Shown: positions 1-64,000 of the stretch, piece by piece
Numbering within the stretch: the first letter of the stretch is position 1
How the letters are laid out: each line of letters opens with the position of its first letter
IMG/VR virus record: IMGVR_UViG_3300046787_000408
Location: 124,001-188,000 of that record
DNA: 64,000 bases
Direction: 5' to 3' (one strand)
The notes under the pieces: generated by a model
Database searches by the model: none
What the model saw: the letters and a program-made list of their open reading frames with translations, nothing else
What the model was told of the DNA's origin: nothing
Translations under genes and position numbers: made by a program

Positions 1-2
1 TG

Positions 3-131
3 TATACACAGCCCACAGTGATTTATCAGTATCCACAGCCCATGCCCGAGCGTCAGTGCTATGTGGTACGTGAAACTCGCAACTACAACGGTTCCTACAC
101 CAGAGAGATTCACTGTCATGGCCTACAGTGA
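3..131 (+). CDS. 3' end of a hypothetical protein running in from the left edge
   Basis: Open frame YTQPTVIYQYPQ...REIHCHGLQ* from position 3 to TGA at 129-131, overlapping the iscU start. Confidence 0.55.
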   Translation, partial: YTQPTVIYQYPQPMPERQCYVVRETRNYNGSYTREIHCHGLQ

Positions 132-513
132 CAAAGTAGTAGATCACTACGAAAACCCCCGCAACGTTGGTTCGTTTGACAAAAACGACTTGGACGTGGG
201 CACTGGCATGGTAGGTGCACCTGCATGCGGTGATGTAATGAAACTGCAAATTCGAGTTCAAGATGGAATTATTACAGATGCAAGATTCAAAACCTATGGT
301 TGCGGTAGTGCAATCGCAAGTTCCTCTCTTGTTACCGAGTGGGTTAAAGGCAAGACGTTGGACCAGGCCGCAGCTCTTAAAAATTCAGAGATTGCTGAAG
401 AACTTGCACTGCCCCCAGTCAAAATCCATTGTAGCATCCTTGCTGAAGACGCCATCAAAGCCGCAGTAGACGACTATCGTAAACGTCATGAAAATACAAC
501 ACAGTCACAGTGA
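118..513 (+). CDS. iscU: Fe-S cluster scaffold protein IscU
   Basis: MAYSDKVVDHYENPRNVG start, GAPACGDVM, FKTYGCGSAIAS and LPPVKIHCS motifs (three conserved Cys); ATG 118 preferred over 61. Confidence 0.97.
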   Translation: MAYSDKVVDHYENPRNVGSFDKNDLDVGTGMVGAPACGDVMKLQIRVQDGIITDARFKTYGCGSAIASSSLVTEWVKGKTLDQAAALKNSEIAEELALPPVKIHCSILAEDAIKAAVDDYRKRHENTTQSQ

Positions 514-1060
514 ACATCTAGCAGAATACGCAACTCATCTAAAGAATCTTACCGAGCAAGATAGATATACACGGTTTGGTTATGCCGCATCACCGGCTGC
601 CATTGACTCCATGATCTTGAACATGCTGTATAATCAGAGTCAACATCATTTGTTTACGTATCGCATTGACAATCGTGTTGTGGGCTTTGGGCATTTGGCA
701 CGTGAAGGAGCCGACTGGGAACTGGCAGTTAGTATAGATCATGAGTACCAAGGACGAGGTATTGCCAACGAACTAATGTCACACATGATTGCTTGGGGCA
801 AGGTACACGGAGTTCATTCAGTGTTCATGCATTGTATTACAGACAATCAAAAAATACAACATCTGGCTCGCAAGCATGGATTAAAAACCATGAGTCGTGC
901 CGGGCATGAAATAACTGCACAAGTAGAACTGCCAGATCCCACTGTGCTAGATTATACCGCAAACTTTGTAGCTGAACAACAAGAGCTAGCCCAGGGAATT
1001 GCAAAGCTACAACGCACCTGGCTCAGGAATTGGTTGAAGCCTAGTAATCATGCAGTATGA
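488..1060 (+). CDS. GNAT-family acetyltransferase
   Basis: DRYTRFG N-terminal motif; acetyl-CoA motif A WELAVSIDHEYQGRGIA; N..IQHLARKHG motif B. Confidence 0.85.
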   Translation: MKIQHSHSEHLAEYATHLKNLTEQDRYTRFGYAASPAAIDSMILNMLYNQSQHHLFTYRIDNRVVGFGHLAREGADWELAVSIDHEYQGRGIANELMSHMIAWGKVHGVHSVFMHCITDNQKIQHLARKHGLKTMSRAGHEITAQVELPDPTVLDYTANFVAEQQELAQGIAKLQRTWLRNWLKPSNHAV

Positions 1061-2051
1061 AATCAATCATCTGCATCTTGAACTAAGCTCACTATGCAAT
1101 GCACGATGTCCTTTTTGTCCCAGGACTGTGCAGGGATACCCTGTAAACCAGGGATTCGTTGAGACCAATCTAAGTCTTGCTGACTTTAAAAAAACATTTG
1201 TACCTCCTCGCCTTGGACGAGTGCATCAAACCGTGATCAACGGCAACTTTGGGGACTTTGTAATGAATCCCGAAAGTATAGATATTATCAAGTATCTACG
1301 CCGCAGCCGACACAACATGGATATTCGTATTCATACCAACGGCAGTGCAAGGGATCGTGAATTCTGGCACACTCTAGGTAACATTGGAGTCACAGTACTG
1401 TTTGGTATTGACGGTCTAGAGGACACACATGCCTTGTATCGTCAAGATACCAACTTTGATAATATCATACGAAATGCTGAAACTTTTATAAGTGCAGGCG
1501 GCAATGCTATTTGGAGTATCAATCAGTTTGATCACAACCAAGCACAACTTCCTGAAATTCATGCCCTGGCTGAAAAAATAGGATTCTCAGAAGTGCAGGT
1601 TCGCCCCACTGCACGTGACAACGGACCAGTGTACAATCGTCGTGGACAAAAAGTTGCTGGTATCAAGACTGATTGGAACTGGCCTGATCAGCTGGATAAA
1701 TCTTTTATTGAAATAAAAGTTGCTCAACAAGTTGCTGCACACAAAAAAACAGTCAATATTGCATGCTGGGCAATTCAAGAACGCAGTGTGTACATGGCTG
1801 CTGACGGGCATGTGTATCCTTGTTGTTGGACTGGCCACAATCCTGCTGAGTACAGATCTCCCAACACAGTTTCTGTCTGGAACAACGAGTTGGTTAAATA
1901 TGTTAGACATAACCATGCGCCCACAGTTGGTATAGAAGCAGCATTAGATTGGTTTGACGATCTGGCTGCATCGTGGAATACGCATGACCAACCAAGAGTA
2001 TGTCAACACAATTGCCAACATGATAACACTAACACCATCAGCAGCCCGTAA
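1050..2051 (+). CDS. Radical SAM enzyme with C-terminal SPASM/twitch domain
   Basis: CNARCPFC (CxxxCxxC); C-terminal CWAIQ...DGHVYPCC...CQHNC. Confidence 0.9.
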   Translation: MQYEINHLHLELSSLCNARCPFCPRTVQGYPVNQGFVETNLSLADFKKTFVPPRLGRVHQTVINGNFGDFVMNPESIDIIKYLRRSRHNMDIRIHTNGSARDREFWHTLGNIGVTVLFGIDGLEDTHALYRQDTNFDNIIRNAETFISAGGNAIWSINQFDHNQAQLPEIHALAEKIGFSEVQVRPTARDNGPVYNRRGQKVAGIKTDWNWPDQLDKSFIEIKVAQQVAAHKKTVNIACWAIQERSVYMAADGHVYPCCWTGHNPAEYRSPNTVSVWNNELVKYVRHNHAPTVGIEAALDWFDDLAASWNTHDQPRVCQHNCQHDNTNTISSP

Positions 2052-2340
2052 AATTTCACAAACACTACAAAAACGTGGCCACGGCCACGGCATACGCCTT
2101 GGCGTAAAAACTACAGGATGCTCGGGGCTGGCATATGTACTGGAATTTGTAGATACCCCTAATCCAGAAGATCAGTGCGTAGATTGCAATGGATGTCAAG
2201 TATTCATCGACCCCAAGAGTTGTGTGTACATGCAAGGCATGACTGTGGACTTTGTGCGTAATGGACTGAATGAGGGATTTGAATTCCGCAACCCCAACGA
2301 ACGAGATAGATGCGGATGTGGGGAAAGTTTTAGAGTATGA
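2020..2340 (+). CDS. iscA: Fe-S cluster A-type carrier IscA
   Basis: MITLTPSAA start, TGCSGLAY and CGCGESF motifs. Confidence 0.95.
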   Translation: MITLTPSAARKISQTLQKRGHGHGIRLGVKTTGCSGLAYVLEFVDTPNPEDQCVDCNGCQVFIDPKSCVYMQGMTVDFVRNGLNEGFEFRNPNERDRCGCGESFRV

Positions 2341-3710
2341 TTGAACAAGTACAAGACCAGATGTCCAAGCGCATGCAATGGGCACTAGATCATCCTACAA
2401 TTTGTCTGGCACCATACAACACTATAGATATGCGTCACAGCAGCTACAAAAAACAAGAAATATATCAAACTTGTTGTTGTAATCTTGACGGAGCATTGTT
2501 TGTACCAAGTGCTGGTGATGATGTATTTGCTGAAATCAAACAACAGCAGCTTGAAGGAGAATGGCCATCTGCTTGCTACCGATGCTGGAAAGAAGAGCAA
2601 AACGGTGGACAAAGTGAGAGACTACGTGCATTTGCAGAAATCCCGCAAGATAGATTTGAAAATTTTGTACTAGATCAAACCATTGCTGAATTTGAATTTC
2701 GTATAAAATTCAGCAACCTTTGCAGTCTTGCATGTCGCAGTTGCAGTGCATCTGAGAGCAGTACTTTTGCCAAGATAGTCAATGCCGACACAGACAAATT
2801 ATACGAGATAGATATCAGCGATAATGACGCTCATTGGCAGTTTGTTGTTACTCGTATTCCTGAGTTGATAAAAAAAGCAGAACACTTCTTTGTGCATTTT
2901 ATTGGCGGGGAAACACTGATGCAACCGGGCATGACTCGATTGCTACAATGGATGGTTAGAACAAAATTGGCACCCAGAGTCAATATTAGACTAACCACAG
3001 CAATGACAGTAAACCCCAGTGATGAACTCATGAGTTTGCTGACAAAATTCAACAGTGTAGACATAAATCTCAGTATAGACAGCGTGGGTGAAAACTATCA
3101 ATATGTTCGTTGGCCAGCAAGGTTCTCAAAGATTGAAACCAACCTTGACACATTGATTGGTTATGGGGCAAAGTTAACTGTAAAAAACGGACGAAAAATA
3201 CGTATACCCAAATGGAAATGTGCAGTGAGTCCAGTGTTCAGTTTGAACAACATTTTTTACATTGACAACTGGTTGGATTATTGGCACCAATGGTATCAAC
3301 AACACGGTATTGTGTTTCACAACTTTGTGGCCAATTTAACCATGCAAACCAATCATCTAGATGTACAAGCATTACCTGCACAATATAGACCACAGTTGGC
3401 AGAATCTTTAAGAAGTTGTTTGTCGCATCCTATATTTGTTGCATATCCAACTGAGCTAGGAGCAATCTACAGATTTTTAACAATCACAATTGCAGAGTTA
3501 GAAAACAATCAGCATGAGCCCGAACTGTGGGAAAAGTTTCTGCGTCATACTGCATATTTTGATCAAAAGACTAAACTCACCTTTGCAAAATTCAACGAAA
3601 GGTTGTATAATATATTAAGCACAGATGATCAAGAAAAATTCAAAACTATCTTGATCGATTCCAGCACATCGTCTAGCCTGAGTCAGGCCATGACATTTAG
3701 AAAAAATTAA
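2337..3710 (+). CDS. Radical SAM enzyme with N-terminal twitch/SPASM-like domain
   Basis: N-terminal ICLAPY...CCC...CYRCWKEE; SNLCSLACRSC; FIGGE motif. Confidence 0.88.
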   Translation: MIEQVQDQMSKRMQWALDHPTICLAPYNTIDMRHSSYKKQEIYQTCCCNLDGALFVPSAGDDVFAEIKQQQLEGEWPSACYRCWKEEQNGGQSERLRAFAEIPQDRFENFVLDQTIAEFEFRIKFSNLCSLACRSCSASESSTFAKIVNADTDKLYEIDISDNDAHWQFVVTRIPELIKKAEHFFVHFIGGETLMQPGMTRLLQWMVRTKLAPRVNIRLTTAMTVNPSDELMSLLTKFNSVDINLSIDSVGENYQYVRWPARFSKIETNLDTLIGYGAKLTVKNGRKIRIPKWKCAVSPVFSLNNIFYIDNWLDYWHQWYQQHGIVFHNFVANLTMQTNHLDVQALPAQYRPQLAESLRSCLSHPIFVAYPTELGAIYRFLTITIAELENNQHEPELWEKFLRHTAYFDQKTKLTFAKFNERLYNILSTDDQEKFKTILIDSSTSSSLSQAMTFRKN

Positions 3711-4426
3711 TGTATAATCCCAAGTTTGAATACCATCCCATTCCTCGCGTAGAAGTAAATGGCAAGAGATTTTATGCCACACCTGACGGCAACAAGTTAC
3801 CCAGTGTAACAACTATCCTTGACAAGACCAAGCCTGCTGAAAGTCGTATTGCTCTAGCAAATTGGCGCAAGGCAGTTGGCGAGCAAAAAGCACAGCAGAT
3901 CACAACAGAAGCTGCCAATCGAGGCACACGCATGCACACCTATCTTGAAGACTATGTCAAGAACGGTGAGATTAAAGAACGTACCACAAACCCTTATTCA
4001 TGGGCCAGTCATGCCATGGCGCACGAAGTGGTTACCAAAGGTCTGTGCAATGTTACTGAGTTTTGGGGAATTGAGGTACCACTTTACTTCCCTGCAGTAT
4101 ATGCTGGCACAACTGATGGTGCAGGCATGCACTTGAATCAAGAAGCTATTCTGGACTACAAGCAAAGCAACAAGCCCAAAAAACGAGAATATATTGACGA
4201 CTATTTCTTGCAACTGTGTGCCTATGCCGAAGCGCACAATGAACTGTACGGGACCAAAATCCGCAAGGGTGTGATTCTAATGTGTGTGAAACCAGACATG
4301 GACGAGCAGTTCAACATTACAAAACCGCCACAATATCAAGAATTTGTGTTGGAAGGTGCAGAGTTTGATCGATATCGCAGCCTTTGGTGGCATCGAGTTG
4401 AGCAGTACTACATGCTAAATATGTAA
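3710..4426 (+). CDS. PD-(D/E)XK RecB/Cas4-like phage exonuclease
   Basis: SVTTIL, GTRMH, E(x)n-GTTD, ILDYKQS and QLCAYA motifs. Confidence 0.85.
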   Translation: MYNPKFEYHPIPRVEVNGKRFYATPDGNKLPSVTTILDKTKPAESRIALANWRKAVGEQKAQQITTEAANRGTRMHTYLEDYVKNGEIKERTTNPYSWASHAMAHEVVTKGLCNVTEFWGIEVPLYFPAVYAGTTDGAGMHLNQEAILDYKQSNKPKKREYIDDYFLQLCAYAEAHNELYGTKIRKGVILMCVKPDMDEQFNITKPPQYQEFVLEGAEFDRYRSLWWHRVEQYYMLNM

Positions 4427-4444
4427 TCAATTGAGGATTACACT

Positions 4445-6223
4445 GTGGCCATTTTACAAATATCTAGAATTACCCAACGCAAGGGACTTGAGCAAGATCT
4501 TCCGCAACCGCTAGCAGGCGCTGAATTTGGCTGGGCAGTTGACCAGCGCAGACTGTATATTGGTAACGGGGAACTGGTAGATGGCGCCCCAGTAGTGGGC
4601 AACACTGAAATTCTTACAGAATTTAGTGATCTGCTAGCATATTCTACAGCTTACACATATGAAGGCAACGCTGGTGGCTATGTTGTGCAAACAGGTGCAA
4701 CGTCCGGCAGTCCTATTAGTCAAAGTCTACAGAGTCGATTGGACAGCTATGCTGTGGTTACTGATTTTGGTGCTGTGGGCGATGGTATTACTGATGATAC
4801 CGCAGCAGTTAATCGTGCGTTATTTCAAATCTATTGCCGAGAAGTAAACCCACAAATACGCCGCAGCTTGTTCTTCCCAGCTGGCGTATATCTAATTACT
4901 GGCACACTGTTGATTCCTCCATATGCATTGTTGTATGGTGAAGGTAGTGATTCTAGTATAATTCGTTTTCAAGTTGACACTTTCAGTGGCTCAGGTACCG
5001 TGGGAAATATTGCATATCAAGCAGGTGTGTTGGTCAAATACAGTGGCGACTACTATCGCTCTCTAGGTGAAGTACCAGTAGGTGTAAGTATCGACAATAC
5101 TATATACTGGCAACCAGAAACCTTGCCAGAGTATGTGATCCGTACATCTGACAGTCTACAACAAGTGGGCGGAAGTATTGGTACCAACGGAGGTATTTCT
5201 CCTCGCAACGTTGAAATCACCAACATGAGTGTGCAAACATTAAACGTAGGCGATATGTCTGCGATACCGCCAGCACCGCACAGTATCAGCTTGACAGAAA
5301 ATGCTGAACAAATCACCTATCAGAATGTTAATTTTGTTGGGCCGCTTACTACTGACGATATTTCAGTTAGTACTGATGAACTTAGTTGTGTGCGATTTGC
5401 CAGCACAGGGTCAAGTCCTTGCACCCAGATCAAGTTTGACAACTGTAAGTTTTCCAACGCGGTTTATGCATTTGCTACTGATCAAGTGGTCAAAGGCGTT
5501 ACAGTCAGCAACAGTTACTTTGACACACTGCATCAAGGTGCAGTGCTTGAAACCAATCCTACTGGCGTGCGTTTGGTACAAAACACGTTTGATCAAATCT
5601 ATGCACAAGGTATTGTGTTTGATGGCACATCATTGAACGCTTCTGCGTATAATACTTTCTATAACGTTGGTAATTCGATCTTGGCGTCAGCTGGGTTCTC
5701 TATCATTGATATTGACGGCGATAACAACGTCAGCATTGGTGACATGTTTGAACGCACCACTGCACAATCTGCAACATATCCTAGAATCAATCTAACTAGA
5801 TCCAACAGTATTGCGTTGGGCATGAACATTCGTGGTATTGCATTTACCATTGATGGTGTTAGTAATACCACAGTAGCTAACCAGATGAACCTAGGCAATT
5901 ATCAGCGCACTGCTGGTATTGACTCTGTGTTGGCTGACAACAATGCCGGTACACTGTTTGTGGTTTCTACCAGCACTATCAAGGCATTCCGTGTAGACTA
6001 CACTATTGCTCGAGGTGTTACTTTTAGAACTGGTAGCATGTTGGTAGTAAATGGCACCACTAGCGGTTTCACTTATACTGACGACTATTCAGAAAATGCA
6101 ACAACTGGTGTTACCCTCACAGCCACTGAAGCCAGTCCTGGCGGTAATATCACTGTGGCGTATGCTACAACTTCAACCGGTGCAGCCGGAACTATCACTT
6201 ACTCAATTACACACTTAGCATAA
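4445..6223 (+). CDS. Tail fibre/virion protein: Mtd-N-like N-terminus plus pectate-lyase-like beta-helix
   Basis: ISRITQRKG..DLPQPLAGAEFGWAVDQRRLYIGNG; DFGAVGDGITDDTAA; LFFPAGVYLIT; GTG start; TAAATA upstream. Confidence 0.75.
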   Translation: MAILQISRITQRKGLEQDLPQPLAGAEFGWAVDQRRLYIGNGELVDGAPVVGNTEILTEFSDLLAYSTAYTYEGNAGGYVVQTGATSGSPISQSLQSRLDSYAVVTDFGAVGDGITDDTAAVNRALFQIYCREVNPQIRRSLFFPAGVYLITGTLLIPPYALLYGEGSDSSIIRFQVDTFSGSGTVGNIAYQAGVLVKYSGDYYRSLGEVPVGVSIDNTIYWQPETLPEYVIRTSDSLQQVGGSIGTNGGISPRNVEITNMSVQTLNVGDMSAIPPAPHSISLTENAEQITYQNVNFVGPLTTDDISVSTDELSCVRFASTGSSPCTQIKFDNCKFSNAVYAFATDQVVKGVTVSNSYFDTLHQGAVLETNPTGVRLVQNTFDQIYAQGIVFDGTSLNASAYNTFYNVGNSILASAGFSIIDIDGDNNVSIGDMFERTTAQSATYPRINLTRSNSIALGMNIRGIAFTIDGVSNTTVANQMNLGNYQRTAGIDSVLADNNAGTLFVVSTSTIKAFRVDYTIARGVTFRTGSMLVVNGTTSGFTYTDDYSENATTGVTLTATEASPGGNITVAYATTSTGAAGTITYSITHLA

Positions 6224-6648
6224 TGTGGGCCAAAACTTTTGCTGAACGACTGGCTAGCTGGTCGAATCTTCGTCGCCAGTGCGAAACACTGGATACAGAA
6301 TCTGCCCTTGGGGCCATTAATTCCTGGTGGTTTGAAACGCCATGGACTCCATATCACTTGCACTGGGACGATCGGGCAAATTGGCCCGATCCATGGCAAT
6401 TACTTGATGACAACTTGTACTGTAGCCTTGCTCGGGGCATGGGAATCATGTATACTATAGCTATGTTGGACCGTGAAGATCTGCAGGATGCGGTGCTTGT
6501 AGAGGTGGATGGTGACAATTTAGTCCTGGTCAGTCAAGAAAAATATATATTGAATTGGGACCGAGACACTGTCGTAAATATCAACCTGAGTCCCAAGAAA
6601 ACTCGGCACAGTATTACCCAGTCTCAAATAAAACTACAAATTAAGTAA
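6223..6648 (+). CDS. Hypothetical phage protein
   Basis: TAATG-coupled to the upstream gene, 141 aa. Confidence 0.7.
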   Translation: MWAKTFAERLASWSNLRRQCETLDTESALGAINSWWFETPWTPYHLHWDDRANWPDPWQLLDDNLYCSLARGMGIMYTIAMLDREDLQDAVLVEVDGDNLVLVSQEKYILNWDRDTVVNINLSPKKTRHSITQSQIKLQIK

Positions 6649-6655
6649 GAACAGA

Positions 6656-8977
6656 ATGAAAATTATCACCGTTGTTAAACGCAGTGGCCAGCGTGAACCC
6701 TTGGCCTTGGAAAAATGGCAAACGCAAATTGCCAAAATATGCTCTGGCATTGCTGACGTAAGTCAAAGCATGGTAGAGATCAAAGCACAGTTACATTTTT
6801 ATGATGGTATTACCACCAAAGAAATTGACGAAATTACCTTACGTGCTATTGTGGACTTGATTGACGTTGAGTCTAACCCAGATGTAGGGCATACCAATTA
6901 CCAGTATGTGGCCGGAAAACAACGTCTCAGCATGTTGCGCAAAGACGTTTACGGCAGCTACGAGCCTCCCCACTTATATGAGATCGTGAAGCGCAACGTG
7001 GCCACAGGCCTGTACACTCCTGAACTCCTGGAATGGTACGATGAAGCTGATTGGAACCGCATGAACGACATGATAGATCATGCCAAGGACGAACAATACA
7101 GCTATGCGGCTATTGAACAATTGATTGAAAAGTACTTGGTCAAGAACCGCAGTACAAAGGAAACATATGAGACTCCGCAAGTTCGTTACATGGTTGCAGC
7201 CGCAACTGTCTTTCACAAAGAAGAACCAAACAGCGCAAGAATGCGCTACATCAAAGAATACTATAATGCTGCCAGTGATGGTCTTTTCACTCTTGCTACT
7301 CCTGTGCTGGCTGGGCTTGGCACTCCAACTAAACAGTTTAGTAGTTGTGTGCTTATCCGTAGCGATGACGACCTTGACTCTATTTTTGCTAGTGGCGAGA
7401 TGATGGCCAAGTATGCTAGCAAACGTGCTGGCATTGGCTTAGAGATCGGACGCTTGCGTTCACTAGGTGCACCTATCCGTGGTGGCGAAATCCAACACAC
7501 AGGTATGATCCCATTCTTGAAGAAGTGGTTTGGCGACCTGCGTTCATGTTCACAAGGAGGCATTCGCAATGCTAGTGCAACTGTTTTCTATCCCATATGG
7601 CATCTTCAATTCGATGACCTCATTGTGCTCAAGAACAATCAAGGAACCGAAGAGACCCGTGTCCGACACATGGACTATGGCGTGGTGCTTAGTGCTTTTT
7701 TCTGGCGTAGATTTAAACACAAACAAGATATCACGTTCTTTGACCCTAACGAAGTGCCGGATCTATACGAGGCCTTCTACCGAGATACTGCTCGCTTTGA
7801 AGAACTTTATGTTCAATACGAATCGCGTAAGGATTTGAGAAAGAAAGTCATGAGCGCTGAAGAAGTGTTCAAAGGCGGCATTCTCAAAGAGCGTACTGAT
7901 ACCGGACGCATCTATCTTGTGTTTATTGACAACGTCATGAACCAAGGCCCGTTTGATCCTGAGTACCACACCATTTATCAAAGTAACCTTTGCTGTGAAA
8001 TTCTACTCCCTACTAAGTCTTTTAAACGTCTTGATGATCCTGATGGTCGCATTGCTCTATGCACGTTGGGTAGTATTAACTGGGGAGCTTTCCGCAATCC
8101 AGAAGATATGCGTAGGGCTTGCCGTATTCTTCACAGGAGTCTTAACAATATCCTCGATTATCAAGACTTTTTGAGTATTCAATCCAAGTTGAGTAATGAT
8201 GAGATTCGCCCACTGGGTATTGGTCTTACCAACTTGGCATACTGGCATGCCAAGCGTGGACTACAATACGGTGAAAAGGATGCACTAGCTGAAGTCAAGT
8301 CTTGGATGGAGCACCAGGCCTACTATCTCACTGAAATGAGTGTGGAGCTGGCCAAGGAGCGTGGTCGTTGCGAAGGTAGTGACAAAACACGATACGGACA
8401 AGGTGTGTTCCCGTGGGAATTACGAGCCAACGGCGTTAACGAATTGACCAATTTTACACCTGAACTGAACTGGGAAGGGCTACGTGCTGAAATGCGAGCT
8501 TACGGTGTTCGAAATGCTACCAGCATGGCAATTGCTCCTGTAGAAAGTTCAAGTGTGGTAATCAACTCAACCAACGGTATTGAAATGCCCATGAGCTTGA
8601 TCAGTGTCAAAGAATCAAAAGCTGGTAGCCTTACACAAGTTGTGCCCGAGTACCACAAACTCAAGAACAAGTATCAACTGATGTGGGCACAAAAAGACTG
8701 CGACGGCTATTTGAAAACTGCCGCAGTGTTAGCAGCTTATGTGGACCAGTCAATCTCAACAAACACATTCTACAATCCTGCACACTTTGAAGGCCGCAAA
8801 GTTCCTACTACACTGATTGCCAAGAACTTGATGCAAGCACACATGTGGGGTTTGAAAACATTCTACTACAGCTTGATCAACAAGCAAGGGTCAAAGCAAG
8901 TAGACGAAGCAGCACCAGCAGCACTAGAAGTCATTGATTTTGATGATGAGGAATCATGCGAAAGCTGCAAACTATGA
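6656..8977 (+). CDS. nrdA: Ribonucleotide reductase class Ia alpha subunit
   Basis: N-terminal ATP cone, QFSSCVL, SNLCCEI, LCTLG, KTFYY, C-terminal CESCKL. Confidence 0.97.
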   Translation: MKIITVVKRSGQREPLALEKWQTQIAKICSGIADVSQSMVEIKAQLHFYDGITTKEIDEITLRAIVDLIDVESNPDVGHTNYQYVAGKQRLSMLRKDVYGSYEPPHLYEIVKRNVATGLYTPELLEWYDEADWNRMNDMIDHAKDEQYSYAAIEQLIEKYLVKNRSTKETYETPQVRYMVAAATVFHKEEPNSARMRYIKEYYNAASDGLFTLATPVLAGLGTPTKQFSSCVLIRSDDDLDSIFASGEMMAKYASKRAGIGLEIGRLRSLGAPIRGGEIQHTGMIPFLKKWFGDLRSCSQGGIRNASATVFYPIWHLQFDDLIVLKNNQGTEETRVRHMDYGVVLSAFFWRRFKHKQDITFFDPNEVPDLYEAFYRDTARFEELYVQYESRKDLRKKVMSAEEVFKGGILKERTDTGRIYLVFIDNVMNQGPFDPEYHTIYQSNLCCEILLPTKSFKRLDDPDGRIALCTLGSINWGAFRNPEDMRRACRILHRSLNNILDYQDFLSIQSKLSNDEIRPLGIGLTNLAYWHAKRGLQYGEKDALAEVKSWMEHQAYYLTEMSVELAKERGRCEGSDKTRYGQGVFPWELRANGVNELTNFTPELNWEGLRAEMRAYGVRNATSMAIAPVESSSVVINSTNGIEMPMSLISVKESKAGSLTQVVPEYHKLKNKYQLMWAQKDCDGYLKTAAVLAAYVDQSISTNTFYNPAHFEGRKVPTTLIAKNLMQAHMWGLKTFYYSLINKQGSKQVDEAAPAALEVIDFDDEESCESCKL

Positions 8978-10149
8978 AAACAGTAGCAGTAATTGGTGCT
9001 GGCATCACTGGCATCACCACAGCATATTATCTTGCTCGAGAAGGTTATAGTGTTGCTGTGTTTGAGCAAGAGCCGCATCCTGCAATGCGTACCAGTTTTG
9101 CCAATGGTGGTCAGGTATCTGTTAGCAACTCAGAAGTATGGAACACATGGAGCAATGTCAAGAAAGGCATCAAATGGATGTTCCGGAAGGATGCTCCACT
9201 CTTGATCCGTCCCAGGCTGGATTGGGCACAGTGGAAGTGGATGGCCAAGTTCTTGTACAACACTGCTCGAGGTGCTTACGAAAAAAACACAGCCAAAACT
9301 ATTCGCATGGGGCTTGCTGCCCGAGCCTTGTACGAAGAAATTCAGCAAGAAGAAAACATCAAGTTTGATGCCAGCAAGTGCGGTATCCTGCACTACTACA
9401 AAGATGAACAATACTTTGAAGCTGCCAAACAAGCCAAGAAGATTTACAACGACAACGGCCTAGACTGGAACATCCTGTCTACTACTCAGGCCTACAGCAT
9501 GGATCCTGCCCTGAGCGATGTACCTGTCATGATAGGTGGAGCATGGACCAAGACTGACTGGACTGGCGATATACACAAGTTCTGCTATGAACTTGCAGAA
9601 GTGTTAAAGACCAAATACAATGTGCAGTTTCGTTACAACTGGCAAATCAAACACATTGAAGAAATGTCCTGGTATGACGCAGTGGTTGTTGCCAATGGTG
9701 TTGGCAGTACTGCATTGGCCAAGACTGCAGGCGACTCAATTGATGTGTATCCTGTCAAGGGCTATTCAATCACTATCAACAACGTTGACCCCAAGCTCTT
9801 GCCCCGTGTAAGCTTGTTGGATGATCAGGCCAAGATCGTTACAAGTACATTGGGCAACAGATTCCGTGTTGCAGGTACTGCTGAATTGGCAGGCGAAAAC
9901 TACGACATCCGCAGAGATCGAATCAAGCCTTTGCTGGATTGGGTACATACCAATTTTCCCAAGATCAACACACATGACTACTCCAGTTGGGCATGCTTGA
10001 GACCAATGACTCCTGACATGATGCCTATTGTCAAACAGAGCGACAAAAACGCCAAGGTGTTTTACAATACAGGACACGGTCATTTGGGTTGGACACTGGC
10101 TCCAGCAACTGCTCAAGAAATAACCAACCTAATAAAAAGCAAAATATGA
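8974..10149 (+). CDS. dadA: FAD-dependent D-amino acid dehydrogenase (DadA family)
   Basis: GAGITG Rossmann motif, TSFANGGQ, PVKGYS, LRPMTPD, GHGHLGWT; ATGA-coupled to nrdA. Confidence 0.88.
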   Translation: MKTVAVIGAGITGITTAYYLAREGYSVAVFEQEPHPAMRTSFANGGQVSVSNSEVWNTWSNVKKGIKWMFRKDAPLLIRPRLDWAQWKWMAKFLYNTARGAYEKNTAKTIRMGLAARALYEEIQQEENIKFDASKCGILHYYKDEQYFEAAKQAKKIYNDNGLDWNILSTTQAYSMDPALSDVPVMIGGAWTKTDWTGDIHKFCYELAEVLKTKYNVQFRYNWQIKHIEEMSWYDAVVVANGVGSTALAKTAGDSIDVYPVKGYSITINNVDPKLLPRVSLLDDQAKIVTSTLGNRFRVAGTAELAGENYDIRRDRIKPLLDWVHTNFPKINTHDYSSWACLRPMTPDMMPIVKQSDKNAKVFYNTGHGHLGWTLAPATAQEITNLIKSKI

Positions 10150-11297
10150 TTGACAATAAAATTTTAGAAATCCTTGATAGAGAAGCACAACGGCAAGATA
10201 CTACTATTGAACTGATTGCCAGCGAAAACTTTGCCAGCAAAGAAGTTATGCAACTATCCGGTAGCATCTTTACCAACAAGTACGCAGAAGGTATTCCAGG
10301 CAAGCGTTACTACAATGGCTGCGAGTATGTTGACCAAGTAGAAAACTTGGCTATTGAATACGCTACAAAACTATTCAACTGTGCCTACGCCAATGTGCAA
10401 CCACACTCAGGTGCCAACGCTAACCTAGCAGTGTTCAAAGCTTTCCTAAAGCCAGGCGACTGTGTGTTGGGTATGGACTTGGCTTCAGGTGGACATCTAA
10501 GTCACGGTGCCAAGGTCAACGTGAGCGGTGCATGGTTTGATGCCATCAGTTACGGTGTAGACAACAACGGCTTTATTGATTATCATGCTGTACAAGAAAT
10601 GGCTTCTTTTGCTAAACCCAAAATGATTGTGGCCGGAGCAAGTGCATATAGTCAAGTGATTGACTGGGCTCGCTTTCGCAAGATTGCAGACTCAGTTGAT
10701 GCGATTCTAGTAGCAGACGTAAGTCATTACTCAGGACTGATTGCAGGTGGAGAGTATCCAAGCCCATTCCCTTACGCTGATGTAGTTACATCTACCACAC
10801 ACAAGACCCTGCGTGGGCCACGTGGCGGTATCATATTGTGGAACAATGATGACTACACCAAGAAGCTTAACGGCGCAGTGTTTCCAGGCACACAAGGTGG
10901 GCCACTAATGCACATCATTGCAGCCAAAGCACAATGTTTCTATGAAGCACTACAGCCAGAGTTCAAACTGTATGCCAAACGCATTCGTATCAATGCACAC
11001 GCCATGGCACAAGCATTTCTAGATGCAGACGTTGATGTAGTAAGCGGTGGCACACAATGCCATATGTTCACAGTAGATCTACGCAAAGAGCAGCTGAGTG
11101 GTCGCGAATACGCTGACCTGCTTGAAGCACATGGTATCACTGCTAACAAGAACGGGGTGCCTGGTGAGACTCGTAGTTTTGTAGAAACATCAGGAGTACG
11201 GATTGGCGTAGCAGCCGAAACTACTCGCGGCCATGATGAAGCATGGTTTAAAGAATTAGCTGCCAAAATGGTAGCTATTCTGCGTAATGGAAAGTAA
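10146..11297 (+). CDS. glyA: Serine hydroxymethyltransferase
   Basis: LIASEN, NKYAEG.PGKRYY, QPHSG, GGHLSHG, PLP-Lys motif TTHKTLRGPRGG, PGTQGGPLMH. Confidence 0.97.
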   Translation: MIDNKILEILDREAQRQDTTIELIASENFASKEVMQLSGSIFTNKYAEGIPGKRYYNGCEYVDQVENLAIEYATKLFNCAYANVQPHSGANANLAVFKAFLKPGDCVLGMDLASGGHLSHGAKVNVSGAWFDAISYGVDNNGFIDYHAVQEMASFAKPKMIVAGASAYSQVIDWARFRKIADSVDAILVADVSHYSGLIAGGEYPSPFPYADVVTSTTHKTLRGPRGGIILWNNDDYTKKLNGAVFPGTQGGPLMHIIAAKAQCFYEALQPEFKLYAKRIRINAHAMAQAFLDADVDVVSGGTQCHMFTVDLRKEQLSGREYADLLEAHGITANKNGVPGETRSFVETSGVRIGVAAETTRGHDEAWFKELAAKMVAILRNGK

Positions 11298-11312
11298 AAT
11301 AAAGAGAATAAC

Positions 11313-12413
11313 ATGAGCAAACAACAATACAACCTAGCCGCCAAGACTGACTATTTGAATCGCAAGATGTTTCTAGATCCAGCTGGCCCAGTTACCATTC
11401 AACGTTTTGAAGAAGTCAAGTACAACAAGCTGGCCAAGTTTGAACAAGAAGCACGTGGATTCTTTTGGGTGCCAGAAGAAGTCAGCTTGACCAAAGATTC
11501 GCAAGATTTTAAAGATGCTAGTGACACTGTCAAGCACATCTTTACATCAAACCTGTTGCGTCAAACAGCATTAGACAGTTTTCAAGGTCGTGGCCCTACT
11601 CAGATTTTCTTACCTGTAGTTAGTCTTCCTGAATTGGAAGCATTGATGTTGAATTGGGGCTTCTTTGAAACCAACATTCACAGTCGCAGTTACAGTCACA
11701 TCATTCGTAACATCTACAACGTGCCCAAGGAAGTATTCAATACTATTCATGACACACAAGAGATTGTGGACATGGCCAGCTCAGTGGGCAAGTACTACAA
11801 TGACCTGCATACAATCAACTGCCGCAAGGAAGTGGGCGAGACAGTTACCGAACAAGAACACATTGATGCTATTTGGTTGGCATTGAACGCTAGCTATGCA
11901 CTAGAAGCTTTCCGCTTCATGGTCAGCTTTGCAACAAGTTTGGCCATGGTTGAAAACCGTATCTTTATCGGCAACGGAAACATCATCAGTTTGATTTTAC
12001 AAGACGAGATCGGACACAAAGACTGGACAGCTTGGATTATCAACCAAGTGGTCAAGGAAGATCCTCGTTTTGCTGCTGCCAAGATCCGTTGCGAAGCTGA
12101 AGTTTACCAAATGTATCTGGATGTTATCCGTGAAGAAAAGGACTGGGCTAAGTACCTGTTCAAACACGGTCCGGTGATTGGTCTCAACGCCAACATCTTG
12201 ATTGACTTTGTGGACTACACTGCCAAGAACGCCTTGCATGAGATTGGCATCAAGTATCTTGAACTAGCACCAAAGTCCACACCTATTCCTTGGTTCAACA
12301 AACACGTGGACACCAGCAAGAAACAAACTGCACTGCAAGAGAACGAAAGTACTAACTATGTTATCGGCGTCATGAGTGACTCGCTTGATTATGATGAATT
12401 GCCAAGTCTTTAA
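11313..12413 (+). CDS. nrdB: Ribonucleotide reductase class Ia beta subunit
   Basis: FFWVPEEV, ETNIHSRSY (radical Tyr), EAFRF, QDEIGH diiron ligands. Confidence 0.96.
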   Translation: MSKQQYNLAAKTDYLNRKMFLDPAGPVTIQRFEEVKYNKLAKFEQEARGFFWVPEEVSLTKDSQDFKDASDTVKHIFTSNLLRQTALDSFQGRGPTQIFLPVVSLPELEALMLNWGFFETNIHSRSYSHIIRNIYNVPKEVFNTIHDTQEIVDMASSVGKYYNDLHTINCRKEVGETVTEQEHIDAIWLALNASYALEAFRFMVSFATSLAMVENRIFIGNGNIISLILQDEIGHKDWTAWIINQVVKEDPRFAAAKIRCEAEVYQMYLDVIREEKDWAKYLFKHGPVIGLNANILIDFVDYTAKNALHEIGIKYLELAPKSTPIPWFNKHVDTSKKQTALQENESTNYVIGVMSDSLDYDELPSL

Positions 12414-12991
12414 TGTTTAAATTCAATGACGATTATTTTGCACACAAAATTCCAAATCTAGAACTGTGCAAAAGTATACTTGGGCCAGTCGAACATGCTA
12501 TAGAAATTGGCAGTCACGAAGGTCGGTCTGCTTGCTGGATCATGGAGAACATGTTGACCTCAACTGGTCAACTGTGTTGCATAGATCCATTCAACAGTTT
12601 GCCAACCAAGGCGTTGTTTGAGCAAAATATTGCACACGCTGCTGCCAGTGGCAAGCGTTATGAAACCATAGTAGATTACAGCTATGTGGGACTAGCAAGA
12701 TTGATAGCTCAACGTAGACAGTTTGATTTTATCTATATTGACGGCGCTCATCACAACTGTGAAGTTATTACTGATGCTGTAATGAGTTGGAAGTTGTTGA
12801 GAGATGGGGGTATCATGGTATTCGATGACTATTTTCCTCTAACTGATGGCATGATCCCACCTAGTCCCAAGGCAGCAATTGATTCGTTTCAAGACCTGTT
12901 TTCCAAAGACTTTGAATTGCTGTTTGCTAACACTCAAGTTGGCGTAAGAAAATTTGTTAACGAGCGAGGAGATTTTTATGCAAGTGAATGA
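12413..12991 (+). CDS. Class I SAM-dependent methyltransferase (Methyltransf_24-like)
   Basis: IEIGSHEGRS, FDFIYIDGAH, LRDGGIMVFDDY. Confidence 0.85.
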   Translation: MFKFNDDYFAHKIPNLELCKSILGPVEHAIEIGSHEGRSACWIMENMLTSTGQLCCIDPFNSLPTKALFEQNIAHAAASGKRYETIVDYSYVGLARLIAQRRQFDFIYIDGAHHNCEVITDAVMSWKLLRDGGIMVFDDYFPLTDGMIPPSPKAAIDSFQDLFSKDFELLFANTQVGVRKFVNERGDFYASE

Positions 12992-13388
12992 TGAATGGTT
13001 TAAGGACGGGTTCCAAACTTATAAACACCCTACCCCAATCAGTTACACAACTGCTACTGATAACGGCACAGTAGATACACTAGAAGGACCTGTGGATTAC
13101 ACAGTGGGCCACAAGATTATTACAGGCCCCAAAGGCGAGAAGTATCCTGTTAGCCCTATCAAGTTTAACGCCTACTATAACGACAACAGTGATGGCACAG
13201 CAACACCCAAGAAGATCATGAAAGTTGCAAAGCTTGCTGACCATGACGGTGTTGTGCGAGCGTCATGGGGCAACTTGGAATACACTCGCGGTAATGACTA
13301 CATTGTGAAACACGGGCCTGGTGACTACGGTGTTGTCAAAACAGATATATTTGCAAAAACTTACGATAAATCAAAAGAAGGAAATTGA
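12978..13388 (+). CDS. PGDYG-motif protein with internal duplication
   Basis: TLEGPVDY...IITGPKGEKYPV and ASWGNLEY...YIVKHGPGDYGVV repeats; GAGGAG SD. Confidence 0.7.
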   Translation: MQVNDEWFKDGFQTYKHPTPISYTTATDNGTVDTLEGPVDYTVGHKIITGPKGEKYPVSPIKFNAYYNDNSDGTATPKKIMKVAKLADHDGVVRASWGNLEYTRGNDYIVKHGPGDYGVVKTDIFAKTYDKSKEGN

Positions 13389-13389
13389 A

Positions 13390-13611
13390 ATGAAAGCTAT
13401 TGTATGGAGCAAGGACCAGTGTCCTTATTGTGTTCAAGCCAAGAGTCTATTAGAGAGCCGTGGTATTGAATACGAAGAACGTAATGTGTCCAAAGACTGG
13501 ACCCGAGAACAACTATTAGAAGCTGTGCCAACAGCTCGAACACTACCACAGATCTTCCTAGACGAAGAACATGTGGGCGGATTTACTGAACTTAGAAAGA
13601 AACTAGCATAA
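13390..13611 (+). CDS. grx: Glutaredoxin
   Basis: CPYC active site, TLPQIF, VGGF. Confidence 0.95.
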   Translation: MKAIVWSKDQCPYCVQAKSLLESRGIEYEERNVSKDWTREQLLEAVPTARTLPQIFLDEEHVGGFTELRKKLA

Positions 13612-13916
13612 TGCAAATAGCACTCGAACACAATCAAGTATACACATTCAAAATGAACTCTGGCGAAGAAATGGTTGCCAAAGTAAAAATGTCCGGTGGC
13701 GACTGGATCACTGTAGAAGAACCAGTAAGTATTGCTCCGGGTCCACAAGGCATGGGTCTAGTACCTAGTTTGTTCACCGCAGATCCCAAGGAAGAAATCA
13801 AACTAAATACCAATAGCGTGTCTCTTGTGTCTAAAACAGATGATTCAGTCAAGATGAAATACTTAGAGGCCACAACAGGTATTAAAGTACCTGAAAAGAA
13901 ACTGATACTAGGATAA
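13611..13916 (+). CDS. Small Sm-like-fold phage protein
   Basis: TFKMNSGEEMVAK and beta-rich pattern typical of the conserved phage gene next to grx. Confidence 0.55.
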   Translation: MQIALEHNQVYTFKMNSGEEMVAKVKMSGGDWITVEEPVSIAPGPQGMGLVPSLFTADPKEEIKLNTNSVSLVSKTDDSVKMKYLEATTGIKVPEKKLILG

Positions 13917-13917
13917 C

Positions 13918-14217
13918 ATGCCAGCAGCACAGCGTCGTGGTGATTTAAATGCAGGAGAAGGAGCAGCTCAAGGCGGAGTCGGCTCAGTACGTGTGAATAA
14001 TCTTCCAATTATGATCCCTAATCAGCCTGTGACTGCACATCCTCCTTATGGAAAAAAAGGAGCAAAAACAGTGCATAATGACGGGAGTCAAAAAACAGCT
14101 GGCGGCGTTGCATCTGTTAGAGCTGGTAACAAACCAGTAGTAGTAACCACCAACAAAGACACATGCGGACATGCTCGAGTTGGTGGGTCGCCCAATGTGT
14201 TTGTGGGTGGTCGCTAA
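13918..14217 (+). CDS. PAAR-like tail spike tip protein
   Basis: MPAAQRRGD start, VTAHPP, DTCGH, GSPNVFVG. Confidence 0.85.
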   Translation: MPAAQRRGDLNAGEGAAQGGVGSVRVNNLPIMIPNQPVTAHPPYGKKGAKTVHNDGSQKTAGGVASVRAGNKPVVVTTNKDTCGHARVGGSPNVFVGGR

Positions 14218-16808
14218 TGAGTTATACCCCACTGCAACTGATAGCAGGAGCAGGCGTGCTGGCCAATGTTGGCATTGCTAAACCTGTAGCACTGACCAGT
14301 TCAGTGGCATCTTATTTGTCATTGGCTTTTGTTGAAAACTTGATTGACACAGTATCGTTGGCCAATACCTGGGGAGTTAGTAACAGCATTGTGACCACAC
14401 TACAAACTCTGAGTGCTAACACTTGTCCTGCATTAAGTGCTAGTATTCCCACTGCCTATGCTAACACTGTGGTAAGTGTGCAGGAAGATCCTATTATTCC
14501 TGTGGTAGTTACCGGCGGCTTTGGAAACTTGATCATAAACACTGCTGATAGATATTTAGGCAACGGAGACTTGAGTCAATTTGCCGGGGTGTTTTCGGCC
14601 GCAGTAGGATATCAACAGCAAAGTACTGAATTGATCTACAGTGCAGTAAACGCTACTACATATCTTGGTCCTTCATTCACCAACATGACCAATTTGATCA
14701 CTTGCGACATGACTGGAGTATCTCTTGCACTGCCTGCCTTGGCATCTGATCTTGCACACTTGGGCAATGCATATGGCCTTGGTGAAATTGATCTAGTGCT
14801 TACACCTGCAGGATTGTTGCAACAACTGTCTAGGCAAGCTGGAATTGCACAAGGTACTATTCCTTCTGTTGAAATAGCCTTGCTGGCAGCAGGCCTTACA
14901 CCTGACGAAATTGATCAATTGGCTACTCCATCAGGCACACAAACGTTGACTCTGACAGAATTTGACGTGTTGCAAAAGAAAGCTTATCAGGGCATGCGCC
15001 AAGTCACAGGGGAAGGGCTACAGAATGTCTTGGACATACTAAGCGTTACCACACCTGGATTTGACTCTACCAACCCGTTGGTAAACATGAGTCAATTGCT
15101 GGACCCTGTACAAATATTCCCTGACAGCTATCCCTCTTTGTTGACTCCAACAGCCAGCGGATCTGCACTGATATACCAAGCTGACGCCACAATCAACCCT
15201 GCTATCATTGTTCAGAATCCAACTGGCTGCGACCAGCTGGCCAAGATTATTCCTCCGGACCAAGCAGTGGCCACAAGAGCAGTGGTAGCATCCTTGAGCC
15301 AGATCAAAGGAATTGAAAACATTGACCTGCCAGAACTGGCAGAGGCAGCGGCCAAGATTGAAACACTTAAAGGACTGCCGTTGGTGCAAGACTTGACTCA
15401 GCCAGTGCCAAGTACCACAACGACCTACTATCAAGGTTCTTTTGCTACAGGCACAGGAGAATTTGGTACCTTTACCATCAACGACTTGTTGGGTATTGCA
15501 TCAGGAGCTGGTGTGGCTGATCTAATGAGTGAAGTTACTGCAACTCTAAACTCCATGACACTGACCAGTTTGACCAGCATCTATTCTAACATGCTTGATA
15601 CTGTGCAAGGCGACTACGGTACATTTGCAGGGCCAGTGACTATTCCTAGTGGCCCGGCTGCAGGAGTGTATGCGGATGGTAATGATGCATTCACAACCGG
15701 CTTGATTCCAGCAGCCAATACCATAATTACTGGATTGATTTCCACGTACCCAGTAGAAACCACAACACTAAACTCAGCGTTCAACTCAATCTGTCAACAA
15801 ATTGAAACTGAAGGTGAGAACCAAAGTCGTGCTGGCATAAACTATGACGGTGTAACGCCGAATAGTCAAACCAGTGTGTTGAGTTTTGTGGGCGGCCTGG
15901 CACAGTACGGACAAAGTGATTCTCCCGGCGGCCCAGCTGAGTTTTTGAACACTGTGGCTGACACCAGTTACTTGAGTGGCCAAGCCATTGTGGGTGCATT
16001 GCGCGAAGGTAGAAATAATGCTGCATTGAACACTGCTGGAATCACTGCTATCAATCAAGTGCCAGGTACATGGCCAGGACCTGCTGATGTGGGATCTTCT
16101 GCTACAGTGATAACTGATCAAGTACCAGCACTGGCTCCACCAACTCCACTACCAGCACCTGAGTTTCAAACTCCTGAAAGTTCATTGTCCACTGACTACT
16201 CAGTAGCACAGGCAATAGATCCAACTGCCCCAATGCCAACTCAACAAGTTGCGATTTTGGGTATCAATGGCACTACAAATGCCACGGTGTTGGCTGCACA
16301 GTCATTTTTGTTGCAGGTGAGAATACTGCCAGCAGATAATAGTTTAACAGCAGTGATATCATCTTCAGCATCTGCAACCACTATGTCTGTCCGTGTAATT
16401 GACGCTGCGGCACTAGAAGGTGGAGTGTATTATTCAGTACCTGGATGGATGATTCCTACTTCAGGACTAGCAACTATCACAATCACTGTTGGTAGTGCGC
16501 AGGCCAGTACCTTGGTAAATGCAGTGGCCTCTATCACAACTGAATCAGTCACTGTAAACCAGACTGGCTGGTTCAACACACCCAACAACATTGCCAGCGG
16601 TAGCACCGCGGTGTTGACTATTACTGGTACCGCACTAGCAGCATATACCTATTCTGGTGCGTTTGGCAGCGGATCTGGCACATTGGACTCATCGGGTCAG
16701 GCCACAGTGTCTGGTCTTGCGGCACCACCAGTGGGCACTTACCAGATACAAGTAACGTATCCGGCTACAGGGAATGTGGTAACACAATTGTTTGCAGTGC
16801 ATGGTTGA
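14217..16808 (+). CDS. Large virion structural protein (baseplate/tail associated), C-terminal Ig-like beta domains
   Basis: T/G/A/S-rich ~860 aa, TAATG-coupled to the PAAR gene; start 14217 preferred. Confidence 0.6.
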   Translation: MSYTPLQLIAGAGVLANVGIAKPVALTSSVASYLSLAFVENLIDTVSLANTWGVSNSIVTTLQTLSANTCPALSASIPTAYANTVVSVQEDPIIPVVVTGGFGNLIINTADRYLGNGDLSQFAGVFSAAVGYQQQSTELIYSAVNATTYLGPSFTNMTNLITCDMTGVSLALPALASDLAHLGNAYGLGEIDLVLTPAGLLQQLSRQAGIAQGTIPSVEIALLAAGLTPDEIDQLATPSGTQTLTLTEFDVLQKKAYQGMRQVTGEGLQNVLDILSVTTPGFDSTNPLVNMSQLLDPVQIFPDSYPSLLTPTASGSALIYQADATINPAIIVQNPTGCDQLAKIIPPDQAVATRAVVASLSQIKGIENIDLPELAEAAAKIETLKGLPLVQDLTQPVPSTTTTYYQGSFATGTGEFGTFTINDLLGIASGAGVADLMSEVTATLNSMTLTSLTSIYSNMLDTVQGDYGTFAGPVTIPSGPAAGVYADGNDAFTTGLIPAANTIITGLISTYPVETTTLNSAFNSICQQIETEGENQSRAGINYDGVTPNSQTSVLSFVGGLAQYGQSDSPGGPAEFLNTVADTSYLSGQAIVGALREGRNNAALNTAGITAINQVPGTWPGPADVGSSATVITDQVPALAPPTPLPAPEFQTPESSLSTDYSVAQAIDPTAPMPTQQVAILGINGTTNATVLAAQSFLLQVRILPADNSLTAVISSSASATTMSVRVIDAAALEGGVYYSVPGWMIPTSGLATITITVGSAQASTLVNAVASITTESVTVNQTGWFNTPNNIASGSTAVLTITGTALAAYTYSGAFGSGSGTLDSSGQATVSGLAAPPVGTYQIQVTYPATGNVVTQLFAVHG

Positions 16809-16810
16809 TT

Positions 16811-16839
16811 AAAAAGTAGTACTTGAGTACTACTTTTTT
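16811..16839. promoter_or_regulatory. Dyad element AAAAAGTAGTAC-TTGA-GTACTACTTTTT (two GTANTAC heptamers)
   Basis: Perfect 12-bp inverted repeat; its second heptamer ends 10 bp upstream of a -35 box; variants at 18416, 36522, 45433, 62351, 63260. Confidence 0.7.
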
Positions 16840-16843
16840 TTGG

Positions 16844-16872
16844 TTGACTCAAAATTCCCAATTTGCTATAAT
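16844..16872 (+). promoter_or_regulatory. sigma70-type early promoter (leaderless)
   Basis: TTGACT-17bp-TATAAT, ATG 6 nt downstream. Confidence 0.88.
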
Positions 16873-16878
16873 TAGGGT

Positions 16879-17079
16879 ATGAAAAATGCAACATTGAACC
16901 GCCCAGAACTACTGAACGAATTTGAAGTCATCCTAGTAGGGGACTACATGGAAAAGAATCATCCCAATGTCTTGTACACAATGACACCCGGAAACAACTG
17001 TATTTGGGTGTACTACGGAAGTATTAACATGTACTTTGTGTTTCGTGACGGAAAAATTGCTGACATTCAAATTGACTAA
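16879..17079 (+). CDS. Hypothetical protein
   Basis: 66 aa directly behind a promoter. Confidence 0.7.
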   Translation: MKNATLNRPELLNEFEVILVGDYMEKNHPNVLYTMTPGNNCIWVYYGSINMYFVFRDGKIADIQID

Positions 17080-17082
17080 AAC

Positions 17083-17142
17083 GGTTGACCAAAAATGCCC
17101 AATTTGCTATAATATACACATAGCAAAGCAAAACAGGAGTTG
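17083..17142 (+). repeat. 60-bp promoter-leader-RBS cassette, copy 1
   Basis: GGTTGACCAAAAATGCCCAATTTGCTATAATATACACATAGCAAAGCAAAACAGGAGTTG; near-identical copies at 18447, 45464, 63292. Confidence 0.9.
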
Positions 17143-17433
17143 ATGATGAGCAAAGCAGATCACACAGTTTACATCTACAAAACAGATCGTCGCACCAAGT
17201 CAGGCGAACGTCTGGTCAGCACTAGTGTTTGGCGCAACCGTGATGCTGCCGAAATGAAGCGCGAAGTCCGGGAACTGCAATACGAACTGTGGCCAGTGAG
17301 CAAGGGGTTCCGTATTGAGTTTCACCCCACAATGAAGACTGTGAAGAACTTGATGACTGGTGCAGACGTACAAATTGATCGCGACACACCCTGGTGTTGC
17401 AACCCAGCATCAGAATCTTACTGGAGCATGTAA
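17143..17433 (+). CDS. Hypothetical phage early protein
   Basis: Behind cassette; C-terminal KNLMTGADVQIDRDTPWCCNPASESYWSM. Confidence 0.75.
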   Translation: MMSKADHTVYIYKTDRRTKSGERLVSTSVWRNRDAAEMKREVRELQYELWPVSKGFRIEFHPTMKTVKNLMTGADVQIDRDTPWCCNPASESYWSM

Positions 17434-17434
17434 A

Positions 17435-17581
17435 ATGATGGACCATTTTGTTGTGCGTTATATTCCCGGGGGCATGAGCTTGTATCACAGTGGATACTGG
17501 TTGTGCCGACTGTGGGACTTGAGCAATGGCACAGTTCACGAAGCTCCTATTAAAATGTTGCAAAAGGCAGACTACAAATGA
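17435..17581 (+). CDS. Small hypothetical protein
   Basis: 48 aa, GGAG SD, ATGA-coupled downstream. Confidence 0.55.
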   Translation: MMDHFVVRYIPGGMSLYHSGYWLCRLWDLSNGTVHEAPIKMLQKADYK

Positions 17582-17727
17582 ATGAGAAGCAAATTGAAGC
17601 CTTGTTTGAATGGTTAGATCATCAAACATACAGTGGAGAACCCGGCACTGATGGTGAATACATTCGCATGGAAGAAATGCGTCAGTACCTACCCGAAGCA
17701 ATTAAGAAAATTATGGAGCAGGAATGA
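17578..17727 (+). CDS. Small hypothetical protein (below the ORF-track cutoff)
   Basis: MNEKQIEALFEWLDHQ...KIMEQE*, 49 aa, ATGA overlaps at both ends. Confidence 0.65.
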   Translation: MNEKQIEALFEWLDHQTYSGEPGTDGEYIRMEEMRQYLPEAIKKIMEQE

Positions 17728-17957
17728 ACGAACGAATTCGAGAACTTCGCCGACAGGCTACTTTAGTAGAAACATATACCTCTAACGACGGTTCAATTCA
17801 CGAAGGCAAGAGCGTGGATCTTGAAAAGTTCGCCGAGTTGATTGTGAAAGAATGTTTAACTTTTGTTGAGCCTATGCCAGGGTCAGGCGACATTGACGAT
17901 TTGGCATTGGAAGCGGCCCGTGAAGGTATTAAAGAACATTTCGGAGTTGAAGAATGA
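17724..17957 (+). CDS. MNERI...EKFAELIV family phage protein
   Basis: MNERIREL, EKFAELIVKEC, IKEHFGVEE; paralogue at 18238. Confidence 0.75.
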   Translation: MNERIRELRRQATLVETYTSNDGSIHEGKSVDLEKFAELIVKECLTFVEPMPGSGDIDDLALEAAREGIKEHFGVEE

Positions 17958-18082
17958 TTTCACTATTTTTATATTGTGCTCTAGGTGCTGCCCTGGCCGC
18001 TAGCGGTGTCAGCGTGATTGACAAGCCTTGGCAATTCTTGCTAATCCTGGCCATTGTGCTTGGCATTGACCACGCTCGTTGA
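17954..18082 (+). CDS. Small membrane protein (below cutoff)
   Basis: 42 aa, two hydrophobic segments, ATGA-coupled. Confidence 0.6.
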   Translation: MISLFLYCALGAALAASGVSVIDKPWQFLLILAIVLGIDHAR

Positions 18083-18091
18083 AGGATTAGA

Positions 18092-18241
18092 ATGAACTTG
18101 TGGACCATTATTGATGCTATCATCACAGCACCTGCTTGGATCGTGGGGCATATTGTACAATCGTATGTCAATGCCTACAAGCACGGTGGTGAATGCTATG
18201 TCAAAAACGTGCGAAAATATTGGATGGGCGGTGTCAAATGA
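18092..18241 (+). CDS. Small hypothetical protein (below cutoff)
   Basis: MNLWTIIDAIITAPAW..., 49 aa, AAGGA SD, ATGA-coupled downstream. Confidence 0.55.
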   Translation: MNLWTIIDAIITAPAWIVGHIVQSYVNAYKHGGECYVKNVRKYWMGGVK

Positions 18242-18423
18242 TGAACCAACGAATTCAAGAACTCATGACTCAAGCTGGCACAGACACCAGCGGCAAGTGG
18301 ATGAGCGTGGACAATGCTGAAAAATTTGCTGAACTGATCTTGCAAGAATGCTTGACCGTTGCACTTTACGGGGACGAACATGCTCAAGCGCGAATCAACA
18401 TAAAAACCCTGTTTCAAAAGTAG
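18238..18423 (+). CDS. MNQRI...EKFAELIL family phage protein
   Basis: Paralogue of 17724. Confidence 0.7.
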   Translation: MMNQRIQELMTQAGTDTSGKWMSVDNAEKFAELILQECLTVALYGDEHAQARINIKTLFQK

Positions 18424-18446
18424 TACTTGAGTACTACAAAATTTCT

Positions 18447-18506
18447 GGTTGACCAAAATTGCCCAATTTGTTATAATATACACATAGCAAAGCAAAACAG
18501 GAGTTG
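18447..18506 (+). repeat. 60-bp promoter-leader-RBS cassette, copy 2
   Basis: 58/60 identical to copy 1; TTGACC-17-TATAAT; preceded by the GTAGTAC-TTGA-GTACTAC dyad (18416-18437). Confidence 0.9.
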
Positions 18507-18508
18507 AA

Positions 18509-18865
18509 ATGACAGCCAAAGCACTCAAGAAGTTCACTGCAATCGCAGAGCAAGCCCAAGTACAAATCAACAAGTTCAAGGTGGAACTGGACAAGGATCC
18601 TGCTCATGCGCTGAGCTGGGGCAACGGTGTCTTCCAAAGTGCTGCCCGTCTCAAGGTAGCAGGCATGCTGGTGTATGCATTTACCGAACGTGAAGGCGAA
18701 GTTGTGTGTTCTGTAGAAGCTGCTCGTGAAACACTCCTGGATCGTGTGATGAACAAGGCACGCTACCCTGCCCAAAGCACCAGCCCTACCAGCAACCTGA
18801 TGGAACAGTACGAAGCTGCCGCTTATGCAGAAGCTCTGGACGAACTGCGATACTTCACTGAATAA
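18509..18865 (+). CDS. Hypothetical early protein
   Basis: 118 aa behind cassette. Confidence 0.75.
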   Translation: MTAKALKKFTAIAEQAQVQINKFKVELDKDPAHALSWGNGVFQSAARLKVAGMLVYAFTEREGEVVCSVEAARETLLDRVMNKARYPAQSTSPTSNLMEQYEAAAYAEALDELRYFTE

Positions 18866-18874
18866 GGAGTTGAA

Positions 18875-19150
18875 ATGACTAGCATCAAAGACGTTAATTC
18901 TGCAATCATGTTTGGTAACTTTACCAATACTGAACTCACCAGCATCATCGACGCTGTGAAATATGCTCGTGCTCAACTCACGCAGAAAACCAAACGCAGT
19001 CTCATGCTAGGTGACACTGTGAAGTTTACTAGCAACCGAAACGGTGTGACTTATCGTGGCACCGTTCGCAAAATTGCCATCAAGTTTGTGACAGTTGACA
19101 CTGGTCAAATGTTGTTCAAGGTTCCTGCTAACATGCTGGAGGCAGTGTAA
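18875..19150 (+). CDS. Hypothetical protein, C-terminal SH3/KOW-like beta region
   Basis: TAAGGAG SD; LGDTVKF...GTVRKI..KFVTV pattern. Confidence 0.7.
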   Translation: MTSIKDVNSAIMFGNFTNTELTSIIDAVKYARAQLTQKTKRSLMLGDTVKFTSNRNGVTYRGTVRKIAIKFVTVDTGQMLFKVPANMLEAV

Positions 19151-19563
19151 TGGGACTGGATATGTACGCCTACGTGGCAAGCAAAGCAAAACAGCATGAT
19201 GAGTTTTACGAAAGTGCTGTGTTTGACAAAGAGTCTAACGAAATGGTGAATACTAACGTATCCAAGCCACGTGAAATTGCTTACTGGCGTAAGCATCCTA
19301 ATCTGCATGGTTGGATGGAAAAACTTGCCCAGGACAAGGGACTAAGTTACGATTCATTCAACGGTGTTGAGATGGAACTTACCTACCAAGACCTTGACGA
19401 ACTTGAACGTGCAGTAACACACAAACAACTGCCGGCAACTGATGGTTTCTTCTTTGGTAACCCTTCAGACGAATACTACTACGAAAGTGACCTGGAGTTT
19501 ATCAAGAATGCTCGTGCTGAGTTGTTCTTGGGGCTGAAAGTGTTTTATAATAGTTCATGGTAA
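19150..19563 (+). CDS. Conserved phage protein (YWRK..xLHGW family)
   Basis: MGLDMY start, EIAYWRKHPNLHGWM, LPATDGFFFG, YNSSW end. Confidence 0.75.
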   Translation: MGLDMYAYVASKAKQHDEFYESAVFDKESNEMVNTNVSKPREIAYWRKHPNLHGWMEKLAQDKGLSYDSFNGVEMELTYQDLDELERAVTHKQLPATDGFFFGNPSDEYYYESDLEFIKNARAELFLGLKVFYNSSW

Positions 19564-19585
19564 TACCGGTCCATAAATATTGGCT

Positions 19586-21100
19586 ATGAATTCTGTTGAT
19601 GTAATATTCTGTTCTCTTCCTGCACTTTTTGTTGATAGGCTCCCTGCCGCACCAGCACTACTAAAGGCAACAGCTGAGGACGCTGGATATTCTGCATCCT
19701 CAGTTGATTTAAATCTTGAGTTTTTTATTAACCAAGCAAATCAAAATACGGACAATTACAATCAATTGTCTTTGATCTTTACACCTAACAGTGCAGCCAC
19801 CAAAGAGTCAAGTGAAGCAATGACCCAATGGGTCCAAGATAGTGTACAATACATTAAAAAAGTCAATCCTAAGATTATTGGGTTAAGTGTGTTCACGGTG
19901 TTTCAACACCGTGCCGCTGTGGCATTATCTATTGCTCTACGCGGCGCAATGCCTGAATCAAAAATTATAATGGGCGGGTATGGGCTGAATGTAAACAGTA
20001 ACGGGTTACAAACTAGTTCACTGATAAAGAAATTTGATTTACTAAAACCGTTTTGGCAACTGGCCAAAGAAAAAAATTTAGCTGATGAAGTATTTCTTGG
20101 CACTGCTCTAGAAGATCTAGTCAATTACTTGCAACGTACACTGGGCGGATCCAACAACTTCCGTGAAAAATATCAAAAGGAAAAACCGGTACTGTTTAAC
20201 ACTCCGGTGCCCAATTACGACGATTATAAATTAGACAAATATGTTTGGAATGATGGTCCAGCATTGCCTATAACCGGTAGCCGCGGGTGTGTTCGTGATT
20301 GCACATTTTGCGATGTTGGGGGGCAATTTGGAAAGTTTACATTTAGAACCGGCAAAGATATTGCCAATGAGATAATTGAATTATCTCAAAGATATAACGT
20401 TAATACATTTGACTTTACTGACAGTTTGGTCAACGGTAGTTTAAAATCGTTCCAAGAATGGTTGAGACCAATTGCAGGATATAATGATTCTGTAGAAACA
20501 TATAAAAAAATAAAATGGTACGGGCAGTACATTTGCCGCCCGCAGACTGAAGTATCAAACACCATTTATGATTTGATTGTTAGATCCGGTTGTGTAAATC
20601 TTACCATTGGTGTTGAAAGTGGTAGCAATGAAGTACTCAAGGCCATGAACAAAAACATGACCACCGAAGATGTACTGGCAGAGCTAGAGCAATTTAAAAT
20701 ACATGGAATACAAGGACAGTTACTGATGCTGTCAGGCTTTTATAACGAAACACCAGAGAGATATAACGAAACATTAAAATTCATTGTTAAGTTACAACAT
20801 TACATAGCCTCTGGTGCAGTTTCGGCTATTAGCATGGGCCCACCGCTGTATATAAATGAGCTGATGCCATTGCATCACTTGGCAGAGGAAGTAGGAGTCA
20901 TATTAGATCCAACTGATACCAAGAATTGGTCTATTGAAGGTGACCCATCTAACACACTGGTTGAACGGTATTATCGCCGTCTTGTTGCGCAACTTGTGCT
21001 GGACAAGCTTGGAGTGCCAATGAACGGAAATTCAATACTTAATATGTTTCAATCAAAATTGAGCCTAGAAAAAATGAAAAATCAAATAATCAATGTATAA
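19586..21100 (+). CDS. B12-binding-domain radical SAM enzyme
   Basis: N-terminal PAAPALLKA...VDLNL...IIGLSVF...IIMGG; SRGCVRDCTFC; FTDSLVNG; IGVESGS; TAAATA 6 nt upstream. Confidence 0.88.
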   Translation: MNSVDVIFCSLPALFVDRLPAAPALLKATAEDAGYSASSVDLNLEFFINQANQNTDNYNQLSLIFTPNSAATKESSEAMTQWVQDSVQYIKKVNPKIIGLSVFTVFQHRAAVALSIALRGAMPESKIIMGGYGLNVNSNGLQTSSLIKKFDLLKPFWQLAKEKNLADEVFLGTALEDLVNYLQRTLGGSNNFREKYQKEKPVLFNTPVPNYDDYKLDKYVWNDGPALPITGSRGCVRDCTFCDVGGQFGKFTFRTGKDIANEIIELSQRYNVNTFDFTDSLVNGSLKSFQEWLRPIAGYNDSVETYKKIKWYGQYICRPQTEVSNTIYDLIVRSGCVNLTIGVESGSNEVLKAMNKNMTTEDVLAELEQFKIHGIQGQLLMLSGFYNETPERYNETLKFIVKLQHYIASGAVSAISMGPPLYINELMPLHHLAEEVGVILDPTDTKNWSIEGDPSNTLVERYYRRLVAQLVLDKLGVPMNGNSILNMFQSKLSLEKMKNQIINV

Positions 21101-21704
21101 TTTAGATCATCTGATTCCGTTAGACATACTTGAGATGATGCAACTAGATAGGTTTGATTTTGTATTAACCTTGACATCAGAACCATGTAATAGTCGATGG
21201 CCCAACGCCAAAGTATCTGTAAACAATGAAGTTGTATTCGATGGGATAATAAAAGAATATCAACAAATCAACTATAATGCCAAATTTGATAATATCAATG
21301 AGGTATATGTAGATATAGAATATTACAATAAACAAGATAATGATACAACAGTTGATGCAAATGGTAGTATTATTGAAAACAAATCAATAACAATATCCGA
21401 GCTAACAGTAAATGATATCAACTTGGTCAAGACCAGGACTATCTATAATTTGGGATTTTTCCACCAGAATTTATCTCCAGAAAAACAACAGTATTTTATT
21501 GACCACGGAATCAACTTTGGTCCTAGTCACACCCTGCACCTGGCAGAAAATGGTGTTTGGAAATTGAAATTCCAAATGCCAGTAATGCAAGAGTTTGTTA
21601 GACACAAAGCATCCCAGGCACCAAGCGAGAGATGGCCAAATCCCAAGCTTTTGTCGGAAATTTATGCCTTGATTGAAGACATACGCCGGTTGACCAAAAA
21701 GTAA
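21093..21704 (+). CDS. Hypothetical beta-rich partner of the radical SAM gene
   Basis: Overlaps rSAM stop; KVSVNNEVVFDG resembles VLINGVVIYNG of 44794. Confidence 0.65.
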   Translation: MYNLDHLIPLDILEMMQLDRFDFVLTLTSEPCNSRWPNAKVSVNNEVVFDGIIKEYQQINYNAKFDNINEVYVDIEYYNKQDNDTTVDANGSIIENKSITISELTVNDINLVKTRTIYNLGFFHQNLSPEKQQYFIDHGINFGPSHTLHLAENGVWKLKFQMPVMQEFVRHKASQAPSERWPNPKLLSEIYALIEDIRRLTKK

Positions 21705-21718
21705 AAAAATGCTACAAT
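21690..21718 (+). promoter_or_regulatory. sigma70-type promoter for the ligase
   Basis: TTGACC-17-TACAAT. Confidence 0.75.
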
Positions 21719-21751
21719 ACTAGTCAAGTAACAAGAACCAAGGGGTTAAAT

Positions 21752-23119
21752 ATGATTGATTATGCAGACGAAAGGTTTAACGGCGTCATGAGTTCCAGCT
21801 GGATTCGTGATCTGGAGAGTAGTGACAGCCGGATCCATAAAGAAAAAGTCATCGAAAAAGCCCTGATGGCCGCAAAGTTGGGCAGTGCTGATGCACAAAT
21901 TTTCTTGTTCAATTGTTATCAAGCCTACAATCCTTTCTACACATTCAACATAAAACAAGTACCAGAGACCAAAGGCTTGACCAACCAGCTTAATCCGTGG
22001 CCAGTGTTTTGGGCCTTGCTGGAAAATCTGCGTACCCGTAGCATCACTGGTGGCGCGGCCCGTGCTAGAATTCAAGAAGTTTCTGAGCAATTTGACAGCG
22101 AAGAATGGAACTTGGTGTGCCGTCCTGTGATCATCAAAGATCTACGTTGCGGTATTTCTGAAAAGACCATCAACAAAGTTGTGGGCAAAACAGAGTGGAA
22201 AATCCCTGTGTTTGGTGTTCAGCTGGCACAAGACAGTACTGATCAGCCCAAGAAAATGAAAGGCATCAAGCGTCTCGAAGTCAAGCTGGACGGCGTGCGT
22301 GTGATTGCTGTGGTAACTGGTGCCACTTGCACACTGTACAGTCGCAACGGCAAAACTTTTGAAAACTTTCCGCAGATTGCTGAAGCAGTCGAAGACGCTC
22401 GCAAGGCGTTTCAATACGGTCGCGGTACTGGCGGTAACTTTGTGCTGGACGGTGAGATTGTGGGCGAGAGCTTTCAAAAGCTCATGAAGCAAGCACACCG
22501 CAAGAGTGATGCCCAAACTGATGGTATGGTGTATCACATCTTTGACATTATTCCTTTGGATGCACTCAAAGAAGGCCACTGGAACGTAAAACAACAAGCT
22601 CGCTTGGAATGGTTAGATGCAGCTCGCGACGCTTTGGAACAGACCACTTGTTTGCGAATCATGCCTGGCATGAATGTGGATCTAGACACCGCAGAAGGGC
22701 ATGACGTCATGCGCCGTTTTGCTGAAGCAAGTGTTGAGCAAGGCTACGAAGGCATCATGATCAAGAATCTAGATGCTCCTTATATTTGCAAACGTAGTGA
22801 TTCATGGATGAAATGGAAACCCACAATCACAGTGGACTTGACCATTGTGGGTTTTGAAGAAGGAACTGGTCGCAATGAGGGCCGGTTGGGTGCTATAATT
22901 TACGAAGGAGTTGACAATGAACGAAACATTCGGGTTAATGTTGGTACTGGCTATAGTGATAGCGATCGTGATGAGTTTTGGGCCGCACGGGATCGGTTAC
23001 TTGGTGTCATCGGTGAAGTTGAAGCTGATGCAGTTACGCAAAACCAAGACGGAACATACTCACTGAGATTCCCCCGTCACAAACGATTCCGTGGTTTTGA
23101 AGCAGGAGAAAAACTGTGA
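21752..23119 (+). CDS. lig: ATP-dependent DNA ligase
   Basis: EVKLDGVRV (KxDG), VLDGEI, YHIFD, YEGIMIK, WMKWKP, SLRFPR. Confidence 0.95.
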   Translation: MIDYADERFNGVMSSSWIRDLESSDSRIHKEKVIEKALMAAKLGSADAQIFLFNCYQAYNPFYTFNIKQVPETKGLTNQLNPWPVFWALLENLRTRSITGGAARARIQEVSEQFDSEEWNLVCRPVIIKDLRCGISEKTINKVVGKTEWKIPVFGVQLAQDSTDQPKKMKGIKRLEVKLDGVRVIAVVTGATCTLYSRNGKTFENFPQIAEAVEDARKAFQYGRGTGGNFVLDGEIVGESFQKLMKQAHRKSDAQTDGMVYHIFDIIPLDALKEGHWNVKQQARLEWLDAARDALEQTTCLRIMPGMNVDLDTAEGHDVMRRFAEASVEQGYEGIMIKNLDAPYICKRSDSWMKWKPTITVDLTIVGFEEGTGRNEGRLGAIIYEGVDNERNIRVNVGTGYSDSDRDEFWAARDRLLGVIGEVEADAVTQNQDGTYSLRFPRHKRFRGFEAGEKL

Positions 23120-23232
23120 AGACTTTTTTTGCAGTTACTGGATTTTTGTTTTGGGGTATGTTTGCGTTGGGATCAATCAATGCAATTGACTTCCATGTGT
23201 GTGCCAAGGCACCAGGACAGTGTACAAAATGA
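23116..23232 (+). CDS. Small hydrophobic protein (below cutoff)
   Basis: GTG start after AGGAG, 38 aa, coupled at both ends. Confidence 0.55.
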   Translation: MKTFFAVTGFLFWGMFALGSINAIDFHVCAKAPGQCTK

Positions 23233-23423
23233 GCAAAAAAATTGAAATTGACTCTGACACCGCAGATCGCATTACTTTGATCGCGCTGAAAGAACAGCGC
23301 AAGTATCTCAAAAAAGAGCTAGCACAGTTCAACAAAGGCGAGTACTTGCATCCTGAAGATGTTGTATACAATACTCGCCTGGTGCAGTCTCTGGATCTTG
23401 TTATCAAACATTATGGTGGTTAA
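23229..23423 (+). CDS. Hypothetical protein
   Basis: MSKKIEIDSDTADRIT..., ATGA-coupled. Confidence 0.7.
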   Translation: MSKKIEIDSDTADRITLIALKEQRKYLKKELAQFNKGEYLHPEDVVYNTRLVQSLDLVIKHYGG

Positions 23424-23822
23424 ATGAAAGTTGGTCTTAGCCTTAGTCGTTGCATTCGCGACATTGTAGAAAAACGTGTTAATATCAAAGATGTGCTGAT
23501 ACTGATTACTCGCACAGACTTTGATCCCACGGTAAAAGAACAGTGGGGAAGCATTTGGGAAGGCTACAACACAATCAATCCTGAATGGTATGGTCTGGAT
23601 CACGACGTGGTGTTTGATGTAGTCATGACTTTGTGGAGTACTGGTCGTATTCACCAGCCACGCAAGTTTGATGCATACCCGCAACGTCGACGAGAGTTTT
23701 GGCTGGAAACTGTGTTGCCTGACTCAGAACTAGAATCTCGCCCGGCTGTGAAAGAAGCATGGGATCAGTTCCAACTGTTGGCCGGGCTTACTAGCACCAA
23801 AATAGACAAGAGTTACCAATGA
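23424..23822 (+). CDS. Hypothetical protein
   Basis: 132 aa, MKVGLSLSRCIRDI. Confidence 0.7.
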   Translation: MKVGLSLSRCIRDIVEKRVNIKDVLILITRTDFDPTVKEQWGSIWEGYNTINPEWYGLDHDVVFDVVMTLWSTGRIHQPRKFDAYPQRRREFWLETVLPDSELESRPAVKEAWDQFQLLAGLTSTKIDKSYQ

Positions 23823-24289
23823 AGAAGATCTACTATGTCAAAGAAGGTCGCAGGTACAAACCTGTGGCCGAGTACGACAACGATCTCATGGATAGTTTTC
23901 ACAAGGGCAATCATCTTGTGATGTGCTATCCAGGTGGTACTAGTCGCAGGTTCGATATTGATCCAGACCTGGCACCCATGATTGCGGCAGGGCGAGTGGC
24001 TGAAGATGCTATGTGCAAGGCCATGATGGATGCTAGTGAATTAAGACCACAGCGAACTCCTCTTACAGAAGGACAACGCAAGGCCTGGAAGAAATTGGCC
24101 AAAGAGTTTGGCGATGAGCTCTGCACCTTGCAAGGATCTAGCACACGTGATATTGTGGAAGCTGGAGTAAAGGCCATGCAGGAAGAAGCACTCAAACTAA
24201 TGCAACACCAAGCAGTTCGTGAGGCCTACGAACAGTTTCAGCTAGTATGTGAATTGACCAAAAATACCAAAACAGTTGACACCCGCTGA
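23819..24289 (+). CDS. Hypothetical protein
   Basis: 156 aa, ATGA-coupled. Confidence 0.7.
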   Translation: MKKIYYVKEGRRYKPVAEYDNDLMDSFHKGNHLVMCYPGGTSRRFDIDPDLAPMIAAGRVAEDAMCKAMMDASELRPQRTPLTEGQRKAWKKLAKEFGDELCTLQGSSTRDIVEAGVKAMQEEALKLMQHQAVREAYEQFQLVCELTKNTKTVDTR

Positions 24290-24304
24290 TTGTTTGAGTA
24301 TAAT
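24276..24304 (+). promoter_or_regulatory. Consensus sigma70 promoter
   Basis: TTGACA-17-TATAAT, with no credible ORF start for ~190 nt downstream. Confidence 0.85.
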
Positions 24305-24310
24305 TACTGT

Positions 24311-24479
24311 GCATGCTGGAAGTATATCGTGGTTGCGGGGGGTTTAAAAACCCGTGGCTGTCCGCGTAATGGCCACAAGATGTGACACTGACCTCGACGA
24401 AAGTCAAAACCGGCTGGTACCCGGGAGTAAGCCAAGGGGATAAAAACAGTGATAAGTGTCTTGTACATGTTAACATTTT
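24311..24479 (+). ncRNA. Candidate structured non-coding RNA, family unidentified
   Basis: GC-rich intergenic stretch behind a consensus promoter; stems GTGGCT/GGCCAC, ACAAGA/TCTTGT, CACTG/CAGTG, GAC-GAAA-GTC, GGCT/AGCC, GCATG/CATGT. Confidence 0.5.
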
Positions 24480-24493
24480 GATCTCTAAATATT

Positions 24494-24781
24494 ATGTCAA
24501 ATTCCCTAAACTCACTTAAAGAAACGGCTTCCAGCATGCACCCTCATCGTGTGCTGTTTGAACTGGTTACAGTACAAGACTGGTACAAGGTTATTCACGA
24601 AGCCAATGCCTTGTACGGTTCTCACAACTGGAAAGGTCAGCCGCGAGTCAAGCGCAAACTAGAGCAAAATCACTGGCTGAAAAAGACAGTCCCAGTATGG
24701 TTTGATGTACCTGATCCTGCGTTTGCAACCTGGGTGTCTGTTAAGCACAGCTTGATCGCCAAGAACGTGGTCACTAAATAA
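24494..24781 (+). CDS. Hypothetical protein (distant LRW-family-like C-terminus)
   Basis: TAAATA 2 nt upstream of ATG; WFDVPDPAFATWVSVK. Confidence 0.65.
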   Translation: MSNSLNSLKETASSMHPHRVLFELVTVQDWYKVIHEANALYGSHNWKGQPRVKRKLEQNHWLKKTVPVWFDVPDPAFATWVSVKHSLIAKNVVTK

Positions 24782-24784
24782 TCA

Positions 24785-26377
24785 ATGTTTCTTAGTTATA
24801 TCACTTTGGCTGTAGCACTGAGCCTGTCAGTTATTGCTGCCTACTACTCAATTGCAGGCCTGGCTGCTATTTTTGCTGCGGCCGTGATTCCCATTGTTGT
24901 AATGGGATCAATCCTAGAACTAGGCAAAGTTGTGGTCACACTGTGGCTGCATGAGTATTGGCGGCAGTGCCGTTTTCTCATGAAAATGTACTTGGTGCCT
25001 GCTGTGGCAGTGCTAATGCTAGTGACCAGCATGGGCATCTTTGGTTTCTTGAGCAAAGCACACTCAGACCAAAGCCTAGTGTCAGGCGATGTACAAAGCA
25101 AAATTGCAGTCTACGACGAAAAGATCAAGGTATCACAGGACAATATAGATGTTAATCGCAAAGCACTTAAACAACTCGATGAGGCGGTGGACCAAGTCAT
25201 GGGCCGCTCGAGTTCAGAAACGGGTGCAGACAAAGCCGTTGCTATACGCAAATCCCAAGCGAAAGAAAGAACTAGACTACTGGCTGAAATTGCAGCCGAG
25301 CAGAAAACAATTAGTGATCTCAGACAAGAACGAGCTCCCATTGCGGCTGAAGTACGCAAGGTTGAAGCTGAAGTAGGTCCTATCAAGTACATTGCTACAC
25401 TGATCTACGGTGACAACCCAGATGCCAACTTGCTGGAAAAAGCAGTGACATGGGTTATTATGTTGTTGGTTATAGTGTTTGATCCTTTGGCCATCATGAT
25501 GCTGTTGGCTGCAACAGAAAGTCTAAAGTGGGAAAAGCAAAGACTGTTTGACTTGCTCAAGATGCCTGTGCCGGAGCCAGAACCTGATCTTAAAGTGGTC
25601 AATCAAATGCTGGCCGCCGCGGCAACGATTCCTGAACCACAGGAGCCGGTTGTAGAGCCAAAGTCTGGGCCCATGAAGTTTTTTGATCCAGGCGAGCATC
25701 CCAAAGACTACGACGAGACTGAGGTGCCGGTGCCAGAACCTGTACCAGAGAAAACCCTACTAGAACAGCATCCGTATCTTGGACTAGGATTTTCAAACTT
25801 TAAAGATCTCAAGCCAATGCCGTATATACCCGAAAGAAAACTAGAAGTATATTCGGGCAACCCTGATGATTTCAAAGAGCCATGGAGTGAAGAAGACCGG
25901 CTACGTTTGGCCGCAGTTATGGAAACATTCCTTGACAAGAATCAAGATGAAGATCCTGAACTAAGCGATGACCATCCCAGTGTCAAAGCAGCCATGGTCA
26001 AATGGAAATTGGCCAACCCAGGTGCCACTCTCAAAGAACAACGTGCAATGTTTGCTCGTGGCGAGATTGCTGAATTACCTTGGCTAGCTCTAATTGATAA
26101 CAATGCTAGTGAATCAGGTTTTGGGTTGACATTGCCAGCTACTGCTCACAAAGGCGATACCTGGGTATTAACTAGTACATTGCCTAATCGGGTATATAAG
26201 TTTAATGGTAACAAGTGGATTTCAGTTGACAAAACTCAAACAGATAACTATACTTACAACGAAGCATACCTGGACCACCTAATAGCCAAGCTAGAATCTG
26301 GTGAATACGATATAGAATTGCTCAGCAGTAATGAGCAAGAACAGATTACTCAACGTCTACAAAAGAAAACAATATGA
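24785..26377 (+). CDS. Membrane protein: N-terminal TM helices, coiled coil, Pro/Glu-rich linker
   Basis: Hydrophobic N-terminus, heptad region, VFDPLA TM segment, PEPEP repeats. Confidence 0.7.
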
Positions 26378-27564
26378 AATCAAACGACTCTATCTACAAT
26401 TGCAGTTTCTGTGGCAAACACAAAGATGTTGTGACCAAACTAATCGTGGGCGTAAATGTCGCCATCTGTAACGAATGTGTGGACCTGTGCCAAAACTTAC
26501 TGGTAGACACCCCGGTAGAAATCACAGCCCCCAGCACACCCAGCCTGGATCCGCGCAAGATTCGTGAGCATCTAGACCAGTATGTGATTGGACAGGATCA
26601 AGCCAAGATCCTGTTGAGTGTGGCTATTGCCAATCACTACAAGCGCATTGCCAATCAAGATCCCGAACACGAAATTGAAAAAGCCAACATTCTCATGCTT
26701 GGCCCCACAGGCTCGGGCAAAACACTTTTGGCACGTACCGTGGCTCGGTATCTTGACGTGCCGTTTGTGATTGCAGATGCCACCAGCTTGACCGAAGCTG
26801 GATACGTAGGCGACGATGTGGAAAGCTTGATCTCAAGATTGTTTGCTGCATCAGGCGGTGACATTGAAAAGACACAACGTGGTATTGTGTTTGTGGATGA
26901 GATTGACAAGATCAGTCGCAAAAGCGAAGGCACTAGTATCACTCGTGATGTGTCCGGAGAAGGTGTGCAACAAGCCTTGTTAAAATTGGTAGAAGGTACC
27001 AAGTGCAGAGTCATGCCCACAGGCGGACGCAAACATCCTTCGGGGGAAACAGTAGAAATTGATACTACCAATATCTTGTTTATTGCAGGCGGCGCATTTG
27101 TAGGCATGGAAAATATTGTCAAGAGCCGTGTGAAAGGCACCAGTATTGGTTTCAGTGCTGATGTACGTACAGATGAAAAAGCTCAGCTGAGCCAGACCAC
27201 TCCTGATGACTTGGTACGCTTTGGCTTGATCCCTGAATTTGTGGGACGTTTTCCAGCTTGGGTTGCACTGCAAGAACTGGACAAAACAGATCTTGTGCGT
27301 ATTCTTAAAGAAGTCAAACACAACTATGTGAGTCAGTATCAGTGGTTGTTCAAGCAAGATGAAGTTGAGCTGGAGTTCTCAAAAGACAGCTTGGACTTGA
27401 TCGCTGAGCGCACTATCAAGAACAAAACAGGCGCACGTGGCCTGCACAGTGAACTAGAGCGTGTGTTGTTACCGCACATGTACAATCTAGCTCGCTATCG
27501 CTCAGATGGTATCAAGCATGTGGATATTGATCAAGCTCTGGTAAATAGTCCCAAGGAACTCTAA
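26374..27564 (+). CDS. clpX: ATP-dependent Clp protease ATP-binding subunit ClpX
   Basis: C4 zinc finger CSFC...[16 protein letters not shown] pore loop, [22 protein letters not shown] loop, TGARGL. Confidence 0.97.
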
Positions 27565-27570
27565 AGGATT

Positions 27571-27795
27571 ATGGAAAAATTACACGGTAGATCAGTATTG
27601 GTACAGGATGGCAACGTAGATCGTGCCTTGCGCAAGTTCAAGAAAAAGATAGCTGCTTCGGGGCTGTTGAATGACCTGCGTGATCGAGAGCACTATGTTA
27701 AGCCTACCACGGCTCGCAAACTCAAAGCAAGTGCTGCCAAGAGCCGCTGGCGCAAGAAAATGCGTGAACAAGAACTGCCCAAAAAACAGTTTTAA
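27571..27795 (+). CDS. rpsU: Ribosomal protein bS21
   Basis: VLVQDGNVDRALRKFKKK...REHYVKPTTARK; small and basic. Confidence 0.9.
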   Translation: MEKLHGRSVLVQDGNVDRALRKFKKKIAASGLLNDLRDREHYVKPTTARKLKASAAKSRWRKKMREQELPKKQF

Positions 27796-28031
27796 TGTAT
27801 ATTGAGTTTAGGTACAAACCTTCAAATATTCTCACAGCCGCAATCAACCATGAAATGCATGCATGGTCAGATCGCTACAGTATTCCTTACTTTACCAAAA
27901 CAGTCAAGTATGGCAAAAGATTCACGTTTGATGATGATGCACACTACAGTTTCTTTGCCATGACTTGGAATCCCACAATGTCTTTGCCCGAATACCACTT
28001 GATTGAACCAATGAAAATTGACAGAAAATGA
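27795..28031 (+). CDS. Hypothetical protein (LRW-family-like)
   Basis: FTFDDDAHYSFFAMTW motif; TAATG-coupled. Confidence 0.6.
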   Translation: MYIEFRYKPSNILTAAINHEMHAWSDRYSIPYFTKTVKYGKRFTFDDDAHYSFFAMTWNPTMSLPEYHLIEPMKIDRK

Positions 28032-28040
28032 GATTTCCTG

Positions 28041-28115
28041 TATAAATACATTTGTAGTGCCGATGGTCGGGCTACATTTCAAAACGTCATACTTGCTTAA
28101 TAGGAGAAAAACATG
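28041..28115 (+). promoter_or_regulatory. TATAAATA late-type promoter plus ROSE-like two-hairpin leader of hsp20
   Basis: TATAAATA at 28041; hairpin TGTAGT-G-CCGA-TGG-TCGG-GCTACA; SD hairpin CTTGCT-TAAT-AGGAG with bulged G. Confidence 0.65.
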
Positions 28116-28568
28116 ACAAAAACTCTAACCCTTCGTTCTTTCGACATTCCTGCAATTCACAAATTTGGTATCGGTTTCGATAACATGTTTGATGAACTCA
28201 TGCGTGTAAGTGCCCAACAAGGCAATACCAACTACCCACCTTATAACATTGTGCAAGTCAATGAAGACGAGTACATGATCAGTGTGGCTGTAGCAGGCTT
28301 TAGTCTTGACAACCTAAGCGTGACCAAGGACAAAAAAGTCTTGATCATTGAAGGCAAGCAAACTACAGGCGATGTTGCTGATGAAGAAGTAGTCAACTAC
28401 TTGCACAAAGGCATCAGCGAGCGCAGTTTCCGCAGAGAATTTCAATTGGCAGATCATGTGGAAATTACCAATGCACACCTTGAACTTGGTATCTTGAACG
28501 TGCGTTTAAAGCGTGAAGTCCCAGAAGAAGCCAAGCCAAAGAGCATTGCGATCACTTATACTTCTTGA
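28113..28568 (+). CDS. Small heat-shock protein, Hsp20/IbpA family
   Basis: IGFDNMF, NYPPYNI, ISVAVAGF, YLHKGISERSFRREFQLA, GIL motif. Confidence 0.95.
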   Translation: MTKTLTLRSFDIPAIHKFGIGFDNMFDELMRVSAQQGNTNYPPYNIVQVNEDEYMISVAVAGFSLDNLSVTKDKKVLIIEGKQTTGDVADEEVVNYLHKGISERSFRREFQLADHVEITNAHLELGILNVRLKREVPEEAKPKSIAITYTS

Positions 28569-28581
28569 TCACAACGTAAAT

Positions 28582-28610
28582 ACAGTGGCAAGGCAACTTG
28601 CCACTGTTTA
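28582..28610 (+). terminator. 11-bp hairpin ACAGTGGCAAG-GCAA-CTTGCCACTGT
   Basis: Perfect stem, GNRA loop, short T tail, after the hsp20 stop; a TAAATA lies just upstream, so it may instead be a 5' stabiliser. Confidence 0.55.
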
Positions 28611-28618
28611 GGAACACC

Positions 28619-29323
28619 ATGGCTAGAATAGAACACAATCTTATCTCTGCTGAAGAGATCAAGTTATTCAAACAATATTACAACACATTTTCTGCAGACA
28701 AATATGTAAATGCCACCACAAACGGTGAGGTCGCAGACGGTTGTGCCATGAATGATCAAGAACCTATAATTGATCATAGGCTGTTGATCGAACCTTCAAA
28801 AAGTCAGCAATGTTGGGATATTGTACAAAGAGTCACCCATCACTTTTTGCCCGGATGCGAAAATATATGGGCCAACTATCAGCGCCAAAGTTTGCCTCAC
28901 AGAACACATGTGGACGATTACTGCAAACATTTTGATGTCCCTACATATACTATTATTATTGCACTGGATACACATCCTGAATTCAATGTAATACTATGCA
29001 AAGAAGAAGCAGATAGTAACGCCCATCTAAGTCAGATGTTAAAGGATTGGGCTACACCTGCACCTGATCCAGCAACCAAGATCTGCAACATCAGTGAAAC
29101 AGAAGATCTTGAACATTCAATTGACCCAGTTCATCAGCAATACTTTCTAGACTGGTTGACACCCGATGGTGTTTTCCGTTATACTGCTGGTAGTGGTGTA
29201 TTCTTCTTGGCATCACAGATACATTGCTCAGGAAACTGGCACAAGTACAACAAGTTTATCAACAAAGACCTCGTGCAAATTCATGCACACTACAACAAAG
29301 GAACAAGCAATGTCTCAATCTGA
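28619..29323 (+). CDS. 2OG-Fe(II) oxygenase-like protein
   Basis: HRTHVDD (HxD) and distal IHCSG His; sits between hsp20 and clpS. Confidence 0.55.
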   Translation: MARIEHNLISAEEIKLFKQYYNTFSADKYVNATTNGEVADGCAMNDQEPIIDHRLLIEPSKSQQCWDIVQRVTHHFLPGCENIWANYQRQSLPHRTHVDDYCKHFDVPTYTIIIALDTHPEFNVILCKEEADSNAHLSQMLKDWATPAPDPATKICNISETEDLEHSIDPVHQQYFLDWLTPDGVFRYTAGSGVFFLASQIHCSGNWHKYNKFINKDLVQIHAHYNKGTSNVSI

Positions 29324-29621
29324 AACAAAAACACGTATCAAACCTTCTGAGGCAGTGAAAGAACCGCCAATGTACAAGGTGATTTATCTCAATGACAACC
29401 AAACTACCATGGAGTTTGTTGTAGAAAGTTTGATGGAGTTTTTTGACTACAACGAAGAAACTGCGTTTACTATTACCACAGATATTCACGAAGAAGGTTC
29501 AGCAGTGGTAGCAGTGCTACCATTTGAAATTGCTGAACAAAAAGGAATTGAAGTCACAGTGAGCGCTCGAGCTCTAAGTTTCCCGTTGCAGATCAAACTT
29601 GAGCCAGATACTGTTCAATAA
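29310..29621 (+). CDS. clpS: Clp protease adaptor ClpS
   Basis: PPMYKVIYLNDNQTTMEFVV, IHEEGSAVV, EIAEQK, FPLQIKLEP. Confidence 0.93.
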   Translation: MSQSETKTRIKPSEAVKEPPMYKVIYLNDNQTTMEFVVESLMEFFDYNEETAFTITTDIHEEGSAVVAVLPFEIAEQKGIEVTVSARALSFPLQIKLEPDTVQ

Positions 29622-30406
29622 TCCACAGTGATTCGCAAGGGGTAGTACACATGCTGACCCCAAGCTGAGTTACATCTGCCTCTACAGTTGTTGACATAGC
29701 GAATCCCTCCTCGAACCTGATCCACTGATCCAGGATAGTGGCCAAAGCACCAAGTGTGTATTTTGTGTTCGCTATCAACAGTCAGTGCCTGTTGCATGAG
29801 CCTGTTGCCCATGGTATTGAATGCGAGTTTACCTTCAAGATTGATATCATGTGCAATCAGCACAGGGTCAGGCACAGTGTGAGTAACCATTACAATTTTC
29901 TTGACATCTGGATGAGTTTGTAGTCGCTTGACTGAATTTACCATGTACATGGCATCTGTGTTGGACATTCTACTAATGGATTTGATTGCTTCGTTACTGA
30001 GGTTGCGCTGCTCTTGAAATTGCTGTGCGCTGCCAGTGGGGTCAATCCCAAGATCAAAATCAAACCCCCACCAGCCGCTGGTGCCCAAGATTGCCACACC
30101 GTCTACCACAACCACATTGTCTTGAAGATATACCACATTGGGTATTCGATTGATTTTGTGGGCTAGATCTGCATAGCTGTAGCTCAGGTTCTCTAGATGT
30201 TGTTCATGTTCGTCATTGCCGTCAATATAAAACACGGCTTGATAGCTACGGCCCAGTTCTCGCAAGGTTTCAACAGTGTGCCTGCGATCACGACTGATGT
30301 TTCCAGCTACTATACAGATTGGACTGGTAGGCATTACTTTCCAGTCAACTGCGGGCCACGTTTCCACGTGCAAATCAGAAATTAAGTCAAATGTAAAAGT
30401 CATCAT
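29615..30406 (-). CDS. Metallophosphoesterase-fold protein with degenerate motifs
   Basis: ISDLH, AGNI (not GD), GNDEH (not GNHE), THTVP, GHYP (not GHTH). Confidence 0.7.
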   Translation of the reverse strand: MMTFTFDLISDLHVETWPAVDWKVMPTSPICIVAGNISRDRRHTVETLRELGRSYQAVFYIDGNDEHEQHLENLSYSYADLAHKINRIPNVVYLQDNVVVVDGVAILGTSGWWGFDFDLGIDPTGSAQQFQEQRNLSNEAIKSISRMSNTDAMYMVNSVKRLQTHPDVKKIVMVTHTVPDPVLIAHDINLEGKLAFNTMGNRLMQQALTVDSEHKIHTWCFGHYPGSVDQVRGGIRYVNNCRGRCNSAWGQHVYYPLRITVDY

Positions 30407-30427
30407 ACATATTTAAAAGGAAAATAC

Positions 30428-30790
30428 ATGTACATTATTTTTGGAGACACCGCTACTCAAATTCCCGACGGTCATACTGTGTTAGAGTTGGATACTGTTC
30501 GCCGACCACCGGACAACATCCCTGTGACTGCATACTGTGTGATTGATAAAATTCCCTTGCAGGAATTTCCTATTGCTGAAGCCAACAAAAAACTACATGG
30601 CGAGTTGTTACAGCATTATCGAGCTCAGGAATGGGACCAATGCGGACAAGCTATTCAAACCTTGTTGGGCAAATGGAACTGTGAGCTAGACAGCTTTTAT
30701 GTGAACCTTGGTCAGCGTGTGGAACATTACCGCAGCAATCCTCCGCCAGCAGACTGGGACGGAACCTATACCAAAGCTGCCGGTAAATAA
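30428..30790 (+). CDS. Hypothetical protein resembling the helical C-terminal domain of class III adenylate cyclases
   Basis: LQHYRAQEWD...YVNLGQR...PPPADWDG pattern. Confidence 0.55.
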   Translation: MYIIFGDTATQIPDGHTVLELDTVRRPPDNIPVTAYCVIDKIPLQEFPIAEANKKLHGELLQHYRAQEWDQCGQAIQTLLGKWNCELDSFYVNLGQRVEHYRSNPPPADWDGTYTKAAGK

Positions 30791-30811
30791 TAAACTATAT
30801 CAGGAGTTGAT

Positions 30812-31660
30812 TTGAAAACAGCAAGAATCGTGCCGGTAGGCGCACATCGTATTGGTAATGCTTGCCTGTCTTTGCAGTTTGATCTTAACCTTGACCAGTT
30901 TGACAACACTTATATCGTGAGCCCTTTACCGGGTAGCCGATTGCAAAAAGTGTTTGAACACTACAACATCAACACCACAGGGTTTGTGTATCTCACAGAC
31001 CAAGACTTGATCAATTCATACCCGCAAATCAACAACTGGTACCTTACCAATGATTACCGAGGTAGTTGGTTGTTTCAACAAGCGCTGAAATTAGCCAGTA
31101 TAGACTACGTGGATGCAGATCTTGTGTTTGTGCAAGACGCTGATACATTTTGCACCCAGCCCTACTCTTGCCTAGTTGACCAAGAACTAAATCTATTTTA
31201 TCAACCCAACATTAGTCATCACTGGGGATATTATAAAGCTGCTGAGAATCTCACTGGCTTGCCAAGACCCTATCCGCATTCGTTTGTGTGCGACATGATG
31301 CCAGTGCTCAAAAAAGACTGGCTCAGCTTACGGAATCAAATTACCAGCACATTCTCAGGACACTGGTTAGATACAGTTATTGATCAAACCCCTTGGGATT
31401 ACAGTGCTGGAGTCAAGTGGTTTAGCGAATATGAACTGTTGGCCAATTGGTCTGGTTATCAAAATCCCAACATTGTTTTGACTCAGCAACAACGATTTGA
31501 ATTCAAGAATCTTGAAGCACTTACTCATCGAGATTTCCCGCCAGTGTTTAACGTGATCAGTGACAAGAATCCCATGGGACAGATTCTACCATTTGACTAT
31601 GCTACAGACACTGTGTACAATCTTGATGCTGTACTAGATCGTTTGAATCGCAACGCCTGA
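30812..31660 (+). CDS. GT-A-like / nucleotide-diphospho-sugar transferase-like protein
   Basis: WLFQQALKL, VFVQDADTF (DxD), FSEYELL; TTG start. Confidence 0.55.
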   Translation: MKTARIVPVGAHRIGNACLSLQFDLNLDQFDNTYIVSPLPGSRLQKVFEHYNINTTGFVYLTDQDLINSYPQINNWYLTNDYRGSWLFQQALKLASIDYVDADLVFVQDADTFCTQPYSCLVDQELNLFYQPNISHHWGYYKAAENLTGLPRPYPHSFVCDMMPVLKKDWLSLRNQITSTFSGHWLDTVIDQTPWDYSAGVKWFSEYELLANWSGYQNPNIVLTQQQRFEFKNLEALTHRDFPPVFNVISDKNPMGQILPFDYATDTVYNLDAVLDRLNRNA

Positions 31661-31666
31661 GTGTTT

Positions 31667-31688
31667 ATTTTGCCACCCACGGCAAAAT
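31667..31688. terminator. Hairpin ATTTTGCC-ACCCAC-GGCAAAAT
   Basis: 8-bp stem in an intergenic region. Confidence 0.4.
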
Positions 31689-31764
31689 CCCATAAATTAA
31701 ATTATCGTAGTGGTTGTTCAAACCACCTGTAAGTTGTATAATCTATCTAAAGGAACACTCATAC

Positions 31765-33003
31765 ATGAAAAAAATTGGATTTATCGGAATCGGTAAACTT
31801 GGCCTTGACTGCGCCGAAGTTATGGCTGAAAAGCATGAAGTTCGTGGCTACGACATTTACCCAAGAACCAGTAGCACAGTAAAAGTCTGTGATATTGACG
31901 AATTGGTAAACGAAAGCGAATGGATCTTTATCGCAGTACCTACACCACATGCTGAAGGCTACGATGGTTCAGTACCTTCAAGCCACATGACACCACGAGA
32001 CTTTGGCCATGATGCTGTGATTGATGCCATCAACAAAGTTAATCAGCATGCTAAGACCAGCAAGAAAGTTGTGCTAATCTCCACAGTGCTACCAGGTACT
32101 ACACGTGCCAAGTTTGTACCACTGTTGGACAAGAAACATCAGTTCTTGTACAATCCGTATTTGATTGCAATGGGTTCTGTAAAGTGGGACATGGCCAATC
32201 CTGAGATGGTTATCATTGGTACAGAAGATGGCGAGCTTACCGGCATTGCAGGCGAACTGATTGCCTTGTACAAAACAATCATGAACAACGACCCACGCTA
32301 CGAAATTGGTACCTGGGACGAATGTGAAGCTATCAAGATCTTCTACAACACCTACATTTCAGCCAAGGTTGGTATCGTTAACATGATCCAAGACTTTGCA
32401 ATGAAGATTGGCAACATCAACGTTGACGTTGTTACTAATGCTCTTGCACGAAGCACCATGCGTTTGCAAGGTCCCAAGTACATGACAGCAGGCATGGGCG
32501 ATGCAGGTGCATGCCACCCACGTGATAACATTGCACTACGTTGGTTGGCAGAACACTACGAAGTGGGCTATGACTTGTTTGACACAATCATGCATGCTCG
32601 TGAAATCCAGGCCCGGAACTTGGGCTTGTTCCTGGTTGAGCAAGCAAAAGCCACAGGACTGCCTATTGTGATTCATGGCAAAGCATACAAGCCAGATGTT
32701 GAATACTGCATTGGCTCATACTCAACCTTGGTTGGGCACTATGTCAAAGAAGCAGGCATGCCTGTGGTGTATGTTGATCCTCTTGCAGATAACATGGACG
32801 AAGTAGTCAAAGAAGTCAGCGGCCCAGCTGTGTTCCTTTGGGCACACAACCGCAAGATCACTTATGAATACACAGGCGAACAAAAAGATACACAGGCCTA
32901 CTGCGATATCCAACCTGGATCAGTTATTGTTGATCCATGGCGCAAACTAGCATCTACACCTGAGTACAAAGTTGTTCATTATGGCAACACCCGCGGCGTT
33001 TAA
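31765..33003 (+). CDS. UDP-glucose/GDP-mannose dehydrogenase family protein
   Basis: IGIGKLG Rossmann motif, IAVPTP, ISTVLPGT, YNP, KIFYNTY, GACHPRD (catalytic Cys), GKAYKP. Confidence 0.92.
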   Translation: MKKIGFIGIGKLGLDCAEVMAEKHEVRGYDIYPRTSSTVKVCDIDELVNESEWIFIAVPTPHAEGYDGSVPSSHMTPRDFGHDAVIDAINKVNQHAKTSKKVVLISTVLPGTTRAKFVPLLDKKHQFLYNPYLIAMGSVKWDMANPEMVIIGTEDGELTGIAGELIALYKTIMNNDPRYEIGTWDECEAIKIFYNTYISAKVGIVNMIQDFAMKIGNINVDVVTNALARSTMRLQGPKYMTAGMGDAGACHPRDNIALRWLAEHYEVGYDLFDTIMHAREIQARNLGLFLVEQAKATGLPIVIHGKAYKPDVEYCIGSYSTLVGHYVKEAGMPVVYVDPLADNMDEVVKEVSGPAVFLWAHNRKITYEYTGEQKDTQAYCDIQPGSVIVDPWRKLASTPEYKVVHYGNTRGV

Positions 33004-33010
33004 ATACCAC

Positions 33011-33499
33011 ATGGATCAGTTCTGGGATGATGAGTTTAAAACTCTAGACTACATCTCAGAACCCTTCAACGATCCAGCCACAGTGGCATTGTGGCAGCAA
33101 CAAGGATACCACAACAAGATTTGTGGAGACTTGTGCGACATGCGTCACAGACTACCCACCTGGGCCAATCGATTCATCAATATCTACACTGAACTAGGAT
33201 GGAAAGATATTGGCCTGGCCTTTTACAGAATGCCCACAGGCACAGTGATGCCAGTTCACAGTGATCTATACAAACGCTATATTGAACTGTTTGATTTGCA
33301 AGGCCGCGAACACACTATCAAACGTGCGTTGTTGTTGCTAGAAGACTGGAAGTCCGGGCACTACCTTGAAGTTGACAATAAAGCATACACAAACTGGCGT
33401 GCAGGTGATGTGGTAGAGTGGGTGTACGACACTCCGCACATGGCCGCCAACCTTGGTCTCGAAGACCGTTACACTTTGCAAATTACAGGACACGTATGA
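33011..33499 (+). CDS. 2OG-Fe(II) / Asp-Asn beta-hydroxylase-like oxygenase
   Basis: MPVHSD (HxD), WRAGD, PHMAAN, RYTLQITG; TAAATA 4 nt upstream. Confidence 0.65.
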   Translation: MDQFWDDEFKTLDYISEPFNDPATVALWQQQGYHNKICGDLCDMRHRLPTWANRFINIYTELGWKDIGLAFYRMPTGTVMPVHSDLYKRYIELFDLQGREHTIKRALLLLEDWKSGHYLEVDNKAYTNWRAGDVVEWVYDTPHMAANLGLEDRYTLQITGHV

Positions 33500-34413
33500 T
33501 ATCCAGTTACGACGAATACAGCACACTGAAAAAAATTGTGGTTGGTGATGCTACCTATGCCAACTGGCCTGTTCATGATCCAGTGTTCAGTGCCGAAGCT
33601 GAACACACTCTTTGGAAAGAAACTCCACTGCCCTCGGGACCGGTACCGCAACATATCATTGACGAAGCCAATCAAGATCTCCAGGGCTTATGCAATATTT
33701 TGGTTCAGCACGGTGTAGAAGTTGTTCGCCCCAGTACTTTAAATTTTCAAACACACGATGGTATGTACAACTACTGCCCTCGAGATCGATTCATTGTGCA
33801 TGGCAGTACAATTATTGATCCGGCCATGATGTATCCTTGCAGAGACATGGAATATCAGTGCTACATTGACATACTAGAACAAGCAGAATCAATTGTTCAC
33901 ATGCCACGAAATGCAGGCATGGTAATGGATGCAGCCAATGTGTTACGGGTGTCCAAACACAAGTGGCTGTTTTTAGAATCTTCTTCAGGAAACCGTGCCG
34001 CATACGAATGGTTGTGCAATCAGGTGCCAGATGTGGAGATTGAGTTGTGCAACTTTTATGCAGGGGTGCATATTGATTCAACTATTGTGGCGCTAAATGC
34101 TGATACATTTATTGTAAATGGCAGTAGAGTCAGCAATGCTACCTTGCCCAAAATGCTACAAGATAAAACAGTGTTGTATGTAAATCAAGTGGTGCCTCAA
34201 GGGTTCCATGAATACCCTTACGCATCAAAATGGATTGCCCTAAACATGTTGAGCATCAATCCACATACGGTGATTGTGGATGCTGCCCAAACTGAATTAA
34301 TTCACAACCTGGAAAACCAACTGGGCATGACTGTTATCCCACACACTTTACGACACAGCCGAACTTTGGGTGGTGGTTTTCACTGTACAACACTGGATCT
34401 TGTGCGTGGTTGA
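33496..34413 (+). CDS. Amidinotransferase (glycine / inosamine-phosphate amidinotransferase family)
   Basis: SYDEYSTLKKIVVG, CPRD, DAANV, HID, GGGFHCTTLD (catalytic Cys). Confidence 0.9.
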   Translation: MISSYDEYSTLKKIVVGDATYANWPVHDPVFSAEAEHTLWKETPLPSGPVPQHIIDEANQDLQGLCNILVQHGVEVVRPSTLNFQTHDGMYNYCPRDRFIVHGSTIIDPAMMYPCRDMEYQCYIDILEQAESIVHMPRNAGMVMDAANVLRVSKHKWLFLESSSGNRAAYEWLCNQVPDVEIELCNFYAGVHIDSTIVALNADTFIVNGSRVSNATLPKMLQDKTVLYVNQVVPQGFHEYPYASKWIALNMLSINPHTVIVDAAQTELIHNLENQLGMTVIPHTLRHSRTLGGGFHCTTLDLVRG

Positions 34414-34438
34414 CCAATATTCAGCTTTGTTGTATAAT
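34410..34438 (+). promoter_or_regulatory. sigma70-type promoter (leaderless uvsE)
   Basis: TTGACC-17-TATAAT, ATG 6 nt later. Confidence 0.85.
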
Positions 34439-34444
34439 ACAAGC

Positions 34445-35476
34445 ATGAATACACCTAAATTTGGCTTTTGTTGCAAGTGGCTTAATGACCCGTCCGAATG
34501 TGGCGGCATGAAAGTCAATGCAAAAGATCGGGACCTTAACGGGCGTTCAACTACCATGCGCTGGCTTCGCGAGCACAAGAGTGAGGCTGAACAACGTCAG
34601 TGGGACATTATGAATCACAATGCTCGTGCGGCCTTGCTCATGATTGAGCGTGTGGCCACACTGCCACTTGAGCGCAGAATGGTGCGACTGGGTTCAGAAA
34701 TGTTGCAAGGTTACACACACGAAGACTGGATCCCATTCTGGCAACAGGCAGATGTGCAAGCACACTGCGAAAAGATCTTTGCTCCTGTAGGTGCTCGTGC
34801 CCGAGAACTAGGCGTGAGGCTCAGCTTCCACCCCGGACAGTTTTGTGTGCTGGCCAGTGAAAGTGACGAAATTGTTGAACGAAGCATCCTAGAATTTGAG
34901 TATCATGCAGACATGGCTCGTTGGATGGGCTATGGTGCTACATGGCATGATCATGGATTCAAGATCAACGTGCATTTGAGCGGCAAAGGTGGTGTCGCTA
35001 AATTCCTGCAGACCCTAGGTCGCCTTACTCCAGAGGCCAGGAATTTGATTACCATCGAAAATGATGAAATGACTAATGGACTCGATTCTACTTTACTTGT
35101 GGCTGAGCGTGTTGCTCTTGTTTTGGATGTACACCACCACTGGATCAACTCAGGCGAATACATCAACCCTAATGACTCTCGTGTTATGCGGGTGTTGGAG
35201 TCTTGGCGTGGTGGGCGTCCTGTTCTTCACTACTCAGTTAGTCGTGAAGATATTTTGGTTGGGCATGATCGAAGCGTTCGACCAGACCTTGCTCAACTTC
35301 TTGATGCAGGCTTTAAAAAGCAAAAGCTCCGGGCTCACAGTGATATGATGTGGAACACAGCATGCAATGACTGGGTCTTGGGCTTTGCTGATCAATTTGA
35401 TATTCAATGCGAGGCCAAGGGCAAAAATCTTGCCAGCCAACAAGTGTACGACCAGTATGTTGCACAGCACTCTTGA
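34445..35476 (+). CDS. uvsE: UV DNA damage endonuclease UvsE/UvdE
   Basis: RLSFHPGQF, IENDE, LDVHHH, LHYS, AHSD, CEAKGK. Confidence 0.93.
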   Translation: MNTPKFGFCCKWLNDPSECGGMKVNAKDRDLNGRSTTMRWLREHKSEAEQRQWDIMNHNARAALLMIERVATLPLERRMVRLGSEMLQGYTHEDWIPFWQQADVQAHCEKIFAPVGARARELGVRLSFHPGQFCVLASESDEIVERSILEFEYHADMARWMGYGATWHDHGFKINVHLSGKGGVAKFLQTLGRLTPEARNLITIENDEMTNGLDSTLLVAERVALVLDVHHHWINSGEYINPNDSRVMRVLESWRGGRPVLHYSVSREDILVGHDRSVRPDLAQLLDAGFKKQKLRAHSDMMWNTACNDWVLGFADQFDIQCEAKGKNLASQQVYDQYVAQHS

Positions 35477-35738
35477 TTGGATCCGTAGTGACTTTAAGTC
35501 TCACCGAGTTCGCTTTGTTGTTGAGCTTCTTGCTTGGGCTATCAGTATTGGTTGCAGTATTACTATGGCACTCACAGTCCCCAATCCTCCGCTTCTTGCT
35601 CTTTATCCCGTTTGGATCTCTGGTTGCGCTATGTATGCTTGGGCTAGTTGGACTCGGAAATCTTTTGGCATGCTCGCTAACTATATTCTGTTAACCACAA
35701 TTGATAGTGTTGGCCTGATTCGTATGTTGATCCAATAA
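35457..35738 (+). CDS. Small membrane protein
   Basis: Three hydrophobic segments, 93 aa. Confidence 0.7.
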   Translation: MLHSTLDWIRSDFKSHRVRFVVELLAWAISIGCSITMALTVPNPPLLALYPVWISGCAMYAWASWTRKSFGMLANYILLTTIDSVGLIRMLIQ

Positions 35739-35765
35739 AAAAGCCCCTTTCGGGGCTTTTTATTT
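35737..35765. terminator. Bidirectional intrinsic terminator
   Basis: AAAAAAGCCCC-TTTC-GGGGCTTTT between convergent genes. Confidence 0.9.
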
Positions 35766-36071
35766 TTGTGCCGGCTTGCGGGCTCGGGGTTTTTTGGCTG
35801 ATGTAATTGCAGCTGGCGTTGTGGCCGGCTTGGCTGCTGGTTTTGCTACTGGCTTGGCTCGTGGTTTACGAGCAGGTTTAGCAGTGGCTTCGACTCGATC
35901 GTTGGCTGGTTTACCAACTTCAGCAGGTGCGGCCACAACAGGTGCAGCCTCCATCACTGGAGCAACCTGTACAGGTGTTTCCACTTTGTAAGGTACTGCT
36001 TCTGGTTGTACTGCTGGCGCCTGTGCCGCAGGGCTGGGGTTTTTAAACCAATCAAAAATTGCTTTTAGCAT
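35760..36071 (-). CDS. Ala/Lys/Pro-rich protein with a histone-H1/PhaF-like basic tail
   Basis: AKPARKPRAKPVAKPAAKPA...AKKPRARKPAQK; AGGAG SD and TAAATA upstream on the minus strand. Confidence 0.7.
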   Translation of the reverse strand: MLKAIFDWFKNPSPAAQAPAVQPEAVPYKVETPVQVAPVMEAAPVVAAPAEVGKPANDRVEATAKPARKPRAKPVAKPAAKPATTPAAITSAKKPRARKPAQK

Positions 36072-36158
36072 AAAGTTCTCCTATGCAGTATTTACTATCG
36101 ATACAGCAGACACTGTAAAATTAGTGAATGATCACTAAACAGATGCAAGAACGCGATC

Positions 36159-36177
36159 TATGTTGCACTGCAACATA
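36159..36177. promoter_or_regulatory. Perfect palindrome TATGTTGCA-C-TGCAACATA, PhaR-box-like operator
   Basis: 9-bp arms, TGC-N3-GCA core, overlaps TAAATA (36176-36181) upstream of the phasin-like gene. Confidence 0.6.
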
Positions 36178-36257
36178 AATATATGTTACAATAACACATA
36201 GGACGCTGGATAGGCCGGGTTCTATAACTAACTCGCTTAAATTAGGAGAAACACATG
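36176..36257 (+). promoter_or_regulatory. Late-type promoter plus second ROSE-like leader
   Basis: TAAATA; hairpin ATAGGAC-G-CTGG-ATAGG-CCGG-GTTCTAT; CTCGCT-TAAATT-AGGAG. Confidence 0.6.
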
Positions 36258-36530
36258 TTTACAGCAGACGCAATCATCGACACCGTGCAAAACGGTAAAA
36301 AGCAATTTGTCAACACTTTCGTTCAGAACGAAACTGCAAAAGACGCAATGGTTAAATTCATTGACGCTCAAGCTGACTACACCAAGAAGGCAGCTAAAGT
36401 TGGAATGGACACATTTACCACTTTGACTTCAGAAGCAGTCAAAGCCGGACAAGAAGCCATGAAGTTTGATTACACCAAATTTGGTGAAGGCATTATGAAA
36501 GCTTACACAGCTACTACAGCCAAAAAGTAA
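36255..36530 (+). CDS. Phasin-like small amphipathic helical protein
   Basis: 91 aa, Ala/Lys/Thr-rich, no Cys or Trp, helical pattern resembling PHA granule proteins. Confidence 0.5.
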   Translation: MFTADAIIDTVQNGKKQFVNTFVQNETAKDAMVKFIDAQADYTKKAAKVGMDTFTTLTSEAVKAGQEAMKFDYTKFGEGIMKAYTATTAKK

Positions 36531-36547
36531 TACTAAAGTAGTACTTT

Positions 36548-36572
36548 AAAAGCCCCAAATTTGGGGCTTTTT
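36548..36572 (+). terminator. Intrinsic terminator
   Basis: AAAAGCCCC-AAATTT-GGGGCTTTTT. Confidence 0.85.
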
Positions 36573-36575
36573 CAC

Positions 36576-36630
36576 GGTTGACCAAAAATGCCCAATTTGC
36601 TATAATATACACATATTAACGCAAAAGGAG
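36576..36630 (+). promoter_or_regulatory. Promoter cassette variant
   Basis: TTGACC-17-TATAAT-ATACACATA...AAGGAG; first 40 nt match cassette copy 1. Confidence 0.88.
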
Positions 36631-36636
36631 CCAGAC

Positions 36637-36912
36637 ATGAAAGCACTTCAAGCCTACATTGACAACAAGAACAAATACATGGCATTGTTCCAGGGCAAGC
36701 GCATTGATCCCTTGTACGAAGTTCAAACTGCCGCTGGTCGTAAGCGTGTGGCAGAGACAATCGACTGTGCTCTGAGCCCAGAAAATCTAAGCTGTGATGG
36801 TGAACTGCCCCGTGCAGAAGTTAACCGTCGCTATCGTGAACTCACAGCGGCCGCAAAGGACTTGATCAAACTTGACCCTAGCATGGCTCAGTATATGTAC
36901 GAATTTGGTTGA
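36637..36912 (+). CDS. Hypothetical early protein
   Basis: CALSPENLSCDGE motif; behind cassette. Confidence 0.75.
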   Translation: MKALQAYIDNKNKYMALFQGKRIDPLYEVQTAAGRKRVAETIDCALSPENLSCDGELPRAEVNRRYRELTAAAKDLIKLDPSMAQYMYEFG

Positions 36913-36957
36913 CTCAAAATGCCCAATTTGTTATAATATACACATAGCAACAAGGAG
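36907..36957 (+). promoter_or_regulatory. Promoter cassette variant
   Basis: TTGACT-17-TATAAT-ATACACATAGCAACAAGGAG. Confidence 0.88.
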
Positions 36958-36963
36958 CCAGCA

Positions 36964-37104
36964 ATGCAACGTGAAATTGGTTACATGGAAGGGTATCGCA
37001 TGATGCGAGCAGTAGGCGCAGACTGGCTGAGTTCTGTGTTTATGGCCTTTGTTTGGGTCCTGCGTGGCGACCAAATCACTGTTGAGAATGGGAATGACGA
37101 ATGA
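36964..37104 (+). CDS. Small hypothetical protein (below cutoff)
   Basis: MQREIGYMEGYRMMRAVG..., 46 aa, behind cassette RBS. Confidence 0.65.
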   Translation: MQREIGYMEGYRMMRAVGADWLSSVFMAFVWVLRGDQITVENGNDE

Positions 37105-37496
37105 ATCTAACCAAATTTAGTCGTGATCGTATGATGGTAACTGCCAGTCGTTGGACAGTGCCTCGGGATTACTTTGATCCCATGTACAATTACTTGGTGC
37201 ATGGTTTTGCTCCGGGAAGCTTCTGGTCAGCAGTGTTGGCCAATGACTTTATGCGGGCCGTACAGCACAGCCATCCTAGCAACACCATCGACGCCCTGAA
37301 ACACACTGTGGGCTGGATTCAGGACAGTTTTCCCGAGCAAAGCTACGGTGACAGTGATAAAGTTATTCTTTGGCAGGGGCTAGAGCCTATCCAACGTCGC
37401 CGAATCCTGGAATCCACAGACATGATCTACACCGAACACCAAGAAGTCATGTTGGCTCTGCAAGGCAAGCAATCATATGAACCCATGCTGTACTGA
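37101..37496 (+). CDS. Hypothetical protein
   Basis: YLVHGFAPGSFWSAVLANDF motif. Confidence 0.72.
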   Translation: MNLTKFSRDRMMVTASRWTVPRDYFDPMYNYLVHGFAPGSFWSAVLANDFMRAVQHSHPSNTIDALKHTVGWIQDSFPEQSYGDSDKVILWQGLEPIQRRRILESTDMIYTEHQEVMLALQGKQSYEPMLY

Positions 37497-37525
37497 TTGA
37501 CCAATAATTCCCGTTTTGCTATAAT
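37497..37525 (+). promoter_or_regulatory. sigma70-type promoter
   Basis: TTGACC-17-TATAAT-ATACACATA..AAGGAG. Confidence 0.88.
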
Positions 37526-37550
37526 ATACACATAAAGAAAGGAGCACATC

Positions 37551-37748
37551 ATGACATACACAGTGGCAAGAATGAATGGACGATGGGTTCATGTGATGCG
37601 TTTTGCTCGCAATGTGGCCTTTAGTGCAGAACGTGATTGGTTCATGGTGTGTTTCGATTGGGAACAACCCAACCGACGCCGCTCACATTTTCGGTGGGTG
37701 CCTGCCAGCACTCGTTTTGACGCCGTTCGAGAATTTGTAGGAGCATAG
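37551..37748 (+). CDS. Hypothetical protein
   Basis: 65 aa behind promoter and RBS. Confidence 0.7.
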   Translation: MTYTVARMNGRWVHVMRFARNVAFSAERDWFMVCFDWEQPNRRRSHFRWVPASTRFDAVREFVGA

Positions 37749-37749
37749 C

Positions 37750-37995
37750 ATGGGCTGGGTAGTTTACGATGTTGATTCTGGTCGCATGATCAAGTATTAC
37801 AAAAAGCCTGGCCCTGCTAAGTCTGAAGTAACACGACAGCGAAAGTTCAATTCAGAAATGCAAGCATCGTATGGCAACCATCGAATGCTCGAGTACGCAG
37901 CCTGCTCCTATCGTGACTATGAAGGACAACTCATGGGTCTGCGTGGTGCAGACTTTAAATTCTGGCAATTTTGCAACGCACAACCCAACACTTGA
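37750..37995 (+). CDS. Hypothetical protein
   Basis: AGGAG SD, 81 aa. Confidence 0.7.
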   Translation: MGWVVYDVDSGRMIKYYKKPGPAKSEVTRQRKFNSEMQASYGNHRMLEYAACSYRDYEGQLMGLRGADFKFWQFCNAQPNT

Positions 37996-38020
37996 CCAAT
38001 AATTCCCATTTTGTTATAAT
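37992..38020 (+). promoter_or_regulatory. sigma70-type promoter (near-leaderless)
   Basis: TTGACC-17-TATAAT, ATG 9 nt later. Confidence 0.85.
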
Positions 38021-38029
38021 TACACTACT

Positions 38030-38179
38030 ATGAAGCCCATATCCTTTACACTGCAAGCACCGCGACAGCGTCGACATCAAGCACTGTTTGATCAAAACCT
38101 GCCGTTTCGTGGCCGTGTGGAACAGCCCAAAACAGTGTACAAGCGCAAACCCAAACACAAAAAACAGGAGCAAGAATGA
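38030..38179 (+). CDS. Small basic protein, ArfA-like (below cutoff)
   Basis: MKPISFTLQAPRQRRHQALFDQNLPFRGRVEQPKTVYKRKPKHKKQEQE*, 49 aa, own promoter, ATGA-coupled. Confidence 0.55.
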   Translation: MKPISFTLQAPRQRRHQALFDQNLPFRGRVEQPKTVYKRKPKHKKQEQE

Positions 38180-38358
38180 CTGAATCTAAATTAGATGGAC
38201 GCTCCTCTGTTGAGGTGGAGCTGGACCGTGAAGAATGGTATCAGCTCATGATGCTAGCACATGAACGTGATATCACCTTGAATCAACTAGTGGAACAAAT
38301 CTTGCGTGACTTTATCCAGGAGCATCACAATGGCACGTTGCCTGCACCTACCGTTTAA
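38176..38358 (+). CDS. Ribbon-helix-helix-like small protein
   Basis: VEVELDREEWYQLMMLAHERDITLNQLVEQIL pattern. Confidence 0.6.
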   Translation: MTESKLDGRSSVEVELDREEWYQLMMLAHERDITLNQLVEQILRDFIQEHHNGTLPAPTV

Positions 38359-38569
38359 GCAAAATAATCCACGCTCGGTACGTGGTGCAGTCAAACGGGG
38401 ATGGCATGTGGTTGAGGTCGACTTGCGTAAACGTGATGTCAGCTGGATGGCCTTGTGCTTGTGGGCCGAACGTGGCCTTGGTGGGTATTGGGTTGCTAGT
38501 CATTGGCTCAAACAGTTTGCATTTGAGTCCGGAGCAGACGCAGTGGCATTCAAACTAAAGTGGGCATGA
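38330..38569 (+). CDS. LRW-family small protein (isolated copy)
   Basis: LW..G...FAFESGADAVAFKLKWA*. Confidence 0.7.
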   Translation: MARCLHLPFKQNNPRSVRGAVKRGWHVVEVDLRKRDVSWMALCLWAERGLGGYWVASHWLKQFAFESGADAVAFKLKWA

Positions 38570-38570
38570 T

Positions 38571-39161
38571 ATGAAAAAGTTGATTTTTGCATTGTGTGCG
38601 ATTCCTTTGCTGGCCACAGCACAAGACTCTTGTCACCTAACCAGCCGAACTGACACACGAGCCACCACAGTGTTGAAACAAGTAGTGGTCCTAGAACAAA
38701 CTGTTACTCGCGAACAGTATGGCTGGCAACGGTGTCGTGCTAGAGTGCAAGCGCAGGCCGACAACACTGTGTATACCGGCGAAGGTAGTTTTAGTTGGGC
38801 CGATGGTAGAAGCATGGAAGAAAGTTGCGGCATGGCCCAACAACGAGCCAAAGATTCTATCCTGGAACAACTGGGCAGTCTGCAGATCAGCAGTAACAAG
38901 GCCATGGTGTGTAATGATGGCGTCATAGCCGAGCCCGGCACCCCTGTTGTCAAAACAAAATTTGCTGTGGGCTATGTGGGACAAAGACACGAATTTCCTG
39001 TGTACAATCATGGACGCAGAGCGTTCAGCCACAGTCGCCATCCGGGTAGCACTTGCCTACAGTTTATAAATCAAGTTGGTGCCATTGGCGGCACCATTTG
39101 CCAGACCAGCCAAAACCTTTGGGTAGTGGTTGACATCATTAACCCTTATCGTGTACAATAA
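38571..39161 (+). CDS. Secreted hypothetical protein
   Basis: Signal peptide MKKLIFALCAIPLLATA; several Cys. Confidence 0.7.
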   Translation: MKKLIFALCAIPLLATAQDSCHLTSRTDTRATTVLKQVVVLEQTVTREQYGWQRCRARVQAQADNTVYTGEGSFSWADGRSMEESCGMAQQRAKDSILEQLGSLQISSNKAMVCNDGVIAEPGTPVVKTKFAVGYVGQRHEFPVYNHGRRAFSHSRHPGSTCLQFINQVGAIGGTICQTSQNLWVVVDIINPYRVQ

Positions 39162-39188
39162 CACATTCTAACTTTTTGAAAGACATCC

Positions 39189-39767
39189 ATGCGTAAACTT
39201 TTGATCTTGATCCCTGTTGTGGCTCTCATGGCAGCATGCAGTTCAACTCCTACAGAAACTTATGACCGCAGGGCTTATGAAGCTGAACAAAAGCGTGAGC
39301 AATATGCAGAACGAGCTATTGACAAAGCACCCAAGTGGATGACCGAATTGCCCAAATCCAATGCCGCAGTTTATGCCAATGGCACAGCAGTGAGTGGAGA
39401 CTTTAGCATGGCAGATGAAAAAGCCAAGACTATTGCATTTGGTAAAATCTGTATGGCAGCAGGTGGCGAAGTTGACAAGAACAGTCGAATGTTTCGTGCA
39501 GATGTAGGCGAACAAAGCGTTGAAAACAGTTCGGTTGCAATTCGCTCAATGTGTCGCACTGTGGACGTAACTGGCGCCGAAGTAGTAGAGGTCAAACGTT
39601 TGTCAGAAGGCAGTCGATTCCGTAGCTATGTGCTGGTAGCATTGCCCACAGGCACAGCCAATCCTATTCAGCAACGACGAGATCAGAATCGAGCACAGCG
39701 AGCGGCACAGGCGCAGAGTGATGCAGCATTTCGTGAGCTAGATGCTAGACCGCGACGCCAAGACTAA
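39189..39767 (+). CDS. Lipoprotein (LPP20-like)
   Basis: Lipobox MAAC after a hydrophobic signal; APKWM motif. Confidence 0.75.
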   Translation: MRKLLILIPVVALMAACSSTPTETYDRRAYEAEQKREQYAERAIDKAPKWMTELPKSNAAVYANGTAVSGDFSMADEKAKTIAFGKICMAAGGEVDKNSRMFRADVGEQSVENSSVAIRSMCRTVDVTGAEVVEVKRLSEGSRFRSYVLVALPTGTANPIQQRRDQNRAQRAAQAQSDAAFRELDARPRRQD

Positions 39768-39780
39768 CAGTCCATAAATA

Positions 39781-39803
39781 AAAGCAGCCCCAGGCTGCTT
39801 TTT
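39781..39803 (+). terminator. Intrinsic terminator
   Basis: AAAGCAGCC-CCA-GGCTGCTTTTT. Confidence 0.75.
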
Positions 39804-39813
39804 CATTTATACT

Positions 39814-40386
39814 ATGACACAAACAACAGAAATTCTTGAATCCAATCATACTCAATCTCTCAATGACAATGGTATGTATGTGTTCATGGGCGAGGTAACA
39901 CAAGAGGCTATCTGTCCTATTATAGAGTGGATCTTGCACGAAAACTTTGTGACCAAGAAAAAGAAAAAAGAACTGTTGTTGATGATCTGTAGCGAAGGTG
40001 GCGATACCAGTGCGGCATTTGCCTTGATTGATGTAATGCGTAGCAGTGCCATTCCTGTCAAGACTGTGGGGCTGGGCATGATTGCCAGTGCTGGATTGTT
40101 GATGTTTATTGCAGGAACACCAGGGCGCAGGATACTCACTCCCAACACTAGTATTTTAAGTCATCAGTTTAGCTGGTACAATGAAGGCAAGGCACACGAA
40201 CTGTTTGCCACAATGAAAGAGTTTGAGCTTACCCAGGCTAGAATGTTGGCCCACTATCAGGCCTGCACTGGGCTAACAGCTGAACAGGTGCGTACCAGTT
40301 TATTGCCACCCCAAGATGTATGGCTGAGTGCGCAAGACGCATTGGCCTTGCATATTTGTGACTTTGTGGCAGAACTAGCCCGTTAG
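39814..40386 (+). CDS. Divergent ClpP-family protease subunit
   Basis: MICSEGG, IASAG (Ser), ILSHQF (His), QDVWLSA (Asp). Confidence 0.85.
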   Translation: MTQTTEILESNHTQSLNDNGMYVFMGEVTQEAICPIIEWILHENFVTKKKKKELLLMICSEGGDTSAAFALIDVMRSSAIPVKTVGLGMIASAGLLMFIAGTPGRRILTPNTSILSHQFSWYNEGKAHELFATMKEFELTQARMLAHYQACTGLTAEQVRTSLLPPQDVWLSAQDALALHICDFVAELAR

Positions 40387-41249
40387 GCTTGTCCGGTCCA
40401 GACAGCATACAAGCCAGCTTCTGAGTTGTAGTTACTGCCGTATACTCGACTCAACTTGGTGTTGACCACTGCTTCCAGTTCTGTGCCTGTTGTGTTTGGC
40501 TGAACGTCAAACGCAAAGTAGTCATACCCATCTCTGCCTTTGCCCATATGTTGGCCACCTAATTGTCCCATGATAATGTCAATATTCTTGTTGGCCTGTG
40601 CTGGTGTTGTATTACTAAATCTGTTTCGTTCTGCATTAGGGTCTATGTCATCTTCATCTATAGCAAAGTAACCCTTCATTTGCACCCCAGGAATGCCAGC
40701 CAAGCTGACCCAGTTTCGTCTGCCACCAGGTGTTTGACTTGTGCCTGCCAAGAGTGGACGCTTGAGAATTGTGAGCACAATACCGTACAGGGCTTTGGCT
40801 AGACTCATGCCGCGATAGTCTTCATCTACTGTGATAGTATCGACTTGTACTGCACCTTTGAGCGGGAAACTATTCACGCTGCTTACTGACAGTTTGCCGA
40901 TCAACTGTCCAGGAGTATTCAAGTCTCGCTGGCTGCGTTGCCAATCCCAAACTCTACGCTCATACTGGTAGACAGTCTCTCTTCGGTCACGAACTGGTTT
41001 GGGTTGAACACCTCTTTCTTTTTGAGCAAGAAAGTCTTTACCGTTTTGATCCCAAAGTTTGATATCAATGCCACCATATCTACCTTCGCTAGTTGAATAA
41101 AGTAAACCACTACCACCGGGTAGTTTCTTTATTTGCTTGCCCGTCTGCTTGTCAGTTAGCGAAGATTTACCACCCGAATACGCCCCTTGGGGGATTCTTT
41201 CAATTTCGTCCAGTTCCTGGTTTTCGTTTAAAAATTCATTTGCTCTCAT
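40383..41249 (-). CDS. Hypothetical protein with C-terminal GNAT-like motif, possibly virion-packaged
   Basis: MRANEFLNE start; VDTITVDEDYRGMSLAKALY; SQTPGG..NW. Confidence 0.55.
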   Translation of the reverse strand: MRANEFLNENQELDEIERIPQGAYSGGKSSLTDKQTGKQIKKLPGGSGLLYSTSEGRYGGIDIKLWDQNGKDFLAQKERGVQPKPVRDRRETVYQYERRVWDWQRSQRDLNTPGQLIGKLSVSSVNSFPLKGAVQVDTITVDEDYRGMSLAKALYGIVLTILKRPLLAGTSQTPGGRRNWVSLAGIPGVQMKGYFAIDEDDIDPNAERNRFSNTTPAQANKNIDIIMGQLGGQHMGKGRDGYDYFAFDVQPNTTGTELEAVVNTKLSRVYGSNYNSEAGLYAVWTGQA

Positions 41250-41250
41250 G

Positions 41251-42873
41251 TTAGATCCTTGCAGCTCGGCCCAGTACTTCGGGGCTCATGTTGGGTTGTG
41301 CAGTGGACTTGGCAGTTCGTGCTCCAGGACCTCGCAGTCGAGGTGTTTGTGTTACTGCATCAAGCTTGTCAGTGTCACCAGGTCCCATGTTATCACCTAG
41401 TTCACCTGCGGTGCTGTCGCCAGGTGCATCTGTTGTTGCTGTGTGTTCTTTGTTGTCAACAACTTTTGGTTCTTTGTTGATGTTAAACACCAACTTGCCT
41501 GCGGAGCTAGATGTTGAACTATAACTCTTTTGTGCCTCTAGCGTAACTTCAGTAAACAACTTGCTAGGCCAAACAGTAGTAAAGCCTTGGATAATAAATT
41601 GTCCATCTTTAGACTTGGTAGCATCAGTGTACATCTGAACAAATGCTGAGTTGTTTAAAATGTCTGCGGCTGCGTCAGAAAAATTAGTTTTCATATTGAT
41701 CTCGTTGCAGACCTTGTAGGCAATAGAACTCACCAAGTGATTTAATGGAACTACTTTGCTAGGATCGTCAGCTGTGCGATCTTTGTAGATCTGTTTGAGA
41801 TTCTTTGATATTGGGGCTTGACTGATGTCGAAATTTTTAACGCCAGCATACTGTTTGAGTGACATTACTTGTGGAATTTCATCTTCATTAATGATACCAA
41901 ACTGCACAGCTAGATTTAGTGGCCCTGAATTGTGATCACCGTTGTGAATGGTTTTAAGAATAGCAATCACCTCCGGATAATTCTGTGCAAATTGGGTCAT
42001 ACCAGCGGCTTCTAATTCGCGTACAGCAGTCAATAGGTTCACAGAACTTGCCATGGCACCTTTAGCACCCTTGCTTGACAATTTGATTTGTTTGCCTTCA
42101 GGACTGACCAGCAATGAGTCATACAGCTCGCCAGAGACGTTTTGGTTAAAACTAACCACACAGTCAGAAAATCCATTTTTCCCCATGAAAATTTCAGCAG
42201 CCTTGGCAGCATTTCCTTTGACCTGCCCGCCGTTGATCAACACAGCTGGTTGCAGCATTTCGCAAAAGTAGTCTCGGAAACCTTTGAAATCCATCCCTTC
42301 GCCGTCTACTGCTACTGGGAATTTTGGGGAACTCATAATAGTTGCAGCCGCTCGGTATTCAGCACTTTGCTCACCAAACTTGGCACCAATCTGTGCTAGA
42401 ATGCTGTCAGGAGTTTGACTCTTGAACTCAGTGAGTACATCACTGGGTTTGTATCCAGCTTTTTCTTTGGATCCACGAGCATCAGTTTGACTAAAGTTTC
42501 CAGGAATATCTTTGGTTTGAAAAAATGTGTTTTGAGTTCTAACAGGCTTGATGTCTTGGGCAAATTTTGCTAGATATCGAGTTCCAACCGCAGTGTTAAA
42601 TGCCGCAATACCAAATGCTTTTAACCTTGCATTGGGCTGATTGACTTTTTCAATCGGATGTCCTACTGATTGTTCAACTTGATCAAACGCTGCCATCATT
42701 TCCTCGGTGGAATTGAAACTGCCAACTTCTGGGTAAAATGTTAAGTTTTGGAAAGTAATTTTGTCGTCAGACGAAGTACCACCTGATCGGGCATATACTT
42801 CTCCGGGGTTGCGGGCGCTAAGTCCACGTGATTCGGTAAGGATGTTATCGAGTAAATTGAGTAGGTCTCTCAT
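41251..42873 (-). CDS. Hypothetical protein with possible PD-(D/E)XK nuclease motif, possibly virion-packaged
   Basis: MRDLLNLLDNILTE start; LYDSLL...IKLSSKG; AGGA SD and TAAGTA upstream on the minus strand. Confidence 0.55.
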   Translation of the reverse strand: MRDLLNLLDNILTESRGLSARNPGEVYARSGGTSSDDKITFQNLTFYPEVGSFNSTEEMMAAFDQVEQSVGHPIEKVNQPNARLKAFGIAAFNTAVGTRYLAKFAQDIKPVRTQNTFFQTKDIPGNFSQTDARGSKEKAGYKPSDVLTEFKSQTPDSILAQIGAKFGEQSAEYRAAATIMSSPKFPVAVDGEGMDFKGFRDYFCEMLQPAVLINGGQVKGNAAKAAEIFMGKNGFSDCVVSFNQNVSGELYDSLLVSPEGKQIKLSSKGAKGAMASSVNLLTAVRELEAAGMTQFAQNYPEVIAILKTIHNGDHNSGPLNLAVQFGIINEDEIPQVMSLKQYAGVKNFDISQAPISKNLKQIYKDRTADDPSKVVPLNHLVSSIAYKVCNEINMKTNFSDAAADILNNSAFVQMYTDATKSKDGQFIIQGFTTVWPSKLFTEVTLEAQKSYSSTSSSAGKLVFNINKEPKVVDNKEHTATTDAPGDSTAGELGDNMGPGDTDKLDAVTQTPRLRGPGARTAKSTAQPNMSPEVLGRAARI

Positions 42874-42934
42874 TGTGTTTCCTGGAAGATTATAGTATAC
42901 TTATCCTAGTGCATTACTTAACATAGGAGAATTT

Positions 42935-43558
42935 ATGCCCAGTTTGATCCCCATGGTTGTTGAACAAACCTCTAAAGGCGAGCGCAGTTATGACATCTAT
43001 AGTCGCTTGCTCCGAGACCGTATTATTATGCTGGACACTGATGTTAACGAACACTCGGCCAGTTTGATTGTGGCTCAGTTGTTGTTTTTGGAAAGTGAGG
43101 ACTCTGCCAAAGATATCAGCTTGTATATCAACAGTCCCGGCGGACTGGTAACTGCAGGATTGGCTATATACGATACTATGCAATTTATTCGTCCAGACGT
43201 GCAAACCATTGTGATTGGCCAAGCTGCCAGCATGGGTAGTTTTCTAGGCCAAGCTGGTGCCCCGGGCAAGCGTTTTGTACTGCCTGAGTCGCGTACCATG
43301 ATTCACCGTGTTAGTTCAGGTACACCGGGCACACGTGGCTCAGTACATGTACAAGAGCTGCAATTTGAAGATGCCAAACGCACTTACGACGAAAGCCAGC
43401 GTATCAATCAGCGCCTTACTGAGTTGTATGTGCGTCACAACACAGCAGGCAAAACCTATGATGAACTGTTTGAAACCATGAAGTTTGACACGTTCCTTAG
43501 TGCAGAACAAGCAGTTGAGTTTGGTCTTGCAGACAAGGTGGTCCAAAAGCGTGTTTAA
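42935..43558 (+). CDS. clpP: ATP-dependent Clp protease proteolytic subunit ClpP
   Basis: [49 protein letters not shown]. Confidence 0.96.
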
Positions 43559-44825
43559 GCAAAACTTTTGCTCTAGCCCTTGGATTCACATGCGCATTAC
43601 CAATGATGGTAGCATGGTGTATTGCCGCTGGAGCAACAAGTTTAACGGTACTGCCAACATACGAGATGTTGATCCTGTAGATTTTTTCCAGCAACACATG
43701 GCTCCACTACGGAGAGATTTGTTACAAGGCCATCAGTTGCCGGGCTGTAATGAATGTTATCAAATGGATCAACATGGAAAAATTTCAGGACGACAACGGC
43801 AGTTGCTAAAAACTGGTGTTCGCTTGGAGCAGTTTGAAAAAACCATGCAAAGCTCGCCCTGGTCGCAAGAATGGGCCAGCAATTACAACACCGGAGTTAC
43901 AGAACAGTTGCCCCAAGATTGGCAAATTGATCTAGGCAACTACTGCAACAGCGCCTGTGTATTTTGCTCGCCACGTGACAGTTCTCGCCTGGCTGCAGAA
44001 TGGAAAAAGATTGGGTTGATTGATCAGCTGCCACAGTCAAATTGGACTGATGATTCTGCGTTGGTTGATAAATTTACCAATCTACTGCGCCAATCCAAAC
44101 ATGTGCAGTACTTGCATTTTATTGGCGGCGAAACAGTAATAACGCCAGCCTTTAAGACCATACTGAAATCGCTGATAGCTGCTGGGTTAAATCACACAGC
44201 CACCATTGGGTTTACCACCAATCTAACTGTATGGGACCAAGAAGTTGCTGACTTACTGTGTGAGTTTTCGGGAGTCAATCTGGGCATGAGCGTGGAGGCG
44301 TTTGACCCAGTTAACGATTATGTGCGCTGGCCATCCAGGATAGAGCATGTGATGGCCACACGAGATAAATGGGTAGACCTAGCACGCCAACAAAATTGGC
44401 TGGTGCAATTACGGGTTACACCCACACTGTTGACCATTTCTCGATTGTTGAGTGTGTACCAATATGCATGGCAGCAAAATATTGCTGTGGAAAGCTGTAA
44501 TTTTTTGCAAAGGCCAGACTATCTGCGACCATCAGTATTGCCACTTGAGTTTAGACAACACTGTGCAAACCACCTACAGGACTGGGCTGGTCAATTTAGC
44601 AAGCACGATTCCCTAGTGATCAACACCCGAGATCCCAATGCTGCTCAACAGCAAATTTTACAAGATCTGCAGAGCTATGCAAACTATCTTGTGCATGAGC
44701 CAGACGAAAGTTCAAGACTACCGGATGCAATAGCATTCTTGAAAAAACTAGAAGGCAGTCGCAAAAACTCTATTTTGAATTATTTGCCCGAATATGAACA
44801 ACTATTTAGATCTGCTGGATACTGA
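43551..44825 (+). CDS. Radical SAM enzyme with N-terminal twitch/SPASM-like domain
   Basis: FCSSPWIH...YC...CNECY; [11 protein letters not shown]; FIGGETVI; paralogue of 2337; GTG start. Confidence 0.88.
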
Positions 44826-45141
44826 CCTTGAGATCAGCATTGAGCTGGTGTTGAAATCAACTGATGGTCATGCACAAGTCTTGATCAACGGTGTTGTGAT
44901 ATACAACGGCAACGTGACGGGAACAGTTAACTTGTGTCACACTGTTCCAGTGCTACACCCAATTGCACTAGAAGTGCATCATCGTGGTGTATATCTGGAC
45001 AGTTTGAAATTTGATGGGTGGGAATCAAGACCCCAGTATGCTTGGGAAATCAACAATGTGTTTTGTCTAGATACCAAGGTGCCATTTTATCAATGGCAAC
45101 ATACTGCAACAGCACAGGGCTGGTTGTTGACCCCTCAGTAA
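44794..45141 (+). CDS. Hypothetical beta-rich partner of the radical SAM gene
   Basis: Overlaps the rSAM end; VLINGVVIYNG. Confidence 0.6.
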   Translation: MNNYLDLLDTDLEISIELVLKSTDGHAQVLINGVVIYNGNVTGTVNLCHTVPVLHPIALEVHHRGVYLDSLKFDGWESRPQYAWEINNVFCLDTKVPFYQWQHTATAQGWLLTPQ

Positions 45142-45230
45142 TCCCAGCGCCCTTGGTTGATTCGTTGCGCCGCACGAGCTTGGCCAATTTCTTGCAGAAT
45201 TTCGTAGACTATAGCAAACATACGTTTCAT
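45135..45230 (-). CDS. 31-aa micro-protein (below cutoff)
   Basis: MKRMFAIVYEILQEIGQARAAQRINQGRWDY*, ATGA-coupled to the upstream minus-strand gene. Confidence 0.55.
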   Translation of the reverse strand: MKRMFAIVYEILQEIGQARAAQRINQGRWDY

Positions 45231-45385
45231 AACAGACCTCCGCGGTTCATTTTGGAGTACTGACGCTCCAGGTATTCTACTTCAGCAACCGAAGTAGGAC
45301 GATGAGATTGAATATAACTATCCAATCGGGTTTGATAATTTTGTGCAAATAGTTGGGTAAACCATGCAAGTATAGCAGTGAACAT
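45227..45385 (-). CDS. Small protein, DUF3563-like
   Basis: LDSYIQSHRPTSVAEVEYLERQY; AAGGA SD and TAAATA upstream on the minus strand. Confidence 0.55.
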   Translation of the reverse strand: MFTAILAWFTQLFAQNYQTRLDSYIQSHRPTSVAEVEYLERQYSKMNRGGLL

Positions 45386-45463
45386 TTTGTGTTTTTCCTT
45401 CTCAGTATTTACCACTAGTGGTTTCTACTGATAAAAGTAGTACTCAAGTATTACAAAATTTCT

Positions 45464-45523
45464 GGTTGACTCAAATTGCCCAATTTGCTATAATATACAC
45501 ATAGCAAAGCAAAACAGGAGTTG
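45464..45523 (+). repeat. 60-bp promoter-leader-RBS cassette, copy 3
   Basis: TTGACT-17-TATAAT-ATACACATAGCAAAGCAAAACAGGAGTTG; preceded by GTAGTAC-TCAA-GTATTAC (45437-45454). Confidence 0.9.
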
Positions 45524-45526
45524 ACC

Positions 45527-45778
45527 ATGCAAATCAAGCGTTTCAAACAAGCCCAGCGTTTTCGTGTTATTGTTGGTCCCGCATGTTTTTATGCCACAGC
45601 AAAGCAAATTCGCAATGGGGTTGGTGACTTTGTAAACTGCAATGCCGCAACCCAAAAGGCCCTGGAGACACTGGAATTTCAACGTAGCGGCGGCTACAAG
45701 AACGCCGGAGTGCTGGAGTTTTCAACCGGGCTTGCAGGTACATGGGAAGGTCTGAATGTGCAACTCAACGTGGCCTAA
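45527..45778 (+). CDS. Hypothetical early protein
   Basis: Behind cassette. Confidence 0.72.
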   Translation: MQIKRFKQAQRFRVIVGPACFYATAKQIRNGVGDFVNCNAATQKALETLEFQRSGGYKNAGVLEFSTGLAGTWEGLNVQLNVA

Positions 45779-45788
45779 GGAAAACAAA

Positions 45789-45896
45789 ATGAAACTATAC
45801 ACTGTGCATTGGACTCAAACTTACAACACTTGGCCAGAGCCTGTAATGGATCTCACTCAAGCTCGTGAACTGTTAGCAAGGATCATGGCAAAATGA
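45789..45896 (+). CDS. Small hypothetical protein (below cutoff)
   Basis: MKLYTVHWTQ...IMAK*, 35 aa, TAAGGA SD. Confidence 0.55.
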   Translation: MKLYTVHWTQTYNTWPEPVMDLTQARELLARIMAK

Positions 45897-46099
45897 AACT
45901 GGTAATCAACCATTTATATTCTGAAAATGCAGACGGCCGCATCAAGTCTGTGCGTGGTGGACGCGATCTGCAAAAGGCTCGCACACTCGAGCGTCAAGGG
46001 TTTGCTCGTGTAAAACTAGTGAGCAACACATTTGCTGGCTACGGTGGTAGCCGTGATGTTGGTTACATTCTCAACAAATACGAAGTGACATTTCTATGA
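45893..46099 (+). CDS. Hypothetical protein
   Basis: AAGGA SD, ATGA-coupled. Confidence 0.65.
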   Translation: MKLVINHLYSENADGRIKSVRGGRDLQKARTLERQGFARVKLVSNTFAGYGGSRDVGYILNKYEVTFL

Positions 46100-46458
46100 A
46101 ATGGTTTGCTGAAACAACTGACTACAAAGACTCTGTGCCCAACGGTATCTACTTGCTGGATGACAGCAAGACCAAGATGTATGCATTCAAGCCCCGCGGC
46201 ACAGACGACATCAAAACGTTCAAAAACTTTATCCGCATTGACACCCGTGGTCGCAAGTTTGTTGTGAACCCGGTGCAGTTCGAAACCAAGGTCAAAGAAC
46301 CTGCACCCGAAGGTCGCTCATGGACAGTGAAAGGTAGCAAAGGCGATGAATACAAAATCACAGAGCACAGTGGAAATCTATCATGCACATGTTCCGGTTT
46401 CCGATTCCGTGGCGACTGTAAGCACGTCAAAGATCCCAGTATTCGTCAAGCGGTTTGA
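46096..46458 (+). CDS. SWIM zinc-finger protein
   Basis: VKGSKGDEY.I...SCTCSGFRFRGDCKH (CxC...CxH). Confidence 0.85.
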   Translation: MKWFAETTDYKDSVPNGIYLLDDSKTKMYAFKPRGTDDIKTFKNFIRIDTRGRKFVVNPVQFETKVKEPAPEGRSWTVKGSKGDEYKITEHSGNLSCTCSGFRFRGDCKHVKDPSIRQAV

Positions 46459-46474
46459 TGTCAACAGTGTAGAC

Positions 46475-46630
46475 ATGTTCCGGGATGGGCACTGGGCTGA
46501 AATGATTGAATGGTGTGAGAACAATCTCTATCACGGCGGCCACTACGAGCCCAACTGGCATGCACAGTATCCCAGCTTTTACTTTTGGGACGAAAAGGAA
46601 TATTCACTGTTCCTGTTGAGGTGGTCATGA
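46475..46630 (+). CDS. LRW-family protein, array member 1 (start uncertain, may be upstream)
   Basis: EWCENN...FYFWDEKEYSLFLLRWS*. Confidence 0.7.
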   Translation: MFRDGHWAEMIEWCENNLYHGGHYEPNWHAQYPSFYFWDEKEYSLFLLRWS

Positions 46631-46839
46631 CAGCAAGATACAGTCGCAGCCGAGATCTCCTCCATCGTGTGACAGTGCCGCATTCGGGCGGTTGGGTGTG
46701 GGGCAAGGATCAAAGGTTTGTGTGGTGCGAGCAAAACTGTCAAGACAATTACAGGGGTGCCATGTTTCGTCGGGATCAAACTGTGTGGCATTTTAAATCC
46801 CAACAGGATGCTGTGTTGTTTGCGCTGAAGTGGGGTTGA
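46627..46839 (+). CDS. LRW-family protein, array member 2
   Basis: WCEQNC...WHFKSQQDAVLFALKWG*. Confidence 0.75.
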   Translation: MTARYSRSRDLLHRVTVPHSGGWVWGKDQRFVWCEQNCQDNYRGAMFRRDQTVWHFKSQQDAVLFALKWG

Positions 46840-46841
46840 TC

Positions 46842-47087
46842 GTGAAGTTAAATGTAACCAAATTCCGCAGTGTTGATTATTACATCGTTGAAATAGACGA
46901 AGACCATCAGTCTGGCGATACATGGTATGAACGCAGTTTTCCAGATGTTGATTCCTGGTGCGAGCACACATTTGGCGAACAAGACTTGTGGGGAGAAACT
47001 CCTGTCACAGGTTGGAAGCGTATGCGTAATCAATATTTCTTTACAGAAGAAGGCAAACGCGATTGGTTTGTTATGAGGTGGTCATGA
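46842..47087 (+). CDS. LRW-family protein, array member 3
   Basis: WCEHTFG...YFFTEEGKRDWFVMRWS*; GTG start. Confidence 0.75.
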   Translation: MKLNVTKFRSVDYYIVEIDEDHQSGDTWYERSFPDVDSWCEHTFGEQDLWGETPVTGWKRMRNQYFFTEEGKRDWFVMRWS

Positions 47088-47314
47088 CAGACAACCGCTT
47101 GCATAATGTACCAGTGCGATTGAAAACAAGAAACTTGATATGGAATACAGAAGCCCGACTTATCGAACTCAACGAATTACGAGCATGGTTAGACGAAATT
47201 ACAGAGTGGCAACCGGACATGTATGAACTAAAGTTTCACAGTTCCGGACGTCAATGTGTTGCATGGTTTGCTGATGAACAGCATGCCGTGCTTTGTGCTT
47301 TGAGGTGGACATGA
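47084..47314 (+). CDS. LRW-family protein, array member 4
   Basis: WLDE...WFADEQHAVLCALRWT*. Confidence 0.75.
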   Translation: MTDNRLHNVPVRLKTRNLIWNTEARLIELNELRAWLDEITEWQPDMYELKFHSSGRQCVAWFADEQHAVLCALRWT

Positions 47315-47541
47315 GAGTAAATATTGAACCTTATTGGAAAAAGCTGGCCAATTGGTATTGGGAAAATGCTGGCGGCTACGAAGGTGTTGGCATGAGTATC
47401 TGGGACATGCTTGAACGTGATTACAGTGCTCGAAAAGTTTACCACGGTGAGCGTGGTGGCAAACTTGGCCTAAAGAAACAAATGATTGTTGAGTTCCCTA
47501 GCGAGCAAATGTATACCTTGTTTGCATTGAGGTGGTCATGA
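47311..47541 (+). CDS. LRW-family protein, array member 5
   Basis: VEFPSEQMYTLFALRWS*. Confidence 0.75.
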   Translation: MRVNIEPYWKKLANWYWENAGGYEGVGMSIWDMLERDYSARKVYHGERGGKLGLKKQMIVEFPSEQMYTLFALRWS

Positions 47542-47855
47542 TCACAAGCATTTGGAGACACGAAGATGACGTTTGCCCCAGAGTCAGCGGGCATTACCTG
47601 GCCTATAAATTGCCATCCCTGGGTGATGACGAAGAGGGCTATGGATTGTATTACTGGGACAACTATTATACAGAATGGCGAGAGACCCAGGCTCCGCACT
47701 CTCACTCTATCCGAGTCAGCATCTGGACTCCTTGCCCCGACCATGATCCGGGTACCCATATTTCACGACAACCAGTGCAGGCAGAAATTGAAGCCTGGCG
47801 CAATGTGTGCAATGCAATTGACCAATACAACTTGATCACAAAGTTAACACAATGA
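47538..47855 (+). CDS. Hypothetical protein (DUF551-like pattern) within the array
   Basis: W...CP..SGHYL...YYW...W...IWTPCP. Confidence 0.6.
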   Translation: MITSIWRHEDDVCPRVSGHYLAYKLPSLGDDEEGYGLYYWDNYYTEWRETQAPHSHSIRVSIWTPCPDHDPGTHISRQPVQAEIEAWRNVCNAIDQYNLITKLTQ

Positions 47856-48280
47856 ACATTATCAAAGATGTAACTGAAGGCATAGAACCTTTCCCGTTCC
47901 TTTCGTACCAACAAGCACTCTGGGACCGACTGAATCAAGGTGGATTCAAACAGGGTCAAATATCTTTGTATGCTTCGGGTCGGCGGACTGGCAAGAGTCT
48001 CTATCAGAAAATGGTGCTCAACAAATTGTATGGTACTAACCTTTGCAAAGAAATTGTATTACCCATGAAGCCAGAACCCAAGTACAAGTTCAGTCGTGCC
48101 AAGTGGTATGAAGCAAAACTACCCGGTGACGGACAGGCAGTATTTGCTTGGTGTACTGAACAATTTGGTCCCGAGCCATACTACCCCGATGCTTGGTCAC
48201 GCTGGTACTTTAACGTGAATAGAACATTTAGATTCCGTGATGCCAAAGACTACGAATGGTTCCTGTTGAGGTGGGCATGA
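47852..48280 (+). CDS. LRW-family protein fused to an N-terminal P-loop remnant, array member 6
   Basis: GGFKQGQISLYASGRRTGKS, then WCTEQFG...FRFRDAKDYEWFLLRWA*. Confidence 0.72.
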   Translation: MNIIKDVTEGIEPFPFLSYQQALWDRLNQGGFKQGQISLYASGRRTGKSLYQKMVLNKLYGTNLCKEIVLPMKPEPKYKFSRAKWYEAKLPGDGQAVFAWCTEQFGPEPYYPDAWSRWYFNVNRTFRFRDAKDYEWFLLRWA

Positions 48281-48477
48281 CAGTAACACTACCCTATGAT
48301 CCTGATTGGAAAGCTTTGGCATGGGCTAAAGAATATTGTTCAAGTTATATCACCAACAAGGCCAGTAATACCACAAGACTAAAGCCGGTGTCTGGTGGTT
48401 GGGTTAATGATTCTAGCATTGTTTATTATTTTAGTGATGAACAAGATGCTGTAATGTTTGCATTAAGGTGGTTATGA
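48277..48477 (+). CDS. LRW-family protein, array member 7
   Basis: WAKEYC...YYFSDEQDAVMFALRWL*. Confidence 0.75.
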   Translation: MTVTLPYDPDWKALAWAKEYCSSYITNKASNTTRLKPVSGGWVNDSSIVYYFSDEQDAVMFALRWL

Positions 48478-48713
48478 CCGAAACTCAGCAACAATACAGT
48501 CATTTGGATTATGAAGTCATGCTTCAGAAGGACCAGTGTCGTAAAGTCATGCGATGGTGCGAAGAACAACACGGTCCACGATGGGAAGCTATAGGCAATA
48601 GATCTGGTGTATGGACGGTATTTTGGGCAGGCAGAGGACACACTGATCAGTATAGATTCTGTTTTGCACATGAAAAAGATATGATGATGTTTGTATTAAG
48701 GTGGTCAAAATGA
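48474..48713 (+). CDS. LRW-family protein, array member 8
   Basis: WCEEQHG...FCFAHEKDMMMFVLRWSK*. Confidence 0.75.
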   Translation: MTETQQQYSHLDYEVMLQKDQCRKVMRWCEEQHGPRWEAIGNRSGVWTVFWAGRGHTDQYRFCFAHEKDMMMFVLRWSK

Positions 48714-48943
48714 ATTCTAAACAACGACGAGCAGATCGCAAAGAGTGGCGCTATGAGGTCACCATCAACGATTCACAATCCTTTGTGAATTATGACGCTA
48801 TGTTTGATTGGTGTGTTGCCAACTACGGCAACACTCGCGGTATCAGTCCCAACGGTTGGCGTGAAAAACATGGGCATTTTGGCACTTGTTGGCAGTTCAA
48901 CGATTCACGTAAGGCCATGGCATTTGCACTAAAGTGGAAATGA
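48710..48943 (+). CDS. LRW-family protein, array member 9
   Basis: WCVANYG...WQFNDSRKAMAFALKWK*. Confidence 0.75.
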   Translation: MNSKQRRADRKEWRYEVTINDSQSFVNYDAMFDWCVANYGNTRGISPNGWREKHGHFGTCWQFNDSRKAMAFALKWK

Positions 48944-48959
48944 ATTTTATAAGTACTTT

Positions 48960-49631
48960 ATGAAATTTAACTCTCAAGTTATCCCTGACTTTTTAAGTGA
49001 ACAAGAAATTGCCTTGATTGAACAAGTGGTCGAAGCCAATCGAACAGAGTCTGACACTTACCGCGACATCAATCCAGTCTCAGGCCACAGTGCTGTGACA
49101 CACAGCATTCACCTAAACCATCCGTCTTATCGTGCTGTGGCTAACATTTTGGTACCCCGGTTTCAGCAACAGTTTGGTCCGGATATTAGTCTAGACAATG
49201 CACACATTTTGGATGCCTATGTTCCTTATGGTATCCACACTGATGTCATGAGTGCTGGATTTGATCCCAATGGCACCAAAGATGCTGCTTGGACCTTTAT
49301 CATTCCCTTGGACAATTATGATTCTAGTACCTTGGTATTTTCACAGCAACACGATACCATCAAGACCCTAGATCGCTGGATCGCTGAAACTGGGGCAGTA
49401 CCACATGGCATTGATGATGATTTGCATCAACAGTATTTGACACACGTGGATCGATTGGATTTACGGTACTTGGATGTGGAAGATATTTTTCCTTGGCGCA
49501 AGGGCAGTTTGTTTGCTGCATCTAGGCGAAAGTTTCACACCAGCGATAATTTCCCAGCCAAAGGAGTCAAATGCAAACGAGCTATTGTTATTTGGTCAAC
49601 TGTACCAAAGCAATATAATCAAAACACTTGA
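48960..49631 (+). CDS. 2OG-Fe(II) oxygenase-like protein
   Basis: YGIHTD (HxD), WTFIIPL, FHTSD; TAAGTA 4 nt upstream. Confidence 0.55.
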   Translation: MKFNSQVIPDFLSEQEIALIEQVVEANRTESDTYRDINPVSGHSAVTHSIHLNHPSYRAVANILVPRFQQQFGPDISLDNAHILDAYVPYGIHTDVMSAGFDPNGTKDAAWTFIIPLDNYDSSTLVFSQQHDTIKTLDRWIAETGAVPHGIDDDLHQQYLTHVDRLDLRYLDVEDIFPWRKGSLFAASRRKFHTSDNFPAKGVKCKRAIVIWSTVPKQYNQNT

Positions 49632-49656
49632 TTATGTTCAACAGCTAGTATACAAT
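49628..49656 (+). promoter_or_regulatory. sigma70-type promoter
   Basis: TTGATT-17-TACAAT. Confidence 0.6.
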
Positions 49657-49713
49657 AGTGACATGCTGCATGGGGCAGCTATATTTGATTTAACTTAATT
49701 CGAAAGAACCATT

Positions 49714-49983
49714 ATGCGTTTTAATCCAGAAACCAAAACATTCAAACTGTTTACCGCTCTTCGCACAGGCGAAGCCATCACTCCCGCAGCCGCTGCCAAG
49801 CGTTTCGGTATCAAGAACATGAGCGCTGAAGTCAGCCGTGTTCGTCAAGGAGGTTTCGCAGTGTATGCAAACACTCGCGTGGCCGGCAATGGTGTCAAGG
49901 TCACCGAGTACCAAATGGGTAAGCCAAGCCGCAAGTTGATTGCTGCCGGCTACAAGGCCATGGCATTGGGCTTGGTTGACTGA
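49714..49983 (+). CDS. Winged helix-turn-helix DNA-binding protein
   Basis: LRTGEAITPAAAAKRFGIKNMSAEVSRVRQGGFAVY pattern. Confidence 0.7.
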   Translation: MRFNPETKTFKLFTALRTGEAITPAAAAKRFGIKNMSAEVSRVRQGGFAVYANTRVAGNGVKVTEYQMGKPSRKLIAAGYKAMALGLVD

Positions 49984-50001
49984 TAAGCAGTTAGTATTAC
50001 C

Positions 50002-50030
50002 AAAAAGCCCGCTAATTTGGCGGGCTTTTT
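50002..50030 (+). terminator. Intrinsic terminator
   Basis: AAAAAGCCCGC-TAATTTG-GCGGGCTTTTT. Confidence 0.9.
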
Positions 50031-50031
50031 C

Positions 50032-50060
50032 TTGACCATTCGTGCAAGATACTGTATAAT
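50032..50060 (+). promoter_or_regulatory. sigma70-type promoter
   Basis: TTGACC-17-TATAAT-ACACATGTAAAGGAG. Confidence 0.85.
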
Positions 50061-50080
50061 ACACATGTAAAGGAGATAGT

Positions 50081-50533
50081 ATGTTTTTGAAACTACTGGA
50101 AAAATTGGGTCGCAAACGCATTGTGTTGGACCGTGTGGACAACGAACCCTACCTGGAACGCTACTACCTGTTTCTCAAAGACCGTGAGCGTTTTCCCTTC
50201 AATGTGTTCTTGCACAAGTTTCTCAAGAGTGACCCAGACGATGTACATGATCATCCCTGGCCCTATGCAACCCTGATCCTGAAAGGTGGATACTATGAAT
50301 GGCTTCCTCAATTTAACAGCAAAGGCGAAAAAATCGGTGAGCTCCAAGTTTGGCGAGGACCCGGCCATTTTCGTATATCTCGCGCTAACAGCTATCATCG
50401 TATTGAGCTTGACCCTGGGGTAACAGCATGGACCTTGTTCATGCCCGGTATCAAACAACGTGACTGGGGCTTCTTGGTCAAGAACAAATGGGTACAGTGG
50501 GAACAATATTTGAAACAAAGGAAGGCAGCATGA
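50081..50533 (+). CDS. Cupin-like phage protein
   Basis: LHKFLKSDPDDVHDHPW..ILKGGYYE...YHRIEL. Confidence 0.75.
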   Translation: MFLKLLEKLGRKRIVLDRVDNEPYLERYYLFLKDRERFPFNVFLHKFLKSDPDDVHDHPWPYATLILKGGYYEWLPQFNSKGEKIGELQVWRGPGHFRISRANSYHRIELDPGVTAWTLFMPGIKQRDWGFLVKNKWVQWEQYLKQRKAA

Positions 50534-50820
50534 ACTGGCTCAAACGACGACTTCGCAACTGGCTCAATGATCCAGATGCACCCGAGGAGGTCTATGCTAC
50601 TACTAAATCAAGCAACCGACTAGTATCTCGCAGTGACATAGACAGCGAAGACGGTCTCAGCATCACTGTGCGCAATGCAATTGGCGGACGTATTGTGACG
50701 TTCCGACACTATGACCGCAAAACAGATCGAAGCAATCACAAGCTATATATTGTGCCCGACGATCAAGACTTTGAACGTGAACTGGGCAAGATGATCACAC
50801 TGGAAAGCATGCGAGGTTGA
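50530..50820 (+). CDS. Hypothetical protein
   Basis: AIGGRIVTFRHYD motif; ATGA-coupled. Confidence 0.7.
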   Translation: MNWLKRRLRNWLNDPDAPEEVYATTKSSNRLVSRSDIDSEDGLSITVRNAIGGRIVTFRHYDRKTDRSNHKLYIVPDDQDFERELGKMITLESMRG

Positions 50821-50821
50821 T

Positions 50822-51160
50822 ATGGAATATTTTTTGGCATTTTTAGCGGGTATGATAACAGCAATGTTGATCTTGCGATGGGCTGTTCGCCGTGTGATTG
50901 ATCGTGTGGTAGACCGATTGCTGCCAGAAGTAGTCCAAGAAACTGATCAAGATGACGGCATTCGACTCAAATTAGAGTTTGACCAAAACACTTATTTCAC
51001 GTATAATACAGAAAACAATCAGTTTGTATGCCAGGCAACAACCGTGCAACAGTTGCGCGAACGCTTGAGTGAAATGTTTCCGGGACAAACTGCCACAATT
51101 GTTGAAGGTGATCCAGTAATACTGGCCGCTTTGCAACAAGAACTTGAACGCACAAAATGA
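50822..51160 (+). CDS. Hypothetical protein with N-terminal TM anchor
   Basis: Hydrophobic N-terminus; GAGG SD. Confidence 0.7.
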   Translation: MEYFLAFLAGMITAMLILRWAVRRVIDRVVDRLLPEVVQETDQDDGIRLKLEFDQNTYFTYNTENNQFVCQATTVQQLRERLSEMFPGQTATIVEGDPVILAALQQELERTK

Positions 51161-51969
51161 AAATTTCAATTGCATCAGATCTACACCTTGAGTTTGGAGA
51201 CTTGGACTTTGACAACAGCGAAGGTGCTGATGTTTTGATTCTCAGCGGAGATATTCTAGTAGTAGAAGATCTGCGTGACTATGACGCCAACAACATCATG
51301 GGCGAAAGCACCAAGAGTCAGCGTTGGCATCAGTTCATGCAACGATGCAGTGAGCGATTCCCACATGTGATCTATGTGCTGGGCAATCACGAACACTATC
51401 ACGGTAACTTCAGCAAAAACAAAACTCGCTTGGCAGAACGTTTGGCCTACTTGCCCAACTTGCATGTACTGGAACGTGATGTGTTTCGGGTAGACGACGT
51501 GACCTTTATTGGTGGCACATTATGGACTGACATGAACAATGGTGATCAGCTGACCATTTATCACATGCGCACCATGATGAACGACTTTCGTGTGATCTGG
51601 AACGAAGCCAAGGCTCGTAGATTCTCGCCCCAGGATGCATTTGAAGAACACTTCAAAACCAAGCAGTATATCAGCACTATTGTAGAAGGCAAAGCGGACC
51701 AAAAGTTTGTGGTATGCGGACACCATGCCCCCAGTCACCTTAGCATTCATGCACGGTACGGCAACGACCAAATCATGAACGGTGGCTACTACTCAGACCT
51801 AAGTGAGTTTATTTTGGATCGTCCGCAGATTTGTCTTTGGACGCATGGACACACTCACCATCCTTTTGACTACATGATTGGCGACACTCGTGTGGTTTGT
51901 AACCCACGTGGCTATATTGGTCACGAACCGGAGGCAGACTCATGGCAACTGAAAACAGTGGAGATATAA
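51157..51969 (+). CDS. Calcineurin-like metallophosphoesterase
   Basis: SDLHLE, LSGDI, LGNHEHY, GHHAP, HGHTH, NPRGY. Confidence 0.92.
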   Translation: MKISIASDLHLEFGDLDFDNSEGADVLILSGDILVVEDLRDYDANNIMGESTKSQRWHQFMQRCSERFPHVIYVLGNHEHYHGNFSKNKTRLAERLAYLPNLHVLERDVFRVDDVTFIGGTLWTDMNNGDQLTIYHMRTMMNDFRVIWNEAKARRFSPQDAFEEHFKTKQYISTIVEGKADQKFVVCGHHAPSHLSIHARYGNDQIMNGGYYSDLSEFILDRPQICLWTHGHTHHPFDYMIGDTRVVCNPRGYIGHEPEADSWQLKTVEI

Positions 51970-52094
51970 AGCCGCCTTTGTTTCAGAGCATGTTGGCTCG
52001 CCTGGAACATATACGCACCAAACGACGACTCAAGGCAGCGTTTGCGCGAAAGCCTAGACCTGCTAGAGTCAAACCCAAGGATGAAAATGAATAA
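51942..52094 (+). CDS. Small basic protein (below cutoff)
   Basis: GGAGG SD, MATENSGDIKPPLFQSMLARLEHIRTKRRLK..., 50 aa, fills the gap. Confidence 0.5.
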   Translation: MATENSGDIKPPLFQSMLARLEHIRTKRRLKAAFARKPRPARVKPKDENE

Positions 52095-52341
52095 TCAAGA
52101 AATTCCAGCAAAAGGCCAACGCGGTATTCTGATATCAGGATTTGGTGGCGGAGTATACTTTAGACAGTATGCTGAGGATCATTCGTTTGTGGACTACGAA
52201 GTCACCAACTATGATGTGGAGATCGAAATCCTAGACCCGCATGCTGCCTTGATACGCAATGAGCGTGGCGATTTCTTGGACTATACTGCGGAGAGCATGC
52301 GTGTCGTATCAAAAAGTAACACTAACAGCAAAACAGATTAA
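52081..52341 (+). CDS. Hypothetical protein
   Basis: FVDYEV...EIEILD pattern. Confidence 0.65.
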   Translation: MKMNNQEIPAKGQRGILISGFGGGVYFRQYAEDHSFVDYEVTNYDVEIEILDPHAALIRNERGDFLDYTAESMRVVSKSNTNSKTD

Positions 52342-52501
52342 AGAGTTGGCAGTGTGGATCTCACTCAATGGCAGTATTGAGCGAGTGACCATTGAAGAAA
52401 CCAACGACTCTGGGATTGGCCTCAACCACACAGCGATTTATCATACTCAACAAGTTGAACGCACATACTCTCAAAACATAACAGACGTAGGAGCCTGGTA
52501 A
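52301..52501 (+). CDS. Hypothetical protein
   Basis: GTG start; ends DVGAW*; TAATG-coupled. Confidence 0.6.
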   Translation: MSYQKVTLTAKQIKELAVWISLNGSIERVTIEETNDSGIGLNHTAIYHTQQVERTYSQNITDVGAW

Positions 52502-53211
52502 TGAAAATCTATCTATCAAAACCCCGAGATCACTGGATCTCACCATATACCATGTTGGACTACATGTTTTTCTGGACCGACTGGTCAAAGTGCAGTCGAG
52601 ACAAAAGTATTCGCGGCCTTGACGACCGCACTTATGTGGAGCGTCCAGAATGGTGCGAAAAGTGGAGTGACCGCTTGGTGCCCCTCAGCAAGGCAATTCA
52701 CTGGGTATGGGATCGAGTGCATCCTGAAATCAAGATTGTCAAGATTGATTACTGGGATACCTGGAGCATGGACCATACTCTGAGTCCTATTATCCTGCCC
52801 ATGCTCAAGCAACTCAAAGAAAAGAAACATGGTAGTCCATTTGTGGATGACGAAGATGTGCCCGAACACCTGCGTAGCACAGCGGCACCGCCCAAAGAAA
52901 ACGAGTGGGACACAGATGAAAACCACTTCAAGCGCTGGGACTGGGCCATGGACGAAATGATCTTTGCGTTTGAGTGCAAAGTAGATGATAGTTGGGAAGA
53001 TGCTTTCCGTTCAGGCGAACATGACATCAAATGGATTCCCGTAGACGCAGCCGGCAACGAAGTGCCCAAAGGAGAGCACAAGTACTATCAAATGGGTAAA
53101 GGTCCCAATGACACTTACCAGTGCGACTATGATGCCATGAAGGTGGTGGAAGCTCGTATCCAAAACGGATTCCGACTGTTTGGCAAGTACTACCAAGCAC
53201 TTTGGGATTGA
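52501..53211 (+). CDS. Conserved hypothetical phage protein
   Basis: KIDYWDTWSMDHTL..IILPML, RWDW, GFRLFGKYYQALWD. Confidence 0.75.
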   Translation: MKIYLSKPRDHWISPYTMLDYMFFWTDWSKCSRDKSIRGLDDRTYVERPEWCEKWSDRLVPLSKAIHWVWDRVHPEIKIVKIDYWDTWSMDHTLSPIILPMLKQLKEKKHGSPFVDDEDVPEHLRSTAAPPKENEWDTDENHFKRWDWAMDEMIFAFECKVDDSWEDAFRSGEHDIKWIPVDAAGNEVPKGEHKYYQMGKGPNDTYQCDYDAMKVVEARIQNGFRLFGKYYQALWD

Positions 53212-53236
53212 CCATTGACCAACAGTGTGTTACAAT
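53208..53236 (+). promoter_or_regulatory. sigma70-type promoter (leaderless)
   Basis: TTGACC-17-TACAAT, ATG 5 nt later. Confidence 0.75.
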
Positions 53237-53241
53237 AGCTT

Positions 53242-53931
53242 ATGACTACTCAAGACTTGACACTAGACTGGGACGACTTTAAAGCGGTATTCAAGCCCGA
53301 ACCCGAGCCGGACGTGACATTCAAAGATGACCCTGTTGCCCTGGCCTGGGCAGTGTATCGTTTGTATTTGAAAAATCCAGCAAACCGCTGGGCTGACTTT
53401 GCTGACGTTGAAGTCACTGCGGAAGATCGTGCAGTAGCACAAGAAATTCGCAGTTACTACACTGGTCGCATCTTGATGGATACCATGAAGTCCAAAAACC
53501 CCATGAGCGAGTTTAGAAAAAAGCTGTACGGACTTTTAATTGGCGAAACTGGACTCAAGAAAAAAGACATTGGCCTGCTGTATAGACTGCCGTACTTTTA
53601 TGTTGAAGACACTGATCTGGACCAAGTTATTGCACAAACCCAGTCAGCATCTGTAATGTTTGGTAAGGAGTTGGCAGGCACATTTACTTTGATCAAGCGC
53701 ATACTGGTCAGTCGACGCTCTGGGGACTATGTACAGTTTTGGCTACGACATCACAAGCGCATGGATCCGTTTTTGATTGTGGTCAAGACAGACAATCCCT
53801 TGTTGAATTTGCTGGAGAGCGTACTGGAAAATCCAGTACAGTTGAGCGCAACAGCATACCACAAAACGCACCGCGGATACCACCGCAACAGGTATTTTCA
53901 TCAGCTTGGCAACGTCAAGCTGGTAAATTAA
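53242..53931 (+). CDS. Hypothetical protein
   Basis: 229 aa behind promoter. Confidence 0.72.
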   Translation: MTTQDLTLDWDDFKAVFKPEPEPDVTFKDDPVALAWAVYRLYLKNPANRWADFADVEVTAEDRAVAQEIRSYYTGRILMDTMKSKNPMSEFRKKLYGLLIGETGLKKKDIGLLYRLPYFYVEDTDLDQVIAQTQSASVMFGKELAGTFTLIKRILVSRRSGDYVQFWLRHHKRMDPFLIVVKTDNPLLNLLESVLENPVQLSATAYHKTHRGYHRNRYFHQLGNVKLVN

Positions 53932-53947
53932 TTTAAAGAAGGAAACT

Positions 53948-55048
53948 ATGAGCTATCTATTTACAAGTGAAAGCGTGTCAGAAGGACACCCAGATAAAAT
54001 TGCCGATGCAATTTCAGATGCAATTCTTGACTTGGTCATGGCCAAGCAAGATCCAGCATTGCGATGTGCATGCGAGACTTTGGTCACAACCAACCGTGTG
54101 ATTATTGCTGGTGAGTACAAAGGTGTACTGCATCCTGCTGAAGTTGAAAGTGCTGTACGCAAAGTGATCAAAAACGTGGGCTATGAACAGTCAGGCTTTG
54201 ACTGGCGCACTGTTGAAATCACCAACTTGTTGCACGGACAAAGTGCTGATATTGCCTTGGGCACTGATAACTTTGGTGCAGGCGATCAAGGCTTGATGTT
54301 TGGATATGCTTGCAACGAAACTGACACTTACATGCCCAGTGCCATTTACTGGAGTCATCGTATTGTAGAGCAATTGACACAAGCCCGCAAAGACGGCGTT
54401 CTAACATTTTTGGGCCCTGATGCAAAAAGTCAAGTAACCTTTGAATACAATGACGACGGTTCACCCAAACGCATTGCCAAGGTGGTATGTAGCACACAAC
54501 ACTCAGAAGAAACCAGTATTGAAACTGTGCGTAATGTAGTAGGTGCATTTATCAAAAGTGTTTTGCCCGGAAAGTATGTAGATGATCAAACAGAATTCTT
54601 TATCAACCCTACTGGTCGATTTGTTATTGGCGGTCCCGATGGTGATACTGGGCTTACTGGCCGTAAGATTATTGTTGATACCTATGGTGGCTATAGCCCT
54701 CATGGTGGGGGAGCCTTCAGTGGCAAAGATCCTACTAAGGTTGATCGAAGCGCTGCCTACATGATGCGCTACATTGCCAAGAACATTGTGGCTAGTGGTA
54801 AAGCACCTTGGGCTACTTGTCAAATCAGCTATGCAATTGGACTTGCACAACCCATGAGTTTTTATGTTGAGTGTGAAGACCTAGCACTAGCACGTGAACT
54901 GACTGAGTTGATTCCCACCTTGGTTGATTTGACCCCTGCAGGTATTATCAAGCGTTTTGACCTGTTCCGTCCAATCTACAGTGGCACCACAAACTATGGT
55001 CACTTTGGCCGGGCTGACTTGCCTTGGGAACGACTGGACTTGTTCTAA
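53948..55048 (+). CDS. metK: S-adenosylmethionine synthetase
   Basis: FTSESVSEGHPDK, GAGDQG, GLTGRKIIVDTYGG, GGGAFSGKD, VDRSAAY. Confidence 0.98.
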   Translation: MSYLFTSESVSEGHPDKIADAISDAILDLVMAKQDPALRCACETLVTTNRVIIAGEYKGVLHPAEVESAVRKVIKNVGYEQSGFDWRTVEITNLLHGQSADIALGTDNFGAGDQGLMFGYACNETDTYMPSAIYWSHRIVEQLTQARKDGVLTFLGPDAKSQVTFEYNDDGSPKRIAKVVCSTQHSEETSIETVRNVVGAFIKSVLPGKYVDDQTEFFINPTGRFVIGGPDGDTGLTGRKIIVDTYGGYSPHGGGAFSGKDPTKVDRSAAYMMRYIAKNIVASGKAPWATCQISYAIGLAQPMSFYVECEDLALARELTELIPTLVDLTPAGIIKRFDLFRPIYSGTTNYGHFGRADLPWERLDLF

Positions 55049-55068
55049 CCCAACAAGTTGAAAACACT

Positions 55069-55302
55069 GTGTTGACTATAAACCGAGTGTTACTTGAGCA
55101 TATCACACCAACTGAAGCTATAGAGTTCAAGCTTCAGTTGGTGCGTGATGGCCTGATCCTGGATCAAGATTTTTGCTGGGCATACCACCAAGCATATTAT
55201 GATAATTTTTCTAGTGATGCTGTGATCCCCAGGCATGCTACGTTTGATTTTAAAGACGGTGCCACAGCAACATTTTATCAGCTCAAATGGATCAAAACAT
55301 AA
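55069..55302 (+). CDS. LRW-family-like protein (start uncertain)
   Basis: FDFKDGATATFYQLKWIKT*. Confidence 0.6.
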   Translation: MLTINRVLLEHITPTEAIEFKLQLVRDGLILDQDFCWAYHQAYYDNFSSDAVIPRHATFDFKDGATATFYQLKWIKT

Positions 55303-55311
55303 CTAACAATA

Positions 55312-55542
55312 ATGCTGGCCACTGCACTCCCGGATCGTGAAAAAAACAGCTTTGCTCACAGCAAAGAAATTACCAAACCTTTTGGCAGTTTAGACAACAT
55401 AATTTGCTGGTGCAAAACTGAACTCTTAGATGAATGGCGTTGGGAACTGATTGAAGTTAGCACAGATCAACGACCCGGACGATACGTGTTTTATTTTGAT
55501 AGCGAACGAGATCTGTTTGCTTTTGTATTACATTGGTCATGA
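55312..55542 (+). CDS. LRW-family protein
   Basis: WCKTEL..EWRW...FYFDSERDLFAFVLHWS*. Confidence 0.72.
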   Translation: MLATALPDREKNSFAHSKEITKPFGSLDNIICWCKTELLDEWRWELIEVSTDQRPGRYVFYFDSERDLFAFVLHWS

Positions 55543-55543
55543 C

Positions 55544-55572
55544 TTGACCACAATTGAATCTTTTGTTACAAT
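55544..55572 (+). promoter_or_regulatory. sigma70-type promoter
   Basis: TTGACC-17-TACAAT. Confidence 0.75.
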
Positions 55573-55598
55573 AACAGCATTACAACACGGAGTTCACT

Positions 55599-55865
55599 AT
55601 GAGTTTGCCCAAGACTGTGACCATGACACGCACTGGCGGACGTTACTGGCGTGCATTGGCATTTAGACTGGTCATGACTTGGCCAGTTCTGCCTTTTGTG
55701 CTGATCATGCTACTGGTAGCAATCATCAATCCTTTTTGGTTTCGTGATTCAATGTTTACCTGGATTGAACGTCAAATAAATGCATTTTCGCGATGGCGTG
55801 ACTACCGCCAATATGCCATATATCTAGGCGCCGATCCTAGAATGTGGCATACACTAAAGGGATAA
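55599..55865 (+). CDS. Small membrane protein
   Basis: One TM segment; GGAG SD. Confidence 0.7.
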   Translation: MSLPKTVTMTRTGGRYWRALAFRLVMTWPVLPFVLIMLLVAIINPFWFRDSMFTWIERQINAFSRWRDYRQYAIYLGADPRMWHTLKG

Positions 55866-55866
55866 T

Positions 55867-56145
55867 ATGAAAATTATCAAGCTGAATCGTCGTTATCGAG
55901 TACACAAAGATCACGGCTATCAAGCAGGGTTGCGCTTTAACGGCCATAGTCAACCCACACAAGAAAAGATTCAAGCAATTGAATCTGTGTGTCGTGGTAT
56001 TTTTGGCAACAGCGGATGGTTCCCTGCGACATCGGATTGGACCAGCTATCGTGCCAAACCCAACGGCACTAGACCTTGCCCTTATTTTATTATGTTTCGT
56101 CGTGAGTCAGACATGACCATGATTTTGTTGAAAGCTCAATTATGA
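55867..56145 (+). CDS. LRW-family-like protein
   Basis: IMFRRESDMTMILLKAQL*. Confidence 0.6.
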   Translation: MKIIKLNRRYRVHKDHGYQAGLRFNGHSQPTQEKIQAIESVCRGIFGNSGWFPATSDWTSYRAKPNGTRPCPYFIMFRRESDMTMILLKAQL

Positions 56146-56381
56146 ACAAAAAGCAAATCACCCTGGATAACCTAACACCAGAACAAGCAGAGATGATGGA
56201 TATTCTGTGGAGTCTGTCTGACTTTGCTGATGTGGAGGCTTGGCAATCAACGCTTGATCCAGCAGAGTTGGAAATGAGCAACACACTCATGAGACTGGTG
56301 ATTCTAGAAACTGTAGACGACATCTTTGCTGAAGATGTAGCCCAAGCAGCCAACTACCTGAAACGTTTTCGCTTGCAATGA
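56142..56381 (+). CDS. Hypothetical protein
   Basis: ATGA-coupled, acidic and helical. Confidence 0.7.
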   Translation: MNKKQITLDNLTPEQAEMMDILWSLSDFADVEAWQSTLDPAELEMSNTLMRLVILETVDDIFAEDVAQAANYLKRFRLQ

Positions 56382-56722
56382 TTGACGACGAAGATCCTCG
56401 CCCCCAGCAGTTTGCCATCATGTGGGACTGCTACGGACTTGAAGCCTGTGAACGTGTACCCAATCCGGCTGATGCAACATTCGCCTTGCTTAAAGGTAAG
56501 AAGCCTCCTGAGTTACCTAATCTGTTGCATTGGCAACTCCGAGCACGTTATAATACTCAGAGGCACTACGAAATTTACATTATCACTGCCACTGCGGGTA
56601 TTGACACAGACGATATTCGTGAGATGTTTGAAAACGATCCACAATCGGCTGCTGACACAATTAGGCGTATTGGTTACAAATTTCACAGTGATCGTGAGAC
56701 AAAAGAAAGAGAAATTACATGA
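56378..56722 (+). CDS. Hypothetical protein
   Basis: MWDCYGLE...RARYNTQRHYEIY motif. Confidence 0.72.
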   Translation: MIDDEDPRPQQFAIMWDCYGLEACERVPNPADATFALLKGKKPPELPNLLHWQLRARYNTQRHYEIYIITATAGIDTDDIREMFENDPQSAADTIRRIGYKFHSDRETKEREIT

Positions 56723-57450
56723 ACCTACACAGACTACTAGACCGCTTGGAAGAGTGGTATCGCTATCCACAACCTACACAACAGCAAAAACAACTGCTAG
56801 GCCTGTACACCGATGTGATTGATACAGAGTTTACTGCAACTCGATTGGCCAGTGAGGAATCTGCTAGATATGTACTAGAACACATGCGAGCCGTTCCCAA
56901 CTTTGACACTGACTATGACCTTCACAAGTGGGTGTGCGAAACACAATTGCACCCCAGCTTGGACCGCGGTATGGTCTTGGAGTTTGGTGTTGCTACTGGT
57001 CGTACACTGAATCAGTTTGCATACTGGTTGCCAGATCAAATGGTGCATGGCTTTGATGGATTTGAAGGCTTGCCTGAAGACTGGACCAGCAGAATGCGCA
57101 AGGGATTCTTTGCAAGAAGCAAACTTCCTAGAGTTCGTAGCAACTGCAAGTTGCACGTTGGATGGTTTGATCAAACACTACCAGGCTTTGTACTACAACA
57201 AGGTCGGCGTCCTGTGCAATTGTTGCACGTGGATTGTGATTTGTACTCCAGCACAGTTACCGTTTTAAACAACTTGAAAGACAACCTTGTACCTGGCACA
57301 GTGATCATCTTTGACGAGTACATGAACTATCCCGGATGGCAATTGGACGAGTTCCGCGCTTGGCAAGAGCATGTGGCCAAGCACAAGATCAAATATGAAT
57401 ACATTGGGCGAGTCAGCAAACATCAAAAGGTTGCAGTACGTATCTTGTAA
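56719..57450 (+). CDS. TylF/MycF-like SAM-dependent O-methyltransferase
   Basis: LEFGVATG, GFDGFEGLPEDW, GWFDQTL, LHVDCDLYSS, IIFDEY. Confidence 0.88.
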   Translation: MNLHRLLDRLEEWYRYPQPTQQQKQLLGLYTDVIDTEFTATRLASEESARYVLEHMRAVPNFDTDYDLHKWVCETQLHPSLDRGMVLEFGVATGRTLNQFAYWLPDQMVHGFDGFEGLPEDWTSRMRKGFFARSKLPRVRSNCKLHVGWFDQTLPGFVLQQGRRPVQLLHVDCDLYSSTVTVLNNLKDNLVPGTVIIFDEYMNYPGWQLDEFRAWQEHVAKHKIKYEYIGRVSKHQKVAVRIL

Positions 57451-57469
57451 ACCAAAGTATTACTTTTTG

Positions 57470-57497
57470 AAAAACCCGCAAATTATGCGGGTTTTTT
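57470..57497 (+). terminator. Intrinsic terminator
   Basis: AAAAACCCGCA-AATTA-TGCGGGTTTTTT. Confidence 0.88.
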
Positions 57498-57507
57498 CAT
57501 TTAACAG

Positions 57508-57536
57508 TTGACCTATTTCTATAGTTTTGTTATACT
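57508..57536 (+). promoter_or_regulatory. sigma70-type promoter followed by a ~90-nt structured leader
   Basis: TTGACC-17-TATACT; leader hairpins CGGTG/CACCG and ACAAC-GTGAC/GTCAC-GTTGT. Confidence 0.7.
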
Positions 57537-57631
57537 ATGGATACGGTGAAAGATTGCACCGGCTAATCAAAACACAACAACGTGACATGGGGTCACCGAG
57601 TTGTAACGATTACGAACTAAAGGAAATCACA

Positions 57632-58822
57632 ATGGCAACAGCTACTGCATCTTACGCGGCTACTAAAAATGCTCGCTACTCTAACTCTGCTTCTAACCTG
57701 ATTGACCTGGTACAACGCTACAACGATACCGTTGCCGCACTGCCAGTCCAAGCACAGCGCAATTGGCAAAGCAAACTGGCCAAAGCACTGGCAACATTTA
57801 AAAAGAACCACCCTGGACTCAAGAGCGTTAACGATCGCTCCAAGTTTCGTTTGTGCAAGAGTCTTGTTTGTAAACTCAAGGACATTGTGATTGATACCAC
57901 AATGCAACGCGAGCCAAACCTGGACTGGATCATTACCATCATTACCAACTTCCGTGCATACCAAGCACAACCTATTCAGGTGTATGGTACTGCCAACGGG
58001 CAATGGGGTGGGTGGGATGGCCAGCACACTTCTATTGCACTGTACTTGATTGCAACTGTTGGACTGGGCGAACCGTTTGAAGACGTTGAAGTTCCAATCA
58101 ACATTTACGACATCACAAGCCGTGGCGAGATTCGCGGTAACTTTATCAACAACAACACCACAGTTGGTAAAAACGCAGGCAAAAAGCCCTTGGACATCAT
58201 TGACATCTTTATGCAAAAGATTTATGGTGTTGAAGTTGACGGTGTCAACGAGCCCGAGTGGATTGATGCACACACCAAGTGGAAGCACATTGCCAACGCA
58301 GGCATGTTCTTGACTGCTGAAAAATTCAACGATACTGATCAAGTTGGTGCGATTAGTCGTCTCAACGAACTTGATGACGCTTCAGTAGAAGTGGTGCGAC
58401 AGTTTGCAGTGTATGGCAAGTACATTGTTGACAGTCAACAACGCCCTATCAACAGCAAGGAAATTCCTATCATTATTGAGTTTTTGAACTTGTGCGAGCA
58501 ACAGGATATCAGCTACAGTGACGCAGAGATTGAAGACTTGGCTCAACATTGTATTGACTTGTTCCAGGCCAACTTTGATGCCAAAGGTGTTTTCTGGAGC
58601 ACAGCACACCAAGCCAACTTGAATGCTTATAACAAAACCTACAAGGGTATTGCCAAGCACATGTGGCCTGATGCTCCGCGCAACAGCAAGAACACACCAC
58701 AAGGTACTGCATTTTTCTGGCACCAGTTGAAAACCACTTGGGCTCCAACACAAGGCAAGGGTTTTAAGTTTCCCAAGCAACCGTTCTCTGTGTACACACC
58801 TGACGTCAAGGACTTGTTCTAA
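57632..58822 (+). CDS. ParB/Srx-fold (DGQH-motif) protein
   Basis: IDTTMQREPN...QPIQVY...WDGQHTSIAL; AAGGA SD. Confidence 0.7.
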   Translation: MATATASYAATKNARYSNSASNLIDLVQRYNDTVAALPVQAQRNWQSKLAKALATFKKNHPGLKSVNDRSKFRLCKSLVCKLKDIVIDTTMQREPNLDWIITIITNFRAYQAQPIQVYGTANGQWGGWDGQHTSIALYLIATVGLGEPFEDVEVPINIYDITSRGEIRGNFINNNTTVGKNAGKKPLDIIDIFMQKIYGVEVDGVNEPEWIDAHTKWKHIANAGMFLTAEKFNDTDQVGAISRLNELDDASVEVVRQFAVYGKYIVDSQQRPINSKEIPIIIEFLNLCEQQDISYSDAEIEDLAQHCIDLFQANFDAKGVFWSTAHQANLNAYNKTYKGIAKHMWPDAPRNSKNTPQGTAFFWHQLKTTWAPTQGKGFKFPKQPFSVYTPDVKDLF

Positions 58823-58823
58823 T

Positions 58824-59375
58824 ATGAAAACGCTAATGGAACGTGTCAACAGTTTTGCACAAAAGAAGCCTACTCCAGTCAAACGTGGTGGTGCAAGTTA
58901 TGATGCTACTCAACAATTTTGCAAAAGCGAGATTGAGCGGTATGTGGCAATGTACAAACAACTCAAGGTAGAGGATCAGACTGCACGACTTATTCGTGAC
59001 ATGATTGATGTGTTGTTGCGCCGATATCATGGATATAGTATCAAAGAAAACATTGGTGCTCACTACTACGAAACTGGACTGGCACATAACACCAAGACTG
59101 AATTTGAGCATGTGATTCCTGCTTCGGTAGCTCGTGATTTGTTGTTGTTTGATCGTATCACAGTTGACGAAGCTCTCAACATTCCAACCTGCCGCTTGAG
59201 TGCCACCAAGCACAAAAAGTTGAATTCAACCAAGTTAGGGTCAACTACACCGGACATTTACTGGTTCTGGCAACGTTATCAGTCCCTGGGTATCCAAGTG
59301 GAAACACATGACGGTACTCCAGTTGATACTGTGACCTGGAACTTGGACAGTCATTACAAACATTTTGAGGTATAA
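58824..59375 (+). CDS. Putative HNH-type nuclease
   Basis: EFEHVIP ... C..S..KHKKLN; directly downstream of the ParB-like gene. Confidence 0.5.
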   Translation: MKTLMERVNSFAQKKPTPVKRGGASYDATQQFCKSEIERYVAMYKQLKVEDQTARLIRDMIDVLLRRYHGYSIKENIGAHYYETGLAHNTKTEFEHVIPASVARDLLLFDRITVDEALNIPTCRLSATKHKKLNSTKLGSTTPDIYWFWQRYQSLGIQVETHDGTPVDTVTWNLDSHYKHFEV

Positions 59376-59376
59376 C

Positions 59377-59610
59377 ATGAGTCAACTTGAACTTCACGGA
59401 CGAGCATGGACAGTATTTGATCCTGCAAATCAACAACATCGTGCTTGGTATTATGATTTTGTAAAAAGCGGCACCTGGGGTCGATGCCCAGTTAGATTTG
59501 TAGTGCCAGAGGACCACGGTAACTTGGTCACAATGATACAACGCAATCTTGTGACCTACTACGTTACACAGGAATTTCAACGCAAACGAAAACGCCGTAG
59601 CGCAGGCTAA
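59377..59610 (+). CDS. Conserved hypothetical phage protein
   Basis: VFDPANQQHRAWY..FVKSGTWGRCPVRF; GAGGT SD. Confidence 0.72.
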   Translation: MSQLELHGRAWTVFDPANQQHRAWYYDFVKSGTWGRCPVRFVVPEDHGNLVTMIQRNLVTYYVTQEFQRKRKRRSAG

Positions 59611-59644
59611 TTTGACTGGGAGCTCATGGGGCGGTAAATATTGT

Positions 59645-61615
59645 ATGACCACTTTGAGAACCGCTATCAACAACAAAGTCTTTGCAATACAGCCAGCCCC
59701 GGCCCCAACACTAGATGTAGTTCCGTTACCACAATCCGATTGTCCACATACTCAAATGTTGAGTGCAGTGGAATCTCTCAGCAAAGGTCGTGCGCAAAAG
59801 AATCTAAGTTCAGTAATAATTCACCCAACTACTCGAACAAAACGAGTTGCAATGGTTATGACTCCTTTTTGGAGCGTGGATATTGCCCCTTACAACATTG
59901 CTAGACTCACTGCACTAGCCAAGCAAGCTGGCTTTGCAACATGTGCTTATGACCTTAATGTGGAAGCATATCACGAACTTGGCGAAGAACTGTGGAGCCC
60001 ATATACTGACTGGAAATGGGACAAAGAAGAACCATACTGGAGTCAAGTGCATCCAGTGATTGAGCCAGTGCTACTAAAGCACATTGATCGCATAGTAGCG
60101 TTTGCACCTGACATTATTGGTTTTAGCCTGTACTACACCAACAACAACTGTGCCAATTGGGTTGTGGAACGCTTGCGAGAACGTTTGCCCAACGCAGTGT
60201 TTCTAGCAGGTGGTTCACAGGCCATACAAGAAAAAGTCAAACGTCCCGAACTGTATGACCACATTGTGGTTGGTGAAGGCGAAATGATTTTTCTAGATAT
60301 ACTTGAAAAAGTTGAAACTGGCAAAGTTATACCAGAGCATATACTACGTCATCCCAAAGAACAACGCATAGATCTAGATTCCATGCCTTGGCCTGACTAC
60401 AGTGACTTGCCCTTGGATCTGTACAGACTTGGCACTTCAGTGGGCTCAGAAATCAGTCGAGGATGTGTGGCCAAATGTCAGTTCTGCAGTGAAACTACGT
60501 TTTGGCGTTATCGTGGTCGTTTGGCTGGTAATGTTGTGGACGAGATTGAATACCAGTATCATACGTTTGGTGTTAGAACCATTTGGTTTATTGACAGTTT
60601 GGTCAATGGCAATCTCAATGAACTACGTGCATTTGCTCGTGGAGTCGTTGAAAAAGGACTAGTGGATCTGCACTGGGTAGGCTACTGCCGCAATGACGGT
60701 CGCATGGATCTGGAATATTTTCAAGACCTCAGAGCCAGTGGCTGCGACATGTTGAACTTTGGTGTAGAGTCAGGTAGCCAAAAAGTGTTGGACATTATGA
60801 AAAAGAATGTCAAGCGCGAGTCTGTAGAACAAAATCTTCAAGACATAACCACCGCAGACATTAGTGCATTTACCAACTGGTTTGTGGGATTCCCCGGAGA
60901 AGATCGTCAAGACTTTGCAGACACCATGACCCTGATGTGGCGCACTCGCAAGACCAACATTGCAGGATACGCTGTGCAGACCTGTAATGTGCTGCCGGAT
61001 ACTCCGTTGAGTCAGAATAGAGAAAAGTTTGGAATCAGTCCTGGTCACTTTGGTGCCTTGTGGACTACAGAAGACTATACCAACACTGCCGCACACAGAC
61101 TAGTGCGACTCAAAAGTGTTAACATTCTGATGAACCACATGCGGCGCCATGTAAAAGATCTCAAATACTCACAAAAGATTGAACGCCCCGGAGTGGAAAC
61201 TCACTACACATTGGCCTACAATCCCTCCAATTCCAGAGATGTTATTCCCTACGAAACAAACTTTGATTACAACATTATCAAAACCAACATCAATCCAGTA
61301 GCCGATACCTTGGTCAACGAAATATGGCCACTGTTGCGAGTGCTTTGGCTTGCTCTAGGTGAGTTTGAATTGACCTTGCAGTTTGATCATGAGCAGGATC
61401 TTGCAGAGTTTGGCCCAGTGCGTGTGTTCCACGAAGGTGCCCGATACAATGCCACACACTGGTTCAAGATAAAACGCAACGGTGATTGGCATGCCAAGTT
61501 TGAGTATGACCTTGATGCTCGCGGACCAAATGGCTTTGCTGATGTTAACGGATTCCATTATGGGTTTAGACTGGGCTGGGAAAAACGTGACAACTGGGCA
61601 AGACCACAAGGTTGA
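59645..61615 (+). CDS. B12-binding-domain radical SAM enzyme
   Basis: APYNIARL...DIIGFSLY...FLAGG...VVGEGE; SRGCVAKCQFC; FIDSLVNG; FGVESGS; WFVGFPGE; TAAATA 4 nt upstream. Confidence 0.9.
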   Translation: MTTLRTAINNKVFAIQPAPAPTLDVVPLPQSDCPHTQMLSAVESLSKGRAQKNLSSVIIHPTTRTKRVAMVMTPFWSVDIAPYNIARLTALAKQAGFATCAYDLNVEAYHELGEELWSPYTDWKWDKEEPYWSQVHPVIEPVLLKHIDRIVAFAPDIIGFSLYYTNNNCANWVVERLRERLPNAVFLAGGSQAIQEKVKRPELYDHIVVGEGEMIFLDILEKVETGKVIPEHILRHPKEQRIDLDSMPWPDYSDLPLDLYRLGTSVGSEISRGCVAKCQFCSETTFWRYRGRLAGNVVDEIEYQYHTFGVRTIWFIDSLVNGNLNELRAFARGVVEKGLVDLHWVGYCRNDGRMDLEYFQDLRASGCDMLNFGVESGSQKVLDIMKKNVKRESVEQNLQDITTADISAFTNWFVGFPGEDRQDFADTMTLMWRTRKTNIAGYAVQTCNVLPDTPLSQNREKFGISPGHFGALWTTEDYTNTAAHRLVRLKSVNILMNHMRRHVKDLKYSQKIERPGVETHYTLAYNPSNSRDVIPYETNFDYNIIKTNINPVADTLVNEIWPLLRVLWLALGEFELTLQFDHEQDLAEFGPVRVFHEGARYNATHWFKIKRNGDWHAKFEYDLDARGPNGFADVNGFHYGFRLGWEKRDNWARPQG

Positions 61616-61640
61616 CTGCTAGATGTAACTGTGCTATAAT
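61612..61640 (+). promoter_or_regulatory. sigma70-type promoter
   Basis: TTGACT-17-TATAAT. Confidence 0.8.
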
Positions 61641-61668
61641 ACGATCAATAAACTACTAGAAAGTCCCT

Positions 61669-62091
61669 ATGTTGTATTTTTCATATGGTATGAACACCAA
61701 CCCTAAAGAAATGGCACAACGCTGTCCAGGCGCAAAGTCGCTTGGGCATGCTCGCTTGGTCAATCACTCGTTTCGATTTGCACGACATGCAGATGTAGAA
61801 CCGTGTGCTGACAGTTTTGTAGACGGAGTGTTGTGGGAAATCACAGACGAACATCTAAAAGCACTGGATCAACTTGAGGGCTATCCTTTCTACTACGATC
61901 GCGTGGTGAGTTCGGTTGTGCATGGTACTAGAACCTTTCATGCTCTAGTGTACCGCATGCAGTCGGGTCATCAAATTGATAAACCCACTCGTGGATATTA
62001 TGAGTTGGTCTATAACGGTTACCAAGCACACAATGTGCCCACAGACCAGTTGGAAAACAGCTTGGAATTTCGCGACATTGAATTTGGTTGA
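61669..62091 (+). CDS. Gamma-glutamylcyclotransferase (AIG2-like)
   Basis: LYFSYGMN, GVLWEI..EHLKALDQLEG..Y, ALVYRM. Confidence 0.88.
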   Translation: MLYFSYGMNTNPKEMAQRCPGAKSLGHARLVNHSFRFARHADVEPCADSFVDGVLWEITDEHLKALDQLEGYPFYYDRVVSSVVHGTRTFHALVYRMQSGHQIDKPTRGYYELVYNGYQAHNVPTDQLENSLEFRDIEFG

Positions 62092-62116
62092 CCAATAATT
62101 CGCAAAATGCTATAAT
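62088..62116 (+). promoter_or_regulatory. sigma70-type promoter (leaderless)
   Basis: TTGACC-17-TATAAT, ATG 5 nt later. Confidence 0.85.
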
Positions 62117-62121
62117 ACAGC

Positions 62122-62352
62122 ATGAAAAAAGATTTAAACTGGTATCTAAAGTGGATCGGAACTGTGATCCTGATTGTGGGCACGGCTGTCAACAGCATGG
62201 GATTTTATCCCGAAGGCCCAATAATTCTAGCCCTGGGCGGGGTAATTTGGTTGGTGGTTAGCATACGTTGGCGCGAAGCCAGTTTGATTGTGACTAATGC
62301 CGTAATGTTGTCCACAGGACTTGCAGGTCTTGCTTGGCACTATTTTAAGTAA
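62122..62352 (+). CDS. Small membrane protein
   Basis: Three hydrophobic segments; LKWIGT start. Confidence 0.72.
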   Translation: MKKDLNWYLKWIGTVILIVGTAVNSMGFYPEGPIILALGGVIWLVVSIRWREASLIVTNAVMLSTGLAGLAWHYFK

Positions 62353-62370
62353 AAAGTACTAGTTTTTTCT

Positions 62371-62426
62371 GGTTGACCAAAATTTGCCTTTTTGCTATAA
62401 TATACACATACAGCAACAAACAGGAG
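62371..62426 (+). promoter_or_regulatory. Promoter cassette variant
   Basis: TTGACC-17-TATAAT-ATACACATA...ACAGGAG; half dyad GTACTAG upstream. Confidence 0.88.
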
Positions 62427-62432
62427 TAATTC

Positions 62433-62879
62433 ATGGGCACTCGTAGTCGTATCGGCGTTATGCATGGTGACAAGTGTAAATCAGTTTACTGCCACTGGGA
62501 TGGTTATCTGGATCATAACGGCAAGATCCTGCAAGAGCACTTTGACAGTGCCAAGGCCAATCATTTAGTAGCCTTAGGTGACGTTTCTAGCCTGGACCGC
62601 AACGTTGAGATTCCCGAAGGCGTAGAACACACATTTGACAACCCGGTCAAAGGCATCACTAGTTTTTACGGTCGTGACCGTGGCGAGACTGGTGTTGAGT
62701 TCCGAGTGGATCACACCTTTGAAGATTTTCTGCGCCGTGCCGAAGGTTGTGGTGCCGAGTACTACTACATCATGAAAGACGGTGTATGGTATGTTGGCGA
62801 CACCTACAGCGGCACCCACTTGAGCAACAAGCTGACTCCACTGAGCGAAGCACTGGTGTGGGAGGCAATTGCTCGATGA
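62433..62879 (+). CDS. Conserved hypothetical phage protein
   Basis: MGTRSRIG, VYCHWDGY, ALGDVSSL, EYYY...W. Confidence 0.75.
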   Translation: MGTRSRIGVMHGDKCKSVYCHWDGYLDHNGKILQEHFDSAKANHLVALGDVSSLDRNVEIPEGVEHTFDNPVKGITSFYGRDRGETGVEFRVDHTFEDFLRRAEGCGAEYYYIMKDGVWYVGDTYSGTHLSNKLTPLSEALVWEAIAR

Positions 62880-63268
62880 GCGGATATCAAACAATCCTGC
62901 GTATTCGACGCATTGAAGAAACTGTAAACAAACTTGGGTTCATGTTGTCTAATTCCCGGCATGGATGGGACAACAGCAATCCTGACATGGTGGCCCTCAA
63001 ACCACGTGACGAAGATGCAGTGCCAATCTACAGCCGAGATGCTGAGGTGTTTCGTGGTACTCTAGAAGAGCTGGAAGTTTGGTTGCGAGGTGTGGAGTGG
63101 GCACGGGAGTATGACACCCATCTGCGAATCAGTGACAACGAAAAGCGAGCCAAGCACGAGGATCGTGAGCGCCGCAGAATTGCAGAAATGCGCAAGCAGG
63201 AACAACAGAAAATGATCTTGGGTGTGCTAAAGGCATCAGACCGCGAAAACAGCCGGGTAAAAAAGTAA
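62876..63268 (+). CDS. Hypothetical protein
   Basis: GGAGG SD, ATGA-coupled. Confidence 0.7.
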   Translation: MSGYQTILRIRRIEETVNKLGFMLSNSRHGWDNSNPDMVALKPRDEDAVPIYSRDAEVFRGTLEELEVWLRGVEWAREYDTHLRISDNEKRAKHEDRERRRIAEMRKQEQQKMILGVLKASDRENSRVKK

Positions 63269-63291
63269 TACTTTATAGTACTACTTTTTCT

Positions 63292-63350
63292 GGTTGACCA
63301 AAATTTCCCAATTTGTTATAATATACACATAGCAAAGCAAAACAGGAGTT
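63292..63350 (+). repeat. Promoter-leader-RBS cassette, copy 4
   Basis: TTGACC-17-TATAAT-ATACACATAGCAAAGCAAAACAGGAGTT; preceded by GTAATAC-N6-GTACTAC. Confidence 0.9.
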
Positions 63351-63354
63351 TGAA

Positions 63355-63561
63355 ATGGGTTTTGAAACAGTGGTTCTTGACAAGGTTGCAAAGGTTCTCA
63401 AATCTGACAACCGAGCTGAGTTCTTTTGTGGTACGCTCAGCGTGATTTGCACTACGCCAGAAGCTCTCAAAATCTTCAAACAACTAAACAAAGAATACAA
63501 CAACAAGGTCCAAATGAATCCCGATGGGTCTTATGGTTATACCTTTGACTTCACTGCTTGA
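63355..63561 (+). CDS. Hypothetical early protein
   Basis: Behind cassette. Confidence 0.72.
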   Translation: MGFETVVLDKVAKVLKSDNRAEFFCGTLSVICTTPEALKIFKQLNKEYNNKVQMNPDGSYGYTFDFTA

Positions 63562-63570
63562 GAGACTGTG

Positions 63571-63834
63571 ATGAACATTGAAATTGAATACGATCTAACA
63601 GGCAGTGTTGTGCCCGACTATAGCATGTACTCTGAAATTGGCAATGTTGCAGTGCATGCCGTTGTGGTGGCTGCTAGAGCCAACCAGTTGACTTGGGCCC
63701 AGACCGTCCAGGCACTGCGTCTGCTGGCCGAGCAGGATCATTTTGGTGAGGCCATGGACACTGCGGTTCGCGAGTGCGTTTACGATGCCTTGGGCATTGA
63801 AGATCAACCTTTTTACGTAATTGGGAAAGTTTAA
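63571..63834 (+). CDS. Hypothetical protein
   Basis: YSMYSEIGN.AV...EAMDTAVRECVY motif. Confidence 0.7.
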   Translation: MNIEIEYDLTGSVVPDYSMYSEIGNVAVHAVVVAARANQLTWAQTVQALRLLAEQDHFGEAMDTAVRECVYDALGIEDQPFYVIGKV

Positions 63835-63835
63835 C

Positions 63836-63964
63836 ATGCGAAATTTAATCATTGGTTTTGTTCTGGGCCTGATCGTGGCCACTGTGGGCTTTGGTGGTAT
63901 CGCCCGTATCCTGGACAATGGTGTGGAAACAATCAAACACCAAAGCAAAGAATTGGCTCAATAA
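63836..63964 (+). CDS. Small membrane protein (below cutoff)
   Basis: MRNLIIGFVLGLIVATVGFGGIARILDNG..., 42 aa. Confidence 0.6.
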   Translation: MRNLIIGFVLGLIVATVGFGGIARILDNGVETIKHQSKELAQ

Positions 63965-64000
63965 TTTGAGCAAAAAGAATCAAAATTCTAGCAAAAAGTG

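What the first reader, a model, noticed from the sequence alone, without database searches (positions are those of the whole stretch)
36176..36257. Second ROSE-like leader of the same architecture, on a non-heat-shock gene
Seen: the phasin-like gene leader copies the hsp20 layout with a different sequence: TAAATA, a stem/bulged-G/stem hairpin (ATAGGAC-G-CTGG-ATAGG-CCGG-GTTCTAT), then CUCGCU-UAAAUU-AGGAG 8 nt before ATG. Two leaders with different sequences but the same fold suggest selection on structure. Established: ROSE elements are mostly known upstream of small heat-shock genes. Inference: the two genes form a small co-regulated stress regulon, or the hairpin binds a phage translational regulator.
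Basis: partly seen in the sequence, partly recalled or inferred. Interest (0 to 1): 0.6.

Follow-up and report, generated by a model that had tools for sequence, protein, structure and literature searches.

The report
Phage ROSE-type leader on non-chaperone gene
The 57-nt leader of a small conserved jumbo-phage gene is a real, evolutionarily conserved two-hairpin RNA of the ROSE "RNA thermometer" type, the same RNA family that heads the phage's own small heat-shock gene, which suggests that these uncultured phages tie translation of an unknown protein to temperature or protein-folding stress.

Summary
Window 36198-36248 folds into a stem/bulged-G/stem hairpin followed by a weak hairpin in which CUCGCU, with an unpaired G, pairs with the AGGAG ribosome-binding site. 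It lies between a sigma-70-type promoter and the ATG at 36255.

- In 60 distinct homologous leaders from related jumbo phages, hairpin I keeps its pairing through compensatory changes at 9 of 11 pairs. The anti-SD/SD pairing is also kept.
- A covariance model built only from these leaders finds the phage's hsp20 leader (37.6 bits) and nothing else in the 300-kb genome.
- The model finds both leaders in all 10 related genomes searched, and a third copy on groES in two of them.
- It also finds genuine Pseudomonas ibpA ROSE elements and the hsp20 leaders of two cultured phages.
- Rfam ROSE_3 matches both window leaders over its full length, but below threshold (21 bits against 43).

The element is therefore a divergent short ROSE-type leader copied onto a non-chaperone gene. 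Thermosensing is inferred, not shown, and folding calculations do not set it apart from control leaders. "Phasin-like" is weakly supported. The promoter does carry a conserved palindrome that fits the published PhaR operator motif. I class it as a new variant of a known kind.

The parts
36160..36176 (.). Perfect palindrome ATGTTGCACTGCAACAT overlapping the -35 box; operator-like site that fits the published PhaR motif
   Evidence: Sequence. It is unique in the window at 0 mismatches. It matches YTKNTGCRNYGCANMAR (PMC12849132) at 15 of 17 positions, including all core positions. Of 62 distinct homologous upstream regions, 32 have a site with at most 2 mismatches at -89 to -101. Background is 0.016 per 130 nt.
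36163..36192 (+). Predicted sigma-70-type promoter: -35 TTGCAC (36163-36168), 18-nt spacer, extended -10 TGtTACAAT (36184-36192)
   Evidence: Read from the sequence. A TACAAT/TATAAT box lies at the same distance from hairpin I in the homologous leaders. The consensus scan did not list it. There are no RNA data.
36198..36225 (+). Hairpin I: 7-bp outer stem, unpaired G36205, 4-bp inner stem, 5-nt loop. It sits at or within 1-2 nt of the predicted 5' end of the mRNA.
   Evidence: MFE and centroid fold. Nine of 11 pairs show compensatory changes and 93-95% of cells are paired in 60 leaders. In 69 out-of-sample leaders 98.7% are paired.
36232..36248 (+). Hairpin II: anti-SD CUCGCU (36232-36237, unpaired G36235), loop UAAAUU, SD AGGAG (36244-36248)
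   Evidence: Fold. Eighty-six to 87% of cells are paired on MAFFT alignments. C:G changes to U:A in 8 leaders and to U:G in 26. It aligns with the validated E. coli ibpA hairpin CUCGCUGAUUUCAGGAG. dG37 is -2.7 kcal/mol.
36255..36530 (+). CDS of a conserved 91-aa all-helical protein of unknown family
   Evidence: ORF. The database holds 1422 homologs, none with a precomputed Pfam domain among the 120 listed. There is no Pfam, PHROG or NCBIfam hit above cut-off. AF2 predicts helix 4-22 plus helix 26-90 at pLDDT 81.
36548..36573 (+). Intrinsic-terminator-like hairpin (GCCCCAAA/TTTGGGGC followed by a T run), which makes the gene monocistronic
   Evidence: Sequence. The terminator-like part of Rfam's rimP and Phe_leader models aligns here.
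28051..28112 (+). Paralogous ROSE-type leader of the phage hsp20 (ibpA-like) gene: hairpin I with an unpaired G, CUUGCU/AGGAG hairpin, and an outer helix GUCAU/AUGAC that includes the start codon
   Evidence: ROSE_3 scores 20.8 bits and R1 scores 37.6 bits.
28113..28568 (+). Hsp20 / IbpA-like small heat-shock protein gene
   Evidence: PF00011 56 bits. PHROG 432 and NCBIfam IbpA 122 bits. It is 39% identical to E. coli IbpA and keeps the Arg93 equivalent.

Best explanation
Window 36198-36254 is the 5' untranslated leader of a monocistronic mRNA: promoter 36163-36192, CDS 36255-36530, terminator about 36548-36573. It is a divergent member of the short, two-hairpin ROSE class of translational control RNAs, the class known from Pseudomonas ibpA.

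Hairpin I is a stable stem-loop with an unpaired G at the 5' end. By analogy with Pseudomonas ibpA, it probably scaffolds the fold and protects the mRNA.

Hairpin II is a weak helix in which CUCGCU, with an unpaired G opposite the ribosome-binding site, pairs with AGGAG. This limits 30S binding when cold or unstressed and opens as temperature rises.

The same RNA family heads the phage's ibpA-like hsp20 gene, and groES in some relatives. Translation of the 91-aa protein is therefore coupled to that of the phage's chaperones.

Shown here: the sequence and fold, conservation with covariation, family identity with the hsp20 leader, and reciprocal similarity to bacterial ROSE elements.

Inferred: the transcription start, SD occlusion in vivo, and temperature as the signal.
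For: - Rfam ROSE_3 aligns both window leaders over the full model (21.3 and 20.8 bits). It reaches 34.4 and 31.8 bits on relatives.
- Covariation in 60 distinct leaders: 90% of cells are paired, against 35-61% when partners are slid. None of 500 shuffles reach the observed pairing or covariation score. Nine of 11 hairpin-I pairs show compensatory changes.
- Where the SD is AGGAA instead of AGGAG, the closing C:G pair of hairpin II becomes U:A (8 leaders).
- Model R1, built only from leaders of the 91-aa gene, finds the window's hsp20 leader at 37.6 bits (E about 7e-8). The next hit scores 14 bits.
- R1 finds all 48 distinct hsp20 leaders of relatives at 28-46 bits.
- R1 finds both leaders in 10 of 10 related jumbo-phage genomes (75-100% complete, nine at 92% or more), plus groES leaders in 2 of them.
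- R1 finds Pseudomonas and Stutzerimonas ibpA ROSE elements at 20-33 bits, exactly upstream of ibpA. The E. coli ibpA and ibpB SD hairpins are its top local hits.
- The ROSE signature occurs only at the two leaders in the window.
- Defining ROSE features are listed in PMC3669281 and PMC13104619: the U(U/C)GCU anti-SD, an unpaired G opposite the SD, and a 5' GC-rich stable hairpin. All are present.
- Isolated hairpin II is 2-3 kcal/mol weaker than the validated E. coli and Pseudomonas-group hairpins. It equals the E. coli 37 C stability at about 22 C. That would fit a cool freshwater setting, though the sample's origin is not given.
Against: - Both window leaders fall far below Rfam's gathering score (43 bits).
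- Predicted SD accessibility and its temperature dependence do not separate these leaders from 40 control leaders in the window. At 25 C the control median for P(SD unpaired) is 0.008, against 0.055 for this leader.
- The single-sequence fold z-score is only -1.5.
- RNAalifold does not predict hairpin II on its own.
- Most hairpin-II pairs cannot covary because the SD is fixed. Conservation of CUYGCU could therefore reflect a bound factor rather than pairing.
- The promoter is sigma-70-like, not sigma-32-like. The downstream gene is not a recognisable chaperone.
Confidence: 0.6

Rival explanations
1. The shared leader is the binding site for translational feedback by the phage's own IbpA-like Hsp20. 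Free Hsp20 would bind the ROSE-type 5'UTRs of hsp20, the 91-aa gene and (where present) groES, and repress them. Aggregating proteins would titrate Hsp20 away and release translation. The signal would then be protein-folding load rather than temperature, or in addition to it.
For: - E. coli IbpA binds the ibpA and ibpB 5'UTRs and represses their translation. Arg93 is essential for RNA binding, and IbpB lacks it (PMC10474464).
- The phage Hsp20 is more IbpA-like than IbpB-like (NCBIfam 122 against 91 bits; 39% against 31% identity). It keeps the Arg in GISERSF, which aligns to GIAERNF. The divergent phage Hsp20s also keep it.
- Nucleotides around the unpaired G of hairpin I (GC...GG) are conserved in sequence from Pseudomonas to phage, beyond what pairing requires. 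That is what a protein contact would produce.
- There are exactly two or three such leaders per genome, and one is always on hsp20.
Against: There is no binding evidence. The Arg is widely conserved in alpha-crystallin domains, so it is not specific. The RNA determinants of IbpA binding are not defined in the papers read. This rival is compatible with the thermometer model rather than exclusive of it.
Confidence: 0.25
2. The leader is not a sensor. Hairpin I would be only a 5'-terminal stabiliser that protects a highly expressed mRNA from decay. The weak CUCGCU/AGGAG helix would merely set a constant translation rate, or be a relic of the ibpA leader from which it was copied.
For: - A 5' stem-loop stabilises mRNAs, and this role was proposed for hairpin I of Pseudomonas ibpA (PMC3669281).
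- Hairpin II is very weak (-2.7 kcal/mol at 37 C).
- Predicted SD accessibility is not lower than in control leaders.
- Strong covariation is confined to hairpin I.
Against: - The CUYGCU anti-SD with its unpaired G is kept in nearly all of 60 diverged leaders, while the loop between it and the SD varies in length and sequence.
- The closing pair co-varies with the SD variant.
- The same arrangement is kept on three different genes and in distant phages.
- A relic would have decayed at 63-89% protein identity.
Confidence: 0.12
3. The resemblance to ROSE is chance. An AT-rich leader happens to contain a hairpin and a short complement to its SD.
For: The Rfam score is sub-threshold and the z-score is -1.5.
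Against: - Covariation across 60 leaders.
- Cross-detection of the hsp20, groES and bacterial ibpA leaders by a model that never saw them.
- The signature occurs only at the two leaders.
Confidence: 0.02

Closest known systems
Short two-hairpin ROSE-like RNA thermometer of Pseudomonas ibpA (Rfam ROSE_3, RF02523; Krajewski et al. 2013, PMC3669281)
   Same: - The 5'UTR is about 57-62 nt long.
- Hairpin I is GC-rich, with an unpaired G in the context RY-G-CYG...CRG-GRY.
- The linker is single-stranded.
- Hairpin II pairs AACU(C/U)GCU with AGGAG and leaves an unpaired G.
- The AUG is unpaired in this leader.
- CM detection is reciprocal.
   Different: - It is encoded by a phage and lies on a gene that is not a small heat-shock gene.
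- It is driven by a sigma-70-type promoter rather than a sigma-32 promoter.
- Hairpin II lacks the flanking G-C clamps. It has 5 pairs instead of 7-9 and is 2-3 kcal/mol weaker.
- It scores below Rfam's gathering cut-off.
E. coli ibpA/ibpB ROSE-like leaders with IbpA-mediated translational autorepression (PMC10474464)
   Same: The SD hairpin core is identical: CUCGCU-loop-AGGAG. An IbpA-type sHsp with the RNA-binding Arg is encoded in the same genome.
   Different: The E. coli leader is longer and has more hairpins. Binding of the phage sHsp to either leader is untested.
ROSE / ROSE-like thermometers on non-heat-shock genes (P. aeruginosa rhlA and lasI; PMC13104619)
   Same: They show that a ROSE-type SD hairpin can be placed on genes outside the heat-shock set.
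   Different: Those are bacterial virulence and quorum-sensing genes tuned to 37 C. Here the gene belongs to an uncultured phage, its product is unknown, and the helix is weaker.
Phasin genes repressed by PhaR at a promoter-overlapping palindrome (R. eutropha phaP1; PMC12849132)
   Same: The palindrome at 36160-36176 fits the motif YTKNTGCRNYGCANMAR at all well-conserved positions. It overlaps a sigma-70 promoter, as the PhaR sites do at phaP1. The product is a small, all-helical protein.
   Different: - The protein does not match Phasin_2: Pfam is below cut-off and hhalign gives 6%.
- No phage genome searched encodes PhaR.
- The host is unknown and binding is untested.

Membership tests
ROSE-like RNA thermometer (short Pseudomonas type, Rfam ROSE_3) | Lies in the 5'UTR directly upstream of the regulated start codon | tested here: met
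   The element ends 6 nt before the ATG at 36255 and starts about 6 nt after a predicted -10 box. The start site is predicted, not mapped.
ROSE-like RNA thermometer (short Pseudomonas type, Rfam ROSE_3) | The 3'-proximal hairpin pairs the SD with a U(U/C)GCU anti-SD motif | tested here: met
   CUCGCU at 36232-36237 pairs with AGGAG at 36244-36248 in the MFE and centroid folds. The motif is kept as CUCGCU or CUUGCU in most of 60 leaders.
ROSE-like RNA thermometer (short Pseudomonas type, Rfam ROSE_3) | Unpaired G opposite the SD | tested here: met
   G36235 is unpaired in the fold. It falls at the unpaired model position of ROSE_3 and R1.
ROSE-like RNA thermometer (short Pseudomonas type, Rfam ROSE_3) | One or more stable 5' hairpins preceding the sensing hairpin | tested here: met
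   Hairpin I at 36198-36225. Nine of 11 pairs show compensatory changes.
ROSE-like RNA thermometer (short Pseudomonas type, Rfam ROSE_3) | Score at or above the Rfam gathering threshold (43 bits) | tested here: not met
   This leader scores 21.3 bits and the hsp20 leader 20.8. The best relatives reach 34.4 and 34.1 bits.
ROSE-like RNA thermometer (short Pseudomonas type, Rfam ROSE_3) | Controls a small heat-shock gene | tested here: not met
   The downstream 91-aa protein has no HSP20 or other chaperone domain. The paralogous leader at 28051-28112 does precede hsp20.
ROSE-like RNA thermometer (short Pseudomonas type, Rfam ROSE_3) | Heat-shock (sigma-32) promoter upstream, as in bacterial ibpA | tested here: not met
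   The promoters are TTGCAC-N18-TACAAT here and TTGACA-N17-TATAAA at hsp20. Both are of the sigma-70 type.
ROSE-like RNA thermometer (short Pseudomonas type, Rfam ROSE_3) | Temperature-dependent melting of the SD hairpin and temperature-dependent translation | tested here: inconclusive
   Predicted P(SD unpaired) rises from 0.005 at 5 C to 0.155 at 37 C. The 40 control leaders behave similarly or more strongly. Isolated hairpin dG is -5.7 at 15 C and -2.7 at 37 C. An experiment is needed.
IbpA-autoregulated 5'UTR (gamma-proteobacterial ibpA type) | An IbpA-type sHsp with the RNA-binding arginine (E. coli R93) is available in the same system | tested here: met
   Alignment A4: phage GISERSF, IbpA GIAERNF, IbpB GLMNQPF.
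IbpA-autoregulated 5'UTR (gamma-proteobacterial ibpA type) | Direct binding of the sHsp to the leader and repression of translation | not testable with these tools
   Needs filter-binding assays and reporter assays.
Phasin (Pfam Phasin_2, PF09361), for the encoded protein | Sequence or profile match to the family | tested here: not met
   - The window protein has no hit.
- Seven of 37 homologs have weak hits, the best at E 0.0026.
- hhalign against a Phasin_2 alignment gives probability 6%.
- The nearest named language-model clusters are Phasin_2, PHB_acc and PHA_synth_III_E at 0.83-0.87. These count as leads only.
Phasin (Pfam Phasin_2, PF09361), for the encoded protein | Promoter carries a PhaR operator | tested here: inconclusive
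   The site fits the published motif at 15 of 17 positions and is conserved in position in 32 of 62 relatives. The core pattern alone occurs twice in the window against 0.66 expected. Binding is untested.

The most novel reading that the evidence does not exclude
A large clade of uncultured jumbo phages may run its own post-transcriptional stress circuit. One ROSE-type leader, copied onto hsp20, groES and a 91-aa protein, would be read both by temperature and by the phage's IbpA-like Hsp20 acting as an aggregation sensor. The 91-aa gene would in addition be wired into the host's PHB-granule regulator PhaR through a promoter operator. A phage gene would then combine host carbon-storage status with proteostasis or temperature signals.
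Probability: 0.12. Interest if true: 0.8.

Novelty: new variant of a known kind. Interest (0 to 1): 0.6.

Why it matters
RNA thermometers of the ROSE class are textbook regulators of bacterial small heat-shock genes. In the paper library searched here I found no report of them in phages.

The same RNA family turns up in several places:
- on hsp20 in more than a hundred environmental jumbo-phage contigs;
- on hsp20 of cultured Methylophilales phage Melnitz-3 and cyanophage S-SSM6b;
- on groES and on a conserved gene of unknown function within this clade.

All of these fall below Rfam's threshold, so annotation pipelines miss them.

If the leader is functional, phages keep translational stress or temperature control over the chaperones they carry. 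It would also give a first functional handle on a 91-aa protein family with about 1,400 database members. The weak helices suggest thermometers tuned to cool water, which would be useful parts for low-temperature synthetic control.

Tried and rejected
- The genome search with RF02523 on the phage's own genome missed both leaders, because its first-look filter dropped them. I used cmscan on sub-regions and my own model instead.
- The Rfam gathering scan of the whole window returned nothing.
- The SD-accessibility calculation against 40 control leaders did not discriminate. I do not use it as support.
- RNAalifold predicts only hairpin I.
- Identity of the 91-aa protein remains open:
  - Pfam, PHROGs and NCBIfam gave nothing above cut-off.
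  - The PDB sequence profile search gave nothing credible.
  - AF2 plus Foldseek against the PDB gave no match at E <= 0.001.
  - hhalign against Phasin_2 gave 6%.
  - The weak hits to HU (Bac_DNA_binding) and Sigma70_ner were judged compositional.
- Searches of cultured phages: megablast found no match. tblastn with the 91-aa protein found no match.
- Rfam freshwater-2 (27 bits) shares only the SD-to-AUG end with the hsp20 leaders. It is not the same element.
- The weak R1 hits L176, L188 and L164 are a bare promoter/SD or unrelated sequence.
- The 'Campylobacter phage A11a' hit carries the same CUCGCUGAUUUCAGGAG hairpin as E. coli ibpA (same R1 score). Its record is marked UNVERIFIED and is probably enterobacterial DNA.
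I did not try another route.
- No PhaR is encoded in this phage or in 5 related phage genomes (95-100% complete).

Full report
**Context**

The window is bases 124001-188000 of a 299,983-bp IMG/VR virus record, estimated 81% complete, that is, a jumbo phage. The finding lies between two divergent genes. On the minus strand is a 103-aa Ala/Lys/Pro-rich ORF (35760-36071). On the plus strand is a 91-aa ORF (36255-36530).

**Observation**

- Hairpin I spans 36198-36225. It has a 7-bp outer stem, an unpaired G36205, a 4-bp inner stem and the loop AUAGG.
- CUCGCU is at 36232-36237, the loop UAAAUU at 36238-36243, AGGAG at 36244-36248, and the ATG at 36255.
- RNAfold returns this two-hairpin fold as both MFE and centroid. 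G36235 is left unpaired opposite the SD. The z-score against shuffles is only -1.5.

Two details need correction.
- The SD-to-ATG spacer is 6 nt, not 8.
- 'TAAATA' (36176) is promoter spacer. The -10 box is TACAAT at 36187-36192, preceded by TG, with a -35 TTGCAC at 36163-36168. The RNA therefore probably starts at about 36198, with hairpin I at its very 5' end.

A terminator-like hairpin follows the stop codon (about 36548-36573). The unit is therefore monocistronic.

**The hsp20 comparison**

The phage's only HSP20-domain gene is at 28113-28568. It is IbpA-like: NCBIfam IbpA scores 122 bits, and it is 39% identical to E. coli IbpA. Its leader (28051-28112) has four parts:
- a sigma-70-type promoter;
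- a hairpin with an unpaired G;
- a CUUGCU/AGGAG helix;
- an outer helix GUCAU/AUGAC that includes the start codon.

**Is it ROSE-like?**

- Rfam at gathering thresholds finds nothing in the window.
- With E-value reporting, ROSE_3 (RF02523, the Pseudomonas ibpA two-hairpin thermometer) is the best-E-value match to each leader. Both are aligned over the whole model, at 21.3 and 20.8 bits. The gathering score is 43.
- On relatives the score rises to 34.4 (L053, 91-aa gene), 31.8 (L085, hsp20) and 28.9 bits.
- The signature CTYGCT-N3-9-AGGAG occurs exactly twice on both strands of the window, at the two leaders. About 0.3 occurrences are expected by chance.

**Comparative evidence**

The 91-aa protein has 127 relatives in viral contigs. 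Eighty loci were fetched, at 63-89% identity. Many lie on 260-365-kb contigs. It has 1,422 relatives in the protein database.

The 110 nt upstream of these genes show the same layout throughout: promoter, hairpin I, A-rich linker, CUYGCU, a variable loop, then the SD.

Sixty distinct leaders were aligned with MAFFT, with no structural guidance. On these alignments:
- RNAalifold predicts hairpin I, with 9 of 11 pairs showing compensatory changes.
- For the full two-hairpin structure, 90% of cells form standard pairs. This falls to 30-61% when the 3' partners are slid by 1-3 columns.
- None of 500 column shuffles reach the observed pairing, the double-change cell count or the covariation score.
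- The count of pairs with any double change is not significant on alignment A2 (221 of 500 shuffles reach it).

Hairpin II is 86-87% paired.
- Its third pair alternates between C:G (30 leaders) and U:G (26). This is the U(U/C)GCU variation of ROSE.
- Its closing pair is C:G in 44 leaders and U:A in 8. Those 8 are the leaders whose SD is AGGAA.
- The other pairs cannot covary because the SD is fixed.

**One family, few members**

Covariance model R1 was built only from leaders of the 91-aa gene.
- With filters off, it finds the window's hsp20 leader at 37.6 bits (rough E about 7e-8). The next hit in the window scores 14.1 bits.
- In the whole 300-kb record there are just these two hits.
- In ten related genomes (75-100% complete, nine at 92% or more) it finds the 91-aa-gene leader (53-85 bits) and the hsp20 leader (27-46 bits) in all ten.
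- In two of them a third copy (38 bits) sits directly upstream of a GroES homolog.
- The window's genome record has no Cpn10 gene.
- R1 finds all 48 distinct hsp20 leaders of relatives at 28-46 bits.
- On this out-of-sample set, hairpin I is 98.7% paired and 7 of its 9 core pairs show compensatory changes. This alignment is fitted to the model, so it leans towards the model's structure.

**Link to bona fide ROSE elements**

R1 was run on 77 bacterial loci that encode the nearest bacterial Hsp20 homologs.
- Its best hits (20-33 bits) are the leaders immediately upstream of ibpA in Stutzerimonas and about a dozen Pseudomonas species. These are the organisms of the ROSE_3 family.
- In the E. coli ibpAB region, its two top local hits are the SD hairpins of ibpA (CUCGCUGAUUUCAGGAG) and ibpB. 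Both are weak (11.3 and 10.5 bits).

Detection is therefore reciprocal between the phage family and experimentally characterised ROSE-like thermometers. The defining features listed by Krajewski et al. are all present (PMC3669281; also PMC13104619):
- two hairpins;
- a stable GC-rich hairpin I;
- a U(U/C)GCU anti-SD imperfectly paired with the SD;
- an unpaired G opposite the SD.

Features that are not met:
- the Rfam threshold;
- a small heat-shock gene downstream;
- a sigma-32 promoter.

**Other phages**

R1 also detects leaders on the hsp20 genes of cultured phages:
- Methylophilales phage Melnitz-3, at 47.6 bits (ROSE_3 34.1 bits);
- cyanophage S-SSM6b, at 30.1 bits;
- more weakly, phage C48C1 (ROSE_3 26.8 bits) and pelagiphage HTVC115P.

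In the paper library I found no report of ROSE-type elements in phages. That is absence in this library, not proof of absence.

**Mechanism**

The best-supported reading is a ROSE-type translational control leader.
- Hairpin I would be a temperature-insensitive scaffold and 5' stabiliser.
- Hairpin II would be the sensing helix.
- Isolated hairpin II has a predicted dG37 of -2.7 kcal/mol. The E. coli ibpA hairpin has -4.6 and the Pseudomonas-group hairpins -4.7 to -5.8.
- It reaches the E. coli 37 C value at about 22 C. That would suit a cool freshwater setting. This is an inference; the sample's origin is not given.

The evidence against is real. Predicted SD accessibility and its rise with temperature do not distinguish these leaders from 40 control leaders in the window. 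No RNA data could be obtained. Thermosensing is therefore inferred from family resemblance only.

A concrete rival, or complement, comes from E. coli.
- There, IbpA binds the ibpA and ibpB 5'UTRs and represses translation until aggregates titrate it away. Arg93 is essential for this (PMC10474464).
- The phage Hsp20s keep this Arg.
- Bases flanking the unpaired G of hairpin I are conserved in sequence from Pseudomonas to phage.
- The shared leader may therefore be an sHsp operator that puts the 91-aa gene under the same aggregation-sensing feedback.

**The gene product and its promoter**

The 91-aa protein has no family assignment.
- AF2 predicts a short helix plus a 65-residue helix at pLDDT 81.
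- Foldseek finds nothing specific.

Support for 'phasin-like' is weak.
- The nearest named language-model clusters are Phasin_2, PHB_acc and PHA_synth_III_E, at 0.83-0.87.
- Seven of 37 homologs give marginal Phasin_2 hits.
- hhalign against a Phasin_2 alignment gives 6% probability.

One unexpected point bears on this.
- The perfect palindrome ATGTTGCACTGCAACAT (36160-36176) overlaps the -35 box.
- It fits the palindromic PhaR-binding motif deduced for Ralstonia eutropha phasin genes, YTKNTGCRNYGCANMAR, at 15 of 17 positions. All the positions reported as well conserved match (PMC12849132).
- A site with at most 2 mismatches sits at the same place in 32 of 62 distinct homologous upstream regions. 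The background rate is 0.016 per 130 nt.
- The core pattern alone is not rare enough to be significant in one window: 2 found against 0.66 expected.
- Neither this phage nor five related genomes (95-100% complete) encode PhaR.

This remains a lead. The gene may be transcriptionally controlled by a host PhaR-like repressor in addition to the leader.

**Verdict**

The element is a new, sub-threshold, phage-borne variant of a known RNA class, placed on a non-chaperone gene and co-occurring with copies on phage chaperone genes. Whether it senses temperature, sHsp occupancy or both remains to be tested.

Noticed in passing
window 36160-36176: A perfect 17-nt palindrome overlaps the -35 box of the 91-aa gene. 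It fits the published R. eutropha PhaR operator motif at 15 of 17 positions and is conserved in position in about half of the homologous promoters. No PhaR gene is found in the phage genomes searched.
   Followed up: partly
window 35760-36071 (-): The divergent neighbour is a 103-aa Ala/Lys/Pro-rich protein with an 'APYKVE' motif and C-terminal AKKP-type repeats (histone-H1/AlgP-like). It matches no family. A similar gene occupies the same position in a large share of relatives. Some versions have an added CGCGRS...CVGLHKLT motif or an N-terminal hydrophobic helix.
   Followed up: partly
window 36576-36620, 36907-36951, 37495-37539, 37990-38034: There are four copies of a 45-nt near-consensus promoter cassette (TTGACC-N17-TATAAT, 62-89% identical). 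Each precedes a small ORF. The cassette differs from the promoters of the two ROSE-type genes.
   Followed up: partly
window 26374-29621 and 39814-40386: The phage carries a set of proteostasis and translation genes around hsp20: a ClpX-like ATPase (26374-27564), a ribosomal protein S21-like ORF (27571-27795), a ClpS-like sequence within 29166-29621, and ClpP (39814-40386; Pfam 1.2e-25). ClpX, S21 and ClpS were read from the translations only. None has a ROSE-type leader.
   Followed up: partly
L175 1501-1565 and L187 (related phage genomes G002, G006): A third ROSE-type leader (38 bits with R1) sits directly upstream of a GroES homolog in two related jumbo phages. The window's genome record has no Cpn10 gene.
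   Followed up: yes
L273 240-303 (Methylophilales phage Melnitz-3); L271 247-309 (cyanophage S-SSM6b): The hsp20 genes of cultured marine phages also carry ROSE-type leaders (R1 47.6 and 30.1 bits; ROSE_3 34.1 bits on Melnitz-3). All are below Rfam's gathering score, so they would go unannotated.
   Followed up: partly
L085 521-603, L156 521-603: Rfam freshwater-2 RNA (RF02980) gives 27-bit sub-threshold hits on hsp20 leaders. The agreement is mostly at the 3' end, AAAGGAGAAAACAAAUG. That metagenomic motif may therefore come from leaders of related freshwater phages.
   Followed up: partly
window 37969-37983: A second match to the PhaR-motif core (TTTTGCAACGCACAA) lies just upstream of the -35 box of the promoter cassette at 37992. 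It may well be chance: 2 found against 0.66 expected.
   Followed up: no
L190, L191 (genome contigs): Contigs binned as Haliscomenobacter and Sediminibacterium MAGs encode an Hsp20 about 80% identical to the phage's. They are probably mis-binned phage contigs and say little about the host. The strong SD sites and TTGACA/TATAAT promoters point to a proteobacterial host instead.
   Followed up: no

What the first reader, a model, noticed from the sequence alone, without database searches (positions are those of the whole stretch)
46475..48943. Self-stacking gene array: the conserved C-terminal LRW[S/T/A]-stop codons are the next gene's Shine-Dalgarno and start
Seen: nine highly diverged ~50-140-aa paralogues in tandem share W(C)xxxxG...[FY]xFxxExDxxxFxL[RK]W. 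At five junctions the DNA reads (T/A)TG AGG TGG NCA TGA (46617-46630, 47073-47087, 47300-47314, 47527-47541, 48266-48280). Two more read TTA AGG TGG (48463-48477, 48696-48713). Arg is coded by AGG at all seven, giving GAGGTG/AAGGTG, complementary to the 16S 3' end, just before an ATGA stop/start overlap. Terminal or isolated copies use AAG TGG or CAT TGG instead (48943, 38569, 55542). Inference: each gene carries the translation-coupling signal for whatever follows it, making a plug-in array that can grow by recombination at the shared ends. The diverged bodies would suit a bank of anti-defence or host-takeover adaptors on one fold.
Basis: partly seen in the sequence, partly recalled or inferred. 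Interest (0 to 1): 0.75.

Follow-up and report, generated by a model that had tools for sequence, protein, structure and literature searches.

The report
Phage gene cassettes with built-in ribosome-binding tails
A jumbo phage from fresh water carries a row of small related genes whose last conserved codons (Arg-Trp, always written AGG TGG) double as the ribosome-binding site and overlapping start of the next gene, so cassettes can be stacked, lost or swapped at these shared ends; the translation trick is known, its use as a family-wide plug is new, and the proteins' function is unknown.

Summary
Window 46346-48943 carries nine homologous small genes and one unrelated passenger (g6). Seven junctions read [G/A]AGGTGG, one or two codons, then ATGA. 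The 12-mer AGGTGGNNATGA occurs 6 times, against 0.16 expected. AGG makes up 4.7% of the genome's Arg codons and 3.7% of internal Arg codons in this family. At the tail it accounts for 113 of 131 Arg codons, across 185 non-redundant tails from about 40 related metagenomic loci.

Tails followed by an overlapping start are mostly Arg-AGG (108 of 153). Tails with no coupled gene are mostly Lys (21 of 32) and hold most of the CGN codons. Predicted anti-SD pairing is about -11.6 kcal/mol at family junctions, against -4.0 at 79 other ATGA junctions in the genome.

Between two conserved anchor genes, the cassette number ranges from 0 to more than 25. Breakpoints fall inside the shared tail.

Best reading: a Shine-Dalgarno site embedded in the tail drives reinitiation or initiation on the next gene, and its microhomology allows cassette shuffling.

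Caveats: there is no RNA or translation data, the phylogenetically controlled test is underpowered, and three terminal copies keep AGG.

The family has 892 clusters, no Pfam or PHROG match, and a beta-alpha-beta-beta-alpha fold. Its function is unknown. Some members carry N-terminal pieces of capsid, RNR and possibly terminase motifs.

The parts
45455..45516 (+). Repeated early-type promoter cassette: TTGACT, 17 nt, TG-n-TATAAT, then a conserved leader ending in CAGGAG. It heads the transcription unit that holds the array.
   Evidence: Promoter scan scores 11/12 with an extended -10. There are 14 copies in the genome, all on the + strand. Depth pile-up and loose ends mark it in four metagenomes.
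46096..46458 (+). u3, the conserved upstream anchor gene (120 aa, SWIM-like zinc-finger motif).
   Evidence: 73-91% identical orthologues lie directly upstream of the array in most related loci. Pfam SWIM E 0.004, below the cut-off.
46346..46630 (+). g1, family member. Tail TTG AGG TGG TCA TGA.
46627..46839 (+). g2, family member with a Lys tail (CTG AAG TGG GGT TGA). Still coupled, through a TTG 46836 or GTG 46842 start.
46836..47087 (+). g3, family member. Tail ATG AGG TGG TCA TGA.
47084..47314 (+). g4, a diverged family member. Tail TTG AGG TGG ACA TGA.
   Evidence: 22.5 bits against the independent HMM.
47311..47541 (+). g5, a diverged family member. Tail TTG AGG TGG TCA TGA. Its tail serves the non-family gene g6.
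   Evidence: AF2 model has pLDDT 82 and the same topology plus one inserted helix.
47538..47855 (+). g6, an unrelated passenger gene (105 aa). Its end, ACA CAA TGA, has no SD-like tail.
   Evidence: 0.2 bits against the family HMM. Junction pairing is -5.8 kcal/mol. Orthologues occur in L019, L011 and L032.
47852..48280 (+). g7, a 142-aa member. Its N-terminal extension has a terminase Walker-A-like piece and an RNR catalytic-loop-like piece, followed by the family domain. Tail TTG AGG TGG GCA TGA.
   Evidence: AF2 residues 80-142 have pLDDT 89-97. Residues 57-73 against the phage's own NrdA 438-454 give E 0.001. hhalign against its own TerL Walker A gives E 0.003, probability 11%.
48277..48477 (+). 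g8, family member. Tail TTA AGG TGG TTA TGA.
48474..48713 (+). g9, family member. Tail TTA AGG TGG TCA AAA TGA.
48710..48943 (+). g10, the conserved terminal member and downstream anchor. Tail CTA AAG TGG AAA TGA. The next ATG is 17 nt away, with no overlap.
38291..38569 (+). Isolated family member. Tail CTA AAG TGG GCA TGA. The next gene's ATG is at 38571.
55303..55542 (+). Isolated family member. Tail TTA CAT TGG TCA TGA (His instead of Arg/Lys).
48960..49631 (+). d1, a 223-aa gene that follows the array in the closest relatives. Function not identified.
   Evidence: No Pfam or NCBIfam hit.

Best explanation
The array is a set of homologous small early-gene cassettes. Each encodes a roughly 65-residue beta-alpha-beta-beta-alpha domain that ends the protein. 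The final helix ends in L-R-W. The protein accepts R, K, H, Q or V at the middle position, but the DNA is held at [G]AGG TGG, followed by one or two codons ending in A and then TGA.

On the mRNA, GAGGUG(G) pairs with the 3' end of 16S rRNA 5-8 nt upstream of an AUG that overlaps the stop (AUGA). The proposed mechanism is that a ribosome finishing one cassette is held by this pairing and restarts on the next gene, or a fresh 30S subunit is recruited there. Translation would then not fade along a string of 10-30 short genes. Any gene placed behind a family tail is served, as the unrelated g6 is.

Because every cassette ends with the same 9-15 nt, recombination between tails deletes, duplicates, reorders or imports whole cassettes while keeping both reading frames and the coupling signal.

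Shown here: the sequence pattern, its codon statistics, its association with an overlapping downstream start, the cassette-level variation, and breakpoints in the tails. Inferred: ribosome pairing, reinitiation, early transcription from the upstream sigma70-type promoter cassette, and the recombination mechanism.
For: - Codon bias at the tail. AGG is 4.7% of Arg codons in 235 long ORFs and 12 of 325 internal Arg codons of family genes. At the tail it is 113 of 131 Arg codons.
- The preceding codon. In the first 141 tails (82 AGG tails), the codon before AGG ends in G in 77 and never in C or T; before Lys tails it ends in G in only 59%. Members with W replaced by F keep TTG AGG in 3 of 4 distinct tail sequences.
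- Link to coupling. Coupled tails (n=153): AGG 108, AGA 11, CGG 2, Lys 28. Uncoupled tails (n=32): Lys 21, AGG 5, AGA 1, CGN 4, Gln 1. Fisher tests give R vs non-R p=3e-7, AGG vs other Arg p=0.005, AGR vs CGN p=2.5e-4. The trend persists when counted per orthogroup, with 45 groups.
- Pairing strength. Median anti-SD pairing is -11.6 kcal/mol at the 7 family junctions and -4.0 at 79 other ATGA junctions of the same genome (p=1.4e-5). Only one other junction reaches -9.5.
- The phage uses SD sites generally. 28 of 47 plus-strand AAGGAG copies are followed by ATG within 12 nt.
- Overlap geometry. 129 of 153 coupled tails are exact ATGA overlaps.
- Generality. The pattern recurs in other lineages, L070-L075.
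- Cassette flux. Between anchors u3 and g10 there are 0 to more than 25 cassettes, with order changes.
- Breakpoints. L007 joins the g1 body to the g9/g10-type junction. Alignment breakpoints against L019 start 15-37 nt inside tails. A metagenomic joint 48268->48699 has 6 letters fitting both sides.
- Published background. Intragenic SD motifs upstream of overlapping starts are common and often raise termination-reinitiation (PMC6728339). The 3' ends of genes are known to carry codon constraints from the next gene's RBS (PMC8410138).
Against: - No transcript, ribosome-profiling or reporter data exist, and no RNA run holds the region.
- Most other ATGA junctions in this genome, including g6->g7 inside the array, have no strong SD. 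So strong pairing is not needed for coupling here.
- 28 coupled tails use Lys (AAG or AAA). Lys codon choice does not differ between coupled and uncoupled tails.
- Three terminal g10 orthologues (L004, L025-28, L034) keep AGG directly in front of a terminator. L031 is coupled with Lys.
- On the g10 tree only 3-4 independent contrasts exist, giving a sign-test p of about 0.5.
- Uncoupled tails come largely from a few orthogroups, so the pooled Fisher tests overstate independence.
- In a lower-GC lineage, AGA is common at coupled tails.
- The host, and so its exact 16S tail, is unknown.
Confidence: 0.7

Rival explanations
1. The shared junction is kept uniform by recombination itself, through gene conversion or unequal crossing-over between tails (concerted evolution). 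On this view AGGTGG is a recombination joint, or even a hotspot, and its likeness to an SD is incidental.
For: Breakpoints of cassette gains and losses fall in the tail. TTG is used more often than CTG before AGG than codon usage predicts, 58 against 10. Terminal copies with no gene to serve can still carry AGG. GGTGG resembles the 3' half of the E. coli Chi octamer (own knowledge, not tested).
Against: Identity between paralogous tails stops after about 9 nt. The codons just upstream differ at the amino-acid level (FALRW, FLLRW, FVMRW), so conversion tracts would have to be implausibly short. The conserved letters are exactly those that pair with the anti-SD, at the right distance from the AUG. 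CGN and Lys accumulate where no gene follows. No longer homogenised tracts were seen between neighbouring cassettes.
Confidence: 0.12
2. This is protein-level constraint plus mutational proximity only. The site toggles between Lys (AAG) and Arg (AGG) by single transitions, so Arg is AGG by descent, with no selection on the RNA.
For: K and R alternate within orthogroups. AAG is over-used at Lys tails, 28 of 49 against 35% internally, as expected if Lys tails derive from AGG or the reverse. All Arg tails in the g10 orthogroup are AGG, whether coupled or not.
Against: Arg is the majority state across 892 clusters; 111 of the 147 listed representatives end in RW. The paralogues are about 20% identical, so synonymous sites should be saturated. 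AGG to AGA or CGG is a single synonymous step, yet these are rare at coupled tails (13 of 121) and common at uncoupled ones (5 of 10). This rival also does not explain the G required at the preceding third position.
Confidence: 0.06
3. The motif serves another nucleic-acid function. Candidates are a ribosome pause by a rare codon before termination, an RNase or regulator site on early mRNA, or a programmed frameshift signal that fuses neighbouring cassettes.
For: AGG is rare, and the phage carries its own tRNA-Arg(CCT). SD-like sequences close to a stop can promote frameshifting in prfB (own knowledge).
Against: There is no slippery sequence at NCA TGA. The G of the preceding codon and the TGG are not explained by rare-codon pausing. 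The motif is GAGG, not GGAG, the T4 RegB site (own knowledge). The predicted local structure is not unusual: unpaired probability of the SD is 0.01-0.68, against a mean of 0.51 at other junctions.
Confidence: 0.04

Closest known systems
Translational coupling by termination-reinitiation at ATGA/TGATG overlaps, with an intragenic Shine-Dalgarno motif (Huber et al. 2019, PMC6728339; review PMC12548453; codon constraint at gene 3' ends, PMC8410138)
   Same: The genes are co-directional with a 4-nt stop/start overlap. An SD lies in the last codons of the upstream gene, 5-8 nt before the start. Synonymous codon choice at the gene end is bent by the next gene's RBS.
   Different: Here the SD is not an accident of one gene pair. 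It sits in the conserved terminal residues of a whole protein family (892 clusters) and travels with each cassette. It is far stronger than at the genome's other overlaps, and it repeats 7 to more than 25 times in a row. Function has not been measured.
PeSL (promoter-early stem-loop) cassettes that mediate modular shuffling in hyperplastic regions of T4-type phages (Arbiol et al. 2010, PMC2839356; Comeau et al. 2014, PMC4122927)
   Same: A short conserved expression signal is repeated between small non-essential early genes. It doubles as the homology for gain, loss and exchange of ORFs, and gene content differs between close relatives. This genome also has 14 copies of a PeSL-like promoter cassette, one of which heads the array's operon.
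   Different: PeSLs are intergenic transcription signals of about 50 bp. The element here is 9-15 nt, lies inside coding sequence, acts (if at all) on translation, and belongs to one protein family. No mini-circles or recombination intermediates were looked for.
Integron gene-cassette arrays
   Same: Promoterless cassettes are stacked behind one promoter. Cassette number and order vary. Downstream cassettes depend on signals supplied from upstream.
   Different: There is no room for attC sites, because the genes overlap by 4 nt. No integrase was examined. The cassettes are paralogues of one family. Exchange is presumably by homologous or microhomology recombination, not site-specific recombination.
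Polymorphic internal-protein (IP) locus of T-even phages, with a shared capsid-targeting leader (own knowledge; not checked in the library)
   Same: It is a hypervariable run of small phage genes that share one short terminal coding motif, while the bodies differ.
   Different: There the shared motif is N-terminal and has a known protein function, capsid targeting and protease cleavage. Here it is C-terminal and appears to be constrained at the RNA level.

Membership tests
SD-assisted termination-reinitiation coupling | [quoted passage not shown] | tested here: met
   Seven ATGA overlaps behind family tails in the window, plus a TTGA/GTG junction after g2 and an ATGA after the non-family g6. 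129 of 153 coupled family tails elsewhere are ATGA overlaps.
SD-assisted termination-reinitiation coupling | A motif complementary to the 16S 3' end inside the upstream gene, about 5-10 nt before the start | tested here: met
   GAGGTG sits at -9 to -4. Duplex energy with a generic anti-SD tail is -8.6 to -12.8 kcal/mol, against a median of -4.0 at other junctions. The host 16S is unknown.
SD-assisted termination-reinitiation coupling | Both genes lie on one transcript | tested here: inconclusive
   A strong promoter-like cassette lies at 45455-45516, and no good promoter or terminator match lies inside the array. No RNA run holds the region.
SD-assisted termination-reinitiation coupling | Translation of the downstream gene depends on translation of the upstream gene and on the SD | not testable with these tools
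   This needs reporter constructs or ribosome profiling.
PeSL-type regulatory cassettes | An intergenic sigma70-like promoter joined to a stem-loop terminator between the shuffled ORFs | tested here: not met
   Array junctions have no intergenic DNA. The PeSL-like cassette occurs only at the head of the operon and at 13 other places.
Integron cassette array | attC recombination sites at cassette boundaries and an adjacent integrase | tested here: not met
   Cassette boundaries are 4-nt gene overlaps with no imperfect inverted repeat between genes. The integrase was not searched for.
Any curated protein family (Pfam, PHROGs, NCBIfam) | A score above the family threshold | tested here: not met
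   No hit for the domain in Pfam, PHROGs or NCBIfam, either for the window genes or for ten consensus-like representatives. No tblastn hit in 50,697 GenBank phages.
KH-like / ferredoxin-like alpha-beta plait folds | A structural match well above background | tested here: not met
   Foldseek against PDB gives E of about 1 or worse. VIA-align best Z is 5.0 for g7 and 3.7 for g5, within the noise range the tool states.

The most novel reading that the evidence does not exclude
The family is a 'bait-display' bank. A constant C-terminal LRW domain would be fused, in many members, to short copies of the most conserved motifs of core phage proteins. The capsid Gp23 segment around GVQPM is robustly detected; the RNR catalytic loop NLCxEI and the terminase Walker-A stretch are weaker. 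These early proteins would act as decoys or blockers for host defences that sense short motifs of core phage proteins, or as poisons of competing phages. The SD-in-tail design would let such cassettes be stacked and exchanged freely between jumbo phages.
Probability: 0.1. Interest if true: 0.9.

Novelty: new variant of a known kind. Interest (0 to 1): 0.6.

Why it matters
It shows a protein family whose conserved end is written under two codes at once: a helix-capping Arg-Trp and a ribosome-binding site. This turns each gene into a self-contained, stackable expression module.

That gives a concrete, testable answer to two questions. One is how long strings of tiny phage genes stay translated. 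The other is how hyperplastic regions of large phages gain and lose genes without breaking expression.

It also defines a large, unannotated family: 892 clusters at 50% identity, with arrays of more than 25 copies in 300-370 kb freshwater phages. This family is an obvious candidate for early host-takeover or counter-defence functions. Its mosaic N-termini, built from capsid, RNR and possibly terminase motifs, are unexplained.

For annotation, the tail motif is a reliable marker of gene ends and starts in these genomes.

Tried and rejected
- Family and similarity searches. Pfam, PHROGs and NCBIfam gave nothing for the domain. blastn of the region and tblastn of two members against 50,697 phage records gave no match.
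- First locus search. The search for related loci with the nine-paralogue alignment failed because it had no conserved stretch. It was replaced by the g10 orthologue alignment.
- Fold searches. Two AF2 models were searched against PDB (Foldseek and VIA-align), BFVD and AFDB clusters. Only uncharacterised phage proteins and weak KH/RRM-like plaits came back.
- RNA evidence. Only DNA runs hold the region.
- Independent-pairs test on the g10 tree. It has too few contrasts to decide.
- SD masking. The idea that the SD is hidden in a local hairpin to enforce strict coupling was checked. Unpaired probabilities are unremarkable.
- Frameshift fusion, a RegB-type site and a Chi-like hotspot were considered and set aside from the sequence alone.
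- Terminase likeness of g7's N-terminus. BLASTP gives E 1.2 and hhalign gives E 0.003 with probability 11%. It is kept only as a lead.
Full report
**Context**

The window is bases 124001-188000 of a single 299,983-bp virus contig. CheckV estimates it as 81% complete. It encodes a T4-type terminase. The nearest matches, at about 54% identity, are jumbo myoviruses such as Pseudomonas PA5oct and Agrobacterium Atu_ph07. It also encodes a Gp23-type capsid protein, RNR and 38 tRNAs. DNA runs that hold the region are freshwater metagenomes. The region has no nucleotide match among 50,697 GenBank phage records.

**Anatomy**

Reading the sequence gives ten head-to-tail + strand genes between 46346 and 48943. 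Nine are homologous. With an HMM built from 58 outside proteins that are not close to any window protein, they score 22-56 bits. The tenth, g6 (47538-47855), scores 0.2 bits.

AF2 models of g7 and of the most diverged member, g5, agree on the fold.
- In g7, the C-terminal residues 80-142 have pLDDT 89-97.
- In g5, mean pLDDT is 82 and pTM 0.68.
- Both show a beta-alpha-beta-beta-alpha domain that ends the protein. g5 has one inserted helix.

So the 'common fold' condition is met. No solved or curated relative was found.

A profile search of 1.84 billion representatives found 892 clusters at E<=0.001. The domain is always C-terminal. Of the 147 listed representatives, 111 end in RW and 24 in KW, mostly followed by a single residue. 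All named sources are metagenomic 'hypothetical proteins'.

The first paralogue probably starts at ATG 46346, not 46475. That start and open frame are conserved in all nine orthologues, several of which lack any later start codon, and the first beta-strand lies upstream of 46475.

**Is the junction more than chance?**

AGGTGGNNATGA occurs six times in the window, all inside the array. Shuffles gave 0.16.

AGG is 4.7% of Arg codons in the genome's long ORFs. It is 3.7% (12 of 325) of internal Arg codons of family genes in this and related phages. All seven Arg tails in the window use AGG.

I collected related loci through several routes:
- g10 orthologues;
- whole related virus records;
- three unrelated representatives.

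This gave 185 non-redundant family tails. Of 131 Arg tails, 113 are AGG.

In the first 141 tails (82 AGG tails), the codon before AGG ends in G in 77 of them and never in C or T. Before Lys tails, it ends in G in only 59%. The conserved DNA is therefore TGAGGTGG, then a codon ending in A, then TGA. The amino acids just upstream vary. Variants with Phe instead of Trp keep TTG AGG in three of four distinct tail sequences.

**Does it track coupling?**

I called a tail 'coupled' if a start codon of an ORF of 40 or more codons overlaps or abuts the stop.

| Tail class | n | AGG | AGA | CGN | Lys | Other |
|---|---|---|---|---|---|---|
| Coupled | 153 | 108 | 11 | 2 | 28 | 4 |
| Uncoupled | 32 | 5 | 1 | 4 | 21 | 1 |

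Fisher tests give R vs non-R p=3e-7, AGG vs other Arg p=0.005, and AGR vs CGN p=2.5e-4. Counting by orthogroup (45 groups) keeps the direction.

The data are not independent, though. Many uncoupled tails are orthologues of the terminal gene g10. Within that orthogroup:
- five of six coupled lineages have Arg-AGG, and about ten uncoupled ones have Lys;
- three uncoupled lineages keep AGG in front of a terminator, and one coupled lineage has Lys;
- only 3-4 independent contrasts exist on the tree, so the sign test cannot decide.

Lys codon choice (AAG or AAA) does not differ with coupling.

**Strength and setting of the signal**

Predicted pairing with a generic 16S tail has a median of -11.6 kcal/mol at the seven family junctions. 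At 79 other ATGA junctions of the same genome it is -4.0 (p=1.4e-5), and at non-junction ATGA sites -3.0.

The phage does use SD sites in general. 28 of 47 plus-strand AAGGAG copies precede an ATG within 12 nt, against 6 of 17 on the other strand.

GAGG ends 5 nt before the AUG with a one-residue tail and 8 nt with a two-residue tail. Both fall in the usual working range.

A strong SD is not required for overlap coupling in this genome. The non-family gene g6 ends without one, yet g7 follows by ATGA. The plausible benefit is specific to long strings of short genes, where imperfect reinitiation would otherwise compound. This last point is inference.

Published work shows that SD motifs upstream of overlapping starts are common and that removing them often lowers reinitiation by 50-90% (PMC6728339). 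It also shows that gene 3' ends carry codon constraints from the next gene's RBS (PMC8410138).

**Cassette behaviour**

The array lies between two conserved anchors: the SWIM-like gene u3 (46096-46458) and g10. In related phages the number of genes between these anchors varies:
- 0 in L012 and L029;
- 1 in L007, L022 and L031;
- 2-7 in L001, L004, L015 and L019;
- 9 in this window;
- more than 25 in a complete 374-kb phage (L065) and in L066.

Order also changes: in L020, g7 comes before g2.

Against L019, whose shared genes are 62-94% identical, there are four whole-gene differences. Each DNA alignment block begins 15-37 nt inside the preceding tail. L007 joins a g1-type body to the g9/g10-type junction, with the switch inside AGGTGGTCA. 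L019 joins g7 to g10 in the same way.

Contigs from other freshwater runs show a joint 48268->48699 in which six letters (AGGTGG) fit both sides. In the source sample itself there is a joint from g2's tail to g3's tail. Two shorter-sided joints are ambiguous.

These data fit recombination at the shared tail. They do not show the enzymology.

**Transcription**

A near-consensus sigma70-type promoter lies at 45466-45494 (TTGACT, 17 nt, TG-n-TATAAT). It belongs to a roughly 60-bp cassette with a conserved leader and SD. The cassette occurs 14 times in the genome, always on the + strand, and some copies sit behind a stem-loop. It also shows a 20-fold depth pile-up in metagenomes.

This resembles the PeSL cassettes of T4-type phages (PMC2839356). 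It suggests that the array is part of an early unit read by host polymerase. That is inference; no RNA data exist.

**Function**

Function is unknown.

One unexpected lead emerged. Long family members (100-156 aa) have N-terminal extensions containing short pieces of conserved core-protein motifs.
- Eleven of 89 scanned members match the N-terminal part of Pfam Gp23 at E<=0.01. The best is P0042, residues 14-65, at 45 bits, above the cut-off.
- Twelve representatives hit residues 36-100 of this phage's own capsid protein, one hits its NrdA catalytic loop, and reversed controls gave no hits at all.
- The window's g7 carries an NrdA-loop-like piece. Residues 57-73 against NrdA 438-454 give E 0.001, with 33 of 51 nt identical.
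- g7 also carries a Walker-A stretch that aligns to the phage's own terminase Walker A only weakly.

Pieces occur in different combinations. Their meaning is open. Candidates are decoys for motif-sensing defences, relics of recombination at the only segments conserved between distant phages, and relics of mobile-element target sites.

**Verdict**

The translation-signal reading is the best explanation, at about 0.7. It is a new, family-wide variant of a known mechanism. The plug-in and recombination reading has good comparative support. The proposed biological role is untested.

Noticed in passing
window 47852-48079 (g7 N-terminus); proteins P0042, P0050, P0057, P0065, P0112, P0127 and others; L070:1402-1833: Long family members carry N-terminal extensions made of short pieces of conserved core-protein motifs. 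The capsid Gp23 segment around GVQPM scores above the Pfam cut-off. The RNR catalytic loop NLCxEIxLP and the terminase Walker-A stretch are weaker. The pieces occur in varying combinations ahead of a KYKFSRAKWY linker and the family domain. Reversed-sequence controls gave no hits.
   Followed up: partly
window 45455-45516; other copies at window 16841, 17083, 18438, 36576, 36906, 37515, 62366, 63287, and elsewhere in the genome: A roughly 60-bp promoter cassette has 14 copies, all on the + strand. It comprises a near-consensus sigma70 -35 and extended -10, a conserved leader and an SD. Some copies follow a GC stem-loop. It resembles T4-type PeSL elements and shows a 20-fold depth pile-up in metagenomes.
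   Followed up: partly
window 46346-46458: g1 appears to start at a conserved ATG inside the 3' end of the SWIM-like gene u3. That gives a 113-nt out-of-frame overlap, kept open in all nine orthologous loci examined.
   Followed up: partly
G000:C1:296816-296890 (outside the window): The phage encodes 38 tRNAs in one cluster. One is tRNA-Arg(CCT), which reads AGG, the rare codon fixed in the family tails.
   Followed up: no
family tails in all loci (for example window 46834-46839 and 48929-48943): Lys tails over-use AAG: 28 of 49, against 35% of internal Lys codons. This holds whether or not a gene follows, which fits frequent AGG<->AAG switching at this site.
   Followed up: partly
window 46621-46629, 47078-47086, 47532-47540, 48468-48476: The GTG inside AGG TGG is in frame with the downstream ATG, two codons upstream. 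Mechanical ORF callers therefore extend each downstream gene by 'MV'. No SD precedes that GTG, so ATG is the likelier start.
   Followed up: no
L065 (G001:C1:156000-169500) and L066 (G002:C1:68000-81600): Related phages hold arrays of about 25-30 family cassettes. One 88-kb fragment has two separate arrays, and a complete 374-kb phage has 28 or more members.
   Followed up: partly
L001:10229-10260, L004:10220-10250, L012, L020, L024, L025, L034: In many relatives the terminal gene g10 is followed at once by a conserved GC-rich hairpin with a T-run (an intrinsic terminator). In this window it is followed by a further gene, d1.
   Followed up: no
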